DNA from: Chloroflexota bacterium
GTDB lineage: Bacteria > Chloroflexota > Anaerolineae > B4-G1 > SLSP01
DNA: 64,000 nt
Direction of reading: 5' to 3'
Assembly (NCBI GenBank): GCA_034717835.1
Contig: JAYELZ010000256.1
Coordinates: 1,639 to 65,638, forward strand
Part shown: piece by piece, positions 1-64,000 of the stretch
How the letters are laid out: each line of letters starts with the position of its first letter
Position numbering within the stretch: position 1 is the first letter of the stretch
Translations under genes and position numbers: made by a program
The notes under the pieces: generated by a model
Database searches by the model: none
Seen by the model: the letters and a program-made list of their open reading frames with translations, nothing else
What the model was told of the DNA's origin: nothing

Positions 1-2
1 GC

Positions 3-269
3 CGGCTGACGGGAAGTATCTCTGGCCCGCAATATCGGGTTGCCGGGCAAATTACGAATCAAGCCGCCGCGCTGGTAGAGCGGGTTACGGTGGTGATCAC
101 TCTCTATGATGACGAAGATAAGATCTTGGCTTATCGTAAAGCCCGGCTGACGGCCGTGGATGGTTTGGCCTCAAACCATCTGTTGGAATTTGCGTTATTG
201 TTAACTCCTAGGGGGAAAACTGAGCCTACTTCCTTCCAAGTATTAGCTTGGGGATACCAGGGCGATTGA
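3..269 (+). CDS. C-terminal fragment of an unidentified protein (open from the window edge, frame 3, stop TGA 267-269)
   Basis: Frame 3 is open from nt 3 to a TGA at 267-269. The translation ends ...LAYRKARLTAVDGLASNHLLEFALLLTPRGKTEPTSFQVLAWGYQGD. No family recognised by eye. Confidence 0.35.
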   Translation, partial: RLTGSISGPQYRVAGQITNQAAALVERVTVVITLYDDEDKILAYRKARLTAVDGLASNHLLEFALLLTPRGKTEPTSFQVLAWGYQGD

Positions 270-278
270 TGAGGTGAA

Positions 279-911
279 ATGGATAAGAAATATGCACGTA
301 TTTGCAAAATGTTATCGTTTGCTTTGTATACTTTAGGGCGTATGGAAGTGCAAGGTGTGGAAAACATTCCCTCAGAGGGGGGGTGTATTTTAGCCCTGAA
401 TCACATTAGCCGGTTGGATACTCCCTTAACTGGGATAACGAGTCCACGTCAGGTTTACGCCTTAGTGGCGGCTAAATATAAATCCTATCCGCTATTTAGT
501 TGGTTTATAGAAGCCATCGGTGGAATTTGGGTACAGCGCACGCAGTTTAGCCGTGAGCCGCTAATGACGGCCATTAAGGTGTTGAAGCGTGGGGATGTGT
601 TGGGTTTGGCACCTGAAGGCACTCGTTCTCCCCATGGCGCGTTGCAGCTAGGGAAGCCGGGAGTTGCATTTATCGCAGCTCATGCCGGCGTGCCCATTGT
701 TCCGGTGGGAATTACTGGAACGCAGAAGATGAGCGATTTGTTGCGCTTGCGCCGGATGCGGCTGAGCATAACTTACGGGGAACCTTTTTATCTGCCGAAG
801 AAGGGACGCTTGAGTTCAGAGGAACTGGCCGCCGCCACCGAACTTATCATGGTGCGTATTGCGGCATTACTGCCGCCGGCATATCGCGGGGTTTACGCGG
901 AAAAGATCTAA
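279..911 (+). CDS. plsC: 1-acyl-sn-glycerol-3-phosphate acyltransferase (PlsC family)
   Basis: 210 aa with the acyltransferase H(X)4D motif (LNHISRLD) and a PEGTRS motif. Confidence 0.75.
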   Translation: MDKKYARICKMLSFALYTLGRMEVQGVENIPSEGGCILALNHISRLDTPLTGITSPRQVYALVAAKYKSYPLFSWFIEAIGGIWVQRTQFSREPLMTAIKVLKRGDVLGLAPEGTRSPHGALQLGKPGVAFIAAHAGVPIVPVGITGTQKMSDLLRLRRMRLSITYGEPFYLPKKGRLSSEELAAATELIMVRIAALLPPAYRGVYAEKI

Positions 912-945
912 CGCCCTCATCTGATTGCACTAGTTTATTTTTGCT

Positions 946-973
946 TTGACTATCCAAAACCGTATGGTATGAT
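946..973 (+). promoter_or_regulatory. Sigma70-like promoter upstream of rpoB: TTGACT, 16-nt spacer, extended -10 TGgTATGAT
   Basis: TTGACT at 946-951 and TATGAT at 968-973 preceded by TGg. A ~240-nt leader with a perfect 7-bp hairpin (1158-1187) follows before the rpoB RBS. Confidence 0.35.
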
Positions 974-1211
974 GGTCAGTCGCAGTTGTGTGAGTTGGCA
1001 ATTGGGTTAGTGGAATAGGGAAGTTAAATATCTAGTAGTTTTGAACAACGTGATGCGGATTTGTGATGTACGAGCATCGCGTTTTGCTTGTTAGCTATAT
1101 TTACGTGGGCTACCATTCGATATTTCGTTACTTTGAAATGTTTAGTTAATTTAGAGCTGCGGAATTATTATCATTGCTATCCGCAGGAGACTCTGGGAGG
1201 AGAATACCAAT

Positions 1212-4200
1212 ATGCAGGGAACCGACCTGAGAGTTAAGTCGTACGCGCAAATCTCCAGTGTTTTGGACTTACCTGGCCTTGTAGAAGTCCAGTTAAAATC
1301 TTATCAGTGGTTGCTGGCTGAGGGTTTGCAGCAACTCTTTGATGAGATATCTCCTATTGAGAGCTACAATGGTCAGCTGAGCCTTTATTTGCCCGGTAAG
1401 CGGGCCCAGGAGGCGGAATTTGATCTGAGCTATCGTTTTGTCGAGTCTAAATACTCTCGCCAGGAGTGCGTAGATCGCGATCTGACTTTTGCGGTCCCGC
1501 TTTATGTGGATGTCGCTTTGGTGAATCGCGAAACTAGCGAGATCGTCCAGCAGGAAATTTTCATGGGCAATCTGCCCTTGATGGCTGAGAATGCTACCTT
1601 TATCATCAATGGCACAGAGCGGGTAATCGTTAGTCAGTTAATTCGTTCGCCAGGTGTTTACTTTGATGTAGACGATGATGGTGGTCACCGCTTGGCGACT
1701 GCCAAAATGATTCCTGACCGTGGTGCGTGGATGCAATTTGAGACTCGCAAGTCCGGATATTTGACCTTGCGTTTTAATCGCAAACGGATCATTCCGGTTA
1801 CGCTTTTTCTGCGTGCCTTGGCAGCGATTGACGATGAATTGCACAGCGAGGTATTGAGTCAGGGCACTGACGAGGAGCTGACGGATATTTTTGAGGCTGC
1901 TGATAATGACCCTGATCACCCTTGGATTGCGACCACGATACGTCAGGAACCGGAATTGGAGCTGCGTGGTGGTAAGTATACTATAGCTCAGGCGGCGTTG
2001 ATAGAGTTCTATCGCCGTATGCGTCCTGGCGATCCGGCAACTTTAGAGAATGCTGAAGAGTATCTGACTTCGCAGATCTTTAACCCGCAACGTTACAACC
2101 TCCAGAAGGTGGGGCGCTACAAATTGAATCAGCGTATGGGCTTGAATATCCCCATGTCCGTCCGCACTATCACGAAAGAGGATTTGGTGGCCTTCGTGCG
2201 GCGTATGATTCATATCAACAATGGCGTCGCCGGCCCTGATGACATGGATCACCTGGGGAACCGCCGGGTAAAAACGGTGGGTGAATTGGTACAGGCTAAA
2301 TTGCGTGTAGGTATGGTACGGATGGAGCGAGTGATCAAGGAACGCATGAGTATCCGTGATGATTCTCCTACTCCGGTGAGCCTCATCAACATTCGTCCAG
2401 TGGTAGGTGTGATCCGTGAATTCTTCGGTTCAAGTCAGCTCTCGCAATTTATGGAGCAGACCAACCCCTTGGCCAGTCTCACTCATAAGCGTACGCTCTC
2501 CGCGCTAGGCCCGGGCGGGTTGAAGCGTGAGCGAGCCGGTTTTGATGTGCGTGACGTGCATAACAGCCACTATGGGCGCATTTGTCCAATTGAGACCCCA
2601 GAAGGGCCGAACATTGGTTTGATTGGGCGGCTGGCTACTTATGCTCGTGTGAATGATCTGGGATTTATTGAAACCCCTTATCGGAGAGTAATTCGTGTGG
2701 TTCCCAATGTCAAGGAGAAACTACTCGGAGAGACCTTGCGCCAAGCTGTAAGGGACCCCGATACCGGGGAAGTGATAGCCGAAGCTGGCGTGGTAGTAGA
2801 CGAGGCGTTGGCTGAAAGGATAGTTGCGTTACCTTTGAGCGATAATGTTAAGGTGGTGCCGCATGTGACCACTGATATTGATTACCTCTCCGCTGATCGA
2901 GAGGAGGTTTACGCTATTGCGCAGGCTAATACTGAGTTGAACGAAAACGGATGTTTTATTAACCGCCGTGTTTCGGCACGTAAGGGCGGGCAGTTTCTCT
3001 CGACTTCACCGGAGCGTATAGATTATATAGATGTAGCTCCCTTGCAGATCGTGGGGGTTTCTGCGGCTTTGATTCCCTTCCTATCACACGATGATGCTAA
3101 TCGCGCTCTGATGGGTTCAAACATGCAGCGGCAAGGCGTTCCGTTGGTTTCGACGGACGCTCCGCTGGTGGGCACCGGCATGGAAGGCCCGGCTGCGGCG
3201 AACTCGGGGCTAGTGGTGATCGCTCGCCAGTCGGGCGTGGTCTTGAATGTGACGGGTGAAAAAATTAAGGTGCGGTCTGATGATGGCGAGATTGAAACCT
3301 ACCAGCTGTTAAAGTACACGCGTTCTAATCAGAGCACCTGTTTTGATCAACGCCCGATTGTCAATAAAGGTCAACGTGTAGAGGCTGGTGATATTCTAGC
3401 CGATAGTTCTTCCACTGAACAAGGTAATTTGGCGCTAGGTCAGAATGTCTTGGTGGCATTCATGTCATGGAGAGGGGGAAACTTCGAGGACGCTATTTTG
3501 CTCAATGAGGAACTGGCTCGTCAGGATAAATTCACCTCTATTCACATGGAAGAGTACGAGCTTGTGGCGCGAGATACCAAGCTAGGGCCAGAGGAAGTTA
3601 CCTCTGAGATTCCTAACGTTTCTGAAAGCGCTTTAAGTGATCTTGATGAGGAGGGTATTGTCCGCGTGGGGGCAGAGGTTGGCCCGCTAGATATCCTGGT
3701 AGGGAAAATTACTCCTAAAGGCGAGAAGGAGCTTACTCCAGAGGAGAAATTGCTACGGGCTATCTTTGGTGAAAAGTTGCGGGATGTGAAGGATACCAGT
3801 ATGCGCATGCCGCATGGGGCACGAGGTAAAGTGGTTGACGTGAAGGTCTTCTCGCGTGAAGAGTATCGCGATCTGCCCGCTGGAGTGGAGAAGGTAGTGC
3901 GTGTTTATGTGGCACAACGTCGCGTGATTACGGCTGGCGATAAGATGGCTGGACGCCATGGCAACAAAGGCGTGGTTTCCGAGGTAGTCCCGAGGGCCGA
4001 TATGCCTTATCTAGAGAGTGGCCGGGAAATTGACATTATTCTTAATCCGTTGGGTGTGCCGGGGCGCATGAATATTGGGCAGGTACTGGAAACCCATCTG
4101 GGTTGGGCCGCCGAGCGACTAGGTTTCCATACGGTCACGCCGGTTTTTGATGGTGCCAATGAGACCGAGATCGCTGCTGATATGGCGCGTGCTTGGCTGA

Positions 4201-5117
4201 TTGATAAGGCCGAGAATGAGATTATGGAGCGCGCTTGGGGCTGGTTCAAGGCGCAGGAATATGATTTGGAGCAGTTGACCAGTGATGTTGAAGCGCGTCT
4301 CATCTACGTGGCAGCTTGGCTTTCCCCGTTGGGCTACGATCTAGATTTATTGCGCGATGATGAGACTTATGCCCGCCGTTCGGTATTGCGGGAATGGCTG
4401 CGCGAGCAAGGGTATAATCCTGACGAAATACTAGTTTTTGAAAAGGATCCCCGCAGTAGCCGTGAGAAAGAAGAATCGGATCTTATAGCTACTAATGTGT
4501 GTTTGCACTTTTGGGCTGAAGAGCAAGGAAGAGATCTTGGCGAGCTATCTGGGGAGGAGTTACAGTTGGCCGCCACCCGCATTAGCATTCAGGAAAATCT
4601 ACCTCTTCCCACGTTGGGGAAGATGCAACTCTACGATGGCAGAACGGGTCGTCCTTTTGATCAACCTATTACAGTAGGTGTGGTCTATATGCTCAAATTG
4701 CACCACTTGATTGAGGATAAGGTTCATACTCGCTCTACTGGCCCCTATTCGCTGGTGACGCAACAGCCGCTGGGCGGTAAAGCCCAGTTCGGTGGGCAGC
4801 GCTTTGGCGAGATGGAAGTCTGGGCATTGGAGGCTTATGGCGCTGCTTATGTTCTTCAGGAGATGTTGACCATCAAATCCGATGATGTGCAGGGGCGTGT
4901 TAGCGCTTACGAATCTATCGTTAAGGGATTGCCTATTGAAGAACCCGGTATTCCGGCTTCTTTCAATGTATTGGTGAAAGAACTGCAAAGTTTGGCGCTT
5001 GCTGTGGAAGCGGTCACCGATACAGGCGAGGTATTGCGGTTCGCTCGAGAACGGAAAGATGCGAAGTTGCCGAAATTGGGTATGGGATTGTTGGGGTTAG
5101 TTTCCGAGCGACGGTGA
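1212..5117 (+). CDS. rpoB: DNA-directed RNA polymerase subunit beta
   Basis: 1301 aa with beta-subunit signature blocks: NGTERVIVSQLIRSPGVYF, AGRHGNKGVVSEV..NPLGVPGRMNIGQ, GGQRFGEMEVWALEAYGAAYVLQEMLTIKSDD. Carries a lineage-specific insertion near aa 990-1130. Confidence 0.97.
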   Translation: MQGTDLRVKSYAQISSVLDLPGLVEVQLKSYQWLLAEGLQQLFDEISPIESYNGQLSLYLPGKRAQEAEFDLSYRFVESKYSRQECVDRDLTFAVPLYVDVALVNRETSEIVQQEIFMGNLPLMAENATFIINGTERVIVSQLIRSPGVYFDVDDDGGHRLATAKMIPDRGAWMQFETRKSGYLTLRFNRKRIIPVTLFLRALAAIDDELHSEVLSQGTDEELTDIFEAADNDPDHPWIATTIRQEPELELRGGKYTIAQAALIEFYRRMRPGDPATLENAEEYLTSQIFNPQRYNLQKVGRYKLNQRMGLNIPMSVRTITKEDLVAFVRRMIHINNGVAGPDDMDHLGNRRVKTVGELVQAKLRVGMVRMERVIKERMSIRDDSPTPVSLINIRPVVGVIREFFGSSQLSQFMEQTNPLASLTHKRTLSALGPGGLKRERAGFDVRDVHNSHYGRICPIETPEGPNIGLIGRLATYARVNDLGFIETPYRRVIRVVPNVKEKLLGETLRQAVRDPDTGEVIAEAGVVVDEALAERIVALPLSDNVKVVPHVTTDIDYLSADREEVYAIAQANTELNENGCFINRRVSARKGGQFLSTSPERIDYIDVAPLQIVGVSAALIPFLSHDDANRALMGSNMQRQGVPLVSTDAPLVGTGMEGPAAANSGLVVIARQSGVVLNVTGEKIKVRSDDGEIETYQLLKYTRSNQSTCFDQRPIVNKGQRVEAGDILADSSSTEQGNLALGQNVLVAFMSWRGGNFEDAILLNEELARQDKFTSIHMEEYELVARDTKLGPEEVTSEIPNVSESALSDLDEEGIVRVGAEVGPLDILVGKITPKGEKELTPEEKLLRAIFGEKLRDVKDTSMRMPHGARGKVVDVKVFSREEYRDLPAGVEKVVRVYVAQRRVITAGDKMAGRHGNKGVVSEVVPRADMPYLESGREIDIILNPLGVPGRMNIGQVLETHLGWAAERLGFHTVTPVFDGANETEIAADMARAWLIDKAENEIMERAWGWFKAQEYDLEQLTSDVEARLIYVAAWLSPLGYDLDLLRDDETYARRSVLREWLREQGYNPDEILVFEKDPRSSREKEESDLIATNVCLHFWAEEQGRDLGELSGEELQLAATRISIQENLPLPTLGKMQLYDGRTGRPFDQPITVGVVYMLKLHHLIEDKVHTRSTGPYSLVTQQPLGGKAQFGGQRFGEMEVWALEAYGAAYVLQEMLTIKSDDVQGRVSAYESIVKGLPIEEPGIPASFNVLVKELQSLALAVEAVTDTGEVLRFARERKDAKLPKLGMGLLGLVSERR

Positions 5118-5180
5118 GAATTTTCTAGCGAGGTGGTCACAGCTGGTGATTTTGCCCTGGTGGGATTAGCCTGTGATGAG

Positions 5181-5208
5181 TTGACGTTTTTTGTCACTAT
5201 GGTAGAAT
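5181..5208 (+). promoter_or_regulatory. Candidate promoter for rpsL-rpsG-fusA-tuf: TTGACG, 16 nt, TAGAAT
   Basis: TTGACG at 5181-5186 and TAGAAT at 5203-5208. Two perfect 9-bp hairpins follow in the leader (5210-5237 and 5277-5300), the second 29 nt before the rpsL GTG start. Confidence 0.35.
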
Positions 5209-5328
5209 TCAGTTTCGCAGGAAGGGCAGCGAAACTGCTTCCCATTAAAATTGTTTGATATTTAGGTCGTCAAAAGAGGCCATCAGAGCCATGATGGCCT
5301 TGTTCAATGGATTTATCAGGAGGAAAAA

Positions 5329-5742
5329 GTGCCCACGATTAACCAGTTGGTTCGTAAGGGGCGAGAGCGGAAGGAAAGCAAGTCTAAGTCGCCCGCTCTG
5401 CAATATAATTTTAATTCACTAAAGGGAAAGCGATTACGGGTAAAAAAAGGTAATCCGCAGAAGCGCGGTGTTTGCACCGTGGTACGTACCACTACGCCGA
5501 AGAAGCCTAATTCAGCATTGCGCAAAATTGCACGTGTGCGCCTCTCGAATCGGTTAGAGGTCACGGCTTACATCCCCGGTGAGGGGCATAATTTACAGGA
5601 GCACTCTGTGGTGCTGGTGCGTGGCGGTCGTGTGAAGGACCTCCCCGGTGTGCGTTATCACATTGTCCGAGGGGTTTTGGATACTAGCGGGGTAGATGGT
5701 CGCCAGCAGAAACGGTCCAAGTACGGGGCCAAAAAGTCCTGA
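5329..5742 (+). CDS. rpsL: 30S ribosomal protein S12
   Basis: Begins [11 protein letters not shown] and contains [13 protein letters not shown] start with a cAGGAGG RBS. Confidence 0.95.
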
Positions 5743-5762
5743 TAGAGGGAGAGAGGTAAAGT

Positions 5763-6233
5763 ATGCCGAGAAGATATCGTCCAGCCAAGCGGAAGATTGA
5801 ACCTGATATTCGTTATGGTAGTGTAGCGGTTGAGAAATTCATCAACCGGATGATGATGGGTGGTAAGAAGAGTATTTCTCGCCGAATTATGTACGATGCG
5901 CTAAGCAGTATTGAGGAACGGACCGGCAAACCTGCGTTAGAGGTTTTTGAAGAGGCAATGAACAATGTCATGCCGTCGGTAGAGGTGCGGGCGCGCCGTG
6001 TGGGTGGTTCAACTTATCAAGTGCCTACCGAGGTTGACAGCTATCGTAGGAAGTCCCTGGGTATTCGCTGGCTATTGCTAGCGGCGCGTAATCGGGGTGA
6101 ACGTGGTATGTCCAATAAGTTGGCGGCAGAACTTTTAGATGCGGCCAATGGGGCGGGATCGGCCGTTAAGCGCCGCGAGGAAATTTATCGCATGGCGGAG
6201 GCCAATCGCGCATTTGCGCATTTGCGTTGGTAG
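5763..6233 (+). CDS. rpsG: 30S ribosomal protein S7
   Basis: 156 aa with S7 homology (MPRR..., KFIN..MM.GKKS), directly after rpsL. Confidence 0.95.
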   Translation: MPRRYRPAKRKIEPDIRYGSVAVEKFINRMMMGGKKSISRRIMYDALSSIEERTGKPALEVFEEAMNNVMPSVEVRARRVGGSTYQVPTEVDSYRRKSLGIRWLLLAARNRGERGMSNKLAAELLDAANGAGSAVKRREEIYRMAEANRAFAHLRW

Positions 6234-6286
6234 TTTAGATTCAGGGTCGTCGTCGTAAGGGTTAGGTAGCGAGGGATTTAACGGCG

Positions 6287-8362
6287 ATGGTTAGTAAAGC
6301 ACATTCACTGGCGAATATTAGAAATATCGGAATTATTGCCCACATTGATGCGGGGAAGACGACGACGACTGAGCGGATTCTCTACTACACCGGGCGTACT
6401 CATCGGCTGGGAAACGTTGATGACGGTACCACGATTACGGATTGGATGATCCAAGAGCGTGAGCGTGGGATTACTATCACTTCAGCGGCTGTAACGTGTT
6501 TTTGGCGCGACTTTCAGATTAATATTGTTGACACGCCGGGACATATTGATTTCACCGCAGAGGTGCAGCGCAGTTTGCGAGTACTTGATGGTGGTGTGGC
6601 GATCTTTGATGGGGTGGTAGGAGTTGAGCCACAATCAGAGACGGTATGGCGTCAGGCGCGTTCGTTCGGGGTTCCCCTGGTGGTGTTCATCAATAAGATG
6701 GATAAGTTGGGGGCTAATTTTGAGCACGCAGTAGAGACGTTGCGCGAGCAACTGCATGCCAATCCGGTAATAGTTCAGTGGCCGATTGGTGCAGAATCTA
6801 ATTTCGAGGGTGTGGTGGATCTGCTGTCCTGGCGGGCGATAGTCTGGCAAGATAAATTGGGTGCGGAACTAAAAGAGGTTCCTATTCCAACTGCGTTATT
6901 GACAACGGCGCGTGCGGCCAGGGAAGTGATGATCGAGACCCTCGTAGAGACTGATGACGCATTAATGATGCGCTATTTGGAGGGTGAGGAAATCCCCGCG
7001 GCGGATCTGCGAAGCGCTTTGCGAGCGGCTACCATTGTGGGTGACATGCAGCCGGTATTGTGCGGTTCAGCATTGCGAAACAAAGGGGTGCAATCTCTGT
7101 TGGATGCGGTGGTGGATTATCTGCCTTCACCAGTAGATGTCCCTCCTGTCCAGGGAGAGACTAATAAGGGTCCCCAGGAACGTTTGGCGAATTCGGAAGC
7201 ACCGTTGGCTGCTTTGATCTTTAAAATTGCTACAGATCCCTATGCAGGGCGATTAGCTTATTTCCGCGTTTACTCTGGTGAGATACGCCGGGGTGAGGTT
7301 GTCTATAACGCGGGTAAAAGAACGCGCGAGCGGATACCTAAGCTGTTACGCATGTTCGCTGATCATCGCGAGGAAGTAGATAAAATTGAAGCTGGCGACA
7401 TCGGTGCCACGGTGGCCTTGAAGAATAGTTTTACTGGCGATACTCTCAGTGCCGTCAATGCTCCTATTATTTTAGAGAATATCGATTTCCCAGAGCCGGT
7501 AATTTCGGTGGCAGTTGAGCCAAAGACCATTGCTGATCAGGCCCGTCTTGAAGAGGCATTGGTTCGCTTGGCAGAAGAAGATCCTACCTTCGGGGTCAGG
7601 ATAGACGAGGGTACAGGGCAGACGATCCTTTCGGGAATGGGAGAGCTCCATTTGGAGATTTTGGTGGATCGGATGTTGCGGGAATTCAACGTGCAGGCTA
7701 ATGTGGGACGCCCGCGAGTGACGTACAAAGAAGCGATTACAAAATCTGCTTCGGCTGAGATAATTTTTGACCGTATGTTGGCCGGTAAGTCGCAATATGC
7801 ACGAGTCAATATCAGGGTCTCTCCACTGGAGGGCGGCGGAGAAGCATGTTTCGTGAGTGCTGTGAACACCGCGAGTTTTGCGAGCGATTTTGAGGCCGCT
7901 GTGCGTGCAGGTATTATGGAATCAATGGATAGTGGCTTTCTGGCGGGTTATCCGTTGGTTGGTTTGAAGGTTATATTGACTGGTGTTGGGGTAGATGAAG
8001 AGAAATCTACCGAGATGGCCTTCAAGGCCGCGGCAGCTCAGGCATTGCGAGTGGCGGTTGAGGCTGCCAGTCCGACGCTTTTGGAGCCAGTTATGAATGT
8101 GGAGGTCGTGGCTCCCGAGCGGTTTTTAGGGGACGTGTTGGGAGATCTCAACGGGCGGGGGGCAGATATACGGTTACTGAATCCGCGTGCGGGAGATGTG
8201 CAGGCAATTCTGGCCTATATTCCTCTGGTGCAGATGTTTGGCTACGCAACTGATTTACGTAGCTCAACGCAGGGAAGAGGAACATTCACGATGGAGTTTG
8301 ATCATTATGATCCCGTCGCGTCTCAGAAGATGTCTACTATCCTTTATGGTAGTTGGTGTTAA
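6287..8362 (+). CDS. fusA: Elongation factor G
   Basis: 691 aa with G1 AHIDAGKTT, DTPGH, NKMD and the EF-G domain order. Confidence 0.95.
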   Translation: MVSKAHSLANIRNIGIIAHIDAGKTTTTERILYYTGRTHRLGNVDDGTTITDWMIQERERGITITSAAVTCFWRDFQINIVDTPGHIDFTAEVQRSLRVLDGGVAIFDGVVGVEPQSETVWRQARSFGVPLVVFINKMDKLGANFEHAVETLREQLHANPVIVQWPIGAESNFEGVVDLLSWRAIVWQDKLGAELKEVPIPTALLTTARAAREVMIETLVETDDALMMRYLEGEEIPAADLRSALRAATIVGDMQPVLCGSALRNKGVQSLLDAVVDYLPSPVDVPPVQGETNKGPQERLANSEAPLAALIFKIATDPYAGRLAYFRVYSGEIRRGEVVYNAGKRTRERIPKLLRMFADHREEVDKIEAGDIGATVALKNSFTGDTLSAVNAPIILENIDFPEPVISVAVEPKTIADQARLEEALVRLAEEDPTFGVRIDEGTGQTILSGMGELHLEILVDRMLREFNVQANVGRPRVTYKEAITKSASAEIIFDRMLAGKSQYARVNIRVSPLEGGGEACFVSAVNTASFASDFEAAVRAGIMESMDSGFLAGYPLVGLKVILTGVGVDEEKSTEMAFKAAAAQALRVAVEAASPTLLEPVMNVEVVAPERFLGDVLGDLNGRGADIRLLNPRAGDVQAILAYIPLVQMFGYATDLRSSTQGRGTFTMEFDHYDPVASQKMSTILYGSWC

Positions 8363-8410
8363 AGAGCAATTGGATTATATAAGTAAAATAAGTGATAAGG
8401 AGAGAATACA

Positions 8411-9628
8411 ATGGCTAAGGAGAAATTTGAACGCACTAAGCCGCATGTGAATGTTGGTACGATTGGTCACATTGATCATGGCAAAACGACATTGACGGCT
8501 GCAATTACGCGCGTACTATCAACTAAGGGTTGGTCAGATTATAAGGCTTATGATGAAGTAGCAAAGGCGGATGCTAAGATGTTCCGCCGTGACGCGACCA
8601 AGATTCTAACGGTTGCTATTTCTCACGTGGAATATGAGACTGAAAATCGTCACTACGCTCACGTGGATTGCCCTGGCCACCGTGACTACATTAAAAACAT
8701 GATCACGGGTGCTGCGCAGATGGACGGCGCGATTTTGGTGGTTTCCGCGGTTGATGGCCCTATGCCCCAGACCCGCGAGCACATCTTGCTGGCCCGTCAG
8801 GTTGAGGTCCCCGCAGTTGTAGTCTTCCTGAACAAGGTTGACTTGATGGATGACCCCGAGCTCCTGGAGCTGGTGGAGTTGGAGATCGCTGAGTTGCTGG
8901 ATTCTTACGGCTTCCCCGGCGATGAGATTCCAATTGTGCGTGGCTCCGCGCTTGAGGCGTTGAATTGTGAGAGCGATGATCCTGAAGATCCAGCCTATGC
9001 CCCCATTTGGGAGCTGATGCGGGTGATCGATGACTACATTCCCACCCCGGAACGTGACGAGGATCGCCCTTTCTTGATGCCCATTGAGGATGTTTTCTCC
9101 ATCAAAGGGCGTGGCACGGTAGTAACCGGGCGTGTTACTCGTGGTACGATGAAGCCCAATACACCGGTTCAACTGGTGGGGTTGGAAGAAAAACCGCGCG
9201 AAACCGTAGTTACCTCCATGGAGATGTTTCACAAGATACTAGATGAGGTTAAGGCTGGTGATAATGCCGGTTTGTTGCTTCGTGGCGTGGGCAAGGATGA
9301 GGTCGGTCGTGGTATCGTTGTCGCTAAACCTGGCTCCATTATGGCTAAGCGGCATTTCAAGGCTGAGGTTTATATCCTCAAGCGCGATGAAGGTGGACGA
9401 CACAAGCCATTCTTCACTGGTTATAAACCGCAGTTCTATATTCGCACCATGGATGTTACTGGTCAAATCTCTCTCCCCGAGGGTGTGGAGATGGTGATGC
9501 CTGGTGATAGATGCGAGATGAAAGTTGAGTTGATTTACCCGGTGGCTCTAGAGAAGGGCGCGCGCTTCGCTATTCGTGAAGGGGGGTTGACGGTTGGTGC
9601 AGGCGCTATTACTGAGGTGTTGGACTAA
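8411..9628 (+). CDS. tuf: Elongation factor Tu (switch I region unusually divergent)
   Basis: 405 aa with [27 protein letters not shown] and the EF-Tu C-terminal domains. Residues ~35-60 read ...[21 protein letters not shown] instead of the canonical ...DNAPEEKARGITINTAH. Confidence 0.93.
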
Positions 9629-9655
9629 GCTGGCTAGTTTTAATTCAGGTGGTTT

Positions 9656-9964
9656 ATGAGCAAACAGCGTATTCGAATTCGACTTAAGGCGTATGATCAT
9701 AGATTGTTGGATGAATCTGCCTCGCGTATTGTTGAGGCGGCTGAGCGTACTGGGGTAGGTGTGGTTGGGCCAGTACCTTTGCCGACAAGGAAAGAGCGTT
9801 TTACCTTACGCCGTTCCCCGTTTATTGATAAAGATAGTCACGAACACTTTGAAATCCGCACGCACAAGCGTTTGATTGATATTGTGGAGCCGGATTCAAA
9901 AACGATTGACACCCTGATGCGGCTTAATATGCCCGCAGGCGTGGATATTGAGATAAAGCTCTAA
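9656..9964 (+). CDS. rpsJ: 30S ribosomal protein S10
   Basis: 102 aa beginning [19 protein letters not shown]. Confidence 0.95.
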
Positions 9965-10007
9965 GGGTTGTGTCTGAGACTAGATCTCAGTGATCTTTCT
10001 GATTTAT

Positions 10008-10049
10008 CACTCCCCCCCCCGGTGGATTTGCTGTTGGGGGGGGATGGTG
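10008..10049 (+). promoter_or_regulatory. Homopolymer hairpin (C9...G8) in the rpsJ-rplC intercistronic region
   Basis: cactCCCCCCCCCggtggatttgctgttGGGGGGGGatggtg. Two smaller hairpins lie just upstream at 9975-9990 and 9992-10012. The gap is 152 nt, where ribosomal operons are normally tightly packed. Confidence 0.4.
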
Positions 10050-10116
10050 TGAATCGGACTCAGGGATGATGTGGCGAATTAAGATGCTGGCAGTCCCAGG
10101 GAGGTAGTTGAGGAAA

Positions 10117-10767
10117 ATGAAAGGTATTTTAGGAAAGAAAGTAGGGATGACCCAGGTGATTACGGAGGTTGGTGATGTAGTGCCGGTCACAGTGGTGGAA
10201 GCTGGCCCCTGCTACGTGTCTCAGGTGCGGACTATAGAACGGGATGGCTATCGTGCGGTGCAGTTGGGCTACGAAGAGGCGAAACCGAAGCATCTAACCA
10301 AGGGACAAAAAGGGCACTTGGCGAAGAACGATATTCCGGCGTTGCGTTATTTGCGTGAGATTCGCATGAGTGAAGGCGAGGAGTACGAAGTCGGGCAAGT
10401 CATCAAGGTTGATATCTTCCAGCCCGGTGAGCGAGTGGATATTGTGGGTATTTCCAAGGGCCGAGGTTTTGCCGGTGTGGTGAAGCGTTATGGCTTTGCT
10501 GGCGGGCCGAAAACCCACGGTCAATCCGATCGTCTGCGTGCGCCAGGTTCTATTGGAGCTTGTGCTTCGCCTGGTCGTGTATGGAAGGGCATGCGTATGC
10601 CTGGACATATGGGGGCCAAACGCGTAACATCCCAGAATATTGAAGTAATTGTAGTTGATCCTGAACGCAATCTGCTGGCTGTCAAGGGGAGTGTCCCTGG
10701 GGCGAATGGTGGATTGGTGCAGGTGAAACTCACTCGCAAGCAGCGGGTTCTGAAGGGAGGTAAGTAA
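10117..10767 (+). CDS. rplC: 50S ribosomal protein L3
   Basis: Begins [14 protein letters not shown]. The ATG at 10117 has a GGAGG RBS. The ORF track's TTG at 10108 would add three residues not seen in L3. Confidence 0.93.
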
Positions 10768-10769
10768 AG

Positions 10770-11432
10770 ATGCGCGTTCCTGTGTTGAACATGCAGGGTG
10801 AGACGGTCGAAGAGATCGAGCTGCATTCTGGAATTTTTGAAGCTCCGGTGAATGTTCCCTTGATGCATCAGGCTCTTGTGCGGCAGCTGGCGAATGCTCG
10901 TCAGGGCACGCATAGTACCAAGACGCGAGGGGAGAACAATCGCACCAAGGCGAAGTGGTTTCGGCAAAAGGGCACTGGTCGCGCGCGACACGGTAGCCGG
11001 AATGCCCCCATTTTTGTGGGTGGGGGTGTTGCTCATGGGCCTAAACCGCACGGTTACAAGAAACGGATGCCGCGTAAAATGCAACGAGCCGCTTTGCGTT
11101 CTTTGTTGACGGTTTTGCTATCAGAAGAACGGTTGGTGGTGGTAGATGATGTGCAGCTACCGGCACCTAAAACGAAAGAGGCCGTTAAGGTATTACGGAA
11201 TTTAGCGGTTGAGGGGAAGGTTTTGATTTTATTGGCGGAAGGCAACGCTCTGGTAGAGCGGGCAGTGCGTAATTTGCCTAAGGTAGATACTTTGCGTGCT
11301 GGCTATCTGAATGTGCGAGATGGCTTGAGTGCAGATCATCTGATCATGCCGCTATCTGCGCTTGCCGTCTTAGAATCCCTTTTGGGGAAACCCTCCTGGC
11401 AGAAGTCCGCGACTGATTCGGTGGAGGAGTGA
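10770..11432 (+). CDS. rplD: 50S ribosomal protein L4
   Basis: 220 aa with L4 homology, in conserved order after rplC. Confidence 0.93.
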
Positions 11433-11436
11433 TATT

Positions 11437-11724
11437 ATGAATATTTATGATGTGGTTATCGTCCCTATCTCTACTGAGAAATCAGAAGAGATAAAGTGGG
11501 ATGGCAAATACACCTTTGAGGTACATCCCAAGTCTAATAAGAGCGAGATTAAGAAAGCTGTTGAGGCTATTTATAAGGTGGAGGTTACTTCCGTAAATAC
11601 CATGATCATGCCTGCCAAGTTCTCTGGTTCGGCGGGACGCCGTCGAGGGGTACGGAGCAAGGTTTGGAAGAAGGCTATTGTCTCGCTGGCTCCTGGGCAG
11701 CGCATCGTGGCGTTGGAGGCATAA
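11437..11724 (+). CDS. rplW: 50S ribosomal protein L23
   Basis: 95 aa beginning [16 protein letters not shown]. Confidence 0.93.
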
Positions 11725-11726
11725 TT

Positions 11727-12569
11727 ATGGGAATTAAAAAATATAAACCTACATCTCCTGGCCGCCGTGGAATGACGGGCTATACGTTCGAGGAAATTAC
11801 GCGGAATGAACCGGAGAAAAGACTACTGCGCCCACTGCATAAAAAAGCGGGTCGTAATGCTTATGGACGGATTACAGTGCATCACCGTGGGGGTGGACAT
11901 CGCCGCAAGTATCGGCTGATTGATTTCCGCCGTAATAAATTTGGTATTCCGGCCCGTGTGGACAGTATTGAGTATGATCCTAACCGTTCAGCGCGGATTG
12001 CTTTGTTAATTTATGCTGATGGCGAGAAACGTTACATTATTGCTCCGCTGGGCTTGAAGGTGGGCGATAGCGTTATCAGTGATAACGGGCCAGTGGAATT
12101 GAATGTTGGTAATGCCACTCCGTTAGCCAATATCACAGTTGGCACCACGGTGCATAACGTGGAACTTTACCCAGGGCGTGGTGGACAGTTGGCGCGTGCG
12201 GCTGGTGTAGTGGCTCGCGTGGTGGGGCGAGAGGATGACTATGTGGTCTTGCGCCTGCCCAGCACTGAGTTGCGGCGAGTACGCAAGGAATGTTTGGCCA
12301 CCATTGGACAGGTAGGTAACGTTGAACATGCTAATATCAAGTTAGGGAAAGCCGGTCGAAAACGCTGGCGTGGTTGGCGCCCGACGGTTCGTGGTTCGGC
12401 GCGCTCGCCGCGTGACCATCCCCATGGTGGTGGTGAAGGTCGCTCCCCGATTGGGATGCCTGGCCCAAAATCCCCGTGGGGTTGGTACACCTTAGGGCGT
12501 AAGACACGCCACAACCGTGCGACAGATAAGTACATTGTGCGCCGTCGTCGAAAAGGCCGCGAAAGGTAA
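11727..12569 (+). CDS. rplB: 50S ribosomal protein L2
   Basis: Begins [16 protein letters not shown]. The ATG at 11727 sits immediately after the rplW stop. The longer ORF from 11664 is upstream read-through in the same frame. Confidence 0.95.
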
Positions 12570-12584
12570 ACGGGAGGTAAGTAG

Positions 12585-12881
12585 ATGTCGCGTTCTCTGA
12601 AAAAAGGGCCCTATATTAGCCCCAAATTGTTGAAAAAAGTTGAAGAAATGAATCGTGTTGGGCAAAAACGAGTTATCCGTACTTGGTCGCGGGCCTCTGT
12701 TGTATTCCCGCAAATGGTCGGGCATACGCTTGCCGTACACGATGGCCGTCGTCATGTTCCTATTTATATTACGGAGAATATGGTCGGCCACCGACTAGGT
12801 GAATTTGCGCCTACACGAATCTTCCGCGGCCATAGCAGACGTGGTTCTAGTGCTGACGAAGATCGTAAGTCTAGGGTATAG
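12585..12881 (+). CDS. rpsS: 30S ribosomal protein S19
   Basis: Begins [19 protein letters not shown]. Confidence 0.95.
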
Positions 12882-12901
12882 TAAGAGTGGAGTAGGAAAT
12901 T

Positions 12902-13258
12902 ATGGCAGAGAGAGTTAGAGCGCAAGCTAAACATATTCATATGTCGCCTCGTAAGGTGCGGCGGATTTTATCTCCGTTTCGGGGGATGAATGCGCGGAAA
13001 GCACTTTATTTGCTGAATGAGATGCCCCACGCGGCAACAGTTCCCGTTGCGAAGTTAGTGCGTTCTGCTATCGCTAATGCAGAGGTGAAGGGGTTGGATC
13101 TTGATAGTTTGTATATCGTGCAGTTGATGGCGGACGAAGGTGCCGGCGTCATGCCGGGTAAAGGCTGGCGGGCACGTTGGGGTGGGCGTGGACGGTATAA
13201 GCCCATTCGTAAGCGATCTTCTCATATTACCGTTGTCCTTGAAGAGCGATTTGAGTAG
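12902..13258 (+). CDS. rplV: 50S ribosomal protein L22
   Basis: 118 aa with L22 homology, in conserved order. Confidence 0.92.
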   Translation: MAERVRAQAKHIHMSPRKVRRILSPFRGMNARKALYLLNEMPHAATVPVAKLVRSAIANAEVKGLDLDSLYIVQLMADEGAGVMPGKGWRARWGGRGRYKPIRKRSSHITVVLEERFE

Positions 13259-13278
13259 GTTAGGTAAGGAGGCGAGTC

Positions 13279-13956
13279 TTGGGTCGTAAAGTTCATCCCT
13301 ATGGTTTTCGTCTAGGCATTATCCGGGATTGGAAGTCGCGGTGGTATGCTGAAGGGCGGGACTATGTTAAGTTTCTAGAAGAAGATCGCAAAATCCGTGA
13401 GCTGGTTTATGTTGATATGCGGTCTCATACCAGGGACGGTCAGTCGGCAGTCTCGCGTGTCGAGATTGAGCGGTTTCCACCTAACCAGGTATCGGTGATT
13501 ATTTGGACCTCGCGGCCCGGCGTTGCTATCGGGCGCAAAGGTGCGAATGTTAAAGCGCTCCGGAGCAAGCTGGAAAAACTAACTGCTGGTAAACGGGTCC
13601 ACGTTGATGTCCATGAGGTTGAGAATCCCGATCTGGACGCGAAGCTGGTAGCTGAGAGTATCGTGGCACAATTGGAAAAGCGAATTTACCATAACCGGGC
13701 GATGAAACGCGCGGTGCGTCAAGCGATGCGTTCTGGAGCTGAAGGCATTAAAATCATGTGTAAGGGCCGCCTTTCAGGTTCTGAGATGACGCGCCGTGAG
13801 TGGATGCATGAAGGGCGTGTGCCGTTGCAGACACTACGTGCTGATATTGACTATGCTTTGGAAGAAGCGCGGACAATGTCTGGCTATATTGGCGTGAAAG
13901 TCTGGATTTATAAAGGCGAAATCTTGGCTCCAGAGGCCGCCACTAAAGCCAGCTGA
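13279..13956 (+). CDS. rpsC: 30S ribosomal protein S3
   Basis: Begins [14 protein letters not shown] with a KH domain. TTG start. Confidence 0.93.
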
Positions 13957-13990
13957 TGGTAGCTGTGCATGATGGTTAGGAGGTAGGATT

Positions 13991-14422
13991 ATGTTAATGC
14001 CTAAAAGGGTAAAGTACCGTATGCAACATCGTGGGCGCATGAAGGGGAAAGCGTCCCGAGGTGTGGAAGTTGATTTTGGTGATTATGGTTTGCAGGCGCT
14101 GGAACCTGCCTGGATAACGGCGCGGCAGATTGAATCTGCGCGTCGGGCTATCGTTCGCCATATGCGTCGACGTGGGAAGTATTGGATTCGTATCTTCCCT
14201 GATAAGTCGGTTTCTGCAAAACCGGCTGAGTCACGCATGGGAAAAGGCAAAGGTATGGTGGACCATTGGGTGGCCGTGGTGCGCCCTGGACGAGTCATGT
14301 TTGAGGTCAGTGGCGTGGAAAAGGATATGGCTTTAGCGGCACTGCGCTTGGCCGCGCATAAAATGCCCATTAAAACCCAGGTAATTACACGGTTGGAGTT
14401 GGGCGAATCAACGGGAGAATAG
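13991..14422 (+). CDS. rplP: 50S ribosomal protein L16
   Basis: Begins [19 protein letters not shown]. Confidence 0.94.
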
Positions 14423-14671
14423 GTGATGCAACAGGCTAAAGAGTTACGTGAATTAACAAATGCGGAATTGCAGCTTCGCCTTCAGGAGACCCGCCGTGAA
14501 CTGTTCAACCTGCGTCAACAGTGGTATGATGGCAGTTTGATGGATGTGAATGTGATTCGAGGGGTGCGTAAGGACATTGCTCGAATTCTAACTATTATTC
14601 GCGAGCGTGAGCTGGCCGCAGAGATGATAGAAGCATCCACACTCCAGAGTGAAATAGGGGGCGCGGTATGA
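14423..14671 (+). CDS. rpmC: 50S ribosomal protein L29
   Basis: About 80 aa with an [14 protein letters not shown] coiled-coil. The start abuts the rplP stop (GTG 14423 or ATG 14426). Confidence 0.9.
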
Positions 14672-14919
14672 AAGAGCGACGTAAGCGGTTGGTGGGAGTA
14701 GTTGCTAGCAATAAGATGGATAAAACGGTGGTTGTGCGTGTAGAGCGGCATTATCGTCATAAGCTATACCAAAAAGTGGTTAGCTCAGCCAAGAAATATA
14801 TGGCGCATGATGAAGAGAACGCTTGTCACATTGGGGATGAGGTGCGTATCGTAGAATCGCGCCCTCGGAGTCGTCGCAAACGTTGGGATGTCGAAGAGAT
14901 CCTAAGGCACGTTGCGTGA
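14668..14919 (+). CDS. rpsQ: 30S ribosomal protein S17
   Basis: Begins [26 protein letters not shown]. Shares a 4-nt overlap with rpmC. Confidence 0.93.
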
Positions 14920-14929
14920 GGAGCTAATT

Positions 14930-15301
14930 ATGATTCAAAGCGAAACACGTCTCAAGGTAGCTGATAATACGGGCGCACAAGAGCTCCTCTGCATTCAAGT
15001 ATTGGGTGGCTCGCGGCGACGGTATGGTTCTGTCGGTGATATTATTGTGGCAGCTGTGAAAGCAGCTAGCCCCACTTCTTCGGTAAAAAAGGGGGAAGTA
15101 GTGCGAGCGGTTGTGGTGCGGGTAGCGCAAGGTTATCATCGGGCCGATGGTTCCCATATCCGTTTTGATGAGAATGCAGCCGTAATCCTGGATAAAAATG
15201 GGATTAATCCTAGAGGTACTCGTATTTTTGGGCCGGTCGCCCGCGAGTTGCGCGAGAAGGGATATGCCAAGATCGCCTCTCTGGCACCGGAAGTGTTGTG
15301 A
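14930..15301 (+). CDS. rplN: 50S ribosomal protein L14
   Basis: Begins [16 protein letters not shown]. The ATG at 14930 has a GAGGAG RBS. Confidence 0.94.
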
Positions 15302-15325
15302 ACAGGGACAAGGTGGTTTAATAAG

Positions 15326-15649
15326 ATGAATCGGATTAAAAAAGGTGATAAAGTCGAAGTAATTTCTGGGAACTATCGTGGAGTACGAGGGGAAGTTCTG
15401 CGTGTGTTGTCAAAAGAGAACCGCGTAGTAGTTTCCAACGTTGCGATTGTGACCAAGCATCATCGCCCAGTACGTGCCGGACGTTCTCAGATGCAGGCGG
15501 GGCGCATTAAGTTCGAGGCTCCGATTTATACTTCTAAAGTTATGCCTATCTGTCCGCATTGTGATGCCCCGGTGAGGGTTGGCTTTACTGTGTTGGGCGA
15601 TGGCCAGAAGGTCAGGGTTTGCCGCCAATGTGGCGGAGTCATTGACTAA
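15326..15649 (+). CDS. rplX: 50S ribosomal protein L24 (zinc-ribbon variant)
   Basis: KOW domain plus a C-terminal CPHC...CRQC Cys4, as in Thermus-type L24. Confidence 0.9.
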   Translation: MNRIKKGDKVEVISGNYRGVRGEVLRVLSKENRVVVSNVAIVTKHHRPVRAGRSQMQAGRIKFEAPIYTSKVMPICPHCDAPVRVGFTVLGDGQKVRVCRQCGGVID

Positions 15650-15662
15650 AGGAGTGTAAAAT

Positions 15663-16202
15663 ATGCCTGAGCTGAAGAAGAAGTACCGAGAAGAAATAGT
15701 GCCGGCGATGGTGGCCGAATTTGGCTATGATAGCGTGATGCAAGTGCCGCGCATTCGAAAAATGGTGCTCAATGTGGGCATGGGAGAAGCTCTGGATAAT
15801 CCCAAGTCAATTGATTATGCCGTGCGTGATTTAGCTACGATTACCGGGCAACAGCCAGTGGTGATTAGAGCGCGTAAATCGGTGGCAGCTTTCAAACTAC
15901 GCGCTGGACAACCAATAGGTGTTAAAGTGACCTTGCGCGGTCAGCGCATGTGGGACTTTCTAGACCGGCTAGTAAATATCGCGTTGCCGCGCACCAGAGA
16001 CTTCCGAGGAGTCCCCGACAAGTTTGATGGTCGAGGCAACTATACGTTGGGGTTGCGTGAGCAACTGCTCTTCCCGGAAATTGATTATGATAGTATTGAT
16101 AGAGTCCGGGGTTTTGAGATAAGTATTAATACGACAGCTGACACGGATGAGGAAGCTTATCGTCTATTGACGATGCTGGGTGTTCCTTTCCGCCAGCAAT
16201 AG
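15663..16202 (+). CDS. rplE: 50S ribosomal protein L5
   Basis: 179 aa with L5 homology. Confidence 0.93.
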
Positions 16203-16218
16203 GTTAGAGAGGTAAGAT

Positions 16219-16401
16219 ATGGCGAAAACATCAATGCCGATTCGAGAGACTCGGCGCAAGTATAAAGTGCGAGTGCGCAACCGCTGTAGCCGTTGTGGTC
16301 GTCCTCGTGGTTACTATCGTCGTTTTGGTCTCTGCAGAATTTGCTTGCGAGAAATGGCGTTAGAAGGTAAAATCCCTGGCTTAAAAAAGGCAAGTTGGTA
16401 G
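16219..16401 (+). CDS. rpsN: 30S ribosomal protein S14 type Z (zinc-binding)
   Basis: 60 aa with [20 protein letters not shown]. Confidence 0.92.
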
Positions 16402-16414
16402 AGAGGTTGGAATA

Positions 16415-16822
16415 ATGACAGATTCAATTGCCGATATGTTGACTCGAATTCGTAATGCCTTAATGGTGCGGCATAGCACAGTTGCGATGCCCTCATCCAA
16501 GATGAAGGTGGCAATCGCTAAAGTCTTGCACGATGAAGGATACATTGAGGATTATAAGATAGTTGATGAAGAGGAAAAACCACAGCCGACTTTGTACATC
16601 AAGTTGAAGTATGTGGGGAAGCGTAAAGAACAACGCTCAGTGATCACTGGTCTAAAACGAGTGAGCAAGCCTGGGCGGCGTATTTATGCCTCGGTTGAGG
16701 AGATTCCCTGGGTGCGGAGTGGTATGGGGATTGCAATTCTTACCACTCCTAAGGGAATTATTACAGGACAGCAGTCGCGGCGTCTGAACGTTGGCGGAGA
16801 AATCATCTGCCACGTTTGGTAG
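16415..16822 (+). CDS. rpsH: 30S ribosomal protein S8
   Basis: Begins MTDSIADMLTRIRNA. Confidence 0.94.
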   Translation: MTDSIADMLTRIRNALMVRHSTVAMPSSKMKVAIAKVLHDEGYIEDYKIVDEEEKPQPTLYIKLKYVGKRKEQRSVITGLKRVSKPGRRIYASVEEIPWVRSGMGIAILTTPKGIITGQQSRRLNVGGEIICHVW

Positions 16823-16947
16823 TTGTGTAGTTAGAAAGTCCGGTAGCTAAGCAATTGGTTACCTAGCCAGTAAAATAAGTCCTTTGGCCGCTAAGGCGTA
16901 GCCAGTAATTTCAATAGGTAAACGGCAGGTGTGCGGAAGAAGGCTTT

Positions 16948-16960
16948 GCTATAATTAAGT
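16948..16960 (+). promoter_or_regulatory. Extended -10 element (TGcTATAAT) inside an unusual 212-nt gap between rpsH and rplF
   Basis: ctttgcTATAATtaag lies ~75 nt upstream of rplF. Adjacent genes of this operon type normally abut. Confidence 0.3.
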
Positions 16961-17034
16961 TATTTGGTCTTCTGTCCTAACGTGTTGTTTGATCGGTTGA
17001 CCAAGCAGCTATAAGGCTAATTGGGAGGTGTAGA

Positions 17035-17580
17035 ATGTCTCGAATTGGGAAAATGCCGATTCCGGTTCCACCCGGAGTAGAGGTGAATATTGAGGGGACC
17101 AGTGTCAAAGTAAGTGGCCCCAAGGGGAAACTGGCACAAACATTCTCTCCGAAGATGAAAATTTTCTTGAAAGAGAATGTGGTGTATGTAGAACGCCCTG
17201 ATGATGAACGTGAATCAAAAGCCTTGCATGGCTTAACTCGTGCGTTGATCAACAACATGGTGGAGGGTGTCTCCAAGGGATACCATAAGGATCTGGAGAT
17301 CCATGGCACGGGTTACCGGGCCGAGAAGCGTGGCGAAACTTTGGTTATGACCCTGGGTTTTTCACACCTGGTAGAGATTGCCCCCCCCGAGGGGCTTTCT
17401 TTTGAGGTAAATCCGCGTGCTAATACCATCATCGTGCGGGGAGCAGATAAGCAACTGGTTGGGCAAACCGCGGCCGAAATTCGCCATTGGCGACCTGTGG
17501 AGCCTTATTTGGGTAAGGGTATTCGCTATGTAGGTGAGAAAGTACGTCGAAAGGCTGGTAAAGCTGGTAAGGCGATCTAG
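17035..17580 (+). CDS. rplF: 50S ribosomal protein L6
   Basis: Begins MSRIGKMPIPVPPGVEV. Confidence 0.94.
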   Translation: MSRIGKMPIPVPPGVEVNIEGTSVKVSGPKGKLAQTFSPKMKIFLKENVVYVERPDDERESKALHGLTRALINNMVEGVSKGYHKDLEIHGTGYRAEKRGETLVMTLGFSHLVEIAPPEGLSFEVNPRANTIIVRGADKQLVGQTAAEIRHWRPVEPYLGKGIRYVGEKVRRKAGKAGKAI

Positions 17581-17627
17581 TTTTAACAATGCGTGGTACC
17601 GAGGGTAATTAAAAGGATGGTTGGATA

Positions 17628-17993
17628 ATGAAATCAGAAGTTAATCGGAGTAAAGCCCGAGAGCGACGTCGTTTACACGTTCGCAAGAAAGTGTTTGGGA
17701 CATCTGAACGTCCACGTCTGAATGTCTTTCGTAGTCTAAATCACATTTATGCTCAGATTATTGATGATACTGTAGGTCACACATTAGCTGCTGCTTCTAC
17801 AGTCGATAAAGAGATTCAATTGACTGATGAGATGACTAAGATTGAGCGGGCGCAAGTCGTCGGTCGCTTGGTGGCCGAACGGGCATTGGCAAACGAGGTT
17901 AAGAAAGTTGTTTTTGACCGTGCTGGATATAAATTCCATGGCCGCGTGAAAGCGTTGGCCGAGGCTGCCCGCGAGGCTGGCCTGGATTTCTGA
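17628..17993 (+). CDS. rplR: 50S ribosomal protein L18
   Basis: 121 aa with L18 homology. Confidence 0.92.
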
Positions 17994-18027
17994 AGTGCCA
18001 CTAGGTAAAAAGGCGGCAGGAGGAAAG

Positions 18028-18555
18028 ATGAATCGACGAAACAGACATGAAGAGATATCGGAACTGGATGAGCGCGTAGTAGACATTACCCGCGTTTCTA
18101 AGGTCGTGAAGGGTGGGCGTAAATTTCACTTCCGCGTGGTAGCAGTCGTAGGGAATAATAATGGCGAAGTCGGTGTGGGAATTGGCAAAGCCCCTAAGGT
18201 TCCAGAAGCCATCGGCAAAGCCACCGAGCGTGCTCGGAAGGGAATGGTTCCGGTTATTCTAGAGGGAACTACGGTTCCTCATGCCGTAACCGGAGAATGC
18301 AGTCGTGCTCGGGTATTAGTCCGTCCGGCCACTCCTGGAACTGGAGTAATTGCGGGCGGCCCGGCGCGGGCAGTATTGGAAGCTGCCGGGGTACATGATG
18401 TGCTGACCAAATCACTAGGCAGTGCTAAGCAGATCAATGTTATTCAGGCGACCTGGGATGCCTTGAAGCGGATGCGGAGCGTTGAAGAAATAGCTAGTGA
18501 TCGTGGCGTACCGGAAGCTCGCGTGATGCCATTCTGGCGAAGGAGCGAGGCCTGA
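18028..18555 (+). CDS. rpsE: 30S ribosomal protein S5
   Basis: Contains the S5 domain ([16 protein letters not shown]). The ATG at 18028 has a GGAGGA RBS. The ORF track starts at 17995 with no RBS. Confidence 0.9.
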
Positions 18556-18758
18556 TGACTAAACAGGGTCGGTTAAAGATTAAATTGGTACGTAGTCCGA
18601 TTGGTTATTCGGTGCGGCAAAAGCGTACTGTGCAAGCTTTGGGTCTACACAGGATAAATCAGATTGTGGAGCGACCTGATAATGATGCTGTTCGGGGTAT
18701 GATCTTCAAGGTCTCCCATTTGGTTCAAGTCGAGGAAATCGTCAATCCTGCTACATAG
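18555..18758 (+). CDS. rpmD: 50S ribosomal protein L30
   Basis: 67 aa beginning [17 protein letters not shown]. Its start overlaps the rpsE stop. Confidence 0.9.
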
Positions 18759-18783
18759 TGGGGTTGTGGTTGGAGGATACATT

Positions 18784-19266
18784 ATGAAGTTACATGATTT
18801 GAAGCCTGCTCCTGGTTCAACTAAGCGCCGGAAGAGGGTGGGTCGTGGCATAGCAGCCGGACAGGGAAAGACTGCGGGACGTGGAACCAAAGGTCAAAAT
18901 GCACGTGCTGGTGGCGGCGTCCCTCCGTACTTTGAGGGTGGACAATTACCTTTAGTGCGCAAACTTCCGTTTGTCCGTGGGCAGGGTTTTTTCAATCCCT
19001 GGAAAGTTGAATTTCAGCCGGTGAATATATATGAGCTCGCGGCAGTGTTCATCGCCGGTGAGGTGGTCTCCTTGTCGGCATTGAAGGAACAGGGACTGCT
19101 TAAAAGTGAGCGGGAGCTGGTAGTTGTCTTGGGTGAGGGAGAAATCGATATTCCTCTGACAGTGCAGACACATCGTATTTCCAAGAGTGCGCGGGCTAAA
19201 ATTGAAGCCGCGGGTGGTTCAGTTGAGTTATTGCCCTGGAAGCGGGGCGGTCGCCGTACTCGCTAA
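18784..19266 (+). CDS. rplO: 50S ribosomal protein L15
   Basis: Begins MKLHDLKPAPGS. The ATG at 18784 has a GGAGGA RBS. Confidence 0.92.
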   Translation: MKLHDLKPAPGSTKRRKRVGRGIAAGQGKTAGRGTKGQNARAGGGVPPYFEGGQLPLVRKLPFVRGQGFFNPWKVEFQPVNIYELAAVFIAGEVVSLSALKEQGLLKSERELVVVLGEGEIDIPLTVQTHRISKSARAKIEAAGGSVELLPWKRGGRRTR

Positions 19267-19292
19267 CTTAGTTTAGTGGAGGAGGAATTGAA

Positions 19293-20597
19293 ATGATTGA
19301 AGCCCTGCGTAAAGCACTCCGGTTGCCGGATCTACGGCGACGTTTGCTTTATACTTTGCTAATTCTAATAATTTACCGCTTGACGTCCAATATCCCGGTG
19401 CCGGGAGTGGATCGTAAGGCTTTGCAGCAGCTCCTCTCTGGTGGCTCGGCCGCGGGGCAATTGATTAATCTGTTGGATATGCTCTCTGGTGGTGCAGTCG
19501 CGCATTTCTCGGTATTGGCAGCTGGAGTTTCACCTTATGTGACGGCTTCAATTGTCTTGCAGCTGTTATTGCCCATTTTCCCGAAATTCGAGCAGATGAT
19601 CAAGGAAGAAGGCGAGGAAGGTCAACGCAAGATGAACCAGTGGACCTTTTATCTGACGGTTCCTCTGGCATTTTTGTATTCTTTTGGTTTGGCACAATCA
19701 CTTACCGCTGCATCTAATGTGCTTCCCCACTTCGGTTTTGGAAGTGGACAAGTGCTTTCTACCATTACCGTTCTGTTAACCATGACGGCTGGGACTATGT
19801 TTGCTGTGTGGCTGGGTGAATTGATTACTGAACAGGGTATTGGAAATGGTCTCTCTCTGATTATCTTCGGAGGTATCGTCTCACGTGTACCTTCAAATTT
19901 AGCGCAGATTTGGGCTGCTGAGAATCGCTTCTTAGGGCTGGCGCTTTTCTTGATTATTACTCTTTTGACCATAGCGGTTATCGTTTATGTCCAGGAAGGG
20001 GAACGGCGTATCCGAGTGCAATATGGCAAGCGGGTGCGTGGAATGAAGATGTATGGTGGGGGAAGCACTTATATCCCCTTAAAGGTCAATACAGCTGGGA
20101 TGATCCCGTTGATTTTTGCCCAATCTATTCTCTCTTTTCCTGCTGTGATTGCACAATTCTTCTTGGGAAACACTAGTCCGGCGGTGCGAGATTTCGCAAC
20201 CGGGGTGATGGGGTTCTTTAGCGGCTCCAATCCCTGGTATACACCGATTTACTTTGCGGCTGTAGTCGGGTTTACCTATTTCTACACTGATGTAATGGTG
20301 CAACAACAGAACTTGCCCGAATCGCTACAGAGACAGGGCGGGTTTATTCCTGGAGTGCGCCCTGGTCGTAAAACTAAAGAGTTTATCAATGGTGTCTACC
20401 GGCGGATTACATTAGTGGGAGCGCTTTTTTTGGGTGGCGTTGCAGTCTTACCGCTCATTATCAGATCTTTTACGAGTGTCAATGTGATGGTGATTGGTAG
20501 CTCTGGTCTCTTGATTGTTGTAGGTGTGGTTGTGGATACGATGCGCCAGCTGGAAGCTCAATTGCTGATGCGTCACTATGATGGGTTCTTGCGGTAA
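19293..20597 (+). CDS. secY: Preprotein translocase subunit SecY
   Basis: 434 aa, 10-TM topology, SecY motifs, in conserved position after rplO. Confidence 0.95.
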   Translation: MIEALRKALRLPDLRRRLLYTLLILIIYRLTSNIPVPGVDRKALQQLLSGGSAAGQLINLLDMLSGGAVAHFSVLAAGVSPYVTASIVLQLLLPIFPKFEQMIKEEGEEGQRKMNQWTFYLTVPLAFLYSFGLAQSLTAASNVLPHFGFGSGQVLSTITVLLTMTAGTMFAVWLGELITEQGIGNGLSLIIFGGIVSRVPSNLAQIWAAENRFLGLALFLIITLLTIAVIVYVQEGERRIRVQYGKRVRGMKMYGGGSTYIPLKVNTAGMIPLIFAQSILSFPAVIAQFFLGNTSPAVRDFATGVMGFFSGSNPWYTPIYFAAVVGFTYFYTDVMVQQQNLPESLQRQGGFIPGVRPGRKTKEFINGVYRRITLVGALFLGGVAVLPLIIRSFTSVNVMVIGSSGLLIVVGVVVDTMRQLEAQLLMRHYDGFLR

Positions 20598-20614
20598 ATA
20601 AGGTTTTATCAAGC

Positions 20615-20642
20615 TTGTCAAACTGCTAAAATCGGGTATCAT
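20615..20642 (+). promoter_or_regulatory. Candidate promoter for the rpmJ-rpsM-rpsK-rpsD-rpoA-rplQ unit: TTGTCA, 16 nt, TATCAT
   Basis: TTGTCA at 20615-20620 and TATCAT at 20637-20642, in the 160-nt secY-rpmJ gap. Confidence 0.35.
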
Positions 20643-20757
20643 CAGGTCTTGGCTTGTAGATAATTATTTAATTTGGTTGGATGATTGTAGGAATGCTCAA
20701 TTAGTTGGTAGAAATGAAACCTTGTAGCTAGTGGTGCAAGGCCGGGAGGTTGGAATC

Positions 20758-20871
20758 ATGAAAGTATCACCATCTGTGAAACGACGTTGCCCTAAGTGCA
20801 AGATTATCAAGCGGCGGGGTGTAGTACGGGTGATTTGTGAAAACCCCAAGCATAAACAACGGCAAGGTTAG
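20758..20871 (+). CDS. rpmJ: 50S ribosomal protein L36 (zinc-binding). Too short for the supplied ORF track (below its 60-aa cutoff)
   Basis: Manual translation of ATG 20758 through TAG 20869-20871 gives [37 protein letters not shown] (C-x2-C...C-x4-H). GGAGG RBS upstream. Confidence 0.9.
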
Positions 20872-20916
20872 TTGAATTTATTTGGATTTAGAGTTTAAGA
20901 AGGTGGAGGAAGCGTT

Positions 20917-21306
20917 ATGGCACGTATTGCAGGCGTAGACCTGCCTCGCGAAAAACGCGTAGAAATTGGGTTAACCTATATCTATGGCATTGGGCGGGCA
21001 ACGAGCAATGATCTTTTGGCAAAAACGCAGATTGATCCTGATAAGCGTGTAAGAGACCTCTCGGAAAGAGATATAGCTCTTCTGCGCGCGGTGATTGATC
21101 AGGAAGTGGTTGTGGAAGGCGATCTGCGGCGTGAAGTACAACGAAATATAAAACGATTGATCGAAATCGGTAGCTATCGAGGATTGCGCCATCGCCGTAA
21201 CCTCCCTGTACGTGGACAGCGCACGCGGACTAACGCGCGTACCAGAAAGGGACGCAAAAAGACGGTTGCTGGTCGTGGCCGAAACCGTGGGATGAAGAAG
21301 AAATAG
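20917..21306 (+). CDS. rpsM: 30S ribosomal protein S13
   Basis: Begins [26 protein letters not shown]. Confidence 0.94.
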
Positions 21307-21375
21307 CAGTAGTGTGTGCAACATTAATGTTGACTAACATGAGTGTTGCAGAATGTAAAAAAGTTAGGAGGGTTT

Positions 21376-21780
21376 ATGGCTAAAGGTCATCGCGAGCAGA
21401 AAGCGCGAAAGACTCGTCGCGTGAAACGGAATGTGCCTCGAGGGCGTGTTTATATTCATACGACCTTTAACAATATCATTGTTACTGTAACAGATCCCCA
21501 GGGGAATGTCGTGCGTTGGGGAAGTGCTGGCAAGATGGGCTTCAAGGGAACGCGGAAGAGCACCTCTTTTGCAGCGCGGTTAGCGGCGGAAAAAGTTGTG
21601 CAAGAAGCGATGGCTACTGAGGGGTTGCAGGAAGTAGACCTCTTTGTGAAGGGTGCTGGGCCAGGTCGTGAGGCTTCACTGCGTGCTATCGCGGGCACTG
21701 GTATTCGCATACGTTCCATCGTTGATCGCACACCCATACCGCATAACGGTTGTCGCCCATCCAAGAAGCGACGTGTATAA
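21376..21780 (+). CDS. rpsK: 30S ribosomal protein S11
   Basis: MAKGHRE...GRVYIHTTFNNIIVTVTD. The ATG at 21376 has an AGGAGG RBS. The ORF track starts at 21343. Confidence 0.92.
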   Translation: MAKGHREQKARKTRRVKRNVPRGRVYIHTTFNNIIVTVTDPQGNVVRWGSAGKMGFKGTRKSTSFAARLAAEKVVQEAMATEGLQEVDLFVKGAGPGREASLRAIAGTGIRIRSIVDRTPIPHNGCRPSKKRRV

Positions 21781-21801
21781 GGAAGAGATAGGAGAGAATT
21801 T

Positions 21802-22440
21802 ATGGCAAGATATTTAGGCCCTTCGTGCAAGCTTTGCCGTCGTGAAGGCCAGAAGCTTTTTCTAAAGGGACAGAAATGTTTCACCGATAAGTGCCCATTT
21901 GAGAAGCGTTCGTATCCGCCAGGTCAACATGGCCGTGCAGCTTCTTTTCGCCGCCGTAGGTCTTCTAACTTTGCGGTACAGCTGCGTGAGAAGCAAAAGA
22001 CTCGTCGCATCTATGGGGTTTTAGAGCGTCAGTTCCGACGCTATTTCCGTGAAGCAGAGCGGCTGTCTGGCCTAACGGGCGAAAACCTGTTGATGCTATT
22101 GGAAACGCGCTTGGATAATGTGGTCTATCGACTAGGGTTTGCTGATTCTCGCGAACAGGCCCGACAGTTGGTGGGACATGGGCACTTTGTGGTCAACGGG
22201 CGTAAGACTGACATCCCATCGTTCGCAGTCAAAGAAGGGATGGTGGTGGCAGTGCGGCCTGAGAGCCGGTCGAAATCTTTCTTCAAGACTCGTAAAGAAT
22301 TATTGGGAAATGTTGCTATTCCTCAGTGGTTGAGCCTTGATGTTGATGATCTCTCTGGACGATTGGTAAATTTGCCAACTCGTGAGGAGATTGAGGTGCC
22401 GGTGCAGGAGCAGTCAATCGTTGAGTTCTACTCACGCTAA
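21802..22440 (+). CDS. rpsD: 30S ribosomal protein S4
   Basis: [16 protein letters not shown]... with a zinc ribbon and an S4 domain. Confidence 0.94.
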
Positions 22441-22456
22441 GCAGACAGGAGGCGAC

Positions 22457-23482
22457 GTGGTACTAACAGCGCCAGTTCTGCCCAAAATTGAAGTGGATGT
22501 AACTACTGCCAAATATGGGCGCTACATCATTGGCCCCATGGAGGGTGGTTATGGAGTGACCTTAGGTACTTCGTTACGACGAGTGTTGCTTTCTTCGTTG
22601 GAAGGAGCCGCCATTACTTCAATGCGCCTTACCGATACTTCACATGAATATGCAGCTATCCCTGGGGTCCGAGAGGATGTTCTTCAGGTGATGTTGCAGC
22701 TCAAGCAGGTCCGGATGGTCATGCGGGGCGACGGTACGCAGTATATGACTTTGCGTGTTGCTGGTGAAGGCGTGGTGACTGCTGGTGATGTCATGGCACC
22801 ACCAGAGATAGAGATCATTAACCCGGATCTCTATTTGTTCACCGTTGATGATGATGTCCAATTGGATTTTGAATTCACCGTTGAGAAAGGCCGTGGGTAT
22901 TTACCCGCTAGTGAGCACGAGCGGATGCCCGTGGGTTACTTGCCGGTCGATGCTATCTTTGATCCTATACGCAGAGTGGCTTTTGAGGTGACTCCAGCCC
23001 GGGTAGGCCAGCATACCAATTATGACCGACTTACGATGGAGATTTGGACCGATGGTTGTATTGTCCCCTTAACTGCATTGAAACAGGCGGCTGGTGTTTT
23101 GGTTAAACATTTCCGTCTGGTGGCTGGGGCCGAGATCAAACCCGAGGTGATCGAAACGGAGAAAAGCCTGGAAGAAGAGCATATTTCGGAACGAGCTTAT
23201 GCCACTCCCATTGAGGATTTAGAACTAGGCGTCCGGGTCTATAATGCACTTAAACGTACCGGAATTTCCAATGTTGGTGAAATTTTAGAAATGCTACGGC
23301 ATGGTAGCGATGATGCTTTGCTTGCTATTCGTAATTTTGGGGAGAAATCCCTTGAGGAACTGAAGGAAAATTTAGTCGAATTTGATTTCTTCGCCGCTGA
23401 AAAAGAAGTAACCGCAGAAGAATTTGAAGAAAAAGATTTAGAGAGTTTACTGGAAAGCGACGAGGAAGAGCCGGAACTTTAA
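22457..23482 (+). CDS. rpoA: DNA-directed RNA polymerase subunit alpha
   Basis: The N-terminal domain aligns to alpha (...GYGVTLGTSLRRVLLSS...) and the C-terminal domain is helix-hairpin-helix with an acidic tail. The GTG at 22457 has an AGGAGG RBS. The ORF track's 22382 start overlaps rpsD. Confidence 0.9.
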   Translation: MVLTAPVLPKIEVDVTTAKYGRYIIGPMEGGYGVTLGTSLRRVLLSSLEGAAITSMRLTDTSHEYAAIPGVREDVLQVMLQLKQVRMVMRGDGTQYMTLRVAGEGVVTAGDVMAPPEIEIINPDLYLFTVDDDVQLDFEFTVEKGRGYLPASEHERMPVGYLPVDAIFDPIRRVAFEVTPARVGQHTNYDRLTMEIWTDGCIVPLTALKQAAGVLVKHFRLVAGAEIKPEVIETEKSLEEEHISERAYATPIEDLELGVRVYNALKRTGISNVGEILEMLRHGSDDALLAIRNFGEKSLEELKENLVEFDFFAAEKEVTAEEFEEKDLESLLESDEEEPEL

Positions 23483-23497
23483 GGTAGGAGGTTTAGA

Positions 23498-23890
23498 ATG
23501 CGACATCGTGTCGCGGGTAAAAAGTTAAGTCGTTCAACTGCTCATCGTAAGGCATTGCGCCGTAATCTCGTGATGGCATTGTTCCGTCATGGGCGGATTC
23601 GCACTACACGAGCCAAGGCGGAAGCTATGCGTGGGCAGGCGGAGAAGTTGATTACACGTGCTAAACGTGGTTTGGTGGAAGAAAAGGAAAACCCCGCGCA
23701 GGGTGTTCATGCTCGGCGTGTGGTGGCCTCACAATTGAACAATGATCGCAAGCTCGTGGGGAAACTTTTCGACGAGATTGCTCCACGTTATATGGAGCGA
23801 CCAGGTGGCTATACGCGTATGTTCAAGTTGGGTGTGCGCAAGGGGGATGCTGCCCCCATGGTACTTTTAGAACTGGTAGAAGAGGAATAG
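23498..23890 (+). CDS. rplQ: 50S ribosomal protein L17
   Basis: 130 aa beginning MRHRVAGKKLSRSTAHRKAL. Confidence 0.93.
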   Translation: MRHRVAGKKLSRSTAHRKALRRNLVMALFRHGRIRTTRAKAEAMRGQAEKLITRAKRGLVEEKENPAQGVHARRVVASQLNNDRKLVGKLFDEIAPRYMERPGGYTRMFKLGVRKGDAAPMVLLELVEEE

Positions 23891-23908
23891 TAAGGGAGCG
23901 TTCAATCT

Positions 23909-24637
23909 GTGCGGGTGAAGGCCATCGTTGCCTACGATGGAACCGAGTATAAGGGATTCCAGATACAAAAAGATGTCCCTACGGTGCAGGAGGAATTGGA
24001 ACGGGTTTTAACACAATTAGCCACAGTTCCAATTCGTATTCTGTTTGCGGGACGAACGGATGCCGGAGTACACGCTACAGGGCAGGTTATTGCCTTCGAT
24101 CTAATTTGGCAACATAATCTTGGCAATCTCCACCGGGGTATGAATGCTCTACTCTCTGAGCAAATAGCAATCAAAGGTCTTGAGCAAGTGGCGGAGGATT
24201 TTCACCCACGCTTTGACGCAGTTCGGAGAAGCTATCGCTATAAAATATATCGGGCAGTAGTTCGGAATCCTTTGGTCGGCCGTTACAGTTTGCATATATC
24301 TACAGAACTTTCTGTTCTGGCTATGCAAAAGGCAGCACAATCTTTGATAGGAATACATGATTTTGGGGCTTTCGGTACGCCTCCGCAGGGGAATATCACA
24401 GTTCGTGAGATTTTTGATGCCTCTTGGCAGAGAGCAGACGATTGGTTGATTTTTGATATCACCGCCAATGCTTTTCTCTACCGCATGGTGCGTATTTTGG
24501 TGGGTACTATGTTGCGGGTGGGTTCTAATTCCCTGACGGGAGAAGAGTTCCGAGAGATGTTGCGGACACAGAATCGGAGGAAGGCTGGGCCTGCCGTGGC
24601 AGCGCAAGGACTGACACTTGAAGCCGTGGCTTATTGA
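23909..24637 (+). CDS. truA: tRNA pseudouridine(38-40) synthase TruA
   Basis: 242 aa with the TruA catalytic region ([15 protein letters not shown]). Confidence 0.85.
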
Positions 24638-24704
24638 GTTCTATTCTGGCGGTTTTAGTATTAGGTCAGTAAAGAGCACTCGTATGTTAGAGGGAGTAAT
24701 TAAA

Positions 24705-25151
24705 GTGAAGAATGTAAAAATAGAAAAAACATATATGGCCAAGCCTGGCGAAATTTCACATGATTGGTACATTGTGGATGCGGCAGGTAAGACCTTGGGG
24801 CGTTTGGCTACTGAGGTGGCTCGCATTTTGCGGGGGAAACATAAGCCACAGTACACGCCGCATATTGATAGTGGTGATTATGTCGTCGTCATCAACGCCG
24901 CAAAGGTGGAAGTGACCGGCCGCAAATTGGACCAGAAAAACTATTATCATTTTTCCGGATATCCGAGCGGCTTGAAAGCCACGCCTTTGAGGAAGATGAT
25001 GGAGAAATCCCCCGATCAGGTGATCATCAAAGCGGTTAGAGGTATGTTACCGCATAATGTCTTGGGCCGTAAGGTCATCAAGAAGTTGAAGGTATATGCC
25101 GGCTCGGAACATCCGCATCAGGCACAACAACCTCAACCACTGGAATTGTAA
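24705..25151 (+). CDS. rplM: 50S ribosomal protein L13
   Basis: Aligns to L13 ([28 protein letters not shown]). The start is uncertain: GTG 24705 has an AGGGAG RBS, ATG 24735 has none. Confidence 0.88.
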
Positions 25152-25161
25152 GGAGTCGAGA

Positions 25162-25560
25162 ATGGCAGAGACACGTTATTATGAGGGTTTAGGACGTCGC
25201 AAGCGAGCTACCGCACGTGTTCGCATCTACCCTGGTGGTGCAGGGCAAGTGCTGATAAATGGTAAGGATTACCAAGAGTACTTTGGGCGTAAATTTGATT
25301 GGCGTCATATTGTGTCCCCTTTCAAAGTTACGCAAACTGAAGGACTTTTTGATGTTACCGTACAGACCAAGGGTGGTGGAATTACCGGGCAATCCGAGGC
25401 TGTGCAACTAGGCACGGCGCGTGCTTTGTTAAGGTATGACCCAGACCTGCGACCTGCCTTGCGCAAGGCGGGGTTCTTGACCCGCGATGCGCGTGAAAAG
25501 GAACGCAAAAAGCCAGGTCTGCGCGGGGCGCGCAAGGCGACTCAGTACACCAAGCGTTAA
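25162..25560 (+). CDS. rpsI: 30S ribosomal protein S9
   Basis: MAETRYYEGLGRRKRA...KPGLRGARKATQYTKR. The ATG at 25162 has an AGGAG RBS. Confidence 0.93.
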   Translation: MAETRYYEGLGRRKRATARVRIYPGGAGQVLINGKDYQEYFGRKFDWRHIVSPFKVTQTEGLFDVTVQTKGGGITGQSEAVQLGTARALLRYDPDLRPALRKAGFLTRDAREKERKKPGLRGARKATQYTKR

Positions 25561-25603
25561 ATTTTACAAGCTGAAGTTGCTTTTTAAGTGGATTGCACAC
25601 TGG

Positions 25604-25643
25604 GCAGGTAGATGTTATTACATCTACCTGCTATTGTCTTTTT
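25604..25643 (+). terminator. Rho-independent terminator after rpsI (11-bp perfect stem plus T-run)
   Basis: GCAGGTAGATGttattaCATCTACCTGC followed by tattgtcttttt. Confidence 0.7.
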
Positions 25644-25657
25644 GATAATGATTATAA

Positions 25658-25684
25658 ACGCCACCCTTGAGGGTGGCGTTTTTC
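25658..25684 (+). terminator. Second hairpin plus T-run (ACGCCACCCttgaGGGTGGCGTTTTT) 16 nt before the next gene
   Basis: 9-bp GC-rich stem flanked by an A-run and a T-run, so it could terminate in either direction. Confidence 0.55.
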
Positions 25685-25699
25685 ATATTGGAGGTAGTG

Positions 25700-27130
25700 A
25701 TGTCGCAAATCACGATTGTGGGAATGGGGCCGGGCGGGGCGCAGCATCTTACGCGAGAAGCTTGGCAGGTATTGGCTGGGGCTGATGAGATTTGGCTGCG
25801 TACATTGCATCATCCAGGAGTTGAAGAGCTGCCGCAGCGAATAAAATTATTTACTTTTGATGCTTTTTACGAAGAGCAAGAAACCTTTGAGCAAGTTTAC
25901 CGACAGATTGCGACGAAGGTACTAGCTCTGGGAAAACGTGAACAAGGGGTGATTTACGCGGTTCCAGGGCATCCTTTGGTGGGGGAGTCAGCTGTACTCC
26001 AAATTCTCCGTGAGGCCCAGGTTGAGGGCATATCCACTCAAGTGGTGGCCGGATTGAGTTTCATTGAGCCGGTTTTGACTGCGTTGGAGATCGATGCATT
26101 GGACGGCTTGCAGATTATGGATGCTCTAGCGGTGATGGCCTTGCAACATCCGCCGCTGAACCCTGATTTTCCTGCATTGATTGGACAAATTTACAATCAG
26201 ACGGTGGCCTCTGAGCTAAAGATGACGTTGATGAACCAATACCCTGATGAACATGAGGTGGTGTTAGTTGAGGAGGCCGGAACCGGGGCGCAGCAACTTA
26301 AGCGATTGTCCTTGTACGAGGTGGATCGGCAGCCGGTGGGCTTGTTGAGCGCACTCTATGTGCCCTCTCTGCCGACTTATAATTGCAGTTTCGAGGTCTT
26401 CCAGGCGATAATCGCGCGCTTGCGTGCCCCGGGAGGCTGCCCCTGGGATCGTCAACAGACACACGCGAGCCTACGCGATAATTTGTTGGAAGAGGCTTAT
26501 GAGGTATTAGAGGCTATTGATCGTGGCGACGAGGCGGCCTTGCAGGAGGAACTGGGGGACTTACTGCTTCAAGTGGGGCTACATGCTCAAATCGCTACTG
26601 AATATGGGGAGTTCAGGATGTCTGACGTGATTGCAGGCATCAACGCTAAGTTGCAGCATCGCCATCCGCATGTGTGGGGCGAGGTGGAAGTGGAGGACGT
26701 GGCTGAAGTCCATTTGACTTGGGAAGCTCTCAAGCAACAGGAGCGGGAAGCCAAAGGTCAGGCGGCGCGTTCGTTGTTGGATGGAGTTCCCAAGTCTCTG
26801 CCAGCGCTCGCGCAGGCGTATACTTATGGCAATCGTGCCCGGAATGTGGGTTTTACACTTGATATTCAGGATTTGCAGAGACGTGTGAATGAGTTCCTGG
26901 CCAGTTTAGATAATGCCCAACCGGAGCTACAGACCGCGCAACTTGGCGAACTACTCTTCTCGTTGGTGGATTGGGCCCGTCTGGCGGAGATTGATCCTGA
27001 GAGTGCGTTACGTGAGGCGAATCTGCAGTTTGCGCAACGCTTCCAGGAGCTTGAGTCCGTAGCCCGACAACAGGGTCTCCCACTGGCGGAGTTACGTGAG
27101 AGTGAGAAAGTAACTTTACGTCCTATTTAA
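25700..27130 (+). CDS. Tetrapyrrole-methylase-like domain fused to a MazG nucleoside-triphosphate pyrophosphohydrolase domain (YabN-like)
   Basis: N-terminal ITIVGMGPGG..AVPGHPLVGES matches the TP-methylase fold. The C-terminal region has the MazG EE..E..D motifs (LLEEAYEVLEAIDRGD, LQEELGDLLLQV). Confidence 0.75.
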   Translation: MSQITIVGMGPGGAQHLTREAWQVLAGADEIWLRTLHHPGVEELPQRIKLFTFDAFYEEQETFEQVYRQIATKVLALGKREQGVIYAVPGHPLVGESAVLQILREAQVEGISTQVVAGLSFIEPVLTALEIDALDGLQIMDALAVMALQHPPLNPDFPALIGQIYNQTVASELKMTLMNQYPDEHEVVLVEEAGTGAQQLKRLSLYEVDRQPVGLLSALYVPSLPTYNCSFEVFQAIIARLRAPGGCPWDRQQTHASLRDNLLEEAYEVLEAIDRGDEAALQEELGDLLLQVGLHAQIATEYGEFRMSDVIAGINAKLQHRHPHVWGEVEVEDVAEVHLTWEALKQQEREAKGQAARSLLDGVPKSLPALAQAYTYGNRARNVGFTLDIQDLQRRVNEFLASLDNAQPELQTAQLGELLFSLVDWARLAEIDPESALREANLQFAQRFQELESVARQQGLPLAELRESEKVTLRPI

Positions 27131-27258
27131 GATTGATTAGAGGTGAAGTTGTGTAGCTGTTCCGGTTGGCACTTTAGGGGGAGACTAGTTTGATCATTAC
27201 TTGTTTCCCCTTTTCTTTGGTGTATAATGGATACGTTGCGTTGAGGCGCGACTCATTT

Positions 27259-28443
27259 ATGAATAAAATAGAAAATTCGTTTACAAAAGCTACAGCTATG
27301 GGTACGAGGAGCCTCGGAGATATGGCTAATGCTTTGAGAAAATTTGTTGTAGGGGCTTGGCGATTACTTGGCGAGCGACAGGCCGTTGTTTCACTATTGG
27401 GACGTTACAGCGCGCATATGGCTATTATCGCGTTGGCGTTCCTTTTAATTTCTCTTCAACATTTTTCCTTTGCTAGTACCCTCGTGGCCGGCGGGCCGCT
27501 CCCCTCTTTGAAGGCCGTAGCAGAGCCGCTGGCTACTCCTACCTCTGCCGTTGATGTTCTAGACTCCTGGCAGATTCCAGTGCAGGAGGCCATCACTAGA
27601 AAGGCCTTGCCCTATACGGATATTCCAGAACGAGTACGTCTGGAAGTGATTACTTACACTGTCCAAGCCAATGATACGGTGTGGGGTATTGCCGAGCATT
27701 TTGAACTTGCTCCGACGACCATTGTTTGGTCTAATATGGAGGTTTTGCAAGGCGCTCCGTGGTTGTTGCAGCCCGGCTTGACATTGGATATCCCGCCTGT
27801 GGATGGAGCTTACCATACCGTTGGTGCCGGGGAGTCGGTGACCAGCATTGCGGCTGATTACGAGGTGGAAACCGCGACGATTTACAATATTTGGAATGGT
27901 TTGGAGCGCGGTAACGCGATTCGCGAAGGTCAAATTTTGGTCATTCCCGGGGGTATTGGCGAGGACTTTGATTGGGAGCCGCCGCCACCACCTGCGCAGA
28001 CCGGGGTGGCCTCGGCTAATTATAGTTACGGTTTTTGTGGCAATGTGGGTGTGAGTGGCCCCGGGGCTAATGGTTGGTTTGGGTTGCCTACCGGTTCCTA
28101 TGCTGTCTCTGGATATGTTTTCCATGACCCCCGTAATCCCAGACATAATGGATTAGATTATCGTTGTCATCTGGGCGATGCTATTTATGCGGCTGATAAT
28201 GGGGTAGTTGTTTATGCCGGTTGGGCCAACGGATATGGCAATCTGGTTAAAGTTGATCATGGGAATGGCTTTATGACTTACTACGCACATCTGGACTCGG
28301 TTTGGGTGAGTTGTGGACAGGCAATTTATCAAGGTAGCGTGGTAGGGCCTTGTGGTACGACTGGTTGGTCAACGGGGCCGCATTTGCATTTTGAAATCCG
28401 TAGTGGCGGCGTACCTCAGAATCCGGCTTTCTACCAGCCGTAA
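27259..28443 (+). CDS. Membrane-anchored LysM-domain M23 (LytM-type) peptidase, copy 1
   Basis: TM anchor, two LysM repeats, then an M23 core (HNGLDY, GNLVKVDHGNGFMTYYAHL, GPHLHFEIR). Confidence 0.8.
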   Translation: MNKIENSFTKATAMGTRSLGDMANALRKFVVGAWRLLGERQAVVSLLGRYSAHMAIIALAFLLISLQHFSFASTLVAGGPLPSLKAVAEPLATPTSAVDVLDSWQIPVQEAITRKALPYTDIPERVRLEVITYTVQANDTVWGIAEHFELAPTTIVWSNMEVLQGAPWLLQPGLTLDIPPVDGAYHTVGAGESVTSIAADYEVETATIYNIWNGLERGNAIREGQILVIPGGIGEDFDWEPPPPPAQTGVASANYSYGFCGNVGVSGPGANGWFGLPTGSYAVSGYVFHDPRNPRHNGLDYRCHLGDAIYAADNGVVVYAGWANGYGNLVKVDHGNGFMTYYAHLDSVWVSCGQAIYQGSVVGPCGTTGWSTGPHLHFEIRSGGVPQNPAFYQP

Positions 28444-28448
28444 GGATT

Positions 28449-29570
28449 ATGGTGGGATCAGTAGAAGTACGCGAGCCAGCAGCGTGGCGTGGGCAATTCC
28501 TAACCCAGGCCATTGCTGTTTTTGTGGCTAGAATTTGGCATTGGAACGCGGATCGTTCTGGACAACGTCCGTTACTGGGGCGTTTGGCGGCTCATCTAGC
28601 TGTATTCCTCGTTGCACTGTTGATTTGGGGCGGCGGGGGCTTGCATTTCCCCTCTCTTTTAGGCGTTTCCTCCCAAGCAGCTAATTTGCCTGCCTCCCAA
28701 TTATTGACTGGACAAGTGTCTAATAGCCAGAGCGCGGTGACTTCTACGCGCGCTTATTATCGCGCTAACTCTAGTGGCCTGATTCCGCGCCAGCCTAAAC
28801 CACACACAGCTATCCCCGTCCGTCCACGCTTGGAAGTGGTAACTTATCAGGTACAGCCGGGCGATACCACAGAATCCATTGCCGCGGATTTTGGCCTACA
28901 ACCGACTACTATTATGTGGTCTAATCCCTCTATTGAAAAATCCCCCGATTTGTTGAAGTTGGGACAGGAATTGTTTATTTTGCCGTTAGATGGCGTTTAT
29001 CACACGGTGAAGGAAGGGGACGTTCTAGAATCGCTGGCTGAAGATTATAAAGTCTCGGTGCGGGATATCGTTAAATGCAGATTTAATAGCATTTCTTCCG
29101 AAGGGCGGTTGACGGTAGGTAGCAAAATTATTGTCCCTAGCGGCACGAAACCTTACGAGCGGCAGCAGGTGGTGGCTTATGCTGGCACGGTTTCTGCAGA
29201 GGCCGTCGGAGGGGGGATTTTCTTCTGGCCAGTGCGTGGCTGGATCAGCCAAGGGTACTGGTGGGGGCATCGGGCTGTTGATATTGCGAATGATGTGGGT
29301 ACGGCGATTAAGGCTGCCGATGTGGGGTATGTGAGTTTTGCGGGTTGGACGGATATTGGTTACGGTTATCTGGTGGTGTTGGATCATGCCAATGGGTACC
29401 AAACTTATTACGCCCATCTGAGCGATTTTTTCGTGGCTGCCGGCCAAACTGTGCAGGCTGGGCAGGTTATTGGTGCTATGGGCAGTACGGGTAACTCTAC
29501 CGGGCCGCATTTACATTTTGAGATACGCTATAATCATTATCCGACGAACCCTTTGATCTACTTGCCGTAA
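28449..29570 (+). CDS. Membrane-anchored LysM-domain M23 peptidase, copy 2 (tandem paralog)
   Basis: Same architecture as copy 1 (HRAVDI, GYLVVLDHANGYQTYYAHL, GPHLHFEIR), 5 nt downstream of it. Confidence 0.8.
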   Translation: MVGSVEVREPAAWRGQFLTQAIAVFVARIWHWNADRSGQRPLLGRLAAHLAVFLVALLIWGGGGLHFPSLLGVSSQAANLPASQLLTGQVSNSQSAVTSTRAYYRANSSGLIPRQPKPHTAIPVRPRLEVVTYQVQPGDTTESIAADFGLQPTTIMWSNPSIEKSPDLLKLGQELFILPLDGVYHTVKEGDVLESLAEDYKVSVRDIVKCRFNSISSEGRLTVGSKIIVPSGTKPYERQQVVAYAGTVSAEAVGGGIFFWPVRGWISQGYWWGHRAVDIANDVGTAIKAADVGYVSFAGWTDIGYGYLVVLDHANGYQTYYAHLSDFFVAAGQTVQAGQVIGAMGSTGNSTGPHLHFEIRYNHYPTNPLIYLP

Positions 29571-29606
29571 TCAGGGGCGTAGTTAGTAACTGTTTTGCGG
29601 GCCGTG

Positions 29607-29634
29607 AGGCCCGTTTTTTTATGAGATAATTGTT
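29607..29634 (+). terminator. Rho-independent terminator after the second M23 peptidase gene
   Basis: GCGGGCCgtgaGGCCCGTTTTTTTT. Confidence 0.7.
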
Positions 29635-29654
29635 TACGAGGAGAGGTTGGCACG

Positions 29655-30287
29655 ATGGAGATTACTATAGAGCTGGCACGCGGCTTATATCAAGCGGCAG
29701 ATAGCGTCCATGATTTCGATCATATTTTGCGCGTGTGGCATCTGGCTGAACGTATTGCGTTGGCAGAAGGGGCAGATTTGAAGGTGGTGCGTCCGGCAGC
29801 ATTACTGCATGATTGGGGAAGGGCAGTAGCACAGGCGGATGGAGAGGATCATGCGGCGCTGGCGGCTACCCGCGCGCGCGAACTGCTCGCGGGGGAACCG
29901 CCGGAGTGGGTGACGGCGGTAACACATGCCATTGCCGCGCATCGCTTCCGCACCCTTCCGCACCCGAAGACTTTGGAAGCGCAGGTGCTCTTTGATGCGG
30001 ATAAGTTGGATGCCATTGGCGCCATCGGAGTAGCGCGGGCCTTTGCTTATGGCGGTGCGCATGGCCAACGTTTGTGGGCAGCGTTAGACGAAATCGACGC
30101 GGAACGTTGGGCCGAGGAGGGGGATGCTCCAGACGCTCATACGCCGGTACATGAATTTGTGGTGAAACTCTCGCATCTCAAGGAACGACTTTACACTGTC
30201 ACCGGACGGGCGATTGCGGAGGAGCGGGATCGTTATATGCGGGACTTTTACCGGCGGTTGGATGATGAAGTACGTGGCAAACAGTAG
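29655..30287 (+). CDS. HD-domain phosphohydrolase
   Basis: H..HDxxH..V (DFDHILRV) and LLHDWGR motifs. Confidence 0.7.
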   Translation: MEITIELARGLYQAADSVHDFDHILRVWHLAERIALAEGADLKVVRPAALLHDWGRAVAQADGEDHAALAATRARELLAGEPPEWVTAVTHAIAAHRFRTLPHPKTLEAQVLFDADKLDAIGAIGVARAFAYGGAHGQRLWAALDEIDAERWAEEGDAPDAHTPVHEFVVKLSHLKERLYTVTGRAIAEERDRYMRDFYRRLDDEVRGKQ

Positions 30288-30298
30288 TTGCTATTGGT

Positions 30299-30345
30299 GG
30301 CGGCGCTAGGCTACTGTGTGTGGCCAGCGCCGCCGTTGAGTTTTA
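30299..30345. terminator. Hairpin between the convergent HD gene and lysS (GGCGGCGCT...AGCGCCGCC plus T-run)
   Basis: 9-bp GC stem at 30299-30307 and 30326-30334, followed by gagttttatt. Confidence 0.45.
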
Positions 30346-31851
30346 TTCTCGTGCTCTTAGATGTGGGTAGAGCAATACCTCGCGGATGGAGCTACGATCG
30401 GTGAAGAGCATCGCCAGCCGATCCACCCCTAGTCCAAAACCTCCGTTGGGCGGCATCCCGTATTTCATCGCGCGGAGGTAGTCTGCATCCAGAGGCTGGG
30501 CTTCTTCATCCCCGGCCTCACTGGCGCGACCTTGTTGTAAGAAGCGCTGTTCTTGTTCAAAGGGATCGTTGAGCTCCGTAAAGGCATTCCCCATTTCCAT
30601 CCCCCCAACGAAGAGCTCGAAGCGCTCGACGTGAGTGGGATCGTCTGATTTTTGCTTGGCTAGCGGTGAAATTTCCACCGGATAGTCGTGGACAAAGGTG
30701 GGCTGAATTAGTTCCGGTTCCACCGCCGAAAGTAAATTGTCCACCAAGTGCCCCCAGGTGGCGTCAGTGGCGGCTTCATAGCCCTGCGCGCGCAGCGTGG
30801 CACGAAGTGCGTCCGCTTCACGGTAGGCGGTGTAATCGATCCCCGTTCCTTGTTGGATGAGCTCGCGGAGCGAGATGCGCTGCCAGGGGGGGCGGAGGTC
30901 AATAGTGTGTCCCTGGTAGGGGAGCTGTTGAGTGCCCAAGACTTCCTGCGCCGCGTGTGAAAGCATTTGCTCGGCTGTGGTCATCATGCCGGAGAGATCG
31001 GTATAAGCGCAGTAGAGCTCTAATTGGGTGAACTCTGGGTTGTGTTTGTAGGAGACGCCTTCATTGCGGAAGTCGCGGCCAATTTCGTAGACCCGCTCGT
31101 ACATTCCTACCAACAGCCGCTTGAGATAGAGCTCAAAGGATATCCTGAGGAAGAGGTCTTGCTTGAGCTGGTTGTGGTAGGTGGTGAAGGGACGGGCGGC
31201 AGCGCCACCATAGACCGGTTGGAGAATAGGGGTTTCAACTTCCAGGTATTCTTCCTTATCTAGCCAGCTGCGCAACGCGCTAATCATGCGGGAGCGGATG
31301 CGGAAGATCTCCCGCACTTGAGGATTGGTCGCCAGATCAACATAGCGTTGCCGGTAACGTTCTTCTACATCGGAGAAGGCGCCATAACGGGTTACGTGAC
31401 CTTCCCCATCCTCATATTCTTTGGGCAGAGGCAAAGGGGTGATGGTTTTGCTGAGCATCCGGAGAGTTTGAACTCCCACGCTAATTTCTCCGGTGCGCGT
31501 GCGGAGCAAGGAGCCACTGGCTTCTATAAAATCGCCTAGATCAAAGGTCTTCTTAAAGAGCCGATAGCTTTCTTTAGCCATCTGGTTGGCACGTAGTAGG
31601 AGCTGGAGTTTGCCATGCCCATCTTCAAGGTGCGCAAAGGCAATTTTCCCCATTACTCGCTTGCCCACTAGCCGTCCTACTACGGTGACTGTGGGCGCGG
31701 GTAGTTGTGCGGCTTCACTTTCCTCATAGCTGCGCAGGGCCTCGGCGGTGGTATGGGTACGCGCTACGTGTTGAGGGTAGCCAGAGATGCCGGCAGCCTG
31801 TAGCTCACGCAATTTTTCTAGACGTTGCTGTTCTAGAGCATTTAATTTCAT
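30343..31851 (-). CDS. lysS: Lysine--tRNA ligase, class II
   Basis: About 500 aa with class II aaRS motifs (FRNEG, GGGIGIDRL-type GLGVDRLAML) and an N-terminal OB fold. The ATG at 31851 has an AGGGGA RBS. The ORF track extends to 31881. Confidence 0.9.
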   Translation of the reverse strand: MKLNALEQQRLEKLRELQAAGISGYPQHVARTHTTAEALRSYEESEAAQLPAPTVTVVGRLVGKRVMGKIAFAHLEDGHGKLQLLLRANQMAKESYRLFKKTFDLGDFIEASGSLLRTRTGEISVGVQTLRMLSKTITPLPLPKEYEDGEGHVTRYGAFSDVEERYRQRYVDLATNPQVREIFRIRSRMISALRSWLDKEEYLEVETPILQPVYGGAAARPFTTYHNQLKQDLFLRISFELYLKRLLVGMYERVYEIGRDFRNEGVSYKHNPEFTQLELYCAYTDLSGMMTTAEQMLSHAAQEVLGTQQLPYQGHTIDLRPPWQRISLRELIQQGTGIDYTAYREADALRATLRAQGYEAATDATWGHLVDNLLSAVEPELIQPTFVHDYPVEISPLAKQKSDDPTHVERFELFVGGMEMGNAFTELNDPFEQEQRFLQQGRASEAGDEEAQPLDADYLRAMKYGMPPNGGFGLGVDRLAMLFTDRSSIREVLLYPHLRARE

Positions 31852-31930
31852 CTTGTTTCCCCTTCTGCTGATATAAGACATCCGGTTTCTTTGAGAAATC
31901 GGATGTCTGGGTTAGCAATTAGTTATAGGG

Positions 31931-32401
31931 CTACGCAATGCTTAAAATATTGAAGATGATATCGCCATCGGGAGCCGCTACTATGGCTTGGTCGCCAATC
32001 TGCTTGTTCAACAAGGCCTCGCCTAAGGGCGACTCATTGGAAATTTTCCCATTCCGGGGATCAGCTTCGGCGGAACCGACTACGTGGTAAACTTCCGGGG
32101 TGGTAGTTCCCTCTTCTTCTATTGTAACGCGGCAGCCGACGATGACAATGTTATTATGAACTTCGTTTTCAATGAGAACTGCACGGCGGAGCTGGTGTTC
32201 GATGGTTTGAATTTGTCCCTCAATGAAGGATTGTTCGCGGAGGGCGTCCTCTAACTCAGCATTTTCAATCAGTTCTCCTTCTTCCAAGGCTTCATGCAAG
32301 CGCGCTGCTACTTCTCTACGCCGCACTTGGATTAGATGTTGAAGTTTATCTTTTAGCTCTGCATACCCTTCTTTGGTAATGTAGACTGGGCGTTGATTCA
32401 T
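31931..32401 (-). CDS. greA: Transcription elongation factor GreA
   Basis: 156 aa with an N-terminal coiled-coil and a C-terminal FKBP-like domain. Confidence 0.88.
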   Translation of the reverse strand: MNQRPVYITKEGYAELKDKLQHLIQVRRREVAARLHEALEEGELIENAELEDALREQSFIEGQIQTIEHQLRRAVLIENEVHNNIVIVGCRVTIEEEGTTTPEVYHVVGSAEADPRNGKISNESPLGEALLNKQIGDQAIVAAPDGDIIFNILSIA

Positions 32402-32638
32402 AAAATTTAATTTCTCCTTCCTAGAGGTTGCTGTGACATGTATTTGGATGATTTACCAACTTGGTCAAAGTGGTGAGGTGGTGAAATACAAAAAACCCGA
32501 GAGTGCCATTGTGGCGCTCACAGGTAAATGGATAATACCATAGGTTGAATCTTTGTAAAGTTGATGGCGAATAAAATGTACTTAGTTGGAGCGGTTTGGT
32601 CATTGTTCAACCGCTATTTTTCGTTTCTCGGAGGGTTG

Positions 32639-33844
32639 CTATTCTGGCCTGCTGGGTGTCTGACAGGGGAGGGCGAAAGCAAAAGTGCTCCCTTGGCCTA
32701 GCTCACTTACGGCCCAAATGCGGCCGTGATGCGCAGTGATAATTTGACGGGAGATATGAAGTCCCAGCCCAGAGCCAACCGCGCGTTCTTCACTGCCGGG
32801 CAGCCGGGAGAATTTCTGGAAGAGGAGGGCGAGATGCTCTTGCGAGATGCCCTCTCCATGATCGGCGACGCTTACTATTACCTCGCCAGCTTGTACTTCG
32901 CAAGTTACATCGATAATGGTCTGTGGAGCCGCGTATTTGACGGCATTGGAGAGAAAGTTGAGTAGCACTTGTCCAATCCGTTGGGCGTCTCCAGTTACCA
33001 GCGGTAATTTCTCAGAGCAGGTTTGGTTAATTTGCATGTCGCGTTGAGCGGCGCGCGGCAGGATTACGTTGACGGCCTGGGAGATAATAGCAGGAAAGGA
33101 GAGTTCGCTCTTTTTCATGGTTACGCGCCCAGATTCCAGCTGTGCCAGATCTAAGAATTGATTGATCAGTGCTCCTACTCGCTCCGCTTCTTGTTGGATG
33201 ATTTGAATGAATTGTATACTTAGTTCGTGGTTAAGATTGGGGCGTTCTAACAAATCTGCATAAGAGAGGATGGAGGTCAACGGCGTGCGTATCTCGTGGA
33301 CAATTTCGGCAATCCAGTCATTTTGTTGGAAGAGGCGCGCATTTTGCACGGCCACCGCGGCGATGTTGGCTAACGTCTCCAAAGTTTCTACGTCTTGTAG
33401 CGTAAAATGGTGAGTTTGTTGGTGTGTTAGGACTTCCAGCACCCCGATAATTTGGGAGCCAAAAGGCATCGGCACGGCGATGATGGAACGGACCTCGCTA
33501 TTCAGGGGGAGATTATACATGCGCGGGTCAGACTCCGCATCCTCCACGATAGCAGTCTGTTTTTGTTGGATTACCCAACCGGCCAGACTACCCGTGATGG
33601 GAACTTCGGCGCTTTCTAGCACCGAGGTTTTGGGCCCACAAGAGGCGGCGAAACGTAAGGAGTTCTCGCTATCCATCAGCAAGATCGAAGCCGCCCCAGC
33701 CGCGGTCATGTCGCGCGCAGATTCGACGATGCGCAGTAATAGCGGTCGCATTTCTAGGGTGGAGTTGAGCTGCCGGCTGATAGCAAGTATTTGTTCCAGG
33801 GTATTGATTCTCTGTCGCAGTACAGATGCTTCCGATGAATTCAT
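32639..33844 (-). CDS. Cytoplasmic GAF-domain sensor histidine kinase
   Basis: GAF domain, then HisKA (HEIRTPLTSI) and HATPase_c (N, G1, G2 boxes). No TM segments. Confidence 0.8.
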   Translation of the reverse strand: MNSSEASVLRQRINTLEQILAISRQLNSTLEMRPLLLRIVESARDMTAAGAASILLMDSENSLRFAASCGPKTSVLESAEVPITGSLAGWVIQQKQTAIVEDAESDPRMYNLPLNSEVRSIIAVPMPFGSQIIGVLEVLTHQQTHHFTLQDVETLETLANIAAVAVQNARLFQQNDWIAEIVHEIRTPLTSILSYADLLERPNLNHELSIQFIQIIQQEAERVGALINQFLDLAQLESGRVTMKKSELSFPAIISQAVNVILPRAAQRDMQINQTCSEKLPLVTGDAQRIGQVLLNFLSNAVKYAAPQTIIDVTCEVQAGEVIVSVADHGEGISQEHLALLFQKFSRLPGSEERAVGSGLGLHISRQIITAHHGRIWAVSELGQGSTFAFALPCQTPSRPE

Positions 33845-33896
33845 AAATTCCCTTTGATTATTCCCCAGCGTAAGGGATGAAGAAAATTGGATTAGG

Positions 33897-35036
33897 TTAC
33901 AATTGTTTTAGTATGTCGTCAACTAGCATTTTGACCTGTTTTGAGATTAAGCTGGCGGGGCGGCTGACCACCATTGGCCGGTGGGTAGTCCAACTTTCCT
34001 GTGCTAAATCTGGTGAGGGGGGAATATTTCCCAGGATGTCTTGATGCAGTTGCGCTTTGATCTGCTCTCGAGTGACTGCGGAGGCCGCCCGGGCACGGTA
34101 GACAAGCTCCAGTTTAATTCTATTTTCTTCGATGTTCAATATCTGTAGTTGGTGGAGCATTTTTTCGGCGAGTTTAAGCGTGATATTATCTGGCGCTAGG
34201 GTGAGTAAAATGTAATCGGCTTGCTGGAGGAGTTCATTGACTGGGGGCGCAACAGATGGCGGCAGATCAAAGAGTAGATAATCATAGTGCTTTTTCAAGA
34301 GCGTGTGCAAGGAAGCGACGGAATCCCGAGTTAGGAGAGGGGTCGTGCCCGTCGGTGCAGCCGTGGCCGGGAGAAGGCGTAATTCGGCAGAGTGGGAGAG
34401 CATTTGATCTTCTAGGGCGTTTAGGGTTAGTCGTGTAGATTCTTGTGCGAGCAATTTTTGCAAGTTCCTATCTGTTGCCTGTCCCATTTGTAGAGCCAGC
34501 GATCCACTACCATTTTTTAATTCCACTAGAATAACTTTTTTCTCAGGCACTTCGCTGCTGAGGGTAATGGCTGTATTGAGCGCCAGAGTACTGTTTCCGG
34601 TGCCGCCTTTGACCGGCAGGAAGGTGATGACTTTGCCGCGTGTGCGGGTTAATTCTTGTTGCCGGGCGGTACGTTGCAGCAGCGCTTCCACACGGGTCGT
34701 CAACTCGGCGGGGTGAATGGGTTTAGTAATGTAATCATCTGCTCCAGATTGAAACCCCTTGATCTTGTCCGCCAGAGTGCTCTTGGCGGTGAATAAGAGG
34801 ATGGGAATGTTGGCAGTTTGAGGATTCCCGCGTAATTCTTGGGTTACCTTGTACCCGTCCATTTGGGGCATCATCACATCCAGGACGATAAGATCAGGTG
34901 GTGTTTCTGTGATACTGGCCAATCCTTGTTTCCCTGAAGATGCGGCTTGGATGACATACCCTTTGCGCTCCAACATCAAACCGATTAAGCGTAAGGCTTC
35001 CAGATCATCATCTATAATTAAGACGTTGTATGACAT
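33897..35036 (-). CDS. Response-regulator receiver domain fused to a MinD/ParA-like ATPase domain with a degenerate Walker A (KGGTGNST)
   Basis: The REC domain has DD, D53 (LIVLDVMMP), T (TAKS) and K (KP). The C-terminal half is MinD/CpaE-like (VKGGTGNSTLALN), and the signature lysine of KGGxGK[ST] is replaced by N. Confidence 0.75.
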   Translation of the reverse strand: MSYNVLIIDDDLEALRLIGLMLERKGYVIQAASSGKQGLASITETPPDLIVLDVMMPQMDGYKVTQELRGNPQTANIPILLFTAKSTLADKIKGFQSGADDYITKPIHPAELTTRVEALLQRTARQQELTRTRGKVITFLPVKGGTGNSTLALNTAITLSSEVPEKKVILVELKNGSGSLALQMGQATDRNLQKLLAQESTRLTLNALEDQMLSHSAELRLLPATAAPTGTTPLLTRDSVASLHTLLKKHYDYLLFDLPPSVAPPVNELLQQADYILLTLAPDNITLKLAEKMLHQLQILNIEENRIKLELVYRARAASAVTREQIKAQLHQDILGNIPPSPDLAQESWTTHRPMVVSRPASLISKQVKMLVDDILKQL

Positions 35037-35395
35037 GGGGTAGTCTCCCCGGTTGCTGTTTCGTGGTTAGATTCTCTGGAACAGATTATACGCTTAAGAG
35101 AGCAAAACTTCAAGGTGGCTAATTAGTTTCCTGAAGGTTTCTGTAGTGAGATGTTCTTTTTTATGGAAGAGGCATAGTGCAGCTATTGTTATTCCATGTA
35201 TGTTTAGGGCATTTCTAACCAAAAGTAGCATGAGGGAGTTTTGGGGATAGAATAGTTTATATTCAGTTGTGTAGTTGCCAATCTTATCTTTCCGATGTAT
35301 TATGAAGGGAAGTTTTGGGAAGAGTCCATGTATAGCAATGGTTGGGTAAGCTATCCTTTTTTAGATTCATGCTGACATCCCAACAGGTGTGCTCT

Positions 35396-38300
35396 ATGGG
35401 TATTAAGTTTGAAATTTGGCGGCAACCAGGACAATTCTCATTGATGTTCCCAGAGTCTTGGGTGGGTTTCATTTTGATGGGCCTTTACTTGGTTCTGGGG
35501 GTGGGGTTTCTATTTGCGCGGCGCAATGATTTCAAGCGTATGGATCTCAAAGCCTGGTTCATTTTTGTTGTGACTCTCTTCCTGCTCTTGCCGGCCAGTG
35601 CCGGTTTGATTGTCTCGCGGTCAGTGGGAGGGGTGCTGTTGATTGTTCCGGTTACTGTGTTGCGCTCTCCCCCCACACTTTCTCTTGTGGCGTTATTGAT
35701 AGTAAGTGCGCTTAGCCTGTGGTGGGGGCCGGGACCGGGAGCGGTTGCCGGCTTTTTGGCGGGGGTGGCGAGTGCTTGGGTTTCTCCGCAAATTCTGGTT
35801 GACACTTTTGCCTGGGCGGTTTGGGGTATGTTGTTGGGAGAGCTCTGGCAGCAGCCTTATCAGGGCAGTCTTTTTGATATTTTACGTTTACCGTCGGTTG
35901 TTCCGGTGGGAGCTGCTTTAGCTCCTTTGATATTGCTCAGTTTCAATCGTTTAGTTGAATCTATGTCTCTGGGCACGCTGCTGGTTGTTGATTATGCAGT
36001 TGCTCCTTTTCGTGATGCGGGGTTACTCTGGCTGTTGAGTGGCTTGGCAGTGGGAATTATTTTCACAGTGCTCTTCTGGCTGTGGCCCGACATTCGTCCG
36101 GTGCAACGTTCGGACATAATCTCTCTCTTCCGGCGTTCATTACGCGCACGTTTAATGATTGCATTGGTACCGCTCCTGGTGTTGAGTATTGTCTTCTCGA
36201 TTATGGCTGTTACCCAGCAGGCGCTCTCACTCGCTCGCCAACAAGCCTTGGGGGAGATGGCGCGGAGCGCTGATACCGCGGCTAGCGGTATCGCTAATTT
36301 TTACTACACCGGTTCCAATTTGCTGGAGGAATTCTCTGTCGCTCCAGCTCTGCGTGAACCAGATACCCGCGCGGCAGTCTTGCAAACCGATCGTCGAGTA
36401 GTGCCTTTCTTCCAAGAAATGCTCCTGGTGGATGCTGACGGCGCAGTAGTAGTTTCTGTCCCCCCCGATATCCCTGTGCCTCCGCTGACGGCGGAGGAAC
36501 AGGAACTGATAGCACAAGCCTTAGACTTTGGCATGTCACGCTCTACGCATGTGACGGCTCTTCCTGGTGGCGAACAACGACTGACATTCATCCATCCCCT
36601 TTTGGAGGGGGATGTCGCTGTCGGTGCAATTCTGGGGCGGGTGGATTTTAGCATCAACCCTAGTACCAAGCGCGTTCTAGAGACCTTACAGGGCACTCGC
36701 GGCGAGGGAACCGGTTTTATCTTGGATGATCGGAATGTAATCATTGCTTATCCCGATCCCCGTGTTGTGTTGCGCCCGTGGAAACCAAGTGAGAATGTAG
36801 TCTCATATCCAATGGAAAATGGCGCAGCGTATGAAGATGTCGGCCCAGATGGGAATCGAGTGTTGGTGTATCTGCGCGAAGTAGTGCGCGGGATTACAAT
36901 GGTGATTCGCTTGCCCTTCACGGTGGTTTTAGAGGCGGCGGCTTTTATCTCTAATCCTTTGCTGTACGTGCAATTGGGCACCGGCATTTTGTTGGCTTTG
37001 ATCTTGTCCTTGTTGGCCGCGCGCATTACCCGCCCGCTGGAGGCGCTCTCTGAGGCAACTCATCAAATCGAACAAGGGAATTTGGAAACCCCGGTGCATA
37101 TCTCTGGCGAAGACGAGGTGGCGCGATTGGGGAGCTCTTTCGAGTTGATGCGACGCCGTTTGCGTGACCGGTTGAATGATCTCTCACTTCTCTTGCAAGT
37201 TTCGCAGTCTGTTTCTGCAACTTTGGAATTGAAGGAAGGGGTTCCGTTAATTCTGGAAGGTATATTGGCGGAGACTCAGGCGGTTGTCGCTCGTTTAGTA
37301 GTTTTGAAGAGCGATGAGTACTCTCAACAGCTATTCTCGGTGGGAGCAGAGCATGAGACATTCGCACAACTAGATAAGGCTATCATTATAGCCTTGCAGC
37401 GCCGCCACGAGCCGTTGGTGAGCCAATATCTGCGGCGAGAAAATATCATGCCGGCGCTCAACGATGTCTTGCGCAGTTTGGTCGCTTTCCCGGTGCGGAT
37501 TCACCAGCAGATGGTCGCGGTGATGTGGGTGGGCGCTAGTGAGCCGGCGGCCTTTGACGAGGCCCGTATGAATTTCCTCAACACGCTGGTAAGTCAAGCC
37601 GCGGTTTTGGTGGAGAACACGCGGCTCTTCCAGGCAGCAGAGGGAGGGCGCCAACGCTTAGCTGCCATTTTGTCCAGCACTACGGACGCTATCTTGGTCA
37701 CGGATCAAGAACAGCAGCTGCTATTGATCAACCCGGCTGCACAGCGTATCTTGAAGTTGAGCGAACTGGCTTATGGGCGTCCAGTGGCACAATTGGAGCA
37801 GATTCCCGCCCAACTTAAAGAGGTGCTAGTCCGCCCGTATGATAAACCGGCGGCTTCTCCGACTGTAGAGGTTGAATTGTCGGATGGAAGAGTATTTGTG
37901 GCTAGCGTGGCGCCTGTCAAGAGTCTCTCTGAGATTGAAAATGGTAGTCGGGTGGTGGTGCTACGGGACGTGACGCATTTCAAAGAATTAGATGAGATGA
38001 AGACCGAGTTTGTGTCCACCGTCTCCCATGATTTACGTGCCCCGCTTACTTTTATTCAAGGTTATACGAGCATGTTGACGATGGTGGGGCAGCTGAACGA
38101 TAAGCAGCAAGAGTACATGCAGCGGATTCTAAAGGGGATTGAGCAGATGAAAGACCTGATTGATGATCTGCTCAATCTACGTCGGATCGAGGCCGGAGTG
38201 GGGATTGTCACCGAGCCGTGTCGCTTGGGGTTGGTGATGTTGGAAGCAGTGAGTTCTATGCGCGCACGGGCGGTGGAGAAAGGCATCTCATTGCATTTGG

Positions 38301-38689
38301 AGCCTTCCGAAGGTACGTATTCTGTCATGGGAGATCGTATTCTGCTCCGTCAAGTTATCAGCAATTTGATCGATAATGCCATCAAATATACCTCAGCTGC
38401 AGGAGAGGTACGCCTTGGACTAGTGGCCAACGAGCGCGATGCAGAGGTAGTGCTACACGTCACCGATACCGGGATGGGGATCTCGGTGGAGGAGCAGCTC
38501 CGGCTTTTTGAGAAATTCTATCGCATAAAGCGGCGGGAAACCACCAGCATCCCCGGGACTGGATTGGGATTAGCGTTAGTCAAATCGATTGTGGGCCGGC
38601 ACGGAGGGCGCGTCTGGGTAGATAGCAAACTTAATGAGGGAGCCACCTTTTTTGTAGCGTTGCCTATGGTATTAGCTGCGGAAACGTAG
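35396..38689 (+). CDS. Large multi-domain membrane sensor histidine kinase (polytopic N-terminus, HAMP, GAF, PAS, HisKA, HATPase_c)
   Basis: About 8 predicted TM helices over the first 300 aa, a HAMP (...EDEVARLGSSFELMRRRL), a GAF, a PAS (TDAILVTDQEQQLLLINPAAQRIL), then H-box STVSHDLRAPLT and ATPase boxes. The start is uncertain: the ORF track's TTG 35342 or ATG 35396. Confidence 0.8.
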   Translation: MGIKFEIWRQPGQFSLMFPESWVGFILMGLYLVLGVGFLFARRNDFKRMDLKAWFIFVVTLFLLLPASAGLIVSRSVGGVLLIVPVTVLRSPPTLSLVALLIVSALSLWWGPGPGAVAGFLAGVASAWVSPQILVDTFAWAVWGMLLGELWQQPYQGSLFDILRLPSVVPVGAALAPLILLSFNRLVESMSLGTLLVVDYAVAPFRDAGLLWLLSGLAVGIIFTVLFWLWPDIRPVQRSDIISLFRRSLRARLMIALVPLLVLSIVFSIMAVTQQALSLARQQALGEMARSADTAASGIANFYYTGSNLLEEFSVAPALREPDTRAAVLQTDRRVVPFFQEMLLVDADGAVVVSVPPDIPVPPLTAEEQELIAQALDFGMSRSTHVTALPGGEQRLTFIHPLLEGDVAVGAILGRVDFSINPSTKRVLETLQGTRGEGTGFILDDRNVIIAYPDPRVVLRPWKPSENVVSYPMENGAAYEDVGPDGNRVLVYLREVVRGITMVIRLPFTVVLEAAAFISNPLLYVQLGTGILLALILSLLAARITRPLEALSEATHQIEQGNLETPVHISGEDEVARLGSSFELMRRRLRDRLNDLSLLLQVSQSVSATLELKEGVPLILEGILAETQAVVARLVVLKSDEYSQQLFSVGAEHETFAQLDKAIIIALQRRHEPLVSQYLRRENIMPALNDVLRSLVAFPVRIHQQMVAVMWVGASEPAAFDEARMNFLNTLVSQAAVLVENTRLFQAAEGGRQRLAAILSSTTDAILVTDQEQQLLLINPAAQRILKLSELAYGRPVAQLEQIPAQLKEVLVRPYDKPAASPTVEVELSDGRVFVASVAPVKSLSEIENGSRVVVLRDVTHFKELDEMKTEFVSTVSHDLRAPLTFIQGYTSMLTMVGQLNDKQQEYMQRILKGIEQMKDLIDDLLNLRRIEAGVGIVTEPCRLGLVMLEAVSSMRARAVEKGISLHLEPSEGTYSVMGDRILLRQVISNLIDNAIKYTSAAGEVRLGLVANERDAEVVLHVTDTGMGISVEEQLRLFEKFYRIKRRETTSIPGTGLGLALVKSIVGRHGGRVWVDSKLNEGATFFVALPMVLAAET

Positions 38690-38710
38690 CTTAGAGTGAG
38701 GTCAATTGCA

Positions 38711-38758
38711 CCCGTCAACCGTTGGTATTTTGCTAGCGGCTGACGGGTTTTGGTTTTT
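38711..38758. terminator. Bidirectional terminator between the convergent kinase gene and the P-loop gene
   Basis: CCCGTCAaccg...cggcTGACGGG followed by TTTTGGTTTTT. Confidence 0.6.
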
Positions 38759-38773
38759 AAGTATGAGGGATGT

Positions 38774-39499
38774 TTACCGTGCTCGGTAGCGTTCCCAGAG
38801 GGTGGATAATGTCTTCTCTAGACGTTCGCCTAGGGCTGCTCCCCGTGGCGTGGTGACATCATCCTCGTTTTCGAAAACGGCGTAAGGCATTCGCGTTCCT
38901 TTGATGGTTAGATATTGCGTAGCGTCCCCCTTGACAGTTTCCCAATCATCCTCACGGTAGAGCCGCTCAAGTTTTTCATCGCTCAAGCTATGCTCCAGGA
39001 GGCTGTCGGGGCGTGCTGGATTGGCGCGGGCGCGATTCTTGCGTAGAGATTCCGCGTAGGAGACATGGACATACAGCAAACTCCCGTGTTGCAAAATTTG
39101 GGGGGAGAGGTGTTGGTAAGCGGCTTGATATCCTCCGTGTTCCGTGCCGCGCGAGAACTCTATCAGCGTAGTATATTGCTGCTGATAACGAGGGTGGTCG
39201 CGTAGGCGTTTGTCATACTCCAGTCCCAGGCGTTCAATTAACAAATGCCAGAAGTATTCCTCTTTGAAATAACCTTGCGCATCGCTGTGCAAACGGGGGT
39301 ATCCCCTGCGGTTGAGCAGGGCGTCTTCCTCGAACCAGGTCCAGAGCAGGGGGAAATCATCAATGCTATCTAGCTTGCCGACATGGAAACGGGATTGGCG
39401 TTCCGCCAGCGGGGTCTTGGTTAAATAGTCAATAATTTCACTCTTGCCGGCGCCTGGCCGAGCATTGAGTATCAATATGGGAAAGATGTTGGAATTCAT
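38774..39499 (-). CDS. P-loop (Walker A GAGKS) kinase-like protein of unassigned family
   Basis: N-terminal ILILNARPGAGKSEII. 241 aa with no TM segments. Confidence 0.5.
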   Translation of the reverse strand: MNSNIFPILILNARPGAGKSEIIDYLTKTPLAERQSRFHVGKLDSIDDFPLLWTWFEEDALLNRRGYPRLHSDAQGYFKEEYFWHLLIERLGLEYDKRLRDHPRYQQQYTTLIEFSRGTEHGGYQAAYQHLSPQILQHGSLLYVHVSYAESLRKNRARANPARPDSLLEHSLSDEKLERLYREDDWETVKGDATQYLTIKGTRMPYAVFENEDDVTTPRGAALGERLEKTLSTLWERYRAR

Positions 39500-39523
39500 T
39501 AGTTTCTCCTTTGAAAATAAGTC

Positions 39524-39556
39524 TAAAGTTGCCAGTCAAAAGTCTAAAGTTTGCTG
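39524..39556. repeat. Two copies of the 12-nt direct repeat AAGTCTAAAGTT flanking a TTGACT-like hexamer in the promoter region of the P-loop gene
   Basis: aAAGTCTAAAGTTgccagtcaaAAGTCTAAAGTTt, and a 7-bp palindrome TGCTGCA...TGCAGCA at 39559-39593. Confidence 0.45.
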
Positions 39557-39677
39557 CAAAACCCAGGCGTTCGCGTTAGTGCAGCATTTTTGTGGTTGTT
39601 GGTGTAAGATATGTAGCCGGATGGAGGGGGTGAGTCTACGGCAAAAAGCAAAAATTTCACCGCAGGACATAGAGGGC

Positions 39678-40904
39678 TTACCTGGCGCGGAGAATCTTCA
39701 ACCGGTTGCTGATGAGGAACAGGAGACTGGGGAAAAGTATCAATAGCGTGAGCAATGTCCAGGGAGCCACCGTGCTCCACAAGATAAGTCCCACAGTCCA
39801 GAAGTGTTGGGTCGGCTCCACCGGTTTTTCATCTTCGGCCAGCCAGGCTTGCCAATCGCGTTCCAACTGCGGTAATTCTAACCCCAAGCCTCTTTGCAAG
39901 CCCCGCGAGCACCCCAACCCGTCCACATAGGCCGCCAGTAGTGTGCGGATGCCGGACCAGCCGTAGGTCTGTTGGAGGTAATTGGTCACACTTTGGCTCT
40001 CTGCATAAGCCAGCACGATCTGTTCCGTCGGTAAGGATTGGAAAGAGGAGCAGAGGTCGCTTAGCGGGAGATAGCCATTTTCTTGCGCCGCTCTCTCCAG
40101 GGCGAGCGGGTAGCTGCTCTGGGGGCGTTGTTCAAAATGTGAGGCCAAACCTTCGTTTAACCACGTGGGGAGATTTTCGTAGCCGGCTTTCCCCAGCTGT
40201 TGGTAGAGTAGCAGATGGGTAATTTCGTGGGGGATAAATTGCTGCAACTTGAGTTGGGCTTCATCCGTGGGGCGGACGGCTATAAAAATACCGCCAGCTT
40301 CTGGCCGCGCTTCACCGCCTACCCATTCTAGGCCGGTCAAGCGTAACGCCTGTTGGAGATCCGGCTGAGAAGGGTAGATGTAGATATGGAAAGGTTGCAC
40401 TAGCGTGGAAGCCTCTGCAAATAGTGATGTAGTTACTTCTTCCAGGGCGCGGCGAGCGGCGTCGCTGCCCGTGGTCATCACTGCGACGGAGCCAGAAATC
40501 CAATGCAAGGTAAAGGTTTCTTCTTGCAGCGTCTGCCATTTGAAGCGGGTGTCTTCGTAGCGGAACTGCTGTTTGGTCGTCGTGGATTGGACCCCGTCGG
40601 CGGTGGGATATTGCCACCAATAGGTAACCTGGCAAAATGGCGGTAGCGGTCGGGTGTGGAGATCGCGTTGATAATGCGCTAGCCCAGCTACTACTGCTAC
40701 GGTTTGTACTACGGTATTTTCGTCACTGAGGCGCAAAAAGAGTTGCGCCTCAGTTGCGGGATTATCCGCCGGTAGTTCCAAGGTTATCTGTAAACTTTGA
40801 CCAAAGGAGTAGCTATGCTCCGTAGTTGGCTCGCCTTGAGCCAACGCTGGCAACGCCAGGAGTAGTGATAAGATAATCAAAAGCGCGCAGCGGTAAATTC
40901 TCAT
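39678..40904 (-). CDS. Secreted, C-terminally membrane-anchored zinc metallopeptidase (gluzincin-type HEITH...NEGLA)
   Basis: Signal peptide MRIYRCALLIILSLLLALPALAQ, HEITHLLL followed by NEGLASHFE, and a C-terminal TM helix. The ATG at 40904 has a GAGGGAA RBS. The ORF track starts at TTG 40922. Confidence 0.65.
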   Translation of the reverse strand: MRIYRCALLIILSLLLALPALAQGEPTTEHSYSFGQSLQITLELPADNPATEAQLFLRLSDENTVVQTVAVVAGLAHYQRDLHTRPLPPFCQVTYWWQYPTADGVQSTTTKQQFRYEDTRFKWQTLQEETFTLHWISGSVAVMTTGSDAARRALEEVTTSLFAEASTLVQPFHIYIYPSQPDLQQALRLTGLEWVGGEARPEAGGIFIAVRPTDEAQLKLQQFIPHEITHLLLYQQLGKAGYENLPTWLNEGLASHFEQRPQSSYPLALERAAQENGYLPLSDLCSSFQSLPTEQIVLAYAESQSVTNYLQQTYGWSGIRTLLAAYVDGLGCSRGLQRGLGLELPQLERDWQAWLAEDEKPVEPTQHFWTVGLILWSTVAPWTLLTLLILFPSLLFLISNRLKILRAR

Positions 40905-40978
40905 GGTTAATTTCCCTCGCAATACAGGTTGGCGCTACTGAAAGAACTTGGATTTTGTATTAGGGTCGCAGTTCAACT

Positions 40979-42007
40979 TCAGATATCATCTACTGGTCGT
41001 TGCCACGGATGCCACTCTTCTTCCCAGCTCAATTCGCCTTCCCCGTTGAACTCCTCTGGAGCAGCGTAGAATTTGTTGAGGTCTTGGTGTAGGAATTCTA
41101 GCTCTTGGAGGGCTTCCTCGGCTGCCGTTTGTAACACCTCATTCTCGGAATCTTGATAGCGTTGCAGCGTGCGGCGCGCGCGTTCCCCGCCGATCTGGCC
41201 CAAGGCCCATAAGGCCGTTTGTTGTATTTCCGCATCCACATCCTGAGTCAACTCTATGAGCGTGGGGATGGCCGTGCTCACAGCCAGTTCGCCGCAAGCG
41301 CGGACCGCTTCGTAGCGCATGGCGGGATTTGCGGATTCCAGGTGTCGGGTGACGGTGCCTCTCCAACGCGAGTCCGCACTGCGTCCCATGGCGAAAACGG
41401 CGCTGAGCTGCATTTCCTCTGCAGGGTCTTCGTACGCGGCTTGAATCAATTTTGTTATTTCTGGTTCCCCGACGTAGGCCAGGGATTCCAGTGCCCGCCG
41501 GCGTACTTCCAGGGTCTCGGTTGGCTTGCGATGCGCTTCAAGCAGGAAGTGGTAAGCTTTCTCGAAAAAATAGGGAGAGATTTGTTGTAGCTCGCCCCAG
41601 AGAATGAAATTAGCCAGAGCTTGCGCGGCGGCCAAGCGGACGGCCTCTTCTGCATCTTCCGAGAGGCAGTGTCCTAGTTGGGAGATGAGACGTACATCTT
41701 GCTCTTCCCACAGTCCCTGGATAGCGGCGGCGCGGATTTGTCCATCGAGATCGGTCAACGCCAGCGTGAAGACGGCGCTGAAATCTAGGGCGAAGTCATT
41801 TTCGGCTAGTTCAATGAGCGTGGTGAGCAATCGCCGACGTTCCGTGATGGGAAGTCGCCGCCAAACTTGAGCCAACCGCTCCTGCTCGGCCACCGATAGA
41901 CTGGCTAACTGCGCCCATTGCTTGGCGTCAGGCAGTTGCTGGTGTTCTTCTAAGGCTTGCCAGAGTTCTTCTTTGTTGGTCGTAGGATCGTATTCGCTAA
42001 AATCCAT
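40979..42007 (-). CDS. HEAT-repeat (PBS-lyase-like) protein
   Basis: Multiple ~30-aa HEAT-like repeats with A..AL..IG motifs. Acidic and soluble. Confidence 0.6.
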   Translation of the reverse strand: MDFSEYDPTTNKEELWQALEEHQQLPDAKQWAQLASLSVAEQERLAQVWRRLPITERRRLLTTLIELAENDFALDFSAVFTLALTDLDGQIRAAAIQGLWEEQDVRLISQLGHCLSEDAEEAVRLAAAQALANFILWGELQQISPYFFEKAYHFLLEAHRKPTETLEVRRRALESLAYVGEPEITKLIQAAYEDPAEEMQLSAVFAMGRSADSRWRGTVTRHLESANPAMRYEAVRACGELAVSTAIPTLIELTQDVDAEIQQTALWALGQIGGERARRTLQRYQDSENEVLQTAAEEALQELEFLHQDLNKFYAAPEEFNGEGELSWEEEWHPWQRPVDDI

Positions 42008-42046
42008 GTGGTACTCCTTGTTTATCCACAGATTGCTATTTGTGTT

Positions 42047-43264
42047 CTAGGGCAGCAGCGCCGGTAAATCGACCGGATGGAGCAGATCCAAGACGGTGAT
42101 CACTGCAAAGATCAGGAGGAGTATGGATAAAGCCACCTGGTGGATGCGTTCTTGCAAGCGGGGACTGAGCGGTTCTTTTCTGAGCAACTCAATAACCGTG
42201 AGGAGGATGCGTCCCCCGTCCAAGGCCGGGATGGGTAACAGGTTGAAAATCCCCAGGCTGACGCTGACCAGGATGAGCAGGTTGAGGATGGGGACTAACG
42301 TCCCTTGTGTGAAGCTCTGCTCAATGCTCTGATAAGCGATCCGGCTGATATTGATAATTCCTACCGGGCGGGCGGCTTCGGCTGGAATTAGTCCCTGTAC
42401 CAGCTCCACCGGCATCCAGATGGTCTTCCAGGTGATGAAGAAGAAGGTCCGGCTGCCTTGCAGCAGTGCTTGGCCGATGGGTACCGCTTCAATGTGATAC
42501 TCGGTCGGTTCGCCCTGGAGCATGACGCCCATGGAACCTTCGTTCGCGGGTGGAGCGATGCGTGGGGTGAGTGCGACGGTGAGCTCTGCGTCGCCACGTC
42601 CCACGGTGAGCGTCATCTCTTGGCCCAGCTGTTGCTGGGTACGCGCTATTACTTCCTCTATGTCCAACCCTCGCTCTCCGTTGATGGCGAGGATGACATC
42701 ATCCGCCTGCAAGTTGACTTCTGCGGCCGGTGAATGCGGCGCGACCTGCGTGATACGTACCAGCATCTCATCAACGATAGGGATGCCGGTGGTGAAGAGC
42801 AGAATTGCCAGCACCCAGGCGGTTAGTAAGTTCATCAGCGGGCCGCCCAGGTAGATGAGGATGCGTTTGACGGGCGATTTAGCGTAAAGGCTATGCTCGT
42901 GGGCGGCCTGGAGTTCAGCCGCCGTTGGCGGCACTTTCTCCGTTGCGTATGGCCTCATATCATCTTCGTCCATTAGCACGGGTTCCTGAGTTTCCACCAG
43001 CAGCGTTAGTTCTTCCTCCGCGGGAGGCTCAACGGTACCTGTGAGATCCTCTTCGCCTTCCATCCGGGCAAAGCCGCCCAGCGGCAGCCAGTTGAGGGTG
43101 AATTCCGTCTCTTGCCACTTGAATAACTTCACGATGCGCGGCGGGAGGCCAATACCGAATTCTCTAACCCAGACGCCTAGCCATTTGGCGATGAACATGT
43201 GCCCCATTTCGTGTAAAACAATCAATGGTACTAAAGCTACTACAAAGCCAATTACTGAATTCAT
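42047..43264 (-). CDS. rseP: Site-2 protease / RIP zinc metalloprotease (RseP family, M50) with one PDZ domain
   Basis: HEMGH in TM1, a PDZ domain, and a distal LPIPALDGG motif. Confidence 0.85.
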   Translation of the reverse strand: MNSVIGFVVALVPLIVLHEMGHMFIAKWLGVWVREFGIGLPPRIVKLFKWQETEFTLNWLPLGGFARMEGEEDLTGTVEPPAEEELTLLVETQEPVLMDEDDMRPYATEKVPPTAAELQAAHEHSLYAKSPVKRILIYLGGPLMNLLTAWVLAILLFTTGIPIVDEMLVRITQVAPHSPAAEVNLQADDVILAINGERGLDIEEVIARTQQQLGQEMTLTVGRGDAELTVALTPRIAPPANEGSMGVMLQGEPTEYHIEAVPIGQALLQGSRTFFFITWKTIWMPVELVQGLIPAEAARPVGIINISRIAYQSIEQSFTQGTLVPILNLLILVSVSLGIFNLLPIPALDGGRILLTVIELLRKEPLSPRLQERIHQVALSILLLIFAVITVLDLLHPVDLPALLP

Positions 43265-43400
43265 AATGCGTTGGACTCCTTTTTTTAGCTGGGTGTGGAT
43301 TTGAAATCTTCCAGTCCAGAGTTTCAGGTTTTAATTGACGATTGTATTATACTATGAGGCAGAATGCGTGTCCAGCGAAAAGAAAGGGCATGTTTGGGCG

Positions 43401-43424
43401 TGTATAACAATTATAATTGATACA
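43401..43424. promoter_or_regulatory. 24-nt near-perfect palindrome (TGTATAACAATTATAATTGATACA) overlapping a TATAAT -10 box, ~26 nt upstream of the glycoside hydrolase gene
   Basis: TGTATaaCAATTatAATTGaTACA, with TATAAT at 43412-43417. Confidence 0.5.
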
Positions 43425-43449
43425 CCGAGTCGCTAAACTGGAGGGAATT

Positions 43450-44817
43450 GTGCGCCAACTGAAAAAATGCTGGGGAATACTTTTATTGTTAGGTTTATTA
43501 TTGCCAGTTCAGCCCCTGGCGGCTCAGACGGGAGGCGAACGTTTGGTTGTAGCCTTTTATTACGCCTGGTTCGACTGGAACACCTGGGGGCTGGCGCTCC
43601 CAGATCAGCCGACGCAACCCTACCTCTCCGCTGACCCGACCACCATCGAGAGGCATGTGGTGCAGGCCCAGCAGGCGGGCTTGGATGCGTTGGTCTTGGA
43701 TTGGCTCGGCCCTCAAGTGGAGAATAACCAGACCGAGACTAATATGCGAATTCTGTTGGATAAAGCGGTGGCCCACGGATTAAAAGCGGCGCTGACGGTG
43801 GATATTGCGGGGCCGTTCATCAACAATCAGAGTGAGCTGGTGACGGCGTTGACGGCGCTGCGTGATACCCACGCCGCGCACCCCGGATACCTGCGCGCGG
43901 ATGGCCGACCGGTGGTCTTTTTCTGGCGGCAGAATCAATACTCGGTGGAAAGTTGGCTCGCGTTGCGCCAACAGATCGACCCGCAACATACTATGCTCTG
44001 GATCGCTGAAGGATTAGAGACCGATTATCTGCGGGTTTTTGATGGACTTTATCTTTACAGCGTGGCTTGGTCAATTGAGCCAGATAGCGTGTTGCTCCGC
44101 TGGGGAAGTGAGGTGCGGCAGTGGAGTGCGGCGCAGGGAACTTCTCGCTATTGGGTAGCGACAACCATGCCCGGTTACGATGATTACGTCACGGGACGTG
44201 CGGATGCTTTTGTCCAGCCGCGTGACGGGGGCAACTATTACCGCACTTGTTGGCGCGGAGCGCGGGAGAGTGGGGCCGACATGGTGGCCATCACCAGCTT
44301 CAACGAATGGTTAGAAGGGACTTATATTGAGCCATCGCACTTGTACGGAGATACTTACCTCAACTTGACCGCGCAGTTAGCCAATGAATACCGCCAACAG
44401 AGCGTGCCGCCTACCGCTACGCCCGCACCGCCCACGGTGATCCCGCCGACCGCGACGCCGGTTTCTCCCACATTGACCCCGCCGCCTACCGCGACGCTGT
44501 TGCCCTCCCCCACGGCGACTTTTACGCCCACGGTCAAGCCAACGGCTATGCCAACAGCCACGTTAACTCCCACAGCTACTCCTTTTCGGTTGCCCACCCC
44601 CACACCGACAGAGAGCGGGCCGTTGTTGACTGCGACGGCGACTGAAGAGCAGCAGTTGCCAGTTCTGCCGGCTAGGGAGGAGACCCCGTTAGTTCCGGCC
44701 CGGCTCCCGGTGAATGGGAGTACCCCGCCACGCTCCTGTTCACTGCTGCCCGTGGCCTTGCTCTTTATTCCGCTGGGGGTTGTACATCTAAAGCGCGTAT
44801 GGTATAGTCGCAGTTAG
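43450..44817 (+). CDS. Secreted glycoside-hydrolase-like protein with a Pro/Thr-rich linker and a C-terminal membrane anchor
   Basis: The GTG at 43450 has a GGAGGGA RBS and a signal peptide (MRQLKKCWGILLLLGLLLPVQPLAAQ). A TIM-barrel-like hydrolase region (VVAFYYAWFDWNTWG...) is followed by a ~90-aa PT-rich linker (PTATPAPPTVIPPTATP...) and a C-terminal hydrophobic segment. Confidence 0.6.
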   Translation: MRQLKKCWGILLLLGLLLPVQPLAAQTGGERLVVAFYYAWFDWNTWGLALPDQPTQPYLSADPTTIERHVVQAQQAGLDALVLDWLGPQVENNQTETNMRILLDKAVAHGLKAALTVDIAGPFINNQSELVTALTALRDTHAAHPGYLRADGRPVVFFWRQNQYSVESWLALRQQIDPQHTMLWIAEGLETDYLRVFDGLYLYSVAWSIEPDSVLLRWGSEVRQWSAAQGTSRYWVATTMPGYDDYVTGRADAFVQPRDGGNYYRTCWRGARESGADMVAITSFNEWLEGTYIEPSHLYGDTYLNLTAQLANEYRQQSVPPTATPAPPTVIPPTATPVSPTLTPPPTATLLPSPTATFTPTVKPTAMPTATLTPTATPFRLPTPTPTESGPLLTATATEEQQLPVLPAREETPLVPARLPVNGSTPPRSCSLLPVALLFIPLGVVHLKRVWYSRS

Positions 44818-44838
44818 TTACCTGATATTTCTAGTTTT

Positions 44839-44898
44839 GAACGCAGATTTTTTTAGTTCCCCCTTGAAAATTTTTTGATCAGTGTTCGTCTGCGTCCC
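44839..44898. repeat. Hairpin element (GAACGCAGA...TCTGCGTCC), member of a pair flanking aspS
   Basis: Shares GGACGCAGA, CTAAAAAAAT and CTGCGTCC blocks, in inverted orientation, with the copy at 46721-46765. Confidence 0.45.
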
Positions 44899-44914
44899 AT
44901 TAAGGAGAGGATTT

Positions 44915-46684
44915 ATGTTGAAAAATCATACCTGTGGAGAATTACGAGTGACCCAGGCAGGAGAAGAAGTCACGCTGGCCGGCTGGGTGAATTTGCGCCG
45001 CGATCATGGGGGCGTGATCTTTATCGTCTTGCGGGATCGGGAGGGTCTGACCCAGGTGGTGGTTAACTCAGATACGGCGCCCGCAGCCCATGCCGTCGCC
45101 GCGCAGGTGCGCAGTGAGTATGTCTTACAAGTGCGTGGGACGGTGCAAGCCCGTCCCGCCGCTCAGGTGAATGTGGAGTGGGGCACGGGCGAAATTGAGG
45201 TAGAGGCCAGTGAGATTAAGGTGCTCAACACCTCGGAAACCCCGCCCTTTTACATCTACAAGGATGATGTTAACCTGACTGAGAGCTTGCGCTTGCGTTA
45301 CCGTTACCTCGACTTGCGCCGCGCAACCATGCAGCGCCACATGGTTTTGCGTCACCGGGTGGTGAGTTTCATCCGCCGCTTTATGGATGAGGCCGGTTTT
45401 ATAGAAATCGAGACGCCGTATCTCTTTAAATCCACGCCGGAGGGCGCGCGCGACTATCTGGTGCCCAGCCGCGTGCATCCGGGGAAATTCTATGCACTGC
45501 CGCAATCCCCGCAGCAGCTCAAGCAGCTGTTGATGGTGGCCGGCTATGAGAAATACTACCAGATCGCGCGCTGTTTTCGCGATGAGGATTTGCGCGGCGA
45601 CCGCCAGCCGGAGTTCACCCAGCTGGACTTGGAAATCTCATTTGTCGAACGCGATGACATTCTGGATTTGATGGCAGAGCTCTTCACCCAACTGGTGCAG
45701 CAAGTGACGCCGGAGAAACGGCTCCTTTCGCCTTTCCCGCGTTTCTCTTACGCTGAAGCCGTGGCTAAGTATGGCACCGACAAGCCCGATCTCCGTTTTG
45801 GGATGCAGCTAGTGGATTTGACTGATAAACTGCACACCAGCGGCTTCCGGGTTTTCCAGCGCGTGGTGAAATCCGGTGGGCAGATCAAGGCGCTGGTAGC
45901 GCCAGGTTGCGCCAAGTATTCCCGCCGCCAGACCGACGAACTGATTGGGCTGGCTAAGACGGCCGGCGCTAAGGGACTGGTGACGTTCGCCTACCTCCCG
46001 GAGCGAGTGAAGGGCGCGGCGGTTAAGTTCTTCTCGGCGGAAGAGTTGGCATTGATCGCCGCGCAGACGGGGGCCGTAGAGGGCGACCTGGTCTGCATTG
46101 TGGCGGACGAACCGGCGGTAGTAGCTGCCGCGCTCTCGGCTCTACGGCTCACCTTCCGCGACCGCTTGGAGTTGGTTGATCCAGAGTTATTAGCTTTTGC
46201 TTGGGTGCTGGACTTCCCGATGTACGCCTGGGACGAGGAAGAGGAACGCTGGCAGGCTGCGCACCATCCCTTCACCATGCCCCGGCCCAACACCTACGCA
46301 GAGATGTCGGCTGATCCCACCGCTGTACTCTCTGATGCTTACGATCTGGTCTGCAACGGCTACGAGTTGGCTTCTGGCAGCATCCGTGTCCATGATCCTA
46401 AAATCCAGAAGGATATCTTCAGCATTTTGGGTTACTCGGAAGAGGAGACGCAAGCGCGTTTCGGCCACATGCTGGAGGCTTTCTCCTACGGCGCGCCGCC
46501 GCATGGCGGCATAGCACCTGGCATTGATCGGCTGGTGATGCTCTTGGCAGGCGTGGATAATATCCGCGAGGTGATCGCCTTCCCCAAGACCAGTCAGGCC
46601 GCCGACTTGATGGCGGATTCGCCCTCAGCGGTCTCTGCCCAACAGTTGGCGGAGCTGCACTTGCGCATCGTGGAAGAGGAGTAG
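44915..46684 (+). CDS. aspS: Aspartate--tRNA ligase
   Basis: About 590 aa with an N-terminal OB fold, class II motifs 1-3 (FRDEDLRGDRQPEFTQLD, GGIAPGIDRLVML) and the GAD insertion. The ATG at 44915 has an AAGGAGAGG RBS. Confidence 0.92.
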   Translation: MLKNHTCGELRVTQAGEEVTLAGWVNLRRDHGGVIFIVLRDREGLTQVVVNSDTAPAAHAVAAQVRSEYVLQVRGTVQARPAAQVNVEWGTGEIEVEASEIKVLNTSETPPFYIYKDDVNLTESLRLRYRYLDLRRATMQRHMVLRHRVVSFIRRFMDEAGFIEIETPYLFKSTPEGARDYLVPSRVHPGKFYALPQSPQQLKQLLMVAGYEKYYQIARCFRDEDLRGDRQPEFTQLDLEISFVERDDILDLMAELFTQLVQQVTPEKRLLSPFPRFSYAEAVAKYGTDKPDLRFGMQLVDLTDKLHTSGFRVFQRVVKSGGQIKALVAPGCAKYSRRQTDELIGLAKTAGAKGLVTFAYLPERVKGAAVKFFSAEELALIAAQTGAVEGDLVCIVADEPAVVAAALSALRLTFRDRLELVDPELLAFAWVLDFPMYAWDEEEERWQAAHHPFTMPRPNTYAEMSADPTAVLSDAYDLVCNGYELASGSIRVHDPKIQKDIFSILGYSEEETQARFGHMLEAFSYGAPPHGGIAPGIDRLVMLLAGVDNIREVIAFPKTSQAADLMADSPSAVSAQQLAELHLRIVEEE

Positions 46685-46720
46685 CGGATAGGGACTAGCT
46701 GCTTGACAGCTTTCCAAAGG

Positions 46721-46765
46721 GGACGCAGATGAAAAAACTAAAAAAATTTACGCCCGTCTGCGTCC
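46721..46765. repeat. Second copy of the aspS-flanking hairpin element (GGACGCAGA...TCTGCGTCC)
   Basis: Perfect 9-bp stem with a 27-nt A-rich loop. Confidence 0.45.
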
Positions 46766-46899
46766 AAAATTTAACGGAGGAAAATTGGACTTTATCGGTC
46801 TATGTTTGATGGCACACTCTCTGGTAAGTTTAGCATCTCTGTGCTCTCCGTGGCCCCGTGGTGAAATCTTGGTTTTTTCTCAAATACCGGAGGTTTAAC

Positions 46900-48054
46900 T
46901 TGAATTACGATTTTGATACTATCATTCCGCGCCGTGATACCGAAAGCATCAAATGGAATTTCTGTGACGCCGACGAGTTACCCATGTGGGTGGCCGATAT
47001 GGATTTCCGCTCTCCAGAGCCGGTGATGGCAGCCTTGCGCGCGCGGGTGGAGCACGGCGTCTTTGGCTACGGCAGCACTCCGCCCGCTTTGCGCGCGGCC
47101 ATCGTGGAGCGGCTCCAACGGCTCTACGCCTGGCAGGTGGCGCCGCAAGATATCGTGATGTTGCCCGGCGTGGTACCCGGCTTTAACGTGGCGGCGCAAG
47201 CCTTGTTGGAGCCAGGGGATGGGTTGCTTGTGCAAACCCCCGTTTACCCGCCCATCTTGCACGCGGCGAAAAACGCAGATTTCCACTCGCAGTACATGTC
47301 CTTGACGCGGCAACCGGATGGTCGCTATACGGTGGACTGGGAACTTTTTGAGGAGACCATCACGGCCCGTACGCGGATGTTCTTGCTCTGCAACCCGCAT
47401 AACCCCGTAGGACGAGTCTTCACCGAGGCGGAGTTGCGGCAGATGGCGGAGCTCTGTCTGCGCCACGAGCTCTTTATCTGCTCCGATGAAATCCACGGCG
47501 ACTTGATTTTTAGCGAGGCGCAACATCGCCCCATCGCTTCTTTGGTGCCGGAGATTGCTGCGCGCACCATCACCTTGATGGCTCCGAGCAAAACCTTCAA
47601 CATTGCGGGTTTGGGCTGCGCATTCGCGGTGATTCCCAACCCAGAACTGCGGAAAGCGTTCCAGACCGGGCGACGCGGCTTGCTGGGGCATCCCAACATC
47701 TTGGGTTTGACGGCGGCCCTGGCCGCGTACCAAAAGGGGCAATCATGGCTCACCGCGCTGCTCCATTACTTGGAGTCCAACCGCGATTACACGTATGACT
47801 TTGTGCAACAACAGCTGCCCGGCATCCAGATGGCGCGGCCAGAGGGCACCTACCTGGCCTGGTTGGACTGCCGCGAGAGCGGTATCCCCGGCAACCCCTC
47901 CGAATTCTTCCGCGCCGAGGCCCGCGTCATGCTCAACGATGGCGCGATTTTCGGCCCCGATGGCGCCGGCTTTGTGAGGCTCAACTTTGGCACGCCGCGC
48001 GCGCTCCTGGTGGAGGGCTTAGAGCGTATGAAGGCCGCGTTGGCGAGACTTTGA
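46900..48054 (+). CDS. patB: PLP-dependent aminotransferase class I/II, PatB/MalY-type C-S lyase
   Basis: NYDFDTIIPRRDTESIKWNF N-terminus typical of PatB/MalY. Fold-type I PLP enzyme. The TTG at 46900 has a GGAGG RBS. Confidence 0.75.
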   Translation: MNYDFDTIIPRRDTESIKWNFCDADELPMWVADMDFRSPEPVMAALRARVEHGVFGYGSTPPALRAAIVERLQRLYAWQVAPQDIVMLPGVVPGFNVAAQALLEPGDGLLVQTPVYPPILHAAKNADFHSQYMSLTRQPDGRYTVDWELFEETITARTRMFLLCNPHNPVGRVFTEAELRQMAELCLRHELFICSDEIHGDLIFSEAQHRPIASLVPEIAARTITLMAPSKTFNIAGLGCAFAVIPNPELRKAFQTGRRGLLGHPNILGLTAALAAYQKGQSWLTALLHYLESNRDYTYDFVQQQLPGIQMARPEGTYLAWLDCRESGIPGNPSEFFRAEARVMLNDGAIFGPDGAGFVRLNFGTPRALLVEGLERMKAALARL

Positions 48055-48078
48055 GGTAAACGTAAGAGGAGACAGGCT

Positions 48079-48441
48079 ATGTCGAAAGAAGAGGTCCCTT
48101 CTCAAGCTCTGGTGGAACGTCAAGAACAATTACAATTAGAATTGGCGCGTTATCTGCGCTTGCTAACCACTCATGGCTCACCAGAAAAAATAATTCTTTT
48201 TGGTTCGTTAGCCAAGGGGGAATTGCATCGTTGGTCAGATATTGATCTGCTAATCGTAGAGCGGACCTCGCTCCCATTTTTCCAACGACTGCATCAAAAA
48301 CGGTTACTTTTGCAACCCACGGTAGGCACTGACATTTTGGTTTATACGCCGGAGGAATTTGAACAGTTGTCTTTGGAACGACCATTCTTTCGGGAAGAAG
48401 TTTTGAGCAAAGGAACGGTGCTCTATGAACAGGGGAATTGA
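48079..48441 (+). CDS. Minimal nucleotidyltransferase (MNT / Pol-beta superfamily), with no HEPN partner gene
   Basis: LFGSLAKGELHRWSDIDLLIV motif (GS...D.D). Confidence 0.7.
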   Translation: MSKEEVPSQALVERQEQLQLELARYLRLLTTHGSPEKIILFGSLAKGELHRWSDIDLLIVERTSLPFFQRLHQKRLLLQPTVGTDILVYTPEEFEQLSLERPFFREEVLSKGTVLYEQGN

Positions 48442-48505
48442 GCGTTTCACGTTGCAGCAAGTAAAACAGGTTTTGGACACAAATTGAAACGCTGGATAAT
48501 TTGGT

Positions 48506-48570
48506 CCTTGACTATTGACTCCCCGACTAACGACTTTCAACTTTTGACCTTTGACTTAACTAAGGACTAA
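48506..48570. repeat. GACTA-periodic repeat tract immediately upstream of rmlC (family A/B/C, copy A)
   Basis: ttGACTAttGACTccccGACTAacGACTttcaacttttGACctttGACTtaactaagGACTAat. Confidence 0.6.
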
Positions 48571-48575
48571 TAACC

Positions 48576-49124
48576 ATGACCCAATTCACCCGCTTAGCTA
48601 TTCCCGAAGTTATCTTGATTGCCCCGCGCGTCTTCGCCGATGACCGGGGCTTTTTTCTGGAAACTTACCAACATTCTGCCTATGCGGAGTACGGTATCCC
48701 GCACCTGGTGCAGAGCAATCACTCGCACTCCAGCCGCAATGTGCTGCGTGGTTTGCACTATCAGCAGGCTCCGTTGGCACAGGGTAAATTGGTTACGGCG
48801 ATTTGCGGAGAGATTTTCGATGTGGGTGTCGATATTCGACACGGTTCCCCCACCTACGGACAATGGGTCGGCGTACGGCTTTCGGCGGAAAATCACCGAT
48901 TGCTCTACATCCCGCCGGGCTTTGCCCACGGCTTCTGCGTCTTGAGCGCGGAGGCGGACGTGGTCTATCAAGTGACCGTTGAATACTCGCCCGCCCACGA
49001 CCGGGGCATTTGCTGGGACGATCCGGAGATTGGCGTGGAGTGGCCGATTACCTCTCCATTGCTCTCTCCCAAAGATGCGGCGCAGCCATTACTCGCCGAG
49101 GCGGACAATAATTTCAGGCTTTAA
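48576..49124 (+). CDS. rmlC: dTDP-4-dehydrorhamnose 3,5-epimerase
   Basis: 182 aa with the RmlC cupin (FADDRGFFLETYQ, RGLHYQ). Confidence 0.85.
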   Translation: MTQFTRLAIPEVILIAPRVFADDRGFFLETYQHSAYAEYGIPHLVQSNHSHSSRNVLRGLHYQQAPLAQGKLVTAICGEIFDVGVDIRHGSPTYGQWVGVRLSAENHRLLYIPPGFAHGFCVLSAEADVVYQVTVEYSPAHDRGICWDDPEIGVEWPITSPLLSPKDAAQPLLAEADNNFRL

Positions 49125-49130
49125 GTCAAA

Positions 49131-49196
49131 GGTCTAACGACTAACGACTACCTGACTAACGACTAACGACTAACGACTAACGACTACCTGACTAGC
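49131..49196. repeat. Heptamer tandem array (CTAACGA units interrupted by CTACCTGA) immediately upstream of radA (copy B)
   Basis: gtCTAACGACTAACGACTACCTGACTAACGACTAACGACTAACGACTAACGACTACCTGACTAgc. Confidence 0.7.
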
Positions 49197-49209
49197 TCAA
49201 GGATTGATC

Positions 49210-50586
49210 ATGGTTAAAACAGAGACTCGTTGGATTTGTCGAGAATGCGGTTGGAGTTTCATCAAGTCAATAGGCAGATGCCCGCATTGTGGGGCCTGGA
49301 ACTCGCTAGAGAAGACAATTATTCGAGAGGAGCATCCCGCTGCTCGCGTGATGGACCGTGGAGGGAGTACCCGGGCGCATCCTAGGCCGCTCAGTCAGGT
49401 GGATTTGAGCGGGCATACCCGCATTCCCATCGCCAATGCTGAGTTCTCTAGAGTGTTAGGCGGAGGCTTGGTTCCCGGTTCCATTGTGCTGATTAGTGGC
49501 GAACCGGGTATCGGCAAATCCACCCTGCTGCTTCAAATCGCTGCGCTCCTGGGGGATGCACAACACCCCGTGCTCTACGTCTCCGGTGAGGAGTCACCGG
49601 GGCAGCTCAAACGTCGGGCCGCCCGCTTGGGGATTACGAGCGATACGATCCAGGTATTGTCGGAAACCAATGTGGATTTCGTACTCCAACAAGCTAGTTT
49701 GCTCCCCACGCTCCAAGTCTTAATCATGGATTCCATCCAAACCGCCCACACCAGCGAGTTGGATTCGGCGGCGGGCAACGTGAGCCAGGTGCGCGCGTGC
49801 GCCTCCCGGTTCCAACGGTGGGCCAAGAGTCAGAATGTCCCCGTTTTTCTGGTGGGACATGTCACCAAATCTGGTGTGATCGCCGGGCCGAAGGTGCTGG
49901 AGCATATCGTTGATACTGTGCTCTACTTGGAAGGCGACCATTTCCACACATACCGCCTTCTGCGCAGCGTCAAAAACCGCTTTGGGGCCACCTCTGAAGT
50001 GGGCGTCTTTGAGATGCGTGAGGAGGGATTGATCGAAGTTGAGAATCCCTCAGAGATGTTTCTGGCCGAACGCATGGTCAACGTGGCCGGTTCCGCCATC
50101 GCCGTCACCATGGAAGGCACGCGCCCGCTCCTGGTAGAAATCCAGGGGCTGGCGAACACCACCAGTTTCGGCAATCCCCGGCGTACCGTCAACGGCTTGG
50201 AATTCAATCGTTTGCTTTTAGTTATCGCCGTGCTCAGTCGCCGCGTGGGGCTGCACACCTCCGACCAGGATATTTTCGCCAATGTGGTGGGCGGACTGCA
50301 AATTGAGGAGCCGGCGGCCGATTTGGCCGTGGCGGCGGCGCTCGCCTCCAGCATACGTGATCGGCCTGTAGCCGCAGACCTGGCGCTGGTGGGCGAAATC
50401 GGTCTCTCCGGTGAACTGCGCTCCGTGGGGCGGCTGGCAGCGCGACTCAAGGAGGCTGCGCGTCTGGGCTTCAAAACCGTCGTTGTACCGCGCAACCTGC
50501 GCCGCGAAAAACTCCGCGCACCTGAAGGACTTAACGTGGTCGCCGTGCGCTCCGTCCGCGAGGCGCTAGAGGTCGCGCTGACTTAG
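49210..50586 (+). CDS. radA: DNA repair protein RadA/Sms
   Basis: N-terminal C4 zinc finger (CRECG...CPHCG), RecA-like ATPase (GEPGIGKSTLLLQ), and a Lon-like C-terminal domain. The ATG at 49210 has an AAGGA RBS. Confidence 0.9.
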   Translation: MVKTETRWICRECGWSFIKSIGRCPHCGAWNSLEKTIIREEHPAARVMDRGGSTRAHPRPLSQVDLSGHTRIPIANAEFSRVLGGGLVPGSIVLISGEPGIGKSTLLLQIAALLGDAQHPVLYVSGEESPGQLKRRAARLGITSDTIQVLSETNVDFVLQQASLLPTLQVLIMDSIQTAHTSELDSAAGNVSQVRACASRFQRWAKSQNVPVFLVGHVTKSGVIAGPKVLEHIVDTVLYLEGDHFHTYRLLRSVKNRFGATSEVGVFEMREEGLIEVENPSEMFLAERMVNVAGSAIAVTMEGTRPLLVEIQGLANTTSFGNPRRTVNGLEFNRLLLVIAVLSRRVGLHTSDQDIFANVVGGLQIEEPAADLAVAAALASSIRDRPVAADLALVGEIGLSGELRSVGRLAARLKEAARLGFKTVVVPRNLRREKLRAPEGLNVVAVRSVREALEVALT

Positions 50587-50685
50587 CCAGCGTTACGCCC
50601 AGCTGTGTCACGCCGAGTGTAATCTCTGAAATCTGCGTTAGTAGGTTTGTCGATTTGCTATTTGCCATTTTCGAGGAGGTCAACT

Positions 50686-52245
50686 ATGAATGTTTCCAAA
50701 ATTAAGTATCCGGTTTTGATTGCGGCCAGTGGTCTGCTCTTGGGCTTGTTGGGGGATTGGCTCTTCTATGCTCAACCGTGGGGTATCTCCGTGCCCATCT
50801 TCAGTTTGTTGCTCTTGATTGCGCTCTTTGGATTGGCGTTGGCGGAGCGAGCACAACTCGTCAAGGCCAATTTCTGGTTGAGTGGGGCGCTACTTTTCTT
50901 GACGGTGATGTCGGCACTCCGTGCGGCGCCTTTGTTGCGTGCGCTGAATATCTGCGGCGCGTTGCTCCTTTTGAGTTTCCAAGCCTATGGCCTGCGCAGT
51001 TTGCCCCTCAGTACGCTCAATTTAGGTGGCTACATCGGGGTCTTCTTCGAGAGCATTTCCCTTTCGCTGGTACTACCTTTCCCCCTGCTTAAGCGGAGCA
51101 ACGAGTCCTTGAAGAAATATGGCGGGAGCCGGAAACTCTTGGGGCGCGGGCTGGTGGGGTTGCTCATCGCCATGCCGTTGCTCATCATCTTTGGGGTGCT
51201 TTTTGCCTCCGCCGATCCGCTTTTCAAAGAATTTGTCCGCGATATCTTTAGCCCTGACTTGATCGGGCGTACATTTCTCACCCTGGGCTTGGGGTGGGTG
51301 GTTGTGGGCGGATTGACCTACGCGCTCACCCGTAGCGCCCAGCAGCCGCTAGCGGTGGAATCTCCCCACGCCGCGCCGGCGGACGGCGACACCACGGATG
51401 CTCCGACAGAATCCCCCTTCGATATTCGCTCTGCTCTAGGCGCAGTAGAGGCGGCAGTGGTGCTCTTCAGCATTGACGTGCTCTTTGGGATTTTCGTCGG
51501 TATCCAGTTCGCCGCCCACTTCGGCGGGGAAGCCTTCCTCCAGCGCCACGACTTGACCTATTCCGAGTACGCGCGACATGGCTTCTTCGAGCTCTTGGTG
51601 GTTTCGCTGCTCACGTTGGCTGTGATTCTGGTGCTGGATTTCATCACCTGCCGCCCGCGCCCCCGGCAACATCGCATCTTCTTGGCCGGCAGCGCGCTAT
51701 TGATCGCCCTGACGCTCATCATCTTGGTCTCGGCTTTCCAACGCTTGAACCTTTACGAGATCACCTACGGTTTCACCTGGTTGCGCCTGCTGCCCCACGT
51801 CTTCATGATCTGGCTGGCGGTGCTCTTCGCGCTCTTTCTATGGATGCTCTGCACGCGCCGCACGCGCCTCTTCGCCATCGCCGCTCTGGTGGTTGCGCTC
51901 GGCTTTACGGTGACGTTAGACTTGCTCAATCCAGAGGTCTTCATCTTCCGGCGCAATTTGGAACGCTACCAGTGGGGCCTGGAGTTGGATGTGGATTACT
52001 TGGGTTCTCTTTCGGAGGATGTCACGCCGCAGTTACTCACGCTCTTGTCCAGTGAGGACGCTGAAATCCGCCAAGATGCGGGCGGTCGGCTGCACAGTAA
52101 CCTGAATAAATTAGATGCGCGTCAGGAGCGCGCCGGTTGGATGGCCTATCATTACACTATCAATCGCGCTTACCGGCTCTTGGATAGTCGCCGGGCGGAA
52201 ATCGAGTCGTTCGAAATTCCTGAGTATTGGGGCTGGTACGATTAA
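50686..52245 (+). CDS. Polytopic membrane protein of unknown function (DUF4153/DUF4173-like)
   Basis: About 520 aa with more than 10 predicted TM helices. GAGGAGG RBS. Confidence 0.55.
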   Translation: MNVSKIKYPVLIAASGLLLGLLGDWLFYAQPWGISVPIFSLLLLIALFGLALAERAQLVKANFWLSGALLFLTVMSALRAAPLLRALNICGALLLLSFQAYGLRSLPLSTLNLGGYIGVFFESISLSLVLPFPLLKRSNESLKKYGGSRKLLGRGLVGLLIAMPLLIIFGVLFASADPLFKEFVRDIFSPDLIGRTFLTLGLGWVVVGGLTYALTRSAQQPLAVESPHAAPADGDTTDAPTESPFDIRSALGAVEAAVVLFSIDVLFGIFVGIQFAAHFGGEAFLQRHDLTYSEYARHGFFELLVVSLLTLAVILVLDFITCRPRPRQHRIFLAGSALLIALTLIILVSAFQRLNLYEITYGFTWLRLLPHVFMIWLAVLFALFLWMLCTRRTRLFAIAALVVALGFTVTLDLLNPEVFIFRRNLERYQWGLELDVDYLGSLSEDVTPQLLTLLSSEDAEIRQDAGGRLHSNLNKLDARQERAGWMAYHYTINRAYRLLDSRRAEIESFEIPEYWGWYD

Positions 52246-52318
52246 CCGTTCGGGAATGGCAGTTAGGTTATTTTGACAGTTTCAAGAGCGAGCTGCTTGA
52301 AGAAAGGCAGTTCACCGC

Positions 52319-52394
52319 AAAGACGCCAAGCCGCTAAGGAAAAATAATTCCTGAAGGTTAAATTTTAACTCTTGGCGTCTTCGTGCCTTAGCGG
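52319..52394 (+). promoter_or_regulatory. Interleaved inverted repeats (X AAGACGCCAAG / Y CCGCTAAGG ... X' CTTGGCGTCTT / Y' CCTTAGCGG) in a 391-nt leader; candidate pseudoknot or alternative-pairing RNA element
   Basis: X 52320-52330, Y 52331-52339, X' 52371-52381, Y' 52386-52394. X pairs with X' (11 bp) and Y with Y' (9 bp), and the two pairings cross. Confidence 0.35.
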
Positions 52395-52636
52395 TAAAAT
52401 TCTTAGTTTTTGTAGTAGACTTAGGCTTGTGCTGAGAAAGTATCTTTTATAAATCAAGGGTCTCTGGGACTAGGCGGGGCAAGTGCCTCGCGACGAAAGT
52501 TTTTCACCCCAGATTACCCGGATTACACTGATTTTCACTTTTTCCGTGCTAATCTGGAGTTAATTTTAACGCGACCCCGCGAATTCTCGAAGAACCTAAA
52601 TCAATAGCAACTCAAATATCCTTTAAGGAGGAAACA

Positions 52637-52849
52637 ATGGAAGAATTAATCAAGTTAGTCATGAAGAAAACCGGTTTACCTGAAGCTGCTGCCAAGAACG
52701 CAGTGGAGACGGTAGTCAACTATCTCAAAGAGAAATTACCCGCACCTCTGGCCGGGCAAGTGGCTGGTGTACTGGCCAACGAAGCGGCCAGCGGGCAGAT
52801 CGAGAATCTGACCGCCGGATTAGGGGGGATGTTCGGGAAGAAGAAATAG
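52637..52849 (+). CDS. Small (70 aa) hypothetical protein
   Basis: AAGGAGGAAACA RBS, with a strong terminator immediately after. Confidence 0.55.
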   Translation: MEELIKLVMKKTGLPEAAAKNAVETVVNYLKEKLPAPLAGQVAGVLANEAASGQIENLTAGLGGMFGKKK

Positions 52850-52870
52850 TTGTGCAATAGATTAGCATTC

Positions 52871-52899
52871 TAGCCCGGACTTAATTGTCCGGGCTATTT
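52871..52899 (+). terminator. Rho-independent terminator (10-bp perfect stem TAGCCCGGAC/GTCCGGGCTA)
   Basis: TAGCCCGGACttaattGTCCGGGCTAttta. Confidence 0.6.
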
Positions 52900-52941
52900 A
52901 GTAGTAATGTTCTGCGAATAGAAATATCCCCGGAGAGACAG

Positions 52942-53457
52942 ATGCCCGAAATCATGCAATATCTCCTCCAACGTAGAAGTATACGTAAGTACACTTCCCA
53001 ACCGGTAAGTAGAGAACTCCTCAGGCAACTGTTGCAGGCAGCTATGGCTGCTCCCAGTGCCAGCAATAGCTGTCCCTGGGAATTCATCGTGGTGACGGAA
53101 GCCGCGACATTCGCACAGTTGCGCCGTAAATTTCGCACCGCTAATTACAATGCCACCGCAGCCATCGTCATTGCTAGCAACCTGGATTTGGCCCGCAACG
53201 CTGCCTCCAAACGCTTTTGGGAGCAAGATTGCAGCGCGGCCACCGAAAATATCCTCATCGCCGCCGCCGGCTTGGGTCTGGGCGCAGTCTGGATTGGCGT
53301 ATATCCCCTGAAGAGTTTTATCAAGCGTCTGGCGGACGTGTTGGCGATACCTCCACAGGTCACGCCGTTAGCGATGGTCTATCTGGGTTATCCGGCAGAG
53401 GAGAAACCGGCGCGCACGCAGTACGATGCGCAGCGCGTCCATTGGGAGCGGTATTAG
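52942..53457 (+). CDS. Nitroreductase-family oxidoreductase
   Basis: RRSIRKYT...PSASNSCPWEFIVV signature. The ATG at 52942 has a GGAGAGA RBS. Confidence 0.75.
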   Translation: MPEIMQYLLQRRSIRKYTSQPVSRELLRQLLQAAMAAPSASNSCPWEFIVVTEAATFAQLRRKFRTANYNATAAIVIASNLDLARNAASKRFWEQDCSAATENILIAAAGLGLGAVWIGVYPLKSFIKRLADVLAIPPQVTPLAMVYLGYPAEEKPARTQYDAQRVHWERY

Positions 53458-53558
53458 CCGGCTAATTCTCAAGCCGCATCTGGTATAATATGGTTTGTCA
53501 GCCGCATGGCTTTTGAAATTAGCTAGAGTTGGTTACGTACTTACACCTCAGGACCTAG

Positions 53559-55865
53559 ATGGCCAAAAAACGTCGGAAGAAAAAACGCAAGCCTTTAATC
53601 AAACTTAGCCGAGATCAATGGCTGGACATCGGCGGGTATTGCTTGCTCGCGATATCCCTTCTGACCCTGCTTAGTCTCGCCTCGCCAGAACAAGGTACAC
53701 TGACTACGTATTGGCTCGCGTGGCTGCTGAAAACCTGCGGTTGGGGACTCTACATTACCCCGTTATTTTTTGGTGGTCTCGGATTATGGTTAGTGCTCCG
53801 GCACTTTGAAACACACTCACTTAAGCTCACCGCTCGGCAGTTGGTGGGAATTGGGATAGGGTTCTTGATGCTGCTGGCGACGTTGCATTTCATCGCTACC
53901 TATTTTGTTTGGCCGGCAGAAGATATCACTAGCTTGATTCGGAAAGGGCAGGGTGGGGGCTATGTGGGCGGAACCTTCCTTAAAGGGTTGGTTAATGTTC
54001 TAGGGCCAATTGGTGCTCTGAGCAGTTTGCTGCTGGGCTGGGTGGGAGTGATTGTTCTGGTTGCTGAAACTTCACTCGTCGCTGTTTCGAGTTACTGGGG
54101 TGATTTGCTCTCCAGTGTTTTTCACCGGGGGAAATTGCTGGTGGCCGCTACCGCGAAAGAGCCGCTGGGGGTGGAGGTCACGCGGCAACGTCAAGCAACT
54201 GCTCCTGTCACCGCCAGAAATTCGGCTGCGCGCCGGCGCAAGCCCAAATCTCCACCGCCTGCGGAAGAACCGGCGCTCCAAATCAATACTCCAGCTGCTC
54301 AAGAAGCAGAGACCGAGATTATAATCCCGCGGCCGCCGGGTTCAGAGTGGCGGCTCCCGGCCATTGCTAAAATTTTGACGTCCAGCACCGAGCAGAGCTA
54401 TAGCCTCGACTTGATTCGCAACCAAGTCCGTATCATCGAGGAGACATTGGTCAGCCTGGGCGCACCGGTCAAGGTGTTAGAGACCAATACCGGGCCGGTA
54501 ATCACCCAATTTGGCGTCGAACCCCTCTTCCGCACCTCGCGCAGCGGCAAGCGGACCAAGATCAAGGTAAGCAAAATTGCCTCGTTGGCAGACGATCTGG
54601 CCTTAGCCCTCACCGCGAAATCTATCCGCATTGAAGCTCCTATCCCCGGTAAGAGCCTGGTCGGTATTGAAGTCCCCAACGTGGAGTCGGCAGTGGTAGG
54701 GTTGCGGGAGGTGATGGAATCTAAAGCCTTCGCGCAATTGGAGAGCACTCTCCGCATGGGCTTGGGGCAGGATGTCTCTGGGCAAGCCGTCGCCGTCGAC
54801 CTGCAGGCCATGCCTCATCTGCTCATCGCCGGGGCGACGGGAGCCGGGAAGTCCGTTTGCATTAACGCTATTATCAGCGCGCTTTTGCTCCAGAATACCC
54901 CGGAGACCTTGCGTCTGCTGCTCATTGATCCCAAACGGGTGGAATTGACTCCCTATAATCAGCTACCGCATCTCTTAGCGCCGGTCATTGTGGACGTTGA
55001 GAAAGTCGTCCCGGCGCTAAAGTGGGTCATGCGCGAGATGGATAGTCGCTACCGCCGCTTTGCCAGCGTGGGGAGCCAGAATATCGCCGCTTTTAACCGC
55101 CATGCGGCAGAGCACTTGGAGGAGGAGCTGCTCCCCTACATCGTCGTAGTGGTGGACGAATTGGCCGATTTGATGATGAAATCTGCCGAGGATACGGAGC
55201 GAGTGATCTGTCGCCTGGCCCAAATGGCGCGGGCTACGGGTATTCACCTCATCATCGCCACCCAGCGGCCCAGCACCGACGTGGTTACGGGATTGATCAA
55301 GGCCAACTTCCCCGCGCGGATTGCCTTCGCCGTGGCCTCATCCGTAGATTCGCGGGTGATTTTAGATACGCCCGGCGCGGAGCGGTTACTGGGGAGCGGC
55401 GATATGCTCTTCCAGGCTCCCGACGTAGGGCATCCGTTACGCTTGCAGGGGACTTTTGTCTCCGACCACGAGATTGAGCGGTTGTTGGAGTATTGGTTCA
55501 GGAACTCCAAGCCTGGTGCCACTGTGCCAGAAGCTGCCATTCCCACGCCCCCCGTAGGATTGCACGACGCGCTGGTCCAGCCGGCGCTCTTCCCCGAATT
55601 TGATGATCCTTCAGAGCGCTTCGCGGATGAATTGGTACCCGCTGCCGTAGAAATATTGTTGGCTGAAGATCGCGCTTCCATCTCTCTGCTCCAGCGACAT
55701 CTGCGGATTGGCTATACACGCTCGGCACGCATCATCGATCTGCTCACCGAACTGGGCATTGTCACCGAGGATGTAGAGAAGGGGCAATCGCGTGGCGTGA
55801 ATAGAGAGGGGGCCACGGCTCTGTTGCAATCATTGGAAACCGCCAATTCCGGGGCTACAAAGTGA
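53559..55865 (+). CDS. ftsK: DNA translocase FtsK/SpoIIIE
   Basis: N-terminal TM segments, a Pro/Ala-rich linker, a motor domain (GATGAGKSV Walker A, VVVDELADLMM Walker B) and a C-terminal gamma winged-helix. Confidence 0.9.
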   Translation: MAKKRRKKKRKPLIKLSRDQWLDIGGYCLLAISLLTLLSLASPEQGTLTTYWLAWLLKTCGWGLYITPLFFGGLGLWLVLRHFETHSLKLTARQLVGIGIGFLMLLATLHFIATYFVWPAEDITSLIRKGQGGGYVGGTFLKGLVNVLGPIGALSSLLLGWVGVIVLVAETSLVAVSSYWGDLLSSVFHRGKLLVAATAKEPLGVEVTRQRQATAPVTARNSAARRRKPKSPPPAEEPALQINTPAAQEAETEIIIPRPPGSEWRLPAIAKILTSSTEQSYSLDLIRNQVRIIEETLVSLGAPVKVLETNTGPVITQFGVEPLFRTSRSGKRTKIKVSKIASLADDLALALTAKSIRIEAPIPGKSLVGIEVPNVESAVVGLREVMESKAFAQLESTLRMGLGQDVSGQAVAVDLQAMPHLLIAGATGAGKSVCINAIISALLLQNTPETLRLLLIDPKRVELTPYNQLPHLLAPVIVDVEKVVPALKWVMREMDSRYRRFASVGSQNIAAFNRHAAEHLEEELLPYIVVVVDELADLMMKSAEDTERVICRLAQMARATGIHLIIATQRPSTDVVTGLIKANFPARIAFAVASSVDSRVILDTPGAERLLGSGDMLFQAPDVGHPLRLQGTFVSDHEIERLLEYWFRNSKPGATVPEAAIPTPPVGLHDALVQPALFPEFDDPSERFADELVPAAVEILLAEDRASISLLQRHLRIGYTRSARIIDLLTELGIVTEDVEKGQSRGVNREGATALLQSLETANSGATK

Positions 55866-56434
55866 TCTACCATCTCTATCGTGATGCTTTTTCTGAAGTT
55901 TATACCTACCGCTATCGGTTAACTGATGCGGAGGATAAGCTTCAAATGACGGCGCGTTGGCCGGGGACCGGGCTTAAAACTCGGCCTGAGACTATCTTTT
56001 TCAGGAAAGCCAACGGTGACCGGATAGCACATCTCAATTGGGAGGATCGTAGTTGGTGGCGAGGGGATCGCTTTTATCTCTTTGTGGAACATAACGAGCA
56101 AACTATCGCCACGATTGAGGAGCATTGGACGATTGTAGACCGTATGTTGCTACACCTGCCACGCTACCGCGTCACGCTCGCCGATGGGAATCAAATCGAG
56201 GCGCGGGGCAGCCGTTATAGCGAGCAGTTTTATGAGATTTTTGTGCTGCCCGCCAATTCAGTAGAAAAGGATGGCGCTTTGGGCATCTGGCTGGGAGAGA
56301 TAGTACATCCCCCGTCCGGACCTACCTACGTCGTGCGCACCGAATCACCACTCTTGACCGCTGCGCCCTTGTTGCTAACGGCTACTATCGTGGTCTTGGA
56401 CTTGTGGGGGTTGAAGAAGTCTCAAGAGGGATAA
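55862..56434 (+). CDS. Hypothetical protein with a C-terminal TM helix, translationally coupled to ftsK (GTGA overlap)
   Basis: The GTG at 55862 overlaps the ftsK TGA stop. 190 aa with a hydrophobic C-terminal tail. Confidence 0.5.
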   Translation: MIYHLYRDAFSEVYTYRYRLTDAEDKLQMTARWPGTGLKTRPETIFFRKANGDRIAHLNWEDRSWWRGDRFYLFVEHNEQTIATIEEHWTIVDRMLLHLPRYRVTLADGNQIEARGSRYSEQFYEIFVLPANSVEKDGALGIWLGEIVHPPSGPTYVVRTESPLLTAAPLLLTATIVVLDLWGLKKSQEG

Positions 56435-56464
56435 AGTATTAGAAACTGTCAGGTAGCTAGCTCT

Positions 56465-56764
56465 TTAATCATCCTTTAGCTTAGGCCAACTGATCTTGCG
56501 GTCAGGATCAGTTGGCGATTGGACCAATTGTTGCATTGCTTGGCGGAGTTGTTCCGTGGTGTTATCCGGCAATTGCTCACCTAACGATTCTATGGTTTGG
56601 GTTTCCTCTGGCGTCAACTCACGGCCTGATGCGGCTTCTAGCTGCATCAGGGCTAGTAAGAGTGCCTTTTGGTCACCATCTAAACTTTGACCGCCTTCTT
56701 TGCGCAACCACTCGGCTTTGCCTGGACGGAAGAGTTCTTGTTTGTCAGCCGTAGAATCTGCCAT
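56465..56764 (-). CDS. Small acidic hypothetical protein (~99 aa)
   Basis: An AAGGAG RBS precedes ATG 56764 (MADSTADKQ...). The ORF track's upstream start at 56791 overlaps the RBS. Confidence 0.45.
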   Translation of the reverse strand: MADSTADKQELFRPGKAEWLRKEGGQSLDGDQKALLLALMQLEAASGRELTPEETQTIESLGEQLPDNTTEQLRQAMQQLVQSPTDPDRKISWPKLKDD

Positions 56765-56866
56765 ATTTACTCTCCTTCCATGATTTTTCAAACTAAAAAC
56801 TGGTTTCGATTAATCTATTTCTAATTGGATGAAATTCTACTTTAATTATAATTGCAGGTGCGAAAA

Positions 56867-57565
56867 ATGAAAGTAACTTTTCCCATTACAGATGTGCGTG
56901 CTTGGCTCTTTGACTTGGACGGGACGTTGATGGACACTGACGACCAGGCAGTTGCCAGTTTGGCGCAGCATTTCCGCTTCTTGGGTGAGGAGCGAGCTGC
57001 CCGGCTAGCTCGTCGCGCTGTGATGTTCGGCGAAACTCCCATGAATGGCGTGGTCACGATGTTGGATATGGTCGGGTTGGATACCTTCTTCTTTTACTTA
57101 CGGCGCCGGTTGCGCCGCCGGCAGTCAGCTCTCTTCTCGCTCATCCCCGGGGTGGAGCAAGTGTTGGCGTACCTACACGCTGAAGGAACTCCGTTGGGTG
57201 TAGTTACCACCCGCCCGCGTCGGGATGCGTTCGCTTTTTTGACACAGCATGAGCTGACGGAATATTTCTCCGTGGTGGTGACGCAAGAAAGCACTTACCG
57301 TCTCAAGCCGCACGCTGAACCGGTACTTTACGCAGCTCAAGAGTTGGGGCTGCGGCCAGAACAATGCGTGTTGGTGGGCGATACGCCGGTTGATATCCTC
57401 TCGGCCAAACGGGCCGGCGCGTGGCGGGTAGGTGTGCTCTGCGGCTTCGGGGAACGTCCAGAGTTGGAACGCTGTGGAGCGAACTTGATTCTGCCCTCCA
57501 CGGCCGACCTGTTGGGGATACTGAGGGGAAGCGGCAGCGCGAGCAGAGGGGCGCGCGGAAAGTGA
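56867..57565 (+). CDS. HAD-superfamily hydrolase (phosphoglycolate-phosphatase-like)
   Basis: Motif I FDLDGTLMDT, motif III K, motif IV GD. Confidence 0.75.
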   Translation: MKVTFPITDVRAWLFDLDGTLMDTDDQAVASLAQHFRFLGEERAARLARRAVMFGETPMNGVVTMLDMVGLDTFFFYLRRRLRRRQSALFSLIPGVEQVLAYLHAEGTPLGVVTTRPRRDAFAFLTQHELTEYFSVVVTQESTYRLKPHAEPVLYAAQELGLRPEQCVLVGDTPVDILSAKRAGAWRVGVLCGFGERPELERCGANLILPSTADLLGILRGSGSASRGARGK

Positions 57566-57631
57566 GGGTTTCCAACGCCAATACCTGGGTCTTGAAGCAG
57601 ACTTTAGACTATTTTCAGGGGAGGAAATACG

Positions 57632-58579
57632 ATGATCACACGGACTAAACGGGCCTTAGTGCTTTCTGGTGGCGGTGGACGGGGTGCTTATCAGGTAGGA
57701 GTATTGACCTGTCTGGACGCGCTCAACTGGGAGCCGGATATTATCATCGGCACTTCCATCGGAGCGGTAAACGCGGCCACGCTAGGCTCTAGGCTACCGC
57801 TCCCCGCGCTGCGCAATCGCTGGCTCGATTTGGAAACCGGGGATGTCCAGAAGATGCGCGCCGATGATGTCTTTATTGATAATTTGGTGCGGGGCGGCCA
57901 GCATGTTTTCGATACCAGCCCCTTGCCAGAAACGCTCGGTGGGCGGAGTAAAAAATGGTTGGGCCGTCCTTGGCTCATCCCGGAAATTCTCAACAACCCA
58001 GAAAATGAGTTGGAGATCTGGATCACGGCGGTGGAGGCGTCCGAACGCCGCCTTGTCTATTTTAATAATCGCGCAGACGGCATCACGGCTAAAAAAGTGC
58101 AGGCCAGTTGCAGTATCCCGCTCTGGTACGAAGCGACTAAGATCGCAGGTAAAACGTATCTGGACGGGGGCACTATCGCCAACAGCCCTTTTCGCAAAGC
58201 GGTGGAGCTGGGAGCCACTGAGATCATCGTAGTTATGATGACGCCCTGGCCGGGCAATCCCATCCGCAGTTGGGAAGTGGAGCGTCTCCCCTCGCTTAAC
58301 GATGAGCTGCTGGCCATCCCCCAACGGTTGTGGGCAGCCTTCGAGCCGGCATTGGATATGCTCCTGACGGAGATCGCCTGGCATGATTACCGGCTCTTGG
58401 AGAAGGAGCGGCAAGATGGCAACTACCGCGACCTCAAATGGATCCGTTTTGTGGCCCCAGATACGCCATTACCGGTTGGTTTGATGACCATTTATGAGCG
58501 CAAAAACCATATCCGTCTCTTCTGCCGTGGGGAAAATGATGCTGAAGAGTCGCTGGGTGCTCTACTGAGCGAACGGTAG
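57632..58579 (+). CDS. Patatin-like phospholipase
   Basis: LSGGGGRGAYQVGVL and GTSIGAVNA (GxSxG) motifs. Confidence 0.8.
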   Translation: MITRTKRALVLSGGGGRGAYQVGVLTCLDALNWEPDIIIGTSIGAVNAATLGSRLPLPALRNRWLDLETGDVQKMRADDVFIDNLVRGGQHVFDTSPLPETLGGRSKKWLGRPWLIPEILNNPENELEIWITAVEASERRLVYFNNRADGITAKKVQASCSIPLWYEATKIAGKTYLDGGTIANSPFRKAVELGATEIIVVMMTPWPGNPIRSWEVERLPSLNDELLAIPQRLWAAFEPALDMLLTEIAWHDYRLLEKERQDGNYRDLKWIRFVAPDTPLPVGLMTIYERKNHIRLFCRGENDAEESLGALLSER

Positions 58580-58622
58580 GGGCATCTTATCTCAGAGGAC
58601 GCCGAGATTTATGAGGATGGGA

Positions 58623-58669
58623 ACTCGGGTCGGTCTTCCGGCCGTGCCCGAGTAGTGTAAGCAATTTTT
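58623..58669 (+). terminator. Hairpin downstream of the patatin gene (ACTCGGG...CCCGAGT) with a distal T-run
   Basis: 7-bp stem with a T-run 12 nt away. Weak terminator. Confidence 0.3.
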
Positions 58670-58746
58670 GGGGGGTGGCGCGGTCAGGAGACCGGCCACA
58701 GCTAAGAGTGCGTCCCCCTGTAAAGGTGTCCCGGCTACAGCTGCCG

Positions 58747-59337
58747 TTAAAATATCGCCTGGATAAGGCCCGCCAAGAGCATCTGTGCTACGGATAGCAA
58801 GAGCACCGCTACGATGGGTGAGAAGTCCAACCCCGCGAAATTTGGCAGGCGGCGGCGGATAGGGCGCAAGAGTGGTTCGGTGACGTTCCATAGGAAGCGC
58901 ATGACGGGTTGCGTGTAAGGCACTCGCACCCATGCTAGCAAAATCCGCGCCAACAGAGCGAAATTATAGAGTTGGACTAGCAAACCTAGGACGCCCACCA
59001 GCCACCGGCCCCAATCCGCGCCCGGCTGCAAAATCCAGAGCGGTGGCACGGCTATCCAGTAGAGCAGGCGCGATACCAGACTCTGCACCAACGTGAGGAG
59101 AAAGAGCGTCACCAGCGAGGCCATATCGATGTAGCCGCCTCGTATCCAGATAATGCTTGAGGCGCCCATAAAACGGCGCACGGGGCGTACCAGAGGATCG
59201 GTAATCAGCACTAAAAAATGCATTACCGGATGTCCATGTTGTATTTTGAACCAAGGCAACAAGACCCGCAGCATCAGAGCAATTTCCCAAAGACCAATTA
59301 ACAAAATTAGTGTGCGATTTATCGTGTTTATCATCAT
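58747..59337 (-). CDS. yggT: YggT-family (Ycf19/DUF565) membrane protein carrying two YggT repeats
   Basis: Two repeats: LLPWF...HP...TDPLVRPVRR and LLAWVRVPYTQP...TEPLLRPIRRRLP. The start is probably the ATGATG at 59337, immediately after an extended -10 (TGGTATAAT), which suggests a leaderless mRNA. The ORF track's 59484 start adds 49 non-conserved residues. Confidence 0.6.
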   Translation of the reverse strand: MMINTINRTLILLIGLWEIALMLRVLLPWFKIQHGHPVMHFLVLITDPLVRPVRRFMGASSIIWIRGGYIDMASLVTLFLLTLVQSLVSRLLYWIAVPPLWILQPGADWGRWLVGVLGLLVQLYNFALLARILLAWVRVPYTQPVMRFLWNVTEPLLRPIRRRLPNFAGLDFSPIVAVLLLSVAQMLLAGLIQAIF

Positions 59338-59484
59338 GGGGGCATTATACCACGCGGAGGAGATTGTAGCGGTGTTGTCATTTCGCGTGGATGAAAAAAA
59401 TTGAAGAGGCGCAAGATTAGTTAAGCCGGGTTCATGCGGTGTTAGCATACTGCTCCGGTTAAAGAATAGCAATGATCTCCGCAA

Positions 59485-60003
59485 TTATGGGTTCTCTACA
59501 ACTTGTTCAAAAACCATAACGCGCCCTTTATCGAGATCGCCGACGTAGAACCACAGAGAGTATGGCGGTTGCTCTCCGCTGATGTCTTTGTGTGTGCCAA
59601 AACCACTGGAGAGATCCGGTCTTGAATTGAAACTCACCGAGTCGAATTTCAAGTATATCTGCCACCACCAGTTATGTTCACTGATAGTCCATTTGCCTTT
59701 GCCAGCATCTACTTCTCCACCGGGTTCCCCGTAGTCTGTCAACCACCAATCAGGCATGTCTTGCATCTCAAAAGTGCCATCCGCAAACAGCGAAACTGAA
59801 GTGTTCTGCAAATCATAGTTGCCAGTTTCTGCGATCAGAGTTAGCGTTTCTTCGGTAGGCAGGTAATCCCCCACCATTTTTTGAGGGTCTGGTTCTATCT
59901 TTGTGAAAAGATCTTGGTCAAAATCATACGCGCCAAACCCACACATTAGGCTAGCTGTTGCCATCAATGTACTTAAGAATAGTAGCCATTTCTTCTTGAG
60001 CAA
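59485..60003 (-). CDS. Probable lipoprotein or secreted hypothetical protein
   Basis: Signal peptide MLKKKWLLFLSTLMATASLMCG (Cys after the h-region). Trp-rich mature part. Confidence 0.5.
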   Translation of the reverse strand: MLKKKWLLFLSTLMATASLMCGFGAYDFDQDLFTKIEPDPQKMVGDYLPTEETLTLIAETGNYDLQNTSVSLFADGTFEMQDMPDWWLTDYGEPGGEVDAGKGKWTISEHNWWWQIYLKFDSVSFNSRPDLSSGFGTHKDISGEQPPYSLWFYVGDLDKGRVMVFEQVVENP

Positions 60004-60262
60004 GACGGACCTCTCTCTCTAATGTTTGGCAAATGCCATGGCGTGCTAATGGACTGGGTTTCACCGGTGCTGTGACCGCGGGGAAGTTGCCTTCGCGAGA
60101 AGACTCCCTGAAAGCGCGTGTGGCCTTCAATCCGCGCAACTTCAGTCGCCAGGCCAACGAGAAAGCGAATAAGCGGGGGTTAGCCCCATTCGCGGGGCTT
60201 CATCTCGTAGTCTTGGTCGTTTACGGCCAGGCATTGGCTTGCTAGACCAAAACTTGACGGAG

Positions 60263-60291
60263 CTCCTTTCCTCGCGTAAAATAGACATAGA
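60263..60291 (+). promoter_or_regulatory. Sigma70-type promoter for the phd-vapC operon (TTGACG, 17 nt, TAAAAT)
   Basis: TTGACG at 60263-60268 and TAAAAT at 60286-60291. Confidence 0.45.
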
Positions 60292-60324
60292 TGATACAAG
60301 ATTTAACACTAAAGGATGTGTAAA

Positions 60325-60639
60325 ATGAGTATCAGGATTATGCCTATCAGTGATTTGCGCCGTCAGGCGAGTCACGTTTTAGCCATGCTGGAGCAAGAAG
60401 GAGATGCCATCTACATCACCCACTACGGGCGTCCTGTCGCGGTGCTGTCCGATTACGAGCATTACGAACGTTTGCTCGCACGGCTGGTGGAGCTAACCGC
60501 GCAACTACAAAAAAGCGTGACCACTTCTGAACCCACCGCTGATCACACGGCCCAACTAGCCGGTTTGCACCGCGAGATTTGGGACGGGCTGGATACCGAC
60601 GCTTATCTGCAGGCAGAGCGTGACGCATGGGAAAACTGA
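60325..60639 (+). CDS. Phd/YefM-family antitoxin
   Basis: ISDLRRQASHVLAMLEQEGDAIYITHYGRPVAVL matches the Phd/YefM fold. Overlaps the downstream PIN gene by 13 nt. Confidence 0.75.
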   Translation: MSIRIMPISDLRRQASHVLAMLEQEGDAIYITHYGRPVAVLSDYEHYERLLARLVELTAQLQKSVTTSEPTADHTAQLAGLHREIWDGLDTDAYLQAERDAWEN

Positions 60640-61079
60640 CCGCCCTGCTCAGTGGACATCAACGCATTGCTCTGGACACTGCCATTTTCATCTATCACCT
60701 GGAGTATCATCCCCGTTACTTGTCGCTGACCCAGGAATTGCTAGCCGGCGTTGAGGCCGGGATTTGGCCTGCCGTGACCTCCACCGTAACGCTGCTGGAG
60801 TTGACGGTCCGCCCCTGGCAACTAGAGCGTCCTGACGTAGCCCGCGCCTACGAAGAAGCCCTAGTCCACTTCCCGCACTTGACGCTGGTGGACGTGACGC
60901 CCGGCGTCGCCCAACAAGCTGCCCAGCTGCGTGCGCAGTATAATTTGCGTCCCGCCGACGCACTGCACGCGGCGACGGCTTTAACCCGCGACGCGACGGC
61001 CTTCGTGACCAATGACCGGGACTTTGCGCGGCTCTCAGCATTGTTGAACGTCATCATTTTGAGCGATTGCTTCTTGTGA
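60627..61079 (+). CDS. vapC: PIN-domain toxin (VapC-like)
   Basis: ALDTAIFIY (first catalytic D), ...TLLEL..., and a C-terminal TNDRDFARL (distal D). Confidence 0.75.
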   Translation: MGKLTALLSGHQRIALDTAIFIYHLEYHPRYLSLTQELLAGVEAGIWPAVTSTVTLLELTVRPWQLERPDVARAYEEALVHFPHLTLVDVTPGVAQQAAQLRAQYNLRPADALHAATALTRDATAFVTNDRDFARLSALLNVIILSDCFL

Positions 61080-61478
61080 TACGCTCCTATTTATTTGTGC
61101 CGCTATAGATATCGTCTAACTATTTATTCTATTGCGATCCGGCTGCATAAAACCCCGAAAATTATTGTCATCTGGTATCTCTTCTTCATATTCCTCCTCG
61201 TGGTGTTCTAGGTGATAATTCTTTCGCATAAAGCGACTAGCCAAGACAAACGGGGTAGTTAGGATGGAGCGAACTTACAAAGTCAGCACATATCGCTCAA
61301 GCTAACCCCTAACCTGGACCAGCCAGAACCAAAAGAGAAACGCACCACAGAGAACGCTGAGAACGCCGAGAAAAACAAGGCAGAAAATCTCTGCGCTCTC
61401 TGTGTCCTCCGTGGTAAAATGCTTGTTTTTTGTGCCAGGATTTGATGGTTAAGGGCCTAGCTAGAATGCAGTTTTACT

Positions 61479-62213
61479 TCACCAATCCTTGCCGCGCTCC
61501 CCAAAGATCGCCCGCCCGACGCGAACCAACGTCGCGCCTTCCTCCACCGCTACCTCGAAGTCATCCGTCATCCCCATCGAAAGTTCGCCCCAGGCCACGG
61601 CGGGGAACCGTTCCCGCAGCAATGCCCGCAGCCGGCGCAGGGATACAAAGATTGGACGCGCCAGCTCGGGATCCTGTCCCCAGGGGGCCATGGTCATCAA
61701 CCCCTTGACGCGCAGCGCGGGACGCGCCAGTATCTGCTCCACTTGCTGGCTAAATTTCTCGCGCACCTGCTCGGAACGCTCCCAGTCGGAGAGTTGGAAG
61801 CCGTATTTGCTCTCCTCTCCGGAGACGTTGCACTCTAGCAGCACCGGGATTTCACGTCCCGCCTGCGCTGCCTTGTTACTTAGCCGCCGCGCGATCTTCT
61901 GGCGGTCTAGGGAATGCACCCAATCGTAATGCGCTACTACGTATTTGTCCTTCCGGCTCTGGATGTGTCCAATCATGTGCCAAGTGGGTTGTTGCTCTCC
62001 CAACGCCTCGTTTACTCGCGCTATTTTAGCCAACGCTTGTTGCGGACGGTTTTCCCCAAAATCACGTTGCCCACATTCCCATGCGGCTAGCACATCCTCC
62101 GCCGGGAATGTCTTGCTCACGGCGATCAGGCGCACCTCATCCGGTCGCCGCCCGGCACGCAACGCCGCCTCGGCCATGCGCTCGCGCACCCTCTCCAAAT
62201 TCTGACAAATCAT
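61479..62213 (-). CDS. yggS: YggS-family PLP-binding protein (PLP homeostasis protein)
   Basis: [14 protein letters not shown] (the PLP lysine) and an alanine-racemase N-terminal-like TIM barrel. The start is at MICQNLERV (62213) or 18 nt upstream. Confidence 0.75.
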
Positions 62214-62355
62214 GTCTCTCCTCTTCACCATACCTCCTTTGAAAATAGTCGGGTAGTCTTTGGTCTTGTAGTCAAATAGTGATTTTCGTGCCTGGTTGGT
62301 GTGCTTCCCTCATGGAGACTCTTAAGAAGGAATGTGAATTAAGAATAGCACGAGT

Positions 62356-62468
62356 GAGCGAGAAAGCGAGAAAGCGACTAACAACTACCCGACTATTGGA
62401 CTACCCGACTATTGGACTACCCGACTACGGACTACTGGACTAACGACTACTCGACTAACGACTAACCG
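62356..62468. repeat. GCGAGAAA x3, then a GACTA-periodic array (gactacccgactattg x3-like, gactaacgacta), upstream of the M20 gene (copy C). An inverse copy AGTCGGGTAGTC lies at 62247-62258
   Basis: gagcgagaaagcgagaaagCGACTAacaaCTAcccGACTAttgGACTAcccGACTAttgGACTAcccGACTAcgGACTActgGACTAacGACTActcGACTAacGACTAaccg. Confidence 0.7.
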
Positions 62469-62490
62469 CACGTTGTTTCTCAAACTGCCT

Positions 62491-62501
62491 ATGCTACAAT
62501 A
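62491..62501 (+). promoter_or_regulatory. Extended -10 (TGcTACAAT) ~40 nt upstream of the M20 amidohydrolase start
   Basis: ctaTGcTACAATagag, immediately downstream of the repeat array. Confidence 0.35.
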
Positions 62502-62539
62502 GAGCTCTATGAAAAATACACTAGACAAGGGAGAAAATT

Positions 62540-63709
62540 ATGAACAGTCTAGAACAAGCACAGGAGCTTTACGAGCAGTTAGTGGTTTGGCGGCGCGATT
62601 TTCACCGCCATCCGGAGCTGGGGTTGCAGGAAAAGCGCACGGCGCGGATAGTGGCTGCGCAGTTGCGGGAGTTGGGCTATCAGGTGCAGACCGGCGTCGC
62701 GCGGACCGGCGTGGTGGGCGTGCTGGAGAACGGCGCCGGCCCGGTGATCATGGCGCGCGTGGATATGGACGCGCTCCCCGTCCAGGAGCTGACCGAGGCG
62801 CCCTACGCCTCTGAGTCGCCGGGCGTAATGCATGCCTGTGGACATGATGCGCATCTGGCGATTGGGTTGGGCGTTGCCACGCTGATGGTCCAACATCTGG
62901 ATGCCTGGAGTGGCACGTTCAAGTTGGTCTTCCAGCCGGGCGAGGAGGGGATGAACGGCGCAGCGATTATGGTAGACGAGGGCGTGCTGGAAAATCCCCG
63001 CCCGGAGCGAGTGTTGGTGCTGCATGTCTGGAACGACCAGGAAGTGGGCACCGTCAGCGCGACGCCGGGCCCTGTGATGGCTTCCGCCGAGACCTGGGAG
63101 GCGCACATCCTCGGCAAGGGTGGTCACGCCGCCATGCCAGCGCAGACGGTTGATCCGGTGGTGACGGGCGCGTTGATTGTCAACGCTTTGCAGACCATCG
63201 TCAGCCGTAACGTGGACCCGCTGGAAACGACCGTGGTCACGGTGGGCCAGTTGGAGTCGGGCGACACCTTCAACGTTATCCCTGAACGGGCCGTGTTGAA
63301 AGGGACCGTGCGCACTTATGAGCCGGAGGTGCGCGCCACCGTGCTCCGCCGTTTGCAGGAGATCATCGAGGGCACGGCCGCCATGATGGGCGCGACGGCA
63401 GAAATCGAGCTGCACACGCTCACGCCGGCGGTCTGCAATGACGCGGCGGTCACAGCGGAAGTGCAGGCCGCCATCCGTGACCTGTTGGGTGCTGAGAACC
63501 TTAAAATCGGCGTGCGGACTATGGGTAGCGAGGATGCGTCCTTCTACTTGCGAGAGATTCCCGGCTGTTACTTCTTTGTCGGTTCCATGCCGGTGGATGG
63601 CAAGCCGATCCCGCACCACAACCCCTACTTTGATATCGATGAGCAGGTGCTGCCCATCGGGGTGGGCGTGATGGTGACTGCTTTGCAACGTCTCTTCGCC
63701 CAGGGATAA
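62540..63709 (+). CDS. M20-family amidohydrolase (N-acyl-amino-acid amidohydrolase / hippuricase-like)
   Basis: MHACGHDAHLA metal-binding motif. 389 aa. Confidence 0.8.
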   Translation: MNSLEQAQELYEQLVVWRRDFHRHPELGLQEKRTARIVAAQLRELGYQVQTGVARTGVVGVLENGAGPVIMARVDMDALPVQELTEAPYASESPGVMHACGHDAHLAIGLGVATLMVQHLDAWSGTFKLVFQPGEEGMNGAAIMVDEGVLENPRPERVLVLHVWNDQEVGTVSATPGPVMASAETWEAHILGKGGHAAMPAQTVDPVVTGALIVNALQTIVSRNVDPLETTVVTVGQLESGDTFNVIPERAVLKGTVRTYEPEVRATVLRRLQEIIEGTAAMMGATAEIELHTLTPAVCNDAAVTAEVQAAIRDLLGAENLKIGVRTMGSEDASFYLREIPGCYFFVGSMPVDGKPIPHHNPYFDIDEQVLPIGVGVMVTALQRLFAQG

Positions 63710-63714
63710 TTCTA

Positions 63715-64000
63715 ATGCCGCGTCAAGGGCCGTTGGAATGGATAGACGGGAACGGGTGGTTGGTGCTCTCCGGCAGTGATACGCACCGCGCGGGTCTGAC
63801 GGGGGAGGTGGATGCCCGCCTCCTGACGGTAGCCAACTTGGATCGGCCCCTGGTGGTATTGCTCTCCGAGGGGGAGCGGGCGGCAGCAGAGGCGGTGGTG
63901 CAACATTTCGCAGCTCTGGGCGGGCCGGCCGGAGCCGGGTTTATCTTGGCGGACTTAACCGCGCGTGATTTGCAGCGGGGCGAGTTGCCGGAGTTGCTAG
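63715..64000 (+). CDS. Hypothetical protein, N-terminal part (runs off the window)
   Basis: The ATG at 63715 lies 6 nt after the M20 stop, and the frame is open to the window end (MPRQGPLEWIDGNGWLVLSGSD...). Not in the ORF track because no stop is present. Confidence 0.4.
   Translation, partial: MPRQGPLEWIDGNGWLVLSGSDTHRAGLTGEVDARLLTVANLDRPLVVLLSEGERAAAEAVVQHFAALGGPAGAGFILADLTARDLQRGELPELL

Follow-up and report, generated by a model that had tools for sequence, protein, structure and literature searches.

The evidence from a 64-kb stretch of DNA (hereafter the window, meaning the whole of the sequence analyzed) tips, by a modest measure, toward a self-contained Chloroflexota two-component module in which the output of the response regulator is a phosphorylation-gated, non-hydrolyzing, MinD-like dimerizing adaptor. 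ParA/MinD-type proteins organize bacterial cells by means of an ATP-driven dimer cycle. In the module described here, phosphotransfer, control of the dimer, nucleotide binding, and a protein partner are elements that we infer, and the role would be one of phosphorylation-controlled positioning or scaffolding, as a sequence-only reading of the same DNA had proposed.

The response regulator is a 379-residue protein encoded on the reverse strand (positions 33897–35036), in which the open reading frame, its translation, Pfam, and an AF2 model together delineate a receiver followed by a MinD-fold domain of the TadZ/CpaE type. The REC domain (residues 5–117; 34686–35024, reverse strand; Pfam Response_reg, E = 5.5e-31) is of the canonical OmpR/PleD-like type, with PleD and RpaA as its best REC matches. 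As the sequence-only reading had claimed, the translation retains every residue needed for phosphorylation, that is, the acidic pair D9/D10, the phospho-acceptor D53 (codon at 34878–34880), T83, the switch residue Y102, and K105, and in an alignment of 87 homologues these DD, D, T, Y, and K positions are invariant or at least 90% conserved. A canonical receiver next to a HisKA kinase recalls PleD and CheY-like adaptors, but in place of a DNA-binding or GGDEF domain the output here is a degenerate MinD-fold domain.

This output domain (residues 135–379; 33900–34634, reverse strand; Pfam AAA_31 and AF2) can be assigned with high confidence to the MinD/ParA alpha/beta fold on the strength of the predicted structure. 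The AAA_31 match covers residues 135–303 of the regulator (E = 8.6e-12), with weaker Pfam matches to CBP_BcsQ, ParA, and CbiA, and profile searches return MinD and Soj as well, in agreement with the earlier description of the C-terminal domain as MinD-like; the PDB profile search was carried out with the C-terminal domain alone, since the full-length query drew mostly receiver matches. The AF2 single-chain model of the regulator has a pLDDT of 94.3 and a pTM of 0.74, and in it the alpha5 helix (residues 108–129) runs straight into beta1 (residues 134–140).

The nucleotide site is altered at several positions. The deviant Walker A motif, KGGTGNST in the translation (residues 143–150; 34587–34610, reverse strand), places N148 opposite the Lys of the GKT motif of MinD, Soj, and ParA in HMMER alignments that contain no gaps here, and the gap-free alignments to MinD and Soj rule out a regapping that would restore the P-loop lysine. 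The K-to-N substitution noticed at the outset is thus real, but the lysine said to have been lost, the "signature" lysine, was the wrong one: the trans-acting signature lysine (K11 in MinD) is retained as K143, and it is the cis-acting P-loop lysine (K16 in MinD) that is replaced by N148. The two switch-I (Walker A') aspartates of MinD, D38 and D40, align with E172 and K174 (DxD has become E172-L-K174), so that the domain lacks both the cis lysine and the switch-I aspartates of the superfamily; throughout the family the first switch-I position is E or D, while K, R, Q, and V all occur at the second, catalytic one. The Walker B aspartate, D257, is retained and is invariant among 87 sequences, in which the only other invariant output-domain residues are G145, G147, and N154 (protein numbering; the alignment output, made from a sequence without Met1, lists these four as G144, G146, N153, and D256). 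In the window protein a Tyr (LVYRAR) takes the place of the Asn that contacts adenine in the family consensus NRxR, a change from which it follows that ATP binding may have been lost altogether in the clade that carries N148.

The window protein belongs to a family of ∼1,460 clusters at 50% identity that appears to be limited to the Chloroflexota and for which we found no published study in the literature. A lysine is present at the cis position in none of 120 homologues and none of 131 cluster representatives. Instead the position holds T, V, A, or N, most often T or V, with N distinguishing the clade of the window protein. At the trans position, by comparison, 126 of the 131 representatives have K or R, and common readings of the Walker A motif in the family are RGGLGVTT and KGGVGTTT. 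The absence of the lysine is therefore ancestral to this large family as a whole and not, as had been supposed, a loss in this one protein. A sequencing error or private mutation behind N148 can be dismissed on the same data, the Asn being common to the whole clade and the lysine found nowhere in the family. It should be noted that a contig scan with the full-length alignment picked up receiver peptide patterns, such that only ∼10 of the 80 loci recovered were true family members and the rest, generic response regulators, were set aside.

The nearest relative of the output domain, by both sequence and structure, is the C-terminal domain of CpaE from Chlorobaculum tepidum (PDB: 3EA0; P0269), whose gene lies between tadG and cpaF and whose Walker A motif, KGGDGGS, likewise lacks the cis lysine. 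The earlier placement of the ATPase-like domain with TadZ/CpaE is thereby borne out, and the overall layout agrees as well, both proteins consisting of a receiver-fold N-terminal domain and a MinD/ParA-fold C-terminal domain in ∼380 residues (379 versus 382). It is thus conceivable, if unlikely, that the protein acts as the TadZ/CpaE of a Tad pilus machine whose genes lie elsewhere in the genome, with the canonical receiver adding two-component control over the place or time of pilus assembly, for example through a ring around CpaF of the kind modeled for Caulobacter CpaE. Automatic annotation would agree, since family members are called CpaE or "response regulator/pilus assembly protein", and Tad pili have been reported to be encoded in Chloroflexota MAGs (PMC9942424, PMC11653643, PMC4877987). 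Beyond this similarity the two diverge. The receivers of TadZ proteins are "atypical" (an atypical receiver domain, or ARD, is described in PMC13170226 and bioRxiv 10.64898/2026.07.08.737194), and the N-terminal domain of Chlorobaculum CpaE lacks the DD, D, and K residues, all of which are present in the window receiver. Chlorobaculum CpaE carries an additional basic/amphipathic tail (...RSIWERLKIK), whereas the window protein, by inspection, stops with the fold's final helix (...KMLVDDILKQL) and has no amphipathic, membrane-binding extension. The profile match to the other solved structure, Eubacterium rectale TadZ (PDB: 3FKQ), is weaker (9.4e-7) than those to MinD and Soj.

Genomic context points the same way. 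TadZ/CpaE genes sit in tad loci, next to tadA/cpaF and tadBC, but the window gene does not, being paired instead with a gene for a GAF histidine kinase. A search of ∼348 kb, covering the 64-kb window and the flanking DNA of ∼20 relatives, showed no tad genes; specifically, T2SSE, T2SSF, Flp, secretin, and prepilin peptidase are missing from both sets, genes for flp, cpaF, tadB/C, secretin, and prepilin peptidase are absent from all ∼20 neighborhoods, and tblastn for tad genes in other loci returned nothing relevant. A connection of the module to Tad pili finds no foothold in either the gene context or the canonical receiver, although a Tad system encoded outside these flanks may yet be the target. 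Moreover, the tad clusters of Anaerolineales already hold a gene that is annotated as CpaE (PMC4877987; known by annotation), and some genomes carry two copies of the module, each with a kinase of its own. Given a gene context without tad genes, further evidence is needed before members of the family are counted among Tad components, a point of some consequence because the CpaE and "pilus assembly protein" labels feed claims of complete Tad sets in wastewater and digester Chloroflexota (PMC9942424, PMC11653643).

Evidence for the two-component nature of the module comes from its kinase. A gene for a cytoplasmic, 401-residue GAF-HisKA-HATPase_c kinase (32639–33844, reverse strand; identified by Pfam and by its H-box, with H183, and G-boxes), presumed to be cognate, follows the regulator gene after a gap of 52 nt, and hydropathy reveals no strong transmembrane segment in its product. 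Among the full-length relatives examined, to identities as low as 33%–37%, almost all have an ortholog of the same domain composition directly downstream, with the two genes overlapping or separated by short gaps, and the DHp signature is conserved among these GAF kinases. The proposal that this kinase is wired to the regulator within one operon is, as far as synteny can tell, strongly supported. The GAF kinase is missing at one relative (L005), where other kinases are evidently able to serve. A CobB sirtuin gene often lies between the regulator and GAF kinase genes in relatives, and its recurrence in the operon raises a possible link of lysine deacylation to a response regulator. Around the module, the neighbors in the window's clade are greA-lysS and two LysM-M23 peptidase genes, whereas in other clades the module lies between tilS and mutL; such housekeeping synteny, conserved across classes, rules out an origin in a mobile or defense island.

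The conserved gene position (greA-lysS with LysM-M23; tilS/mutL) suggests a vertically inherited core gene, and this, together with the presence of MinD among the top structural matches and of Ssd (TIGR03815) and MinD as the best NCBIfam matches, leads to a second alternative, in which the protein would be a MinD/Ssd-like regulator of division or septation in filamentous Chloroflexota, with phosphorylation controlling whether a division or cell-wall factor is recruited. We regard this as improbable. No curated NCBIfam model passes its cut-off, either with the output domain alone or among the best matches listed for the whole protein, and the scores are far below threshold: 53.7 bits against 154.45 for Ssd/CpaE_hom_Actino, 42.0 against 212.9 for MinD (TIGR01968), and 27.8 against 157.85 for BcsQ (TIGR03371). 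In addition, minC, minE, and divIVA are absent nearby, no membrane-targeting helix was found in the regulator, and the neighbors differ between clades, which makes the synteny look positional rather than functional.

A third alternative makes the MinD-like domain an inert relic: the protein would in essence be a single-domain receiver that serves the GAF kinase and other kinases as a phosphate sink or connector. In its favor, few output-domain residues are invariant, and mean identity across homologues is much lower in the output domain than in the receiver. Against this, a full-length domain with a confidently predicted fold has been kept in ∼1,460 divergent clusters, and conservation extends to the G-rich loop, N154, D257, the trans K/R, and several further positions, which speaks for selection at a site of nucleotide binding or dimer contact; a relic is a very improbable account.

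The dimerizing adaptor that we favor has precedents in the MinD family. Lysine-less members, namely TadZ and BcsQ, are documented as ATP-binding, dimerizing adaptors with poor hydrolysis (PMC7840130, PMC13170226, and PMC6668835); the deviant Walker A of TadZ is described, in the secondary citations of the latter two sources, as binding ATP for dimerization, and BcsQ (R10/T15), which hydrolyzes ATP weakly, makes a stable ATP sandwich dimer and acts as an assembly adaptor (PMC7840130). BcsQ resembles the window protein in its Walker A motif, [R/K]GGxG[T/x]TT, in which the cis lysine is replaced, and in its altered switch-I catalytic residue, but it has no receiver domain, its similarity to the window protein is weak (profile E ∼1e-4), and the window module has neither bcs genes nearby nor a BcsR partner. 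With MinD, FlhG (FleN), and ParA/Soj the window protein shares the trans lysine, the Walker B aspartate, and the helix-1 Asn, and by analogy partner binding may be expected to depend on the dimer in the same way; the ATPase cycle of these proteins, however, needs the cis lysine and the switch-I Asp, both of which are missing here, scores fall below all curated cut-offs, and there are no MinC/MinE, FlhF/FleQ, or ParB neighbors.

In the mechanism that we propose, the GAF kinase would use its GAF domain to sense an intracellular ligand and, via H183, phosphorylate D53 of the regulator. A TadZ/CpaE-derived output domain without the cis lysine and the switch-I Asp would be incapable of a MinD/ParA ATPase cycle; instead, dimerization of the receivers upon phosphorylation might be transmitted through the long alpha5 helix to beta1 and the P-loop and so decide if the MinD-like domains come together as the sandwich dimer. 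By analogy with TadZ and BcsQ, this dimer may hold a stably bound, unhydrolyzed nucleotide, and it would recruit or release a protein partner encoded elsewhere, with aspartyl phosphorylation setting the timing, as ATP hydrolysis does in MinD/ParA. If true, this would constitute a third mode for the fold, a MinD-fold adaptor switched by two-component phosphorylation, beside the ATP cycle and the static ATP-bound adaptor, and the family, with its clear kinase partner, is a tractable case.

A wider and decidedly more tentative version would make the module a phylum-wide Chloroflexota device, in which a GAF kinase, joined at times by a further multi-sensor kinase and often by a CobB sirtuin (translationally coupled in many lineages), gates the dimerization of a TadZ-derived pseudo-ATPase, phosphorylation replacing the ATP-hydrolysis clock, in order to position or scaffold a non-Tad target such as a division, cell-envelope, or filament-organization factor. 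Were it correct, many of the CpaE calls behind the inference of Tad pili in Chloroflexota would be mis-assignments.

A candidate for the second kinase is encoded divergently from the regulator, on the forward strand (35342–38689), as a large membrane protein of 1,115 residues counted from a TTG start codon (first ATG at 35396), with H896 as its phospho-acceptor histidine by Pfam. Hydropathy gives ∼8 hydrophobic segments in residues 34–298, with a weak dCache_1 match, and the dCache-like extracytoplasmic region is followed by TM, HAMP, GAF, PAS, HisKA, and HATPase_c segments. The inclusion of this kinase in the module, as first proposed, holds in part: it is divergent and shares the intergenic region, but it is found beside the module only in the window, at L001/L002, where the same architecture is encoded divergently from the regulator at 77% identity, and at L009 (kinase 33%, regulator 37% identity), and it is absent from the other loci. 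The link to the module, though it recurs, is a putative one, and the kinase is possibly a second input; its DHp helix is of a different type from that of the GAF kinase, a difference that speaks neither for nor against a regulator common to the two. The boundaries initially given for the three open reading frames are correct, and the intergenic distance of 359 nt cited with them is that to the first ATG (35037–35395), the distance to the TTG being 305 nt. Within this region, promoter-like sequences, judged by consensus match only, face both ways, TTGAAG-17-TATAAT on the reverse strand (35113–35085) and TTGCCA-17-TATTAT on the forward strand (35275–35303), among a total of 8 such matches versus 4.6 expected.

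The three ORFs of the sequence-only reading are all present: the regulator gene (window 33897-35036, minus strand; 379 aa), the GAF kinase gene (32639-33844; 401 aa), which shares that strand and lies 52 nt farther downstream, and the divergent large kinase gene (35342-38689, plus strand; 1115 aa counted from a TTG). The first ATG of the large kinase is at 35396, and it is this start that yields the 359-nt intergenic region given in that reading. Pfam places Response_reg at aa 5-117 of the regulator (E = 5.5e-31) and AAA_31 at aa 135-303 (E = 8.6e-12), with CBP_BcsQ, ParA, and CbiA as weaker matches, and finds GAF, HisKA, and HATPase_c in the GAF kinase. The large kinase is polytopic, as proposed, with ∼8 hydrophobic segments by hydropathy and a weak dCache_1 match, followed by HAMP, GAF, PAS, HisKA, and HATPase_c.

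A confident AF2 model of the fusion (pLDDT 94.3, pTM 0.74) has a MinD/ParA fold behind the receiver, with receiver α5 (108-129) passing straight into β1 (134-140) and the P-loop. In fold comparison, with which Foldseek agrees, the best score is that of 3EA0, a Chlorobaculum tepidum CpaE C-domain structure (28.5), followed by MinD (25.7), FleN (25.6), FlhG (25.2), ParA (24.4), BcsQ (24.3), and Eubacterium rectale TadZ (3FKQ; 21.4); among the Foldseek matches listed, 3FKQ alone has the receiver-plus-MinD-fold layout in full length. A profile of the C-terminal domain is likewise MinD-like in its matches (3EA0, E = 1.4e-28; archaeal MinD, 8.6e-20; 3FKQ, 9.4e-7). When the output domain was scanned alone against NCBIfam, and among the best matches listed for the whole regulator, no curated model scored above its own cut-off, the top scores being 53.7 bits for Ssd/CpaE_hom_Actino (cut-off 154) and 42 for MinD (cut-off 213); a division factor resembling MinD or Ssd, to which the names of these two models and the fold would point and of which both scores fall short, is in our view improbable.

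A search with the 3EA0 sequence identified it as the C-terminal domain of P0269, a 382-aa C. tepidum protein whose gene belongs to a complete tad locus (flp x3, rcpC, secretin, tadE, tadG, cpaE, cpaF, tadB, tadC, and prepilin peptidase; L089:4394-15228, from AE006470.1). The output domain of the regulator (26% pairwise identity to 3EA0/P0269, E = 1e-16) is therefore, judged by sequence, homologous to a genuine TadZ/CpaE. Both lack the cis lysine of the P-loop (MinD K16), the Walker A motifs being KGGDGGS in 3EA0 and KGGTGNST in the regulator (window 34587-34610, minus strand, from the translation). In the Chlorobaculum protein, however, the N-terminal domain has none of the receiver catalytic residues, whereas the regulator carries the full set, and the basic amphipathic C-terminal tail of the former is absent from the latter.

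That set, read from the translation, comprises D9/D10, D53, T83, Y102, and K105, so that the phospho-acceptor residues are indeed kept. In HMMER alignments of the C-terminal domain with MinD (4V03), Soj (1WCV), and ParA (8RAY), the P-loop is gap-free and N148 faces the K of GKT, bearing out the K-to-N substitution, while E172 and K174 face the two switch-I aspartates of MinD. The earlier statement that the signature lysine is lost stands only in part: a P-loop lysine is gone, but it is the cis one, and the trans "signature" lysine (MinD K11) is kept as K143. The 120 best homologues share the motif [K/R]GGxG[N/T/V/A/S/I][ST][TS], none with lysine at the cis column; among 131 sequences that each represent a 50%-identity cluster, the cis position is T in 58, V in 44, A in 13, N in 6, another residue in 10, and K in 0, and the trans position is K in 101, R in 25, and another residue in 5. 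Loss of the cis lysine is thus common to the wider family rather than private to the window protein; N marks the clade of the window protein, in which the family's adenine-contacting Asn (NRxR) has become Tyr, so that nucleotide binding may have been lost there. Across 87 full-length sequences, every receiver catalytic residue is invariant or reaches at least 90% conservation, and the output domain has only G145, G147, N154, and the Walker B D257 as invariant residues (G144, G146, N153, and D256 in tool output, since Met1 is missing from alignments A1 and A3, as from the AF2 model, and their numbering runs one below that of the protein). A receiver carrying a relic domain would suit so short a list, though hardly the Walker B aspartate on it, and we hold it to be highly improbable.

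TadZ, BcsQ, and the regulator are all MinD-fold proteins missing the cis lysine. As described in PMC13170226 and PMC6668835, TadZ without it binds ATP and uses it for stable dimerization, with little hydrolysis; BcsQ (R10, T15, and an altered switch-I residue) likewise forms an ATP-bound stable dimer with little hydrolysis (PMC7840130). Of the regulator, the receiver is the most strongly constrained part, and its link to the P-loop strand is rigid, suggesting that phosphorylation of D53 by the GAF kinase would cause receiver dimerization, which in turn may control formation of a MinD-type dimer and also binding of a partner encoded elsewhere.

The window content is housekeeping (lysS, greA, two LysM-M23 peptidases, HD, rseP, aspS, radA-like, ftsK, yggT, and others), with no pilus genes within its 64 kb. 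The proposed search for tad/pilus loci gave nothing in the stretches covered: the ten Chlorobaculum Tad proteins, all used as tblastn queries (seeking Flp, RcpC, secretin, TadE, TadG, CpaF, TadB, TadC, and prepilin peptidase), brought up no pilus-gene homologues in ∼348 kb, comprising the window and 17 loci. Anaerolineales tad clusters described in the literature hold a gene annotated CpaE within the cluster (PMC4877987), and an orphan TadZ serving a distant tad locus, which the homology to P0269 would allow, appears rather unlikely.

The tie to the GAF kinase proved durable. The order regulator, GAF kinase, greA, lysS is kept in closer relatives (56-71% identity); in 33-40%-identity relatives (Anaerolineales, Chloroflexia), the regulator gene lies in different genomic places, with mutL just downstream in four of the examined loci (L008, L009, L012, and L017) and tilS just upstream in L008 and L017, and the orthologous GAF-HisKA kinase still directly follows it. 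At L005:10001-11152, a 43%-identity ortholog keeps its position upstream of greA and an intact receiver, but the adjacent GAF kinase gene is gone, so some other kinase presumably serves it. A CobB-type NAD-dependent deacylase (SIR2) gene, absent from the window's clade, lies between the regulator and kinase genes in ten loci of relatives, forming a three-gene operon: L006:11170-11940, L007:11170-11946, and L090:3017-3781, the three loci with gene calls, where stop and start codons overlap, and L009-L011 and L013-L016. One genome has two such modules.

We conclude from these sequence comparisons that the regulator is most plausibly a pseudo-ATPase of the TadZ/CpaE type joined to a real receiver, which stands apart from pili and is coupled to a GAF kinase, in some loci together with a sirtuin. 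The earlier pseudo-ATPase interpretation was largely right in kind, except that membership of the large kinase is only possible, the DHp types differing (EFVSTVSHDLRAPLTFIQGY... in the large kinase; conserved AEIVHEIRTPLTSIL...LL.RP in the GAF kinase). Kinases with this architecture are also encoded divergently from the regulator in L001/L002 (77% identity) and in L009 (Anaerolineales), where the regulator is 37% identical, and a differing second kinase lies near the regulator in L007 and L090; the large kinase may be a second input. At E ≤ 1e-30, the C-domain profile matches 1,462 cluster representatives; the best 150 are all either fragments or proteins with that receiver-plus-domain layout, and Chloroflexota (Thermoflexia, Anaerolineae, Chloroflexia) account for all named sources and all full-length genome matches.

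Several flanking features were also observed. A 241-aa ORF (window 38774-39499, minus strand) has no Pfam or NCBIfam match, and L001/L002 have an equal-length ORF without a Pfam match in the same place, between the large kinase and Peptidase_MA_2 genes. L001, the closest relative, has between rseP and a HEAT-repeat gene an additional SLFN_AlbA_2/HATPase_c_4 gene (L001:1238-2965) that is missing from the window at ∼42007-42047, which indicates a small indel, possibly of a gene for defence or regulation. Upstream of greA (31931-32401), window 32490-32560 (minus strand) has a promoter-like TTTACA-16-TG-TATTAT, then, within the greA leader, a stem-loop with a T-run that might serve there as terminator or attenuator. 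The two tandem LysM-Peptidase_M23 genes (window 27190-29570, plus strand) lie beside HD-lysS-greA in all relatives of the clade. Across window 1-28000, where the longest ORFs are all on the plus strand and minus-strand ORFs are short and overlap them, GC skew is strongly positive (+0.15 to +0.24 per 2-kb window); over the window's second half it declines towards zero.

Follow-up and report, generated by a model that had tools for sequence, protein, structure and literature searches.

Site-2 proteases are, to our knowledge, universal, and we know of partner proteases and substrates for them in only a few model bacteria and in none of the Chloroflexota. Among the pathways of the RseP/RasP/Rip1 type are E. 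coli DegS-RseP-RseA and B. subtilis PrsW-RasP-RsiW, and site-1 proteases include a DegS-type serine protease, PrsW, signal peptidase, Prc/Tsp and SpoIVB. Here we analyse positions 38774 to 43264 of a 64,000-nucleotide stretch of DNA from a Chloroflexota bacterium (the window), in which an rseP gene is followed by genes for a HEAT-repeat protein and a zinc peptidase. This locus shares with the known pathways the same M50 enzyme, with its HExxH and N…LDG motifs and its PDZ filter, as well as an associated gene for a predicted extracytoplasmic protease, the location in which a site-1 or trimming protease acts. It departs from them in that the nearby genes include neither an anti-sigma/sigma pair nor another substrate, in that the candidate first protease is a PF13485 gluzincin, and in the presence of a predicted cytoplasmic HEAT-repeat protein for which those pathways offer no equivalent. 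The usual neighbours of rseP are different, in the order cdsA-uppS-dxr-frr-bamA (PMC6411480), all of them absent at this locus, and the rseP-HEAT-peptidase partnership is therefore specific to the clade. Our literature search found no work on this cluster, nor on a site-2 protease and a HEAT-repeat protein in one operon; the grouping is real and undescribed.

Gene order and transcription of the locus

Four open reading frames lie in the region, all on the minus strand and at the coordinates given by a first-pass annotation of this DNA. With the associated non-coding elements they are:

43346..43374, minus strand: promoter-like TGGACA-N17-TATAAT, 11 of 12 consensus positions
42047..43264, minus strand: rseP, site-2 intramembrane metalloprotease (M50) with a single PDZ domain, 405 aa (Pfam and TIGR00054)
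40979..42007, minus strand: HEAT-repeat alpha-solenoid, predicted cytoplasmic, acidic, 342 aa (HEAT_2, AlphaFold2 model)
39678..40904, minus strand: Peptidase_MA_2 gluzincin, 408 aa (Pfam, motifs, model)
39519-39530 and 39540-39551, minus strand: AACTTTAGACTT, two exact 12-nt copies forming a direct repeat (window search)
38774..39499, minus strand: Walker-A (ARPGAGKS) protein of an uncharacterised family, 241 aa (motif)

The gaps of 39, 56 and 178 nt reported earlier hold if the peptidase gene starts at TTG 40922, but ATG 40904 is the more likely start because the Shine-Dalgarno sequence GAGGGA precedes it and an identical protein at NCBI (MEA3310331.1) likewise has 408 aa; the second gap then becomes 74 nt. 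The HEAT gene begins 39 nt past the rseP stop, behind the Shine-Dalgarno sequence AAGGAG, and both downstream starts thus have their own ribosome-binding signal (gaps of 39 and 74 nt). The promoter-like site precedes the rseP ATG by about 82 nt and sits within a 152-nt divergent spacer shared with a GH99-like gene. TGGACA/TATAAT hexamers at 16-17 nt spacing also precede rseP at 24 related loci, and a second lineage carries TTGCGA-N17-TATAAT in the same place in 12 loci, while scans of the rseP-HEAT and HEAT-peptidase gaps detected no promoter-like or terminator-like site. Short gaps, no internal sites and a single conserved upstream promoter-like site all agree with the co-transcription of the three genes predicted earlier, and assignment of rseP and the HEAT and peptidase genes to one operon is strongly supported by these sequence features. 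We infer that a conserved promoter of the sigma-70 type, located ahead of rseP, drives this operon. An Rfam search matched nothing anywhere in the window, and the leaders thus contain no riboswitch or other RNA of a known family. As the first-pass annotation had stated, profile searches detected no sigma or anti-sigma gene within approximately 10 kb, and neither the operon nor these flanks supply such domains for a cascade substrate, be it an anti-sigma factor or another regulator with its partner.

The predicted proteins of the operon

Membrane segments were called by a simple hydropathy scan, which carried out the topology check suggested earlier and returned four segments for RseP, none for the HEAT protein, a signal-like segment plus one C-terminal segment for the peptidase, and none for the Walker-A protein. 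Profile searches, likewise proposed by the first-pass annotation for its three unknown proteins, assigned HEAT_2 and Peptidase_MA_2 to the two partners of RseP and left the Walker-A protein with no family match.

RseP scores well above the cut-offs of both Peptidase_M50 (2.6e-49, 168 bits against 27.2; Pfam) and TIGR00054 (182.8 bits against 147.55). Because the latter is an equivalog cut-off, the protein looks like an ordinary housekeeping orthologue rather than a specialised paralogue. Its four hydrophobic segments fall at about residues 3-21, 146-164, 322-340 and 377-395, and one PDZ domain spans residues 169-232 (Pfam). The HExxH motif reads HEMGH (residues 18-22), with H18, E19 and H22 invariant among 12 orthologues, as are N341, P344, P346, D349, G350 and G351 of the second motif, NLLPIPALDGG. 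All of the site-2 protease features that we tested were found, namely HExxH in the first membrane segment, N-x2-P-x4-DG with the Asp as third zinc ligand in a later one, a PDZ domain between segments 2 and 3 of four and a score above the family cut-off, and solved structures match as well (Aquifex aq_1964, 8.5e-37; E. coli RseP, 5e-27). We therefore take RseP to be an active-looking, single-PDZ site-2 protease, predicted to reside in the membrane. An acidic insertion that extends the first cytoplasmic loop at around residues 70-125 is confined to the window's lineage; it was considered as a conserved docking site for the HEAT protein and discarded, as other linked RseP proteins have no such insertion.

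The second protein has the tandem helical repeats of a HEAT-repeat solenoid, matching HEAT_2 (6.5e-29, 100.5 bits) and HEAT (55.2 bits) in Pfam. Its AlphaFold2 model (pLDDT 89.4) is all helical, with 18 helices in a solenoid over residues 8-307 followed by a disordered acidic tail with Trp, and its structural matches are generic alphaRep/armadillo proteins only. Although it shares its repeat type (HEAT_PBS, HEAT_2) with the bacterial PBS-lyase/HEAT-like proteins NblB and CpcE/F, it scores 49.6 bits against a cut-off of 300 for NblB and falls far under the cut-offs for CpcE, CpcF and CpeY, it resembles only generic solenoids in structure, and its host is not a cyanobacterium. The hydropathy scan revealed neither a signal peptide nor a membrane segment; the protein, with a pI of 4.5, is therefore predicted to be cytoplasmic and would be unable to act outside the cell. 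These properties contradict the adaptor role suggested earlier, insofar as the site-1 cut would take place outside the cytoplasm. A family search returned more than 2000 matches, and all of the named ones were from Anaerolineae.

The third protein belongs to Peptidase_MA_2 (PF13485; 1.1e-28, 100.8 bits against a cut-off of 32.4), a family on which we found no literature, the name Peptidase_MA_2 returning nothing relevant. A signal peptide ending …ALA ahead of QGE leads into an Ig/FnIII-like beta-sandwich (about residues 27-135), a thermolysin-like catalytic domain, a C-terminal membrane helix that in the model comes straight after the catalytic domain, and a short basic tail; this cytoplasmic tail has approximately 8 residues and no conservation. 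The catalytic residues are intact: H226, E227 and H230 of HEITH (226-230) and E251 of WLNEGLA are invariant among 35 homologues, as is Y300, and a Cys285/Cys332 pair is conserved. With its signal peptide and C-terminal anchor, the peptidase is predicted to be extracytoplasmic and tethered to the outer face of the membrane. A site-1 or trimming protease would work in this location, in keeping with the candidate site-1 protease of the first-pass proposal. No substrate is encoded with the operon.

In its active site the peptidase resembles the M1 aminopeptidases (PepN, LTA4H, 3cia, ERAP), which likewise place a beta-sandwich N-terminal to a thermolysin-like catalytic domain, and a profile comparison aligns its HEltH, WLNEGla and laYaeS with the corresponding segments of the cold-active aminopeptidase 3cia (E 8.4e-5). 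There are also differences. Where M1 enzymes carry the exopeptidase motif GxMEN, ahead of HExxH, the sequence reads VGGEA, VGGQA or VAGHA and conserves neither Glu nor Asn; the C-terminal helical domain is absent from the chain; Pfam Peptidase_M1 (PF01433) does not match at E<=0.01; the protein is membrane-tethered through its C-terminal helix; and its Glu lies 20 residues past the second His, compared with 18 in M1. The closest folds are instead those of secreted endopeptidases, the M9 bacterial collagenases and M30 hyicolysin/lugdulysin, with which it shares 13-15% sequence identity, and these enzymes have other accessory domains and are released rather than cell-anchored. On sequence and fold comparison, the peptidase combines an M1-like active site (HExxH, the WLNEG Glu and a catalytic Tyr) with a collagenase-like fold.

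Conservation and possible roles of the operon

Gene order was followed in 97 related loci, drawn from genomes and metagenomes of Chloroflexota. Their HEAT proteins fall into 77 groups when clustered at 90% identity and into 35 at 70%; the lowest pairwise identity among them is 29%. In all 90 loci whose flank extends far enough, the peptidase gene follows the HEAT gene (median gap 41 nt), the two genes overlapping at 16 of the 90 junctions, by 17 nt in L081. rseP precedes the HEAT gene in 84 loci at a median gap of 11 nt, often overlapping it, with many junctions of -4 or +1. Among species-representative genomes, the 14 closest peptidase loci all have rseP-HEAT-peptidase in the same order on one strand, with peptidase identity running from 48% down to 29%. 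The unit conserved in relatives comprises these three genes only, and it is kept in at least four unrelated flanking contexts. Conservation of the neighbourhood, whose failure the first-pass annotation had named as a refutation of its idea, is thus clear. Because HEAT-peptidase adjacency holds in 90 loci and rseP adjacency in 84, across at least four flanking contexts and with a recurring promoter-like site, we regard a class-wide three-gene operon, kept by selection in Anaerolineae-type Chloroflexota, as strongly supported; the conservation is confined to one class, and shared ancestry therefore contributes to it. A histidine kinase gene, a possible further conserved partner, also recurs nearby in two arrangements, where weaker matches may reflect generic kinase similarity.

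We tentatively propose that RseP, the HEAT protein and the peptidase act in one envelope-proteolysis pathway whose substrates are not anti-sigma factors encoded in cis, a reading that we consider possible and somewhat short of probable. The ecto-peptidase would cut or trim the extracytoplasmic parts of membrane-anchored proteins, RseP, whose PDZ size filter would now admit the remnants, would cleave them within the membrane, and the HEAT solenoid, on the cytoplasmic side, would bind the released fragments or dock on RseP and regulate it. Such a pathway may serve general quality control and not signalling. The trio as a single signalling cascade is hypothetical, and its more specific form, an Anaerolineae-specific relay across three compartments in which a clan-MA ecto-endopeptidase makes the site-1 cut, the HEAT protein acts as receiver or regulator and something other than an ECF sigma factor is controlled, seems to us unlikely. 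Against any single pathway stand the different compartments of the HEAT protein and the peptidase catalytic domain. Binding of the HEAT protein to the peptidase's cytoplasmic tail was considered and is improbable; with some 8 unconserved residues in that tail, direct contact between the two proteins is therefore hard to picture. A second objection comes from one sublineage, in which six loci carry the HEAT-peptidase pair with no rseP within 2.6-6 kb upstream.

The three genes could instead be co-transcribed and functionally independent, envelope or housekeeping genes that are merely co-expressed, which is also possible if a little more doubtful than our proposal. RseP would then clear signal peptides and membrane remnants, the ecto-peptidase would digest extracellular or surface peptides for nutrition or turnover, and the HEAT protein would have a cytoplasmic role of its own. 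The standard equivalog character of RseP and the sublineage lacking rseP adjacency agree with this, as do four loci in which an AEC-type transporter gene sits between the HEAT and peptidase genes and the rest is undisturbed. Peptidase homologues outside the linked clade, from Dehalococcoidia and other Chloroflexota, point the same way: they occur in housekeeping strings (atp-nfi-prfB-peptidase-radC-SBP_bac_5), and an oligopeptide-type solute-binding SBP_bac_5 gene follows on the same strand in 37 of 66 such loci, which fits peptide scavenging. Mixed housekeeping strings of this kind are conserved in Chloroflexota, and conserved adjacency therefore need not mean a shared pathway. Independence is harder to reconcile with a trio that outlasts at least four flank rearrangements with very tight, often overlapping junctions, and with a HEAT family found, in every locus examined, only beside the linked peptidase clade. 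Neighbour-joining places the linked peptidases in a single clade, whose sole extra member is a locus ending at a contig end; other Anaerolineae-labelled MAGs (for example L033, L052 and L066) carry peptidases of the unlinked clade, and a specialised linked copy is therefore suggested. A narrower alternative, in which function resides in the HEAT-peptidase pair and rseP, although often adjacent, can be dispensed with, we judge rather improbable. The pair could in that case form a transmembrane module, the cytoplasmic solenoid acting by way of a third membrane protein to control the tethered peptidase in its biogenesis, stability or activity. This reading is consistent with the invariant adjacency and overlapping junctions of the pair and with the six loci that lack rseP. 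The rseP-HEAT junctions are nonetheless tighter than the HEAT-peptidase ones, the peptidase offers no conserved cytoplasmic segment for contact, and loss of rseP looks recent and local because HEAT proteins of the rseP-less loci are at least 70% identical to those of rseP-bearing loci. M1 enzymes carry an ARM/HEAT-like C-terminal domain, as seen in LTA4H, ERAP and APN structures, and the peptidase, with M1 domain order, HExxH, WLNEG and Tyr, lacks a helical C-terminal domain while a helical-repeat protein is encoded immediately upstream. The HEAT solenoid might then replace this lid and assemble with the beta-sandwich and catalytic domains as a split M1-like peptidase. We consider this scarcely credible given the mismatch of compartments: the catalytic domain lies between a signal peptide and an anchor with a basic cytoplasmic tail and has a conserved Cys pair, whereas the HEAT protein has no export signal and no Pfam similarity to M1 C-terminal domains.

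The one-pathway proposal and its alternatives make the rseP-HEAT-peptidase operon a comparative-genomics lead at present rather than a demonstrated system. As a tight, class-wide operon it names two candidate RseP partners, a member of the uncharacterised Pfam family PF13485 and a clade-specific HEAT protein, in a group that is large, little studied and for the most part uncultured. If the coupling is true, the two would extend regulated intramembrane proteolysis by a novel class of site-1 or trimming proteases and by a cytoplasmic component of a new kind; if it is false, the operon would still provide the first functional context for PF13485.

The Walker-A gene and its upstream repeat

The fourth gene, which the first-pass annotation had already set apart from the trio, is a lineage-specific neighbour with a probably unrelated role. 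It is absent near the trio in most relatives and stands alone elsewhere (L084), and its inclusion in the conserved unit was rejected on these grounds. Apart from the window it adjoins the peptidase gene only in L083 and L090, and it accompanies the peptidase gene in none of the 80 genome loci fetched and in 1 of 51 assessable metagenome loci, plus L083. Its Walker A motif, [AG]x4GK[ST], is present as A13-RPGA-G18-K19-S20, with G18, K19 and S20 invariant among 21 homologues, and the family is large (about 5000 homologue clusters) and well conserved (mean column identity 72% in the 21-sequence alignment). The description of this protein as kinase-like is borne out as far as Walker A; no defined kinase family could be assigned, with no Pfam match even at E<=10, no NCBIfam match at E<=0.01, and single-sequence and profile searches of the PDB giving a best E of 0.05, to the P-loop region of TRIP13 only.

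A promoter of its own had also been proposed for this gene. Our consensus scan called no sigma-70-like site in the 178-nt spacer, and a TTGACT-N14-TATTTT sequence picked out by eye was dismissed as too short in its spacing. The spacer is not conserved in L083 and L090, the two relatives with this gene order, and it adjoins the conserved operon, lying outside it. The direct repeat noted there earlier is real: the two copies of AACTTTAGACTT, whose starts are spaced by 21 nt, lie 20-52 nt before the ATG of the Walker-A gene, against a chance expectation of 0.27 matches per window and two or more matches in 6 of 100 shuffles.

Gene content and conserved order of the rseP locus

The four minus-strand open reading frames reported by the first-pass annotation are all present, and their products are identical to NCBI entries MEA3310333.1 to MEA3310330.1 from a Chloroflexota MAG, named, from rseP to the fourth gene, M50 family metallopeptidase, HEAT repeat domain-containing protein, peptidase MA family metallohydrolase and hypothetical protein.

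Features of the rseP locus in the window
43417-44817, +, GH99/GH71-like protein gene, divergent from rseP
43374..43346, -, promoter-like TGGACA-N17-TATAAT, 11 of 12 consensus positions (consensus scan)
43264..42047, -, rseP, Peptidase_M50 and one PDZ domain, 405 aa (Pfam 2.6e-49)
42007..40979, -, HEAT protein, 342 aa (profiles HEAT_2, HEAT and HEAT_PBS matched)
40904..39678, -, peptidase, Peptidase_MA_2 (PF13485), 408 aa (1.1e-28; start ATG 40904)
39499..38774, -, Walker-A protein, 241 aa (Walker A motif; Pfam and NCBIfam without match)
35342-38689, +, histidine kinase, 1115 aa (several membrane segments, then dCache, HAMP, GAF and PAS)

The peptidase gene had been assigned a TTG start at 40922; we prefer the ATG at 40904, which is preceded by GAGGGA and gives a product of 408 aa, the length of the database protein. 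Because of this choice the intergenic gaps are 39, 74 and 178 nt, the outer two as reported before and the HEAT-to-peptidase gap now 74 nt.

A peptidase profile scan restricted to one genome per species returned 80 loci. In the 14 closest, across which peptidase identity falls from 48% to 29%, rseP, HEAT and peptidase genes occur in the same order on a single strand without exception (14/14); these loci are labelled Anaerolineae, Anaerolineales, Anaerolineaceae or Anaerolinea (the last including the MAG loci L010 and L014), with two labelled 'Chloroflexia'. Among the other 66 loci, mostly from Dehalococcoidia and further Chloroflexota, 65 have neither rseP nor a HEAT gene; in one of the 66, L015 (L numbers denote related loci in Chloroflexota genomes or metagenome contigs), the contig ends upstream of the peptidase gene and that side is not assessable. 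A HEAT profile scan of metagenome contigs added 80 loci and exact-protein look-ups three more, for an overall set of 97, whose HEAT proteins form 77 groups at 90% identity and 35 at 70%, with a lowest pairwise identity of 29%.

Wherever the available sequence extends far enough downstream, the HEAT gene is followed by the peptidase gene (90 junctions; median gap 41 nt; 16 overlaps), and rseP precedes the HEAT gene at 84 junctions (median gap 11 nt, many at -4 or +1). Four HEAT–peptidase junctions of ~900 nt, in Anaerolineaceae-type loci, contain an AEC/Mem_trans transporter gene (L009 7087-7998, L011 3576-4487, L012 7088-7999, L013 6996-7760), the ends of which abut or overlap the flanking genes. 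Six loci of one sublineage (L081, L115, L118, L121, L132, L138) show no rseP within 2.6-6 kb upstream of HEAT–peptidase; in L081 subtilase and phosphatase genes lie upstream. At least four unrelated flank patterns can be distinguished.

Flank patterns of the trio
Pattern 1: upstream GH99/AspRS; downstream Hsp70-like gene or histidine kinase
Pattern 2: upstream SpoIIE-TrkA-AAA; downstream RNase-H-like, radical SAM, acylphosphatase and 412-aa membrane protein
Pattern 3: upstream mevalonate-diphosphate decarboxylase; downstream acylphosphatase and RadC
Pattern 4: HEAT–peptidase without rseP

A neighbour-joining tree places the linked peptidases in a single clade with one extra member, L015, whose upstream side is lost at the contig end. 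Taken together, the varied flanks, the conserved order and the single peptidase clade argue that the trio has been held together through repeated rearrangement. Conservation of the neighbourhood, the main point on which the first-pass annotation could have failed, thus holds in the 14 closest loci and, apart from the sublineage without rseP, in the 97-locus set. These results support the rseP, HEAT and peptidase genes being an operon maintained by selection.

The TGGACA-N17-TATAAT site lies ~82 nt upstream of rseP, within the divergent spacer shared with the GH99-like gene. In the three gaps that separate the four genes the consensus scan called neither a promoter-like nor a terminator-like site, and its remaining matches are weak and within coding sequence. 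When the 200 nt upstream of rseP were searched in related loci, TGGACA-N16/17-TATAAT was found in 24 and TTGCGA-N17-TATAAT in 12 of a second lineage. Because these non-coding hexamers are kept while the proteins are only ~40-58% identical, we infer that the TGGACA/TATAAT site is the promoter of the operon.

Predicted properties of the three products

The window RseP scores 182.8 bits against TIGR00054, the NCBIfam equivalog for RseP (cut-off 147.55), and matches the RseP structures solved for Aquifex and E. coli. The protein contains four hydrophobic segments and keeps all of the catalytic hallmarks, with H18, E19, H22, N341 and D349 invariant in 12 orthologues; only the window's lineage has an acidic insertion of ~55 residues in the first cytoplasmic loop.

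The HEAT protein (pI 4.5) gives a confident model (pLDDT 89) in which 18 helices form a solenoid and the acidic tail behind it is disordered; its structural matches are generic, namely designed alphaRep and armadillo proteins. Its family has more than 2000 matches, all named ones being from Anaerolineae, and a mean column identity of 43-51%, compared with 34% for the peptidase. It had been proposed as a plausible adaptor; we discard such a role outside the cell because no signal peptide or membrane segment is predicted.

The peptidase begins with a signal peptide (ALA|Q cleavage-type site), followed by an Ig/FnIII-like beta-sandwich and a thermolysin-like catalytic domain, and ends in a long membrane helix and a short basic tail that is not conserved. 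H226, E227, H230, E251 and Y300 do not vary, and two Cys residues are almost invariant. The family profile reaches M1 aminopeptidases in the PDB, and the alignment to the cold-active aminopeptidase 3cia (E 8.4e-5) spans HExxH, WLNEG and the catalytic Tyr, features that the peptidase has in common with M1 enzymes; unlike them, it does not conserve the GxMEN exopeptidase motif and lacks the C-terminal helical domain. Fold and motifs suggest an endopeptidase that is tethered to the cell and has an active site of the M1 type. Next to the peptidase gene, on its downstream side, there is often a gene for an acylphosphatase (~30 loci, e.g. L012 9245-9538), and one 497-aa peptidase homologue, P0031, carries Peptidase_MA_2 and acylphosphatase domains in one protein.

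Functional readings and known systems

The usual neighbours of rseP are cdsA, uppS, dxr, frr and bamA (PMC6411480). The trio is a clade-specific variant of RseP context with two uncharacterised partners. A full-text literature search returned nothing on PF13485 and nothing joining a site-2 protease with a HEAT protein. The locus is a solid comparative-genomics lead not described before, and it names candidate RseP partners in Chloroflexota.

Site-1 proteases known from other systems include serine proteases, PrsW, signal peptidase and Prc. The first-pass annotation had put the peptidase forward as a plausible candidate for this role within an RseP cascade; its observation is confirmed and its interpretation partly supported. 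The peptidase idea survives and the adaptor does not, and any signalling claim is dropped because genes for a substrate, a sigma factor or an anti-sigma factor are absent from the vicinity of the operon. With no substrate encoded nearby, the trio does not qualify as a regulated intramembrane proteolysis cascade. The predicted topologies do support products occupying the outer face of the membrane, the membrane itself and the cytoplasm, and the most economical functional reading, which we hold tentatively, is a single envelope-proteolysis pathway: the ecto-peptidase would shorten extracytoplasmic portions of membrane-anchored proteins, the PDZ-gated RseP would cut the remnant within the membrane, and the HEAT solenoid would act at the cytoplasmic face.

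The main rival, which we rate almost as probable, is that the three genes are co-expressed without a common pathway. Outside the linked clade, Peptidase_MA_2 homologues from Dehalococcoidia and other Chloroflexota (L016-L080; e.g. L017 694-7465, L021 2175-6114) sit in a conserved same-strand string of unrelated housekeeping genes, ordered ATP synthase genes, endonuclease V (nfi), peptide chain release factor (prfB), peptidase, RadC and an SBP_bac_5 oligopeptide-type binding protein; gene adjacency may therefore carry no information in this phylum. The same strings hint at a peptide-scavenging ancestry. That HEAT and peptidase are the true pair and rseP a frequent neighbour, as pattern 4 might suggest, we consider unlikely, and a 'split M1 peptidase' assembled from the two is highly improbable, since their compartments do not match.

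The Walker-A gene and other neighbours

Adjacency of the Walker-A gene to the peptidase gene is restricted to the lineage of the window (L083, L090), and in L084 the Walker-A gene lies in an unrelated context; with linkage so limited, we rejected it as a member of the conserved unit. It had been credited with its own repeat-bearing promoter. The repeat is real, two exact copies of the 12-nt AACTTTAGACTT at 39519-39551 (-), 21 nt or two helical turns apart just upstream of the gene, and could be an operator-like site, but no promoter is called there and the repeat is not kept in L083 or L090, the two relatives whose gene order matches. Searches of Pfam, NCBIfam and PDB sequences found no relatives of the protein, which represents a very strongly conserved orphan P-loop family, apparently near-universal in Anaerolineae (~5000 homologue clusters; best 120 at least 60% identical; mean column identity 72% in a 21-sequence alignment).

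Between the convergent Walker-A and histidine kinase genes, an inverted repeat at 38712-38750 (CCCGTCAGCCG … CGGTTGACGGG) may form a terminator hairpin common to both; having no T-run, it was passed over by the terminator scan. The histidine kinase recurs beside the operon, convergent and downstream in the window's lineage (L089, L090, L094, L107) and divergent, ~2.7 kb upstream, in a second lineage (L108-L111, L135, L148 and others); weaker matches may reflect generic kinase similarity. The GH99/GH71-like gene is kept beside rseP in the window's lineage only, and its product shares the tethered-ectoenzyme layout of the peptidase, running from a signal peptide through a long linker rich in Pro and Thr to a C-terminal membrane segment.

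In the second lineage (L082 8273-11312 and ~20-30 other loci), the genes 3' of the peptidase gene encode an RNase-H-like exonuclease, a radical SAM protein and an acylphosphatase, together with a type II membrane protein of 412 aa. This membrane protein has a cytoplasmic N-terminus of 10 residues and a weak FecR-domain match (E 0.001, below cut-off), and by topology alone could be an RseP-type substrate. Elsewhere, window positions 1-30000 show a GC skew of ~+0.2 along plus-strand genes including rpoB, fusA, tuf and secY, with presumed ribosomal-protein operons between them; this is an ordinary highly expressed cluster.

Follow-up and report, generated by a model that had tools for sequence, protein, structure and literature searches.

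Intergenic repeats with units of 7–8 nt at gene edges have reportedly been known in cyanobacteria since 1990 and were later recorded in Xanthomonas, Geobacter, and Beggiatoaceae; to our knowledge, nobody has yet demonstrated what they do or which factor binds them. The cyanobacterial heptamers termed STRR are said to go back to Mazel et al. in 1990. Their units are CCCCAGT, TTGGTCA, and CAACAGT, and their hosts are filamentous cyanobacteria. STRR heptamers are also mentioned in the work on GGGAATC repeats (PMC4692102), in which one strand of the repeat follows stop codons and the complement stands on the coding strand before starts. The GGGAATC repeats form 70–75 inverted pairs on opposite strands, vary in length between related genomes with their position kept, and are mostly transcribed (PMC4692102). 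The direct repeat TAACTGA occurs in marine Beggiatoaceae, some Cyanobacteria, and Bacteroidetes (MacGregor 2015, PMC4679880). It is present in 2–6 or more copies, often broken by related 7-mers, and in 147 of the 170 sets the repeats run toward a start codon and finish a few nucleotides short of it. No RNA structure is predicted for these repeats, the downstream genes share no theme, close strains differ by 7-nt indels, and the phylogenetic distribution is scattered (PMC4679880).

In Nostoc, eight copies of GAC(C/T)AAT extend over the start codon of recO; deletion of the repeat upstream of this gene was tested in E. coli, and reporters gave some evidence that the repeat acts in cis (bioRxiv 10.1101/2022.06.06.494920). 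Geobacter metallireducens has paired sites composed of GTTGCTYN x4, TCTCCGTS, and MTYCTGA x5, which were interpreted as putative binding sites of a global regulator (IHF/HU) (Aklujkar et al. 2009, PMC2700814). As relayed in two later papers, the long simple sequence repeats of Mrazek et al. (2007) have units of 5–11 nt, heptamers being the commonest, are ascribed to polymerase slippage, and have non-triplet units only in non-coding DNA (PMC4679880, PMC4692102).

The arrays described here are hepta/octanucleotide simple-sequence repeats of an Anaerolineae (Chloroflexota) host, with a unit of GACTA plus 2–3 variable bases. They lie in a stretch of 64,000 nt, which was analysed as a whole and is called the window.

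Layout of the GACTA arrays

Exact GACTA clusters were identified on the plus strand at 48510–48569, 49139–49194, and 62376–62464, with no fourth cluster in the 64-kb window. The arrays and the elements adjoining them are as follows.

48502–48572, plus strand: array 1, ~10 degenerate units with a period of ~7, upstream of rmlC
49122–49196, plus strand: array 2, occupying the whole rmlC–radA spacer
62246–62273, minus strand: inverse partner array, 4 units, 102 nt before array 3
62357–62377, plus strand: octamer repeat AGCGAGAA x2.6, joining the 5' end of array 3
62375–62468, plus strand: array 3, 12 units with a period of 7/8, upstream of the M20 gene
62473–62500, plus strand: predicted M20 promoter, with a -35 TTGTTT (62473–62478), a 16-nt spacer, and an extended -10 TGcTACAAT (62492–62500)

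A first-pass annotation of this DNA had described three GACTA tracts with a 7–8 nt period, and these were confirmed by core mapping, Tandem Repeats Finder, and Poisson probabilities. Array 2 contains 8 GACTA cores within 56 nt (CTAACGA x7.4, score 90, in Tandem Repeats Finder), and array 3 contains 11 within 89 nt (62375–62468, period 7/8/15, score 93). Calculated against the window's own GACTA rate, the probabilities of these densities were ~1e-17 and ~1e-22 per window, respectively. In the cluster at 48510–48569, 3 exact cores are accompanied by ~7 degenerate units, GACTC, GACTT, AACTT, and GACCT among them. The conserved GACTA core is common to the tracts, in line with their earlier assignment to one repeat family. 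The units of the window are GACTAAC, GACTACCY, and GACTATTG. One sequence that had been counted as gactacccgactattg x3 is indeed repeated, but in two exact copies plus near copies instead of three.

Of the 46 spacers in the window that are 25 nt or longer, 3 have arrays. No GACTA cluster was detected in the ribosomal block, which had already been said to be free of arrays. All window arrays are confined to non-coding spacers, and their unit length is not a multiple of three. Pfam upheld the previous identification of the flanking genes (dTDP_sugar_isom for rmlC, RadA domains for radA, and Peptidase_M20) and assigned the gene divergent from the M20 gene to a YggS-like PLP protein. Among named relatives of the window RadA, the best are all labelled "Anaerolineae bacterium".

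Read from its 5' end, array 1 consists of TGGTC, then GACTA tt GACTC ccc GACTA ac GACTT tc AACTT tt, and finally GACC ttt GACTT a ACTA ag GACTA. The Shine-Dalgarno sequence of rmlC, AAGGA (48562–48566), is made by the last unit, and the ATG is at 48576. The forward part of array 2 has 8 units (GACTAAC x6 and GACTACCT x2), and at its 5' end two degenerate inverse units (AAGTC and AGGTC) overlap the rmlC stop codon TAA; the Shine-Dalgarno sequence AAGGA of radA follows at 49199–49203 and its ATG at 49210. The linkers after GACTA in array 3 are AC, CCC, TTG, CG, CTG, and CTC, and GACTACCCGACTATTG recurs. Its tract ends at 62468, 71 nt from the M20 ATG (62540) and 5 nt from the predicted -35 hexamer. 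A single inverse unit had been noticed 130 nt upstream of array 3; the inverse element is present, but as an array of four units, which reads TAGTC ggg TAGTC tt TGGTC ttg TAGTC on the plus strand and GACTA caa GACCA aa GACTA ccc GACTA on the minus strand. It lies 6 nt from the Shine-Dalgarno sequence AAGGAGG (62234–62240) of the YggS-like gene (61479–62231, minus strand).

In 4 of the 4 window arrays, GACTA reads in the sense of the gene that follows, since the inverse array faces a minus-strand gene. The arrays had been placed within 15–70 nt of the start codons. They do adjoin the starts, but the measured distances from the last core to the ATG are 6, 15, and 75 nt for arrays 1, 2, and 3. 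Three of the arrays (1, 2, and the inverse one) stop 0–8 nt 5' of a Shine-Dalgarno sequence.

Unit turnover in strains and distribution across phyla

Three short Logan contigs of related strains (L001, L122, and L123) are 98.8–99.6% identical to the window. In L001, array 2 is shorter than that of the window by one 7-nt GACTAAC unit. In L122 and L123, it has been rebuilt into ~5 inverse-type units (AAGTC, AGTTG, GGTTG, CAGTC, and GGGTC) and 4 forward units. Array 1 was identical to that of the window in L001 and L122. Variable length in near-identical strains with no expression effect had been named beforehand as a sign of plain microsatellite instability; what was found is its first half, as the unit number and layout of array 2 vary between these strains in the manner of a microsatellite. 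A syntenic relative, L124 (~75% DNA identity; RadA protein 86% identical), keeps only 1–2 units, namely TTGACTAAC before the Shine-Dalgarno sequence of rmlC and GACTAACGACTAA before that of radA. Apart from these remnants, no GACTA arrays were found upstream of radA in relatives with 71–86% identical RadA. Some more distant relatives have other heptamers away from radA. Strain variants of array 3 were sought by exact-protein look-up of the M20 and YggS-like proteins, which returned no record.

The unit differences between strains, together with the remnants in L124, indicate that the arrays evolve through gain and loss of units. As judged from these alignments, the arrays are young, unstable in unit number, and anchored at gene edges. 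We infer that the gain, loss, and reshuffling of whole units is the product of slipped-strand mispairing or unequal exchange.

A scan of GTDB with one genome per species yielded at least 120 loci. Among the matches listed, approximately half come from filamentous cyanobacteria and are STRR-like arrays of GACTAAT or GACCAAT; the others belong to Acidobacteriota, Gemmatimonadota, Bacteroidota, Chloroflexota, and further groups. A universal bias of the forward unit toward start codons was rejected, as the downstream side of the 120 GTDB matches listed faced stops (63) more often than starts (50). The 3' end of the cyanobacterial arrays listed adjoined the stop codon of a neighbour in 30 cases and the start codon in 13. 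Five Chloroflexota loci (L029, L043, L055, L073, and L107) share the order of the window, i.e., array, Shine-Dalgarno sequence, and ATG.

Metagenomes were scanned with the pattern GACTA-N3 x4, which also gave at least 120 loci; gene calls in the GTDB and metagenome surveys were crude longest-ORF calls. The metagenome matches listed are of two kinds: some are uniform microsatellites, and in 87 arrays the linkers vary between units. In the latter class, the 5-nt core is exact and the 3-nt linkers are near-random: linker position 1 is a pyrimidine in 68%, and the other positions are flat. A same-strand ORF started within 40 nt of the 3' end in 23 of the matches listed, and an opposite-strand ORF started at the 5' end in 2; in the window, the arrays point at starts in 4 of 4 cases. 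The two orientations follow an everted order, with a TAGTC-type half 5' of the GACTA half, at 27 distinct loci among the matches listed versus 1 in reverse order (p = 2e-7), and the sole exception has an unrelated palindromic unit. The everted order follows from the orientation rule at start codons, because in a convergent pair the wrong strand would come to lie beside the start codon.

A typical bipartite element consists of a stop codon, (TAGTC N3)x3–7, a spacer, (GACTA N3)x4–7, a Shine-Dalgarno sequence, and an ATG, and the TAG of its first unit often doubles as the stop codon. Such elements are located mostly between co-directional genes, for instance mraY–murD in the Chloroflexi/Anaerolineae-like locus L203 and two liv-operon spacers in L225. 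A distribution restricted to Chloroflexota was rejected because L225 is Thermodesulfobacteriota-like; the GACTA core is shared by Chloroflexota, Thermodesulfobacteriota, Cyanobacteria, and further groups. A tblastn comparison of the window proteins with the scan loci found too few genes in common to help in assigning their taxonomy. In liv-operon orthologues with 89–100% protein identity, the gene-proximal units persist, and the middle of the spacer is swapped for other elements, small 23S_rRNA_IVP genes included. The genes after the arrays listed showed no common functional or regulon theme.

Transcript context and candidate explanations

Neither the window nor five related loci gave a match to Rfam 15 at the family gathering scores. 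For the sense RNA of the arrays, folding is weak, at -9 to -12 kcal/mol per 100 nt with z-scores from -2 to +0.9; the antisense RNA folds more strongly (-16 and -20 kcal/mol). The z-scores were -1.3, +0.3, and -1.95 for arrays 1, 2, and 3, respectively, and in the minimum-energy fold of array 2 the repeats stay single-stranded. When the whole spacer was folded, the last four units of array 3 paired with the inverse array (z-score -2.8). The first-pass annotation had set the arrays apart from CRISPR and REP elements. The former distinction holds, as units of 7–8 nt stand head to tail, whereas CRISPR repeats are 23–50 nt long with unique spacers of similar length; the latter is less firm. REP elements are imperfect palindromes with a stable stem-loop; z-scores are about 0 for arrays 1 and 2 and -2.8 for array 3 folded with its inverse partner, and related loci reach -10 with no register-specific pairing. 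G accounts for 13–18% of the array bases, and arrays 1 and 2 contain stop codons in all three frames.

At arrays 1 and 2, no convincing sigma-70 promoter or terminator came out of the scans, and a strict promoter scan gave nothing at array 3. The predicted M20 promoter has an extended -10 of the form TGNTAYAAT, which occurs 4 times in the window, 3 of them in spacers upstream of plus-strand genes. In the Ardenticatenaceae contig L029, TGTTACAAT directly follows an array much like array 3. Because this candidate promoter lies between the array and the M20 gene, array 3 is probably located upstream of the promoter and outside the 5'UTR, and its earlier reading as a 5'UTR element probably fails. 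Arrays 1 and 2 are probably co-transcribed with their co-directional flanking genes, to judge from the gene order. A reading of the units as stacked -35/-10 boxes was dropped on sequence reasoning only, since the 8-nt phase leads to a 15-nt spacer. The complementarity of GGACUAC to 16S rRNA positions 800–806 was treated as a coincidence because this segment, which we take to be part of helix 24, lies inside the helix.

The explanation that we favour, with a confidence somewhat short of even, is that the arrays are driven by slippage and shaped by selection at translation-initiation regions, and serve at most as passive, unstructured, length-variable spacers. As the period is not divisible by three and stop codons occur within the units, arrays would survive only between genes, and their growth would halt on meeting a stop codon or a ribosome-binding site. 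Beside a start codon, the orientation kept would be that with an A/C-rich, G-poor, and essentially unstructured transcript. The array would then be a passive, structure-free spacer of variable length or a ribosome landing tract before the Shine-Dalgarno sequence, and array 3 would be a spacer just upstream of its promoter. The cis effect on the downstream gene would be modest at most, and a dedicated regulator would be unnecessary. This explanation is supported by the absence of a theme among the downstream genes, the unit changes between strains and the remnants in L124, the small share of spacers with arrays, the array ends close to Shine-Dalgarno sequences, the weak folding and low G content of the sense RNA, the stop codons in all frames of arrays 1 and 2, and the start-facing orientation with the everted order that it explains, as well as by published parallels with the same polarity and length variation (PMC4692102; PMC4679880 and its account of Mrazek 2007). 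The variant units GACCA, GACTG, AACTA, and GACTT are mostly transitions and resemble each other in the two gene contexts (before starts and after stops), a pattern that simple decay by mutation would give. However, neutral microsatellite decay does not give an exact core with near-random linkers. This pattern implies a sequence-specific constraint or templating, and is the main reason that binding sites stay in play. The occurrence of the same core in several phyla also speaks against passive spacers, and the argument from leaders misses array 3, given its probable place upstream of the promoter.

The earlier proposal of iterated regulator binding sites found no backing in the form of a factor, a regulon theme, or an RNA structure. 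It can be put in two ways. Arrays might be operators on double-stranded DNA, in which each GACTA box is one site for a putative global DNA-binding protein that would coat the spacer and modulate promoters or the access of other regulators; we consider this unlikely. Sites of ribbon-helix-helix repressors have similar spacing with direct and inverted boxes, as in the omega heptads, the 8-bp metboxes of MetJ, and the ACTC-N4 of ParG. A conserved core with near-random linkers, both orientations inside one element, and a variant spectrum on the GACTA strand that is similar in both gene contexts would suit such a protein, as would the end of array 3 at 5 nt before the predicted -35 hexamer. The paired octa/heptanucleotide arrays of Geobacter metallireducens were read likewise by the authors of that genome (PMC2700814), and deletion of the Nostoc recO repeat altered the promoter effects of LexA and NtcA (bioRxiv 10.1101/2022.06.06.494920). 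Yet no candidate protein is known, no regulon theme was found, intra-operon spacers are filled without room for a promoter (rmlC–radA, and mraY–murD in L203), a DNA operator does not need a strict orientation to start codons, and distant phyla with the same core would need a shared factor. In the second version, the forward arrays would be transcribed and would offer, on the 5' leader, one GACUA contact after another to an RNA-binding protein that regulates the start of translation, or else would be bound by proteins of the S1, Csp, or CsrA type; we regard this as doubtful. TRAP contacts (G/U)AG plus 2–3 nt, and HutP contacts UAG-N4. The conserved core with variable spacers corresponds to a TRAP-type signature, the orientation counts (23 versus 2 in the metagenome arrays listed, 4 of 4 in the window) agree with binding in a leader, the arrays end 0–25 nt from a Shine-Dalgarno sequence or ATG, and the repeat tract is unpaired; MacGregor proposed the same for the TAACTGA repeats (PMC4679880). 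The inverse halves after stop codons, however, read UAGUC and would be unrecognisable to the same protein, array 3 is predicted to be upstream of a promoter, array length changes freely between strains, and a candidate protein is again lacking.

The inverse halves would find a role if the elements were REP-like intercistronic hairpins, in which the post-stop UAGUC pairs with the pre-start GACUA to form a target of RNase III, an mRNA stabiliser, or a translation coupler. Several related bipartite loci do fold strongly: L237 reaches -66 kcal/mol with a z-score of -9.9, followed by L232 (-7.8), L245 (-5.3), L203 (-5.1), and L217 (-4.8); small 23S_rRNA_IVP genes occupy the loop position in L255 and L259–L261, and the pairing of the window inverse array with the last four units of array 3 points the same way. 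Nevertheless, we judge this very unlikely, since arrays 1 and 2 of the window fold no better than shuffled sequence (z-scores -1.3, +0.3, and -0.2) and permutation of the linkers left the hairpins as strong as before (median z-score +0.45, none below -2). This control rejected hairpins with compensating linkers; no register-specific pairing appears to be maintained, and the pairing would be a by-product of everted cores. Asymmetry of the G-U type, a possible sign of RNA pairing, was not seen among the variant units either (GACCA is 29% of those before starts and 18% after stops), and the halves in a divergent spacer fall on separate transcripts. Highly improbable, in our estimate, are contingency loci, in which gain or loss of units would tune the downstream gene via leader length or the phase of an upstream site relative to the promoter. 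Copy number does vary among near-identical strains, one of the downstream genes (rmlC) concerns surface sugars, array 3 adjoins the predicted -35 so that one unit would shift upstream DNA by approximately three quarters of a helical turn, and Moraxella UspA1 and UspA2 are cited as precedents in PMC4679880. Against this, radA and the genes for the M20 peptidase and the YggS-like protein are housekeeping genes, arrays 1 and 2 are in leaders in which 7-nt steps have no consequence for frame or spacing, and related arrays precede genes of every kind.

A broader proposal, to which we assign a low probability, is that GACTA (GACYA) boxes at 7–8 nt intervals are read by a putative conserved nucleic-acid-binding factor, or by a universal machine such as the ribosome or RNA polymerase, and that the everted TAGTC...GACTA elements make up a cross-phylum code of gene boundaries. 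If true, hundreds of spacers in Anaerolineae, Thermodesulfobacteriota, filamentous cyanobacteria, and other groups would carry this code, which would determine translation initiation, processing, or the local structure of the chromosome and represent a widespread, unrecognised layer of gene-boundary control. If there is no factor, the arrays would be a clean case of slippage and selection on translation-initiation regions shaping bacterial spacers, and in practice would supply strain markers and give rise to breaks in assemblies. The rules that GACTA arrays follow across phyla among the matches listed, i.e., an exact core with near-random linkers, orientation (23 versus 2), and eversion (27 versus 1), make the old question of what such repeats do more testable.

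Comparison with described repeat families

The window arrays have gene-edge polarity and inverted pairs in common with the GGGAATC/TAACTGA type, and their unit sequence differs. Like the GGGAATC and GGGGA(T/C)T repeats of Xanthomonas and Nostoc (Rehm et al. 2015, PMC4692102), they contain intergenic heptamers. The GGGAATC unit, however, is G-rich and forms G-quadruplexes, whereas the GACTA units of the window have no G tracts and fold weakly, and its hosts are Gammaproteobacteria and Cyanobacteria instead of Anaerolineae. The TAACTGA repeats usually replace the ribosome-binding site, whereas in the window the Shine-Dalgarno sequence follows the array or is its last unit. Neither an 8-nt period nor a form with variable linkers has been described for TAACTGA; the window has both a 7/8 period and variable linkers.

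The GAC(T/C)A core is common to the window arrays and the STRR-like cyanobacterial arrays, in which an inverse partner is likewise frequent (L070 and L082), and the GAC(C/T)AAT repeats lie within 30 nt of the start codons of at least 13 Nostoc genes. The cyanobacterial arrays nevertheless have the linker AT and a strict period of 7, in contrast to the mixed linkers and 7/8 period of the window. With an Anaerolineae host, this mixed period, and 2 mismatches in 7 positions to the complement of STRR2, the window arrays fall outside the STRR definition. The Geobacter sites resemble the window arrays in their 7–8 nt units, the last positions of which are degenerate in Geobacter. They form opposite-strand pairs at variable distance, in spacers including the intra-operon proB–proA, and are species-specific; unlike the window arrays, they have a fixed and small number of units, with another consensus.

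The long simple sequence repeats are defined statistically, and neither a conserved core nor a rule of orientation belongs to the class. The window arrays show tandem units beyond chance, whole-unit change between strains, and confinement to non-coding DNA, as does this class. In terms of unit sequence, the arrays differ from each of the named families, and structurally they agree with the gene-edge intergenic repeats as a class, to which they add an Anaerolineae host and direct evidence of unit turnover at the strain level.

Repeat arrays in other genomes

Heptamer or octamer arrays built from units other than GACTA were also found in Chloroflexota contigs:

L073, ~4700-4760: additional array
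L107, ~640-750: additional array
L043, ~1340-1385: additional array
L129, 16866-16913: additional array
L127, 3615-3657: additional array

Their units were CCAGTAG, TTTCCCAG, CGTGAAA, accompanied by an inverted partner, and GGGGCAG x6, which indicates that the array habit is not GACTA-specific. Among the cyanobacterial matches listed, the end of the GACTAAT array often furnished the adjacent gene's stop codon (e.g. L004, L032, L045, L069, L081, and L095), namely the TAG of TAGTC on the opposite strand; at L013, L025, and L093, the array end provided ATG instead, as in GACTAATG.

Small genes and repeat elements at the arrays

In four Thermodesulfobacteriota-like contigs, a small 23S_rRNA_IVP (PF05635) gene was located in the livH-livM spacer, exactly between the inversely oriented TAGTC and GACTA halves of the element. 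The close relatives L251 and L256 carried different inserts at this site; other palindromic repeat elements were present in the same liv spacers of these sister strains.

L255, 878-1057: 23S_rRNA_IVP gene
L259, 3727-3951: 23S_rRNA_IVP gene
L260, 3583-3951: 23S_rRNA_IVP gene
L261, 1331-1555: 23S_rRNA_IVP gene
L251, 3820-4010 and 6465-6665: palindromic elements
L256, 6462-6665: palindromic element

One of these elements was AAGTGACTAAAGT / ACTTTAGTCACTT, which includes GACTA, and the other was the everted array AAATCCCAAAT / ATTTGGGAT.

A small gene also adjoins array 1, the GACTA tract upstream of rmlC in the window:

48079-48441: small MNT-type nucleotidyltransferase gene (PF01909/PF18765)

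This gene follows the aminotransferase gene and precedes rmlC. In the syntenic relative L124 its place is taken by a spacer of 260 nt, so that it looks like a lineage-specific insertion; it is possibly one half of a toxin-antitoxin pair.

Promoters and array 3 in the window

Three of the four TGNTAYAAT matches in the window were located in spacers upstream of + strand genes, suggesting that extended -10 promoters are in use in this organism. These matches and the features of array 3 (upstream of the M20 gene) were as follows:

16947-16955, 53481-53489, and 62492-62500: TGNTAYAAT
62357-62377: octamer repeat AGCGAGAA x2.6, abutting the 5' end of array 3, with a unit unlike that of the array
62399-62450: GGACTAC units within array 3

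The universal 16S primer 806R has GGACTAC at its 5' end, and the unit is hence complementary to 16S rRNA 800-806. Those rRNA positions are located within helix 24, so the match is probably coincidental.
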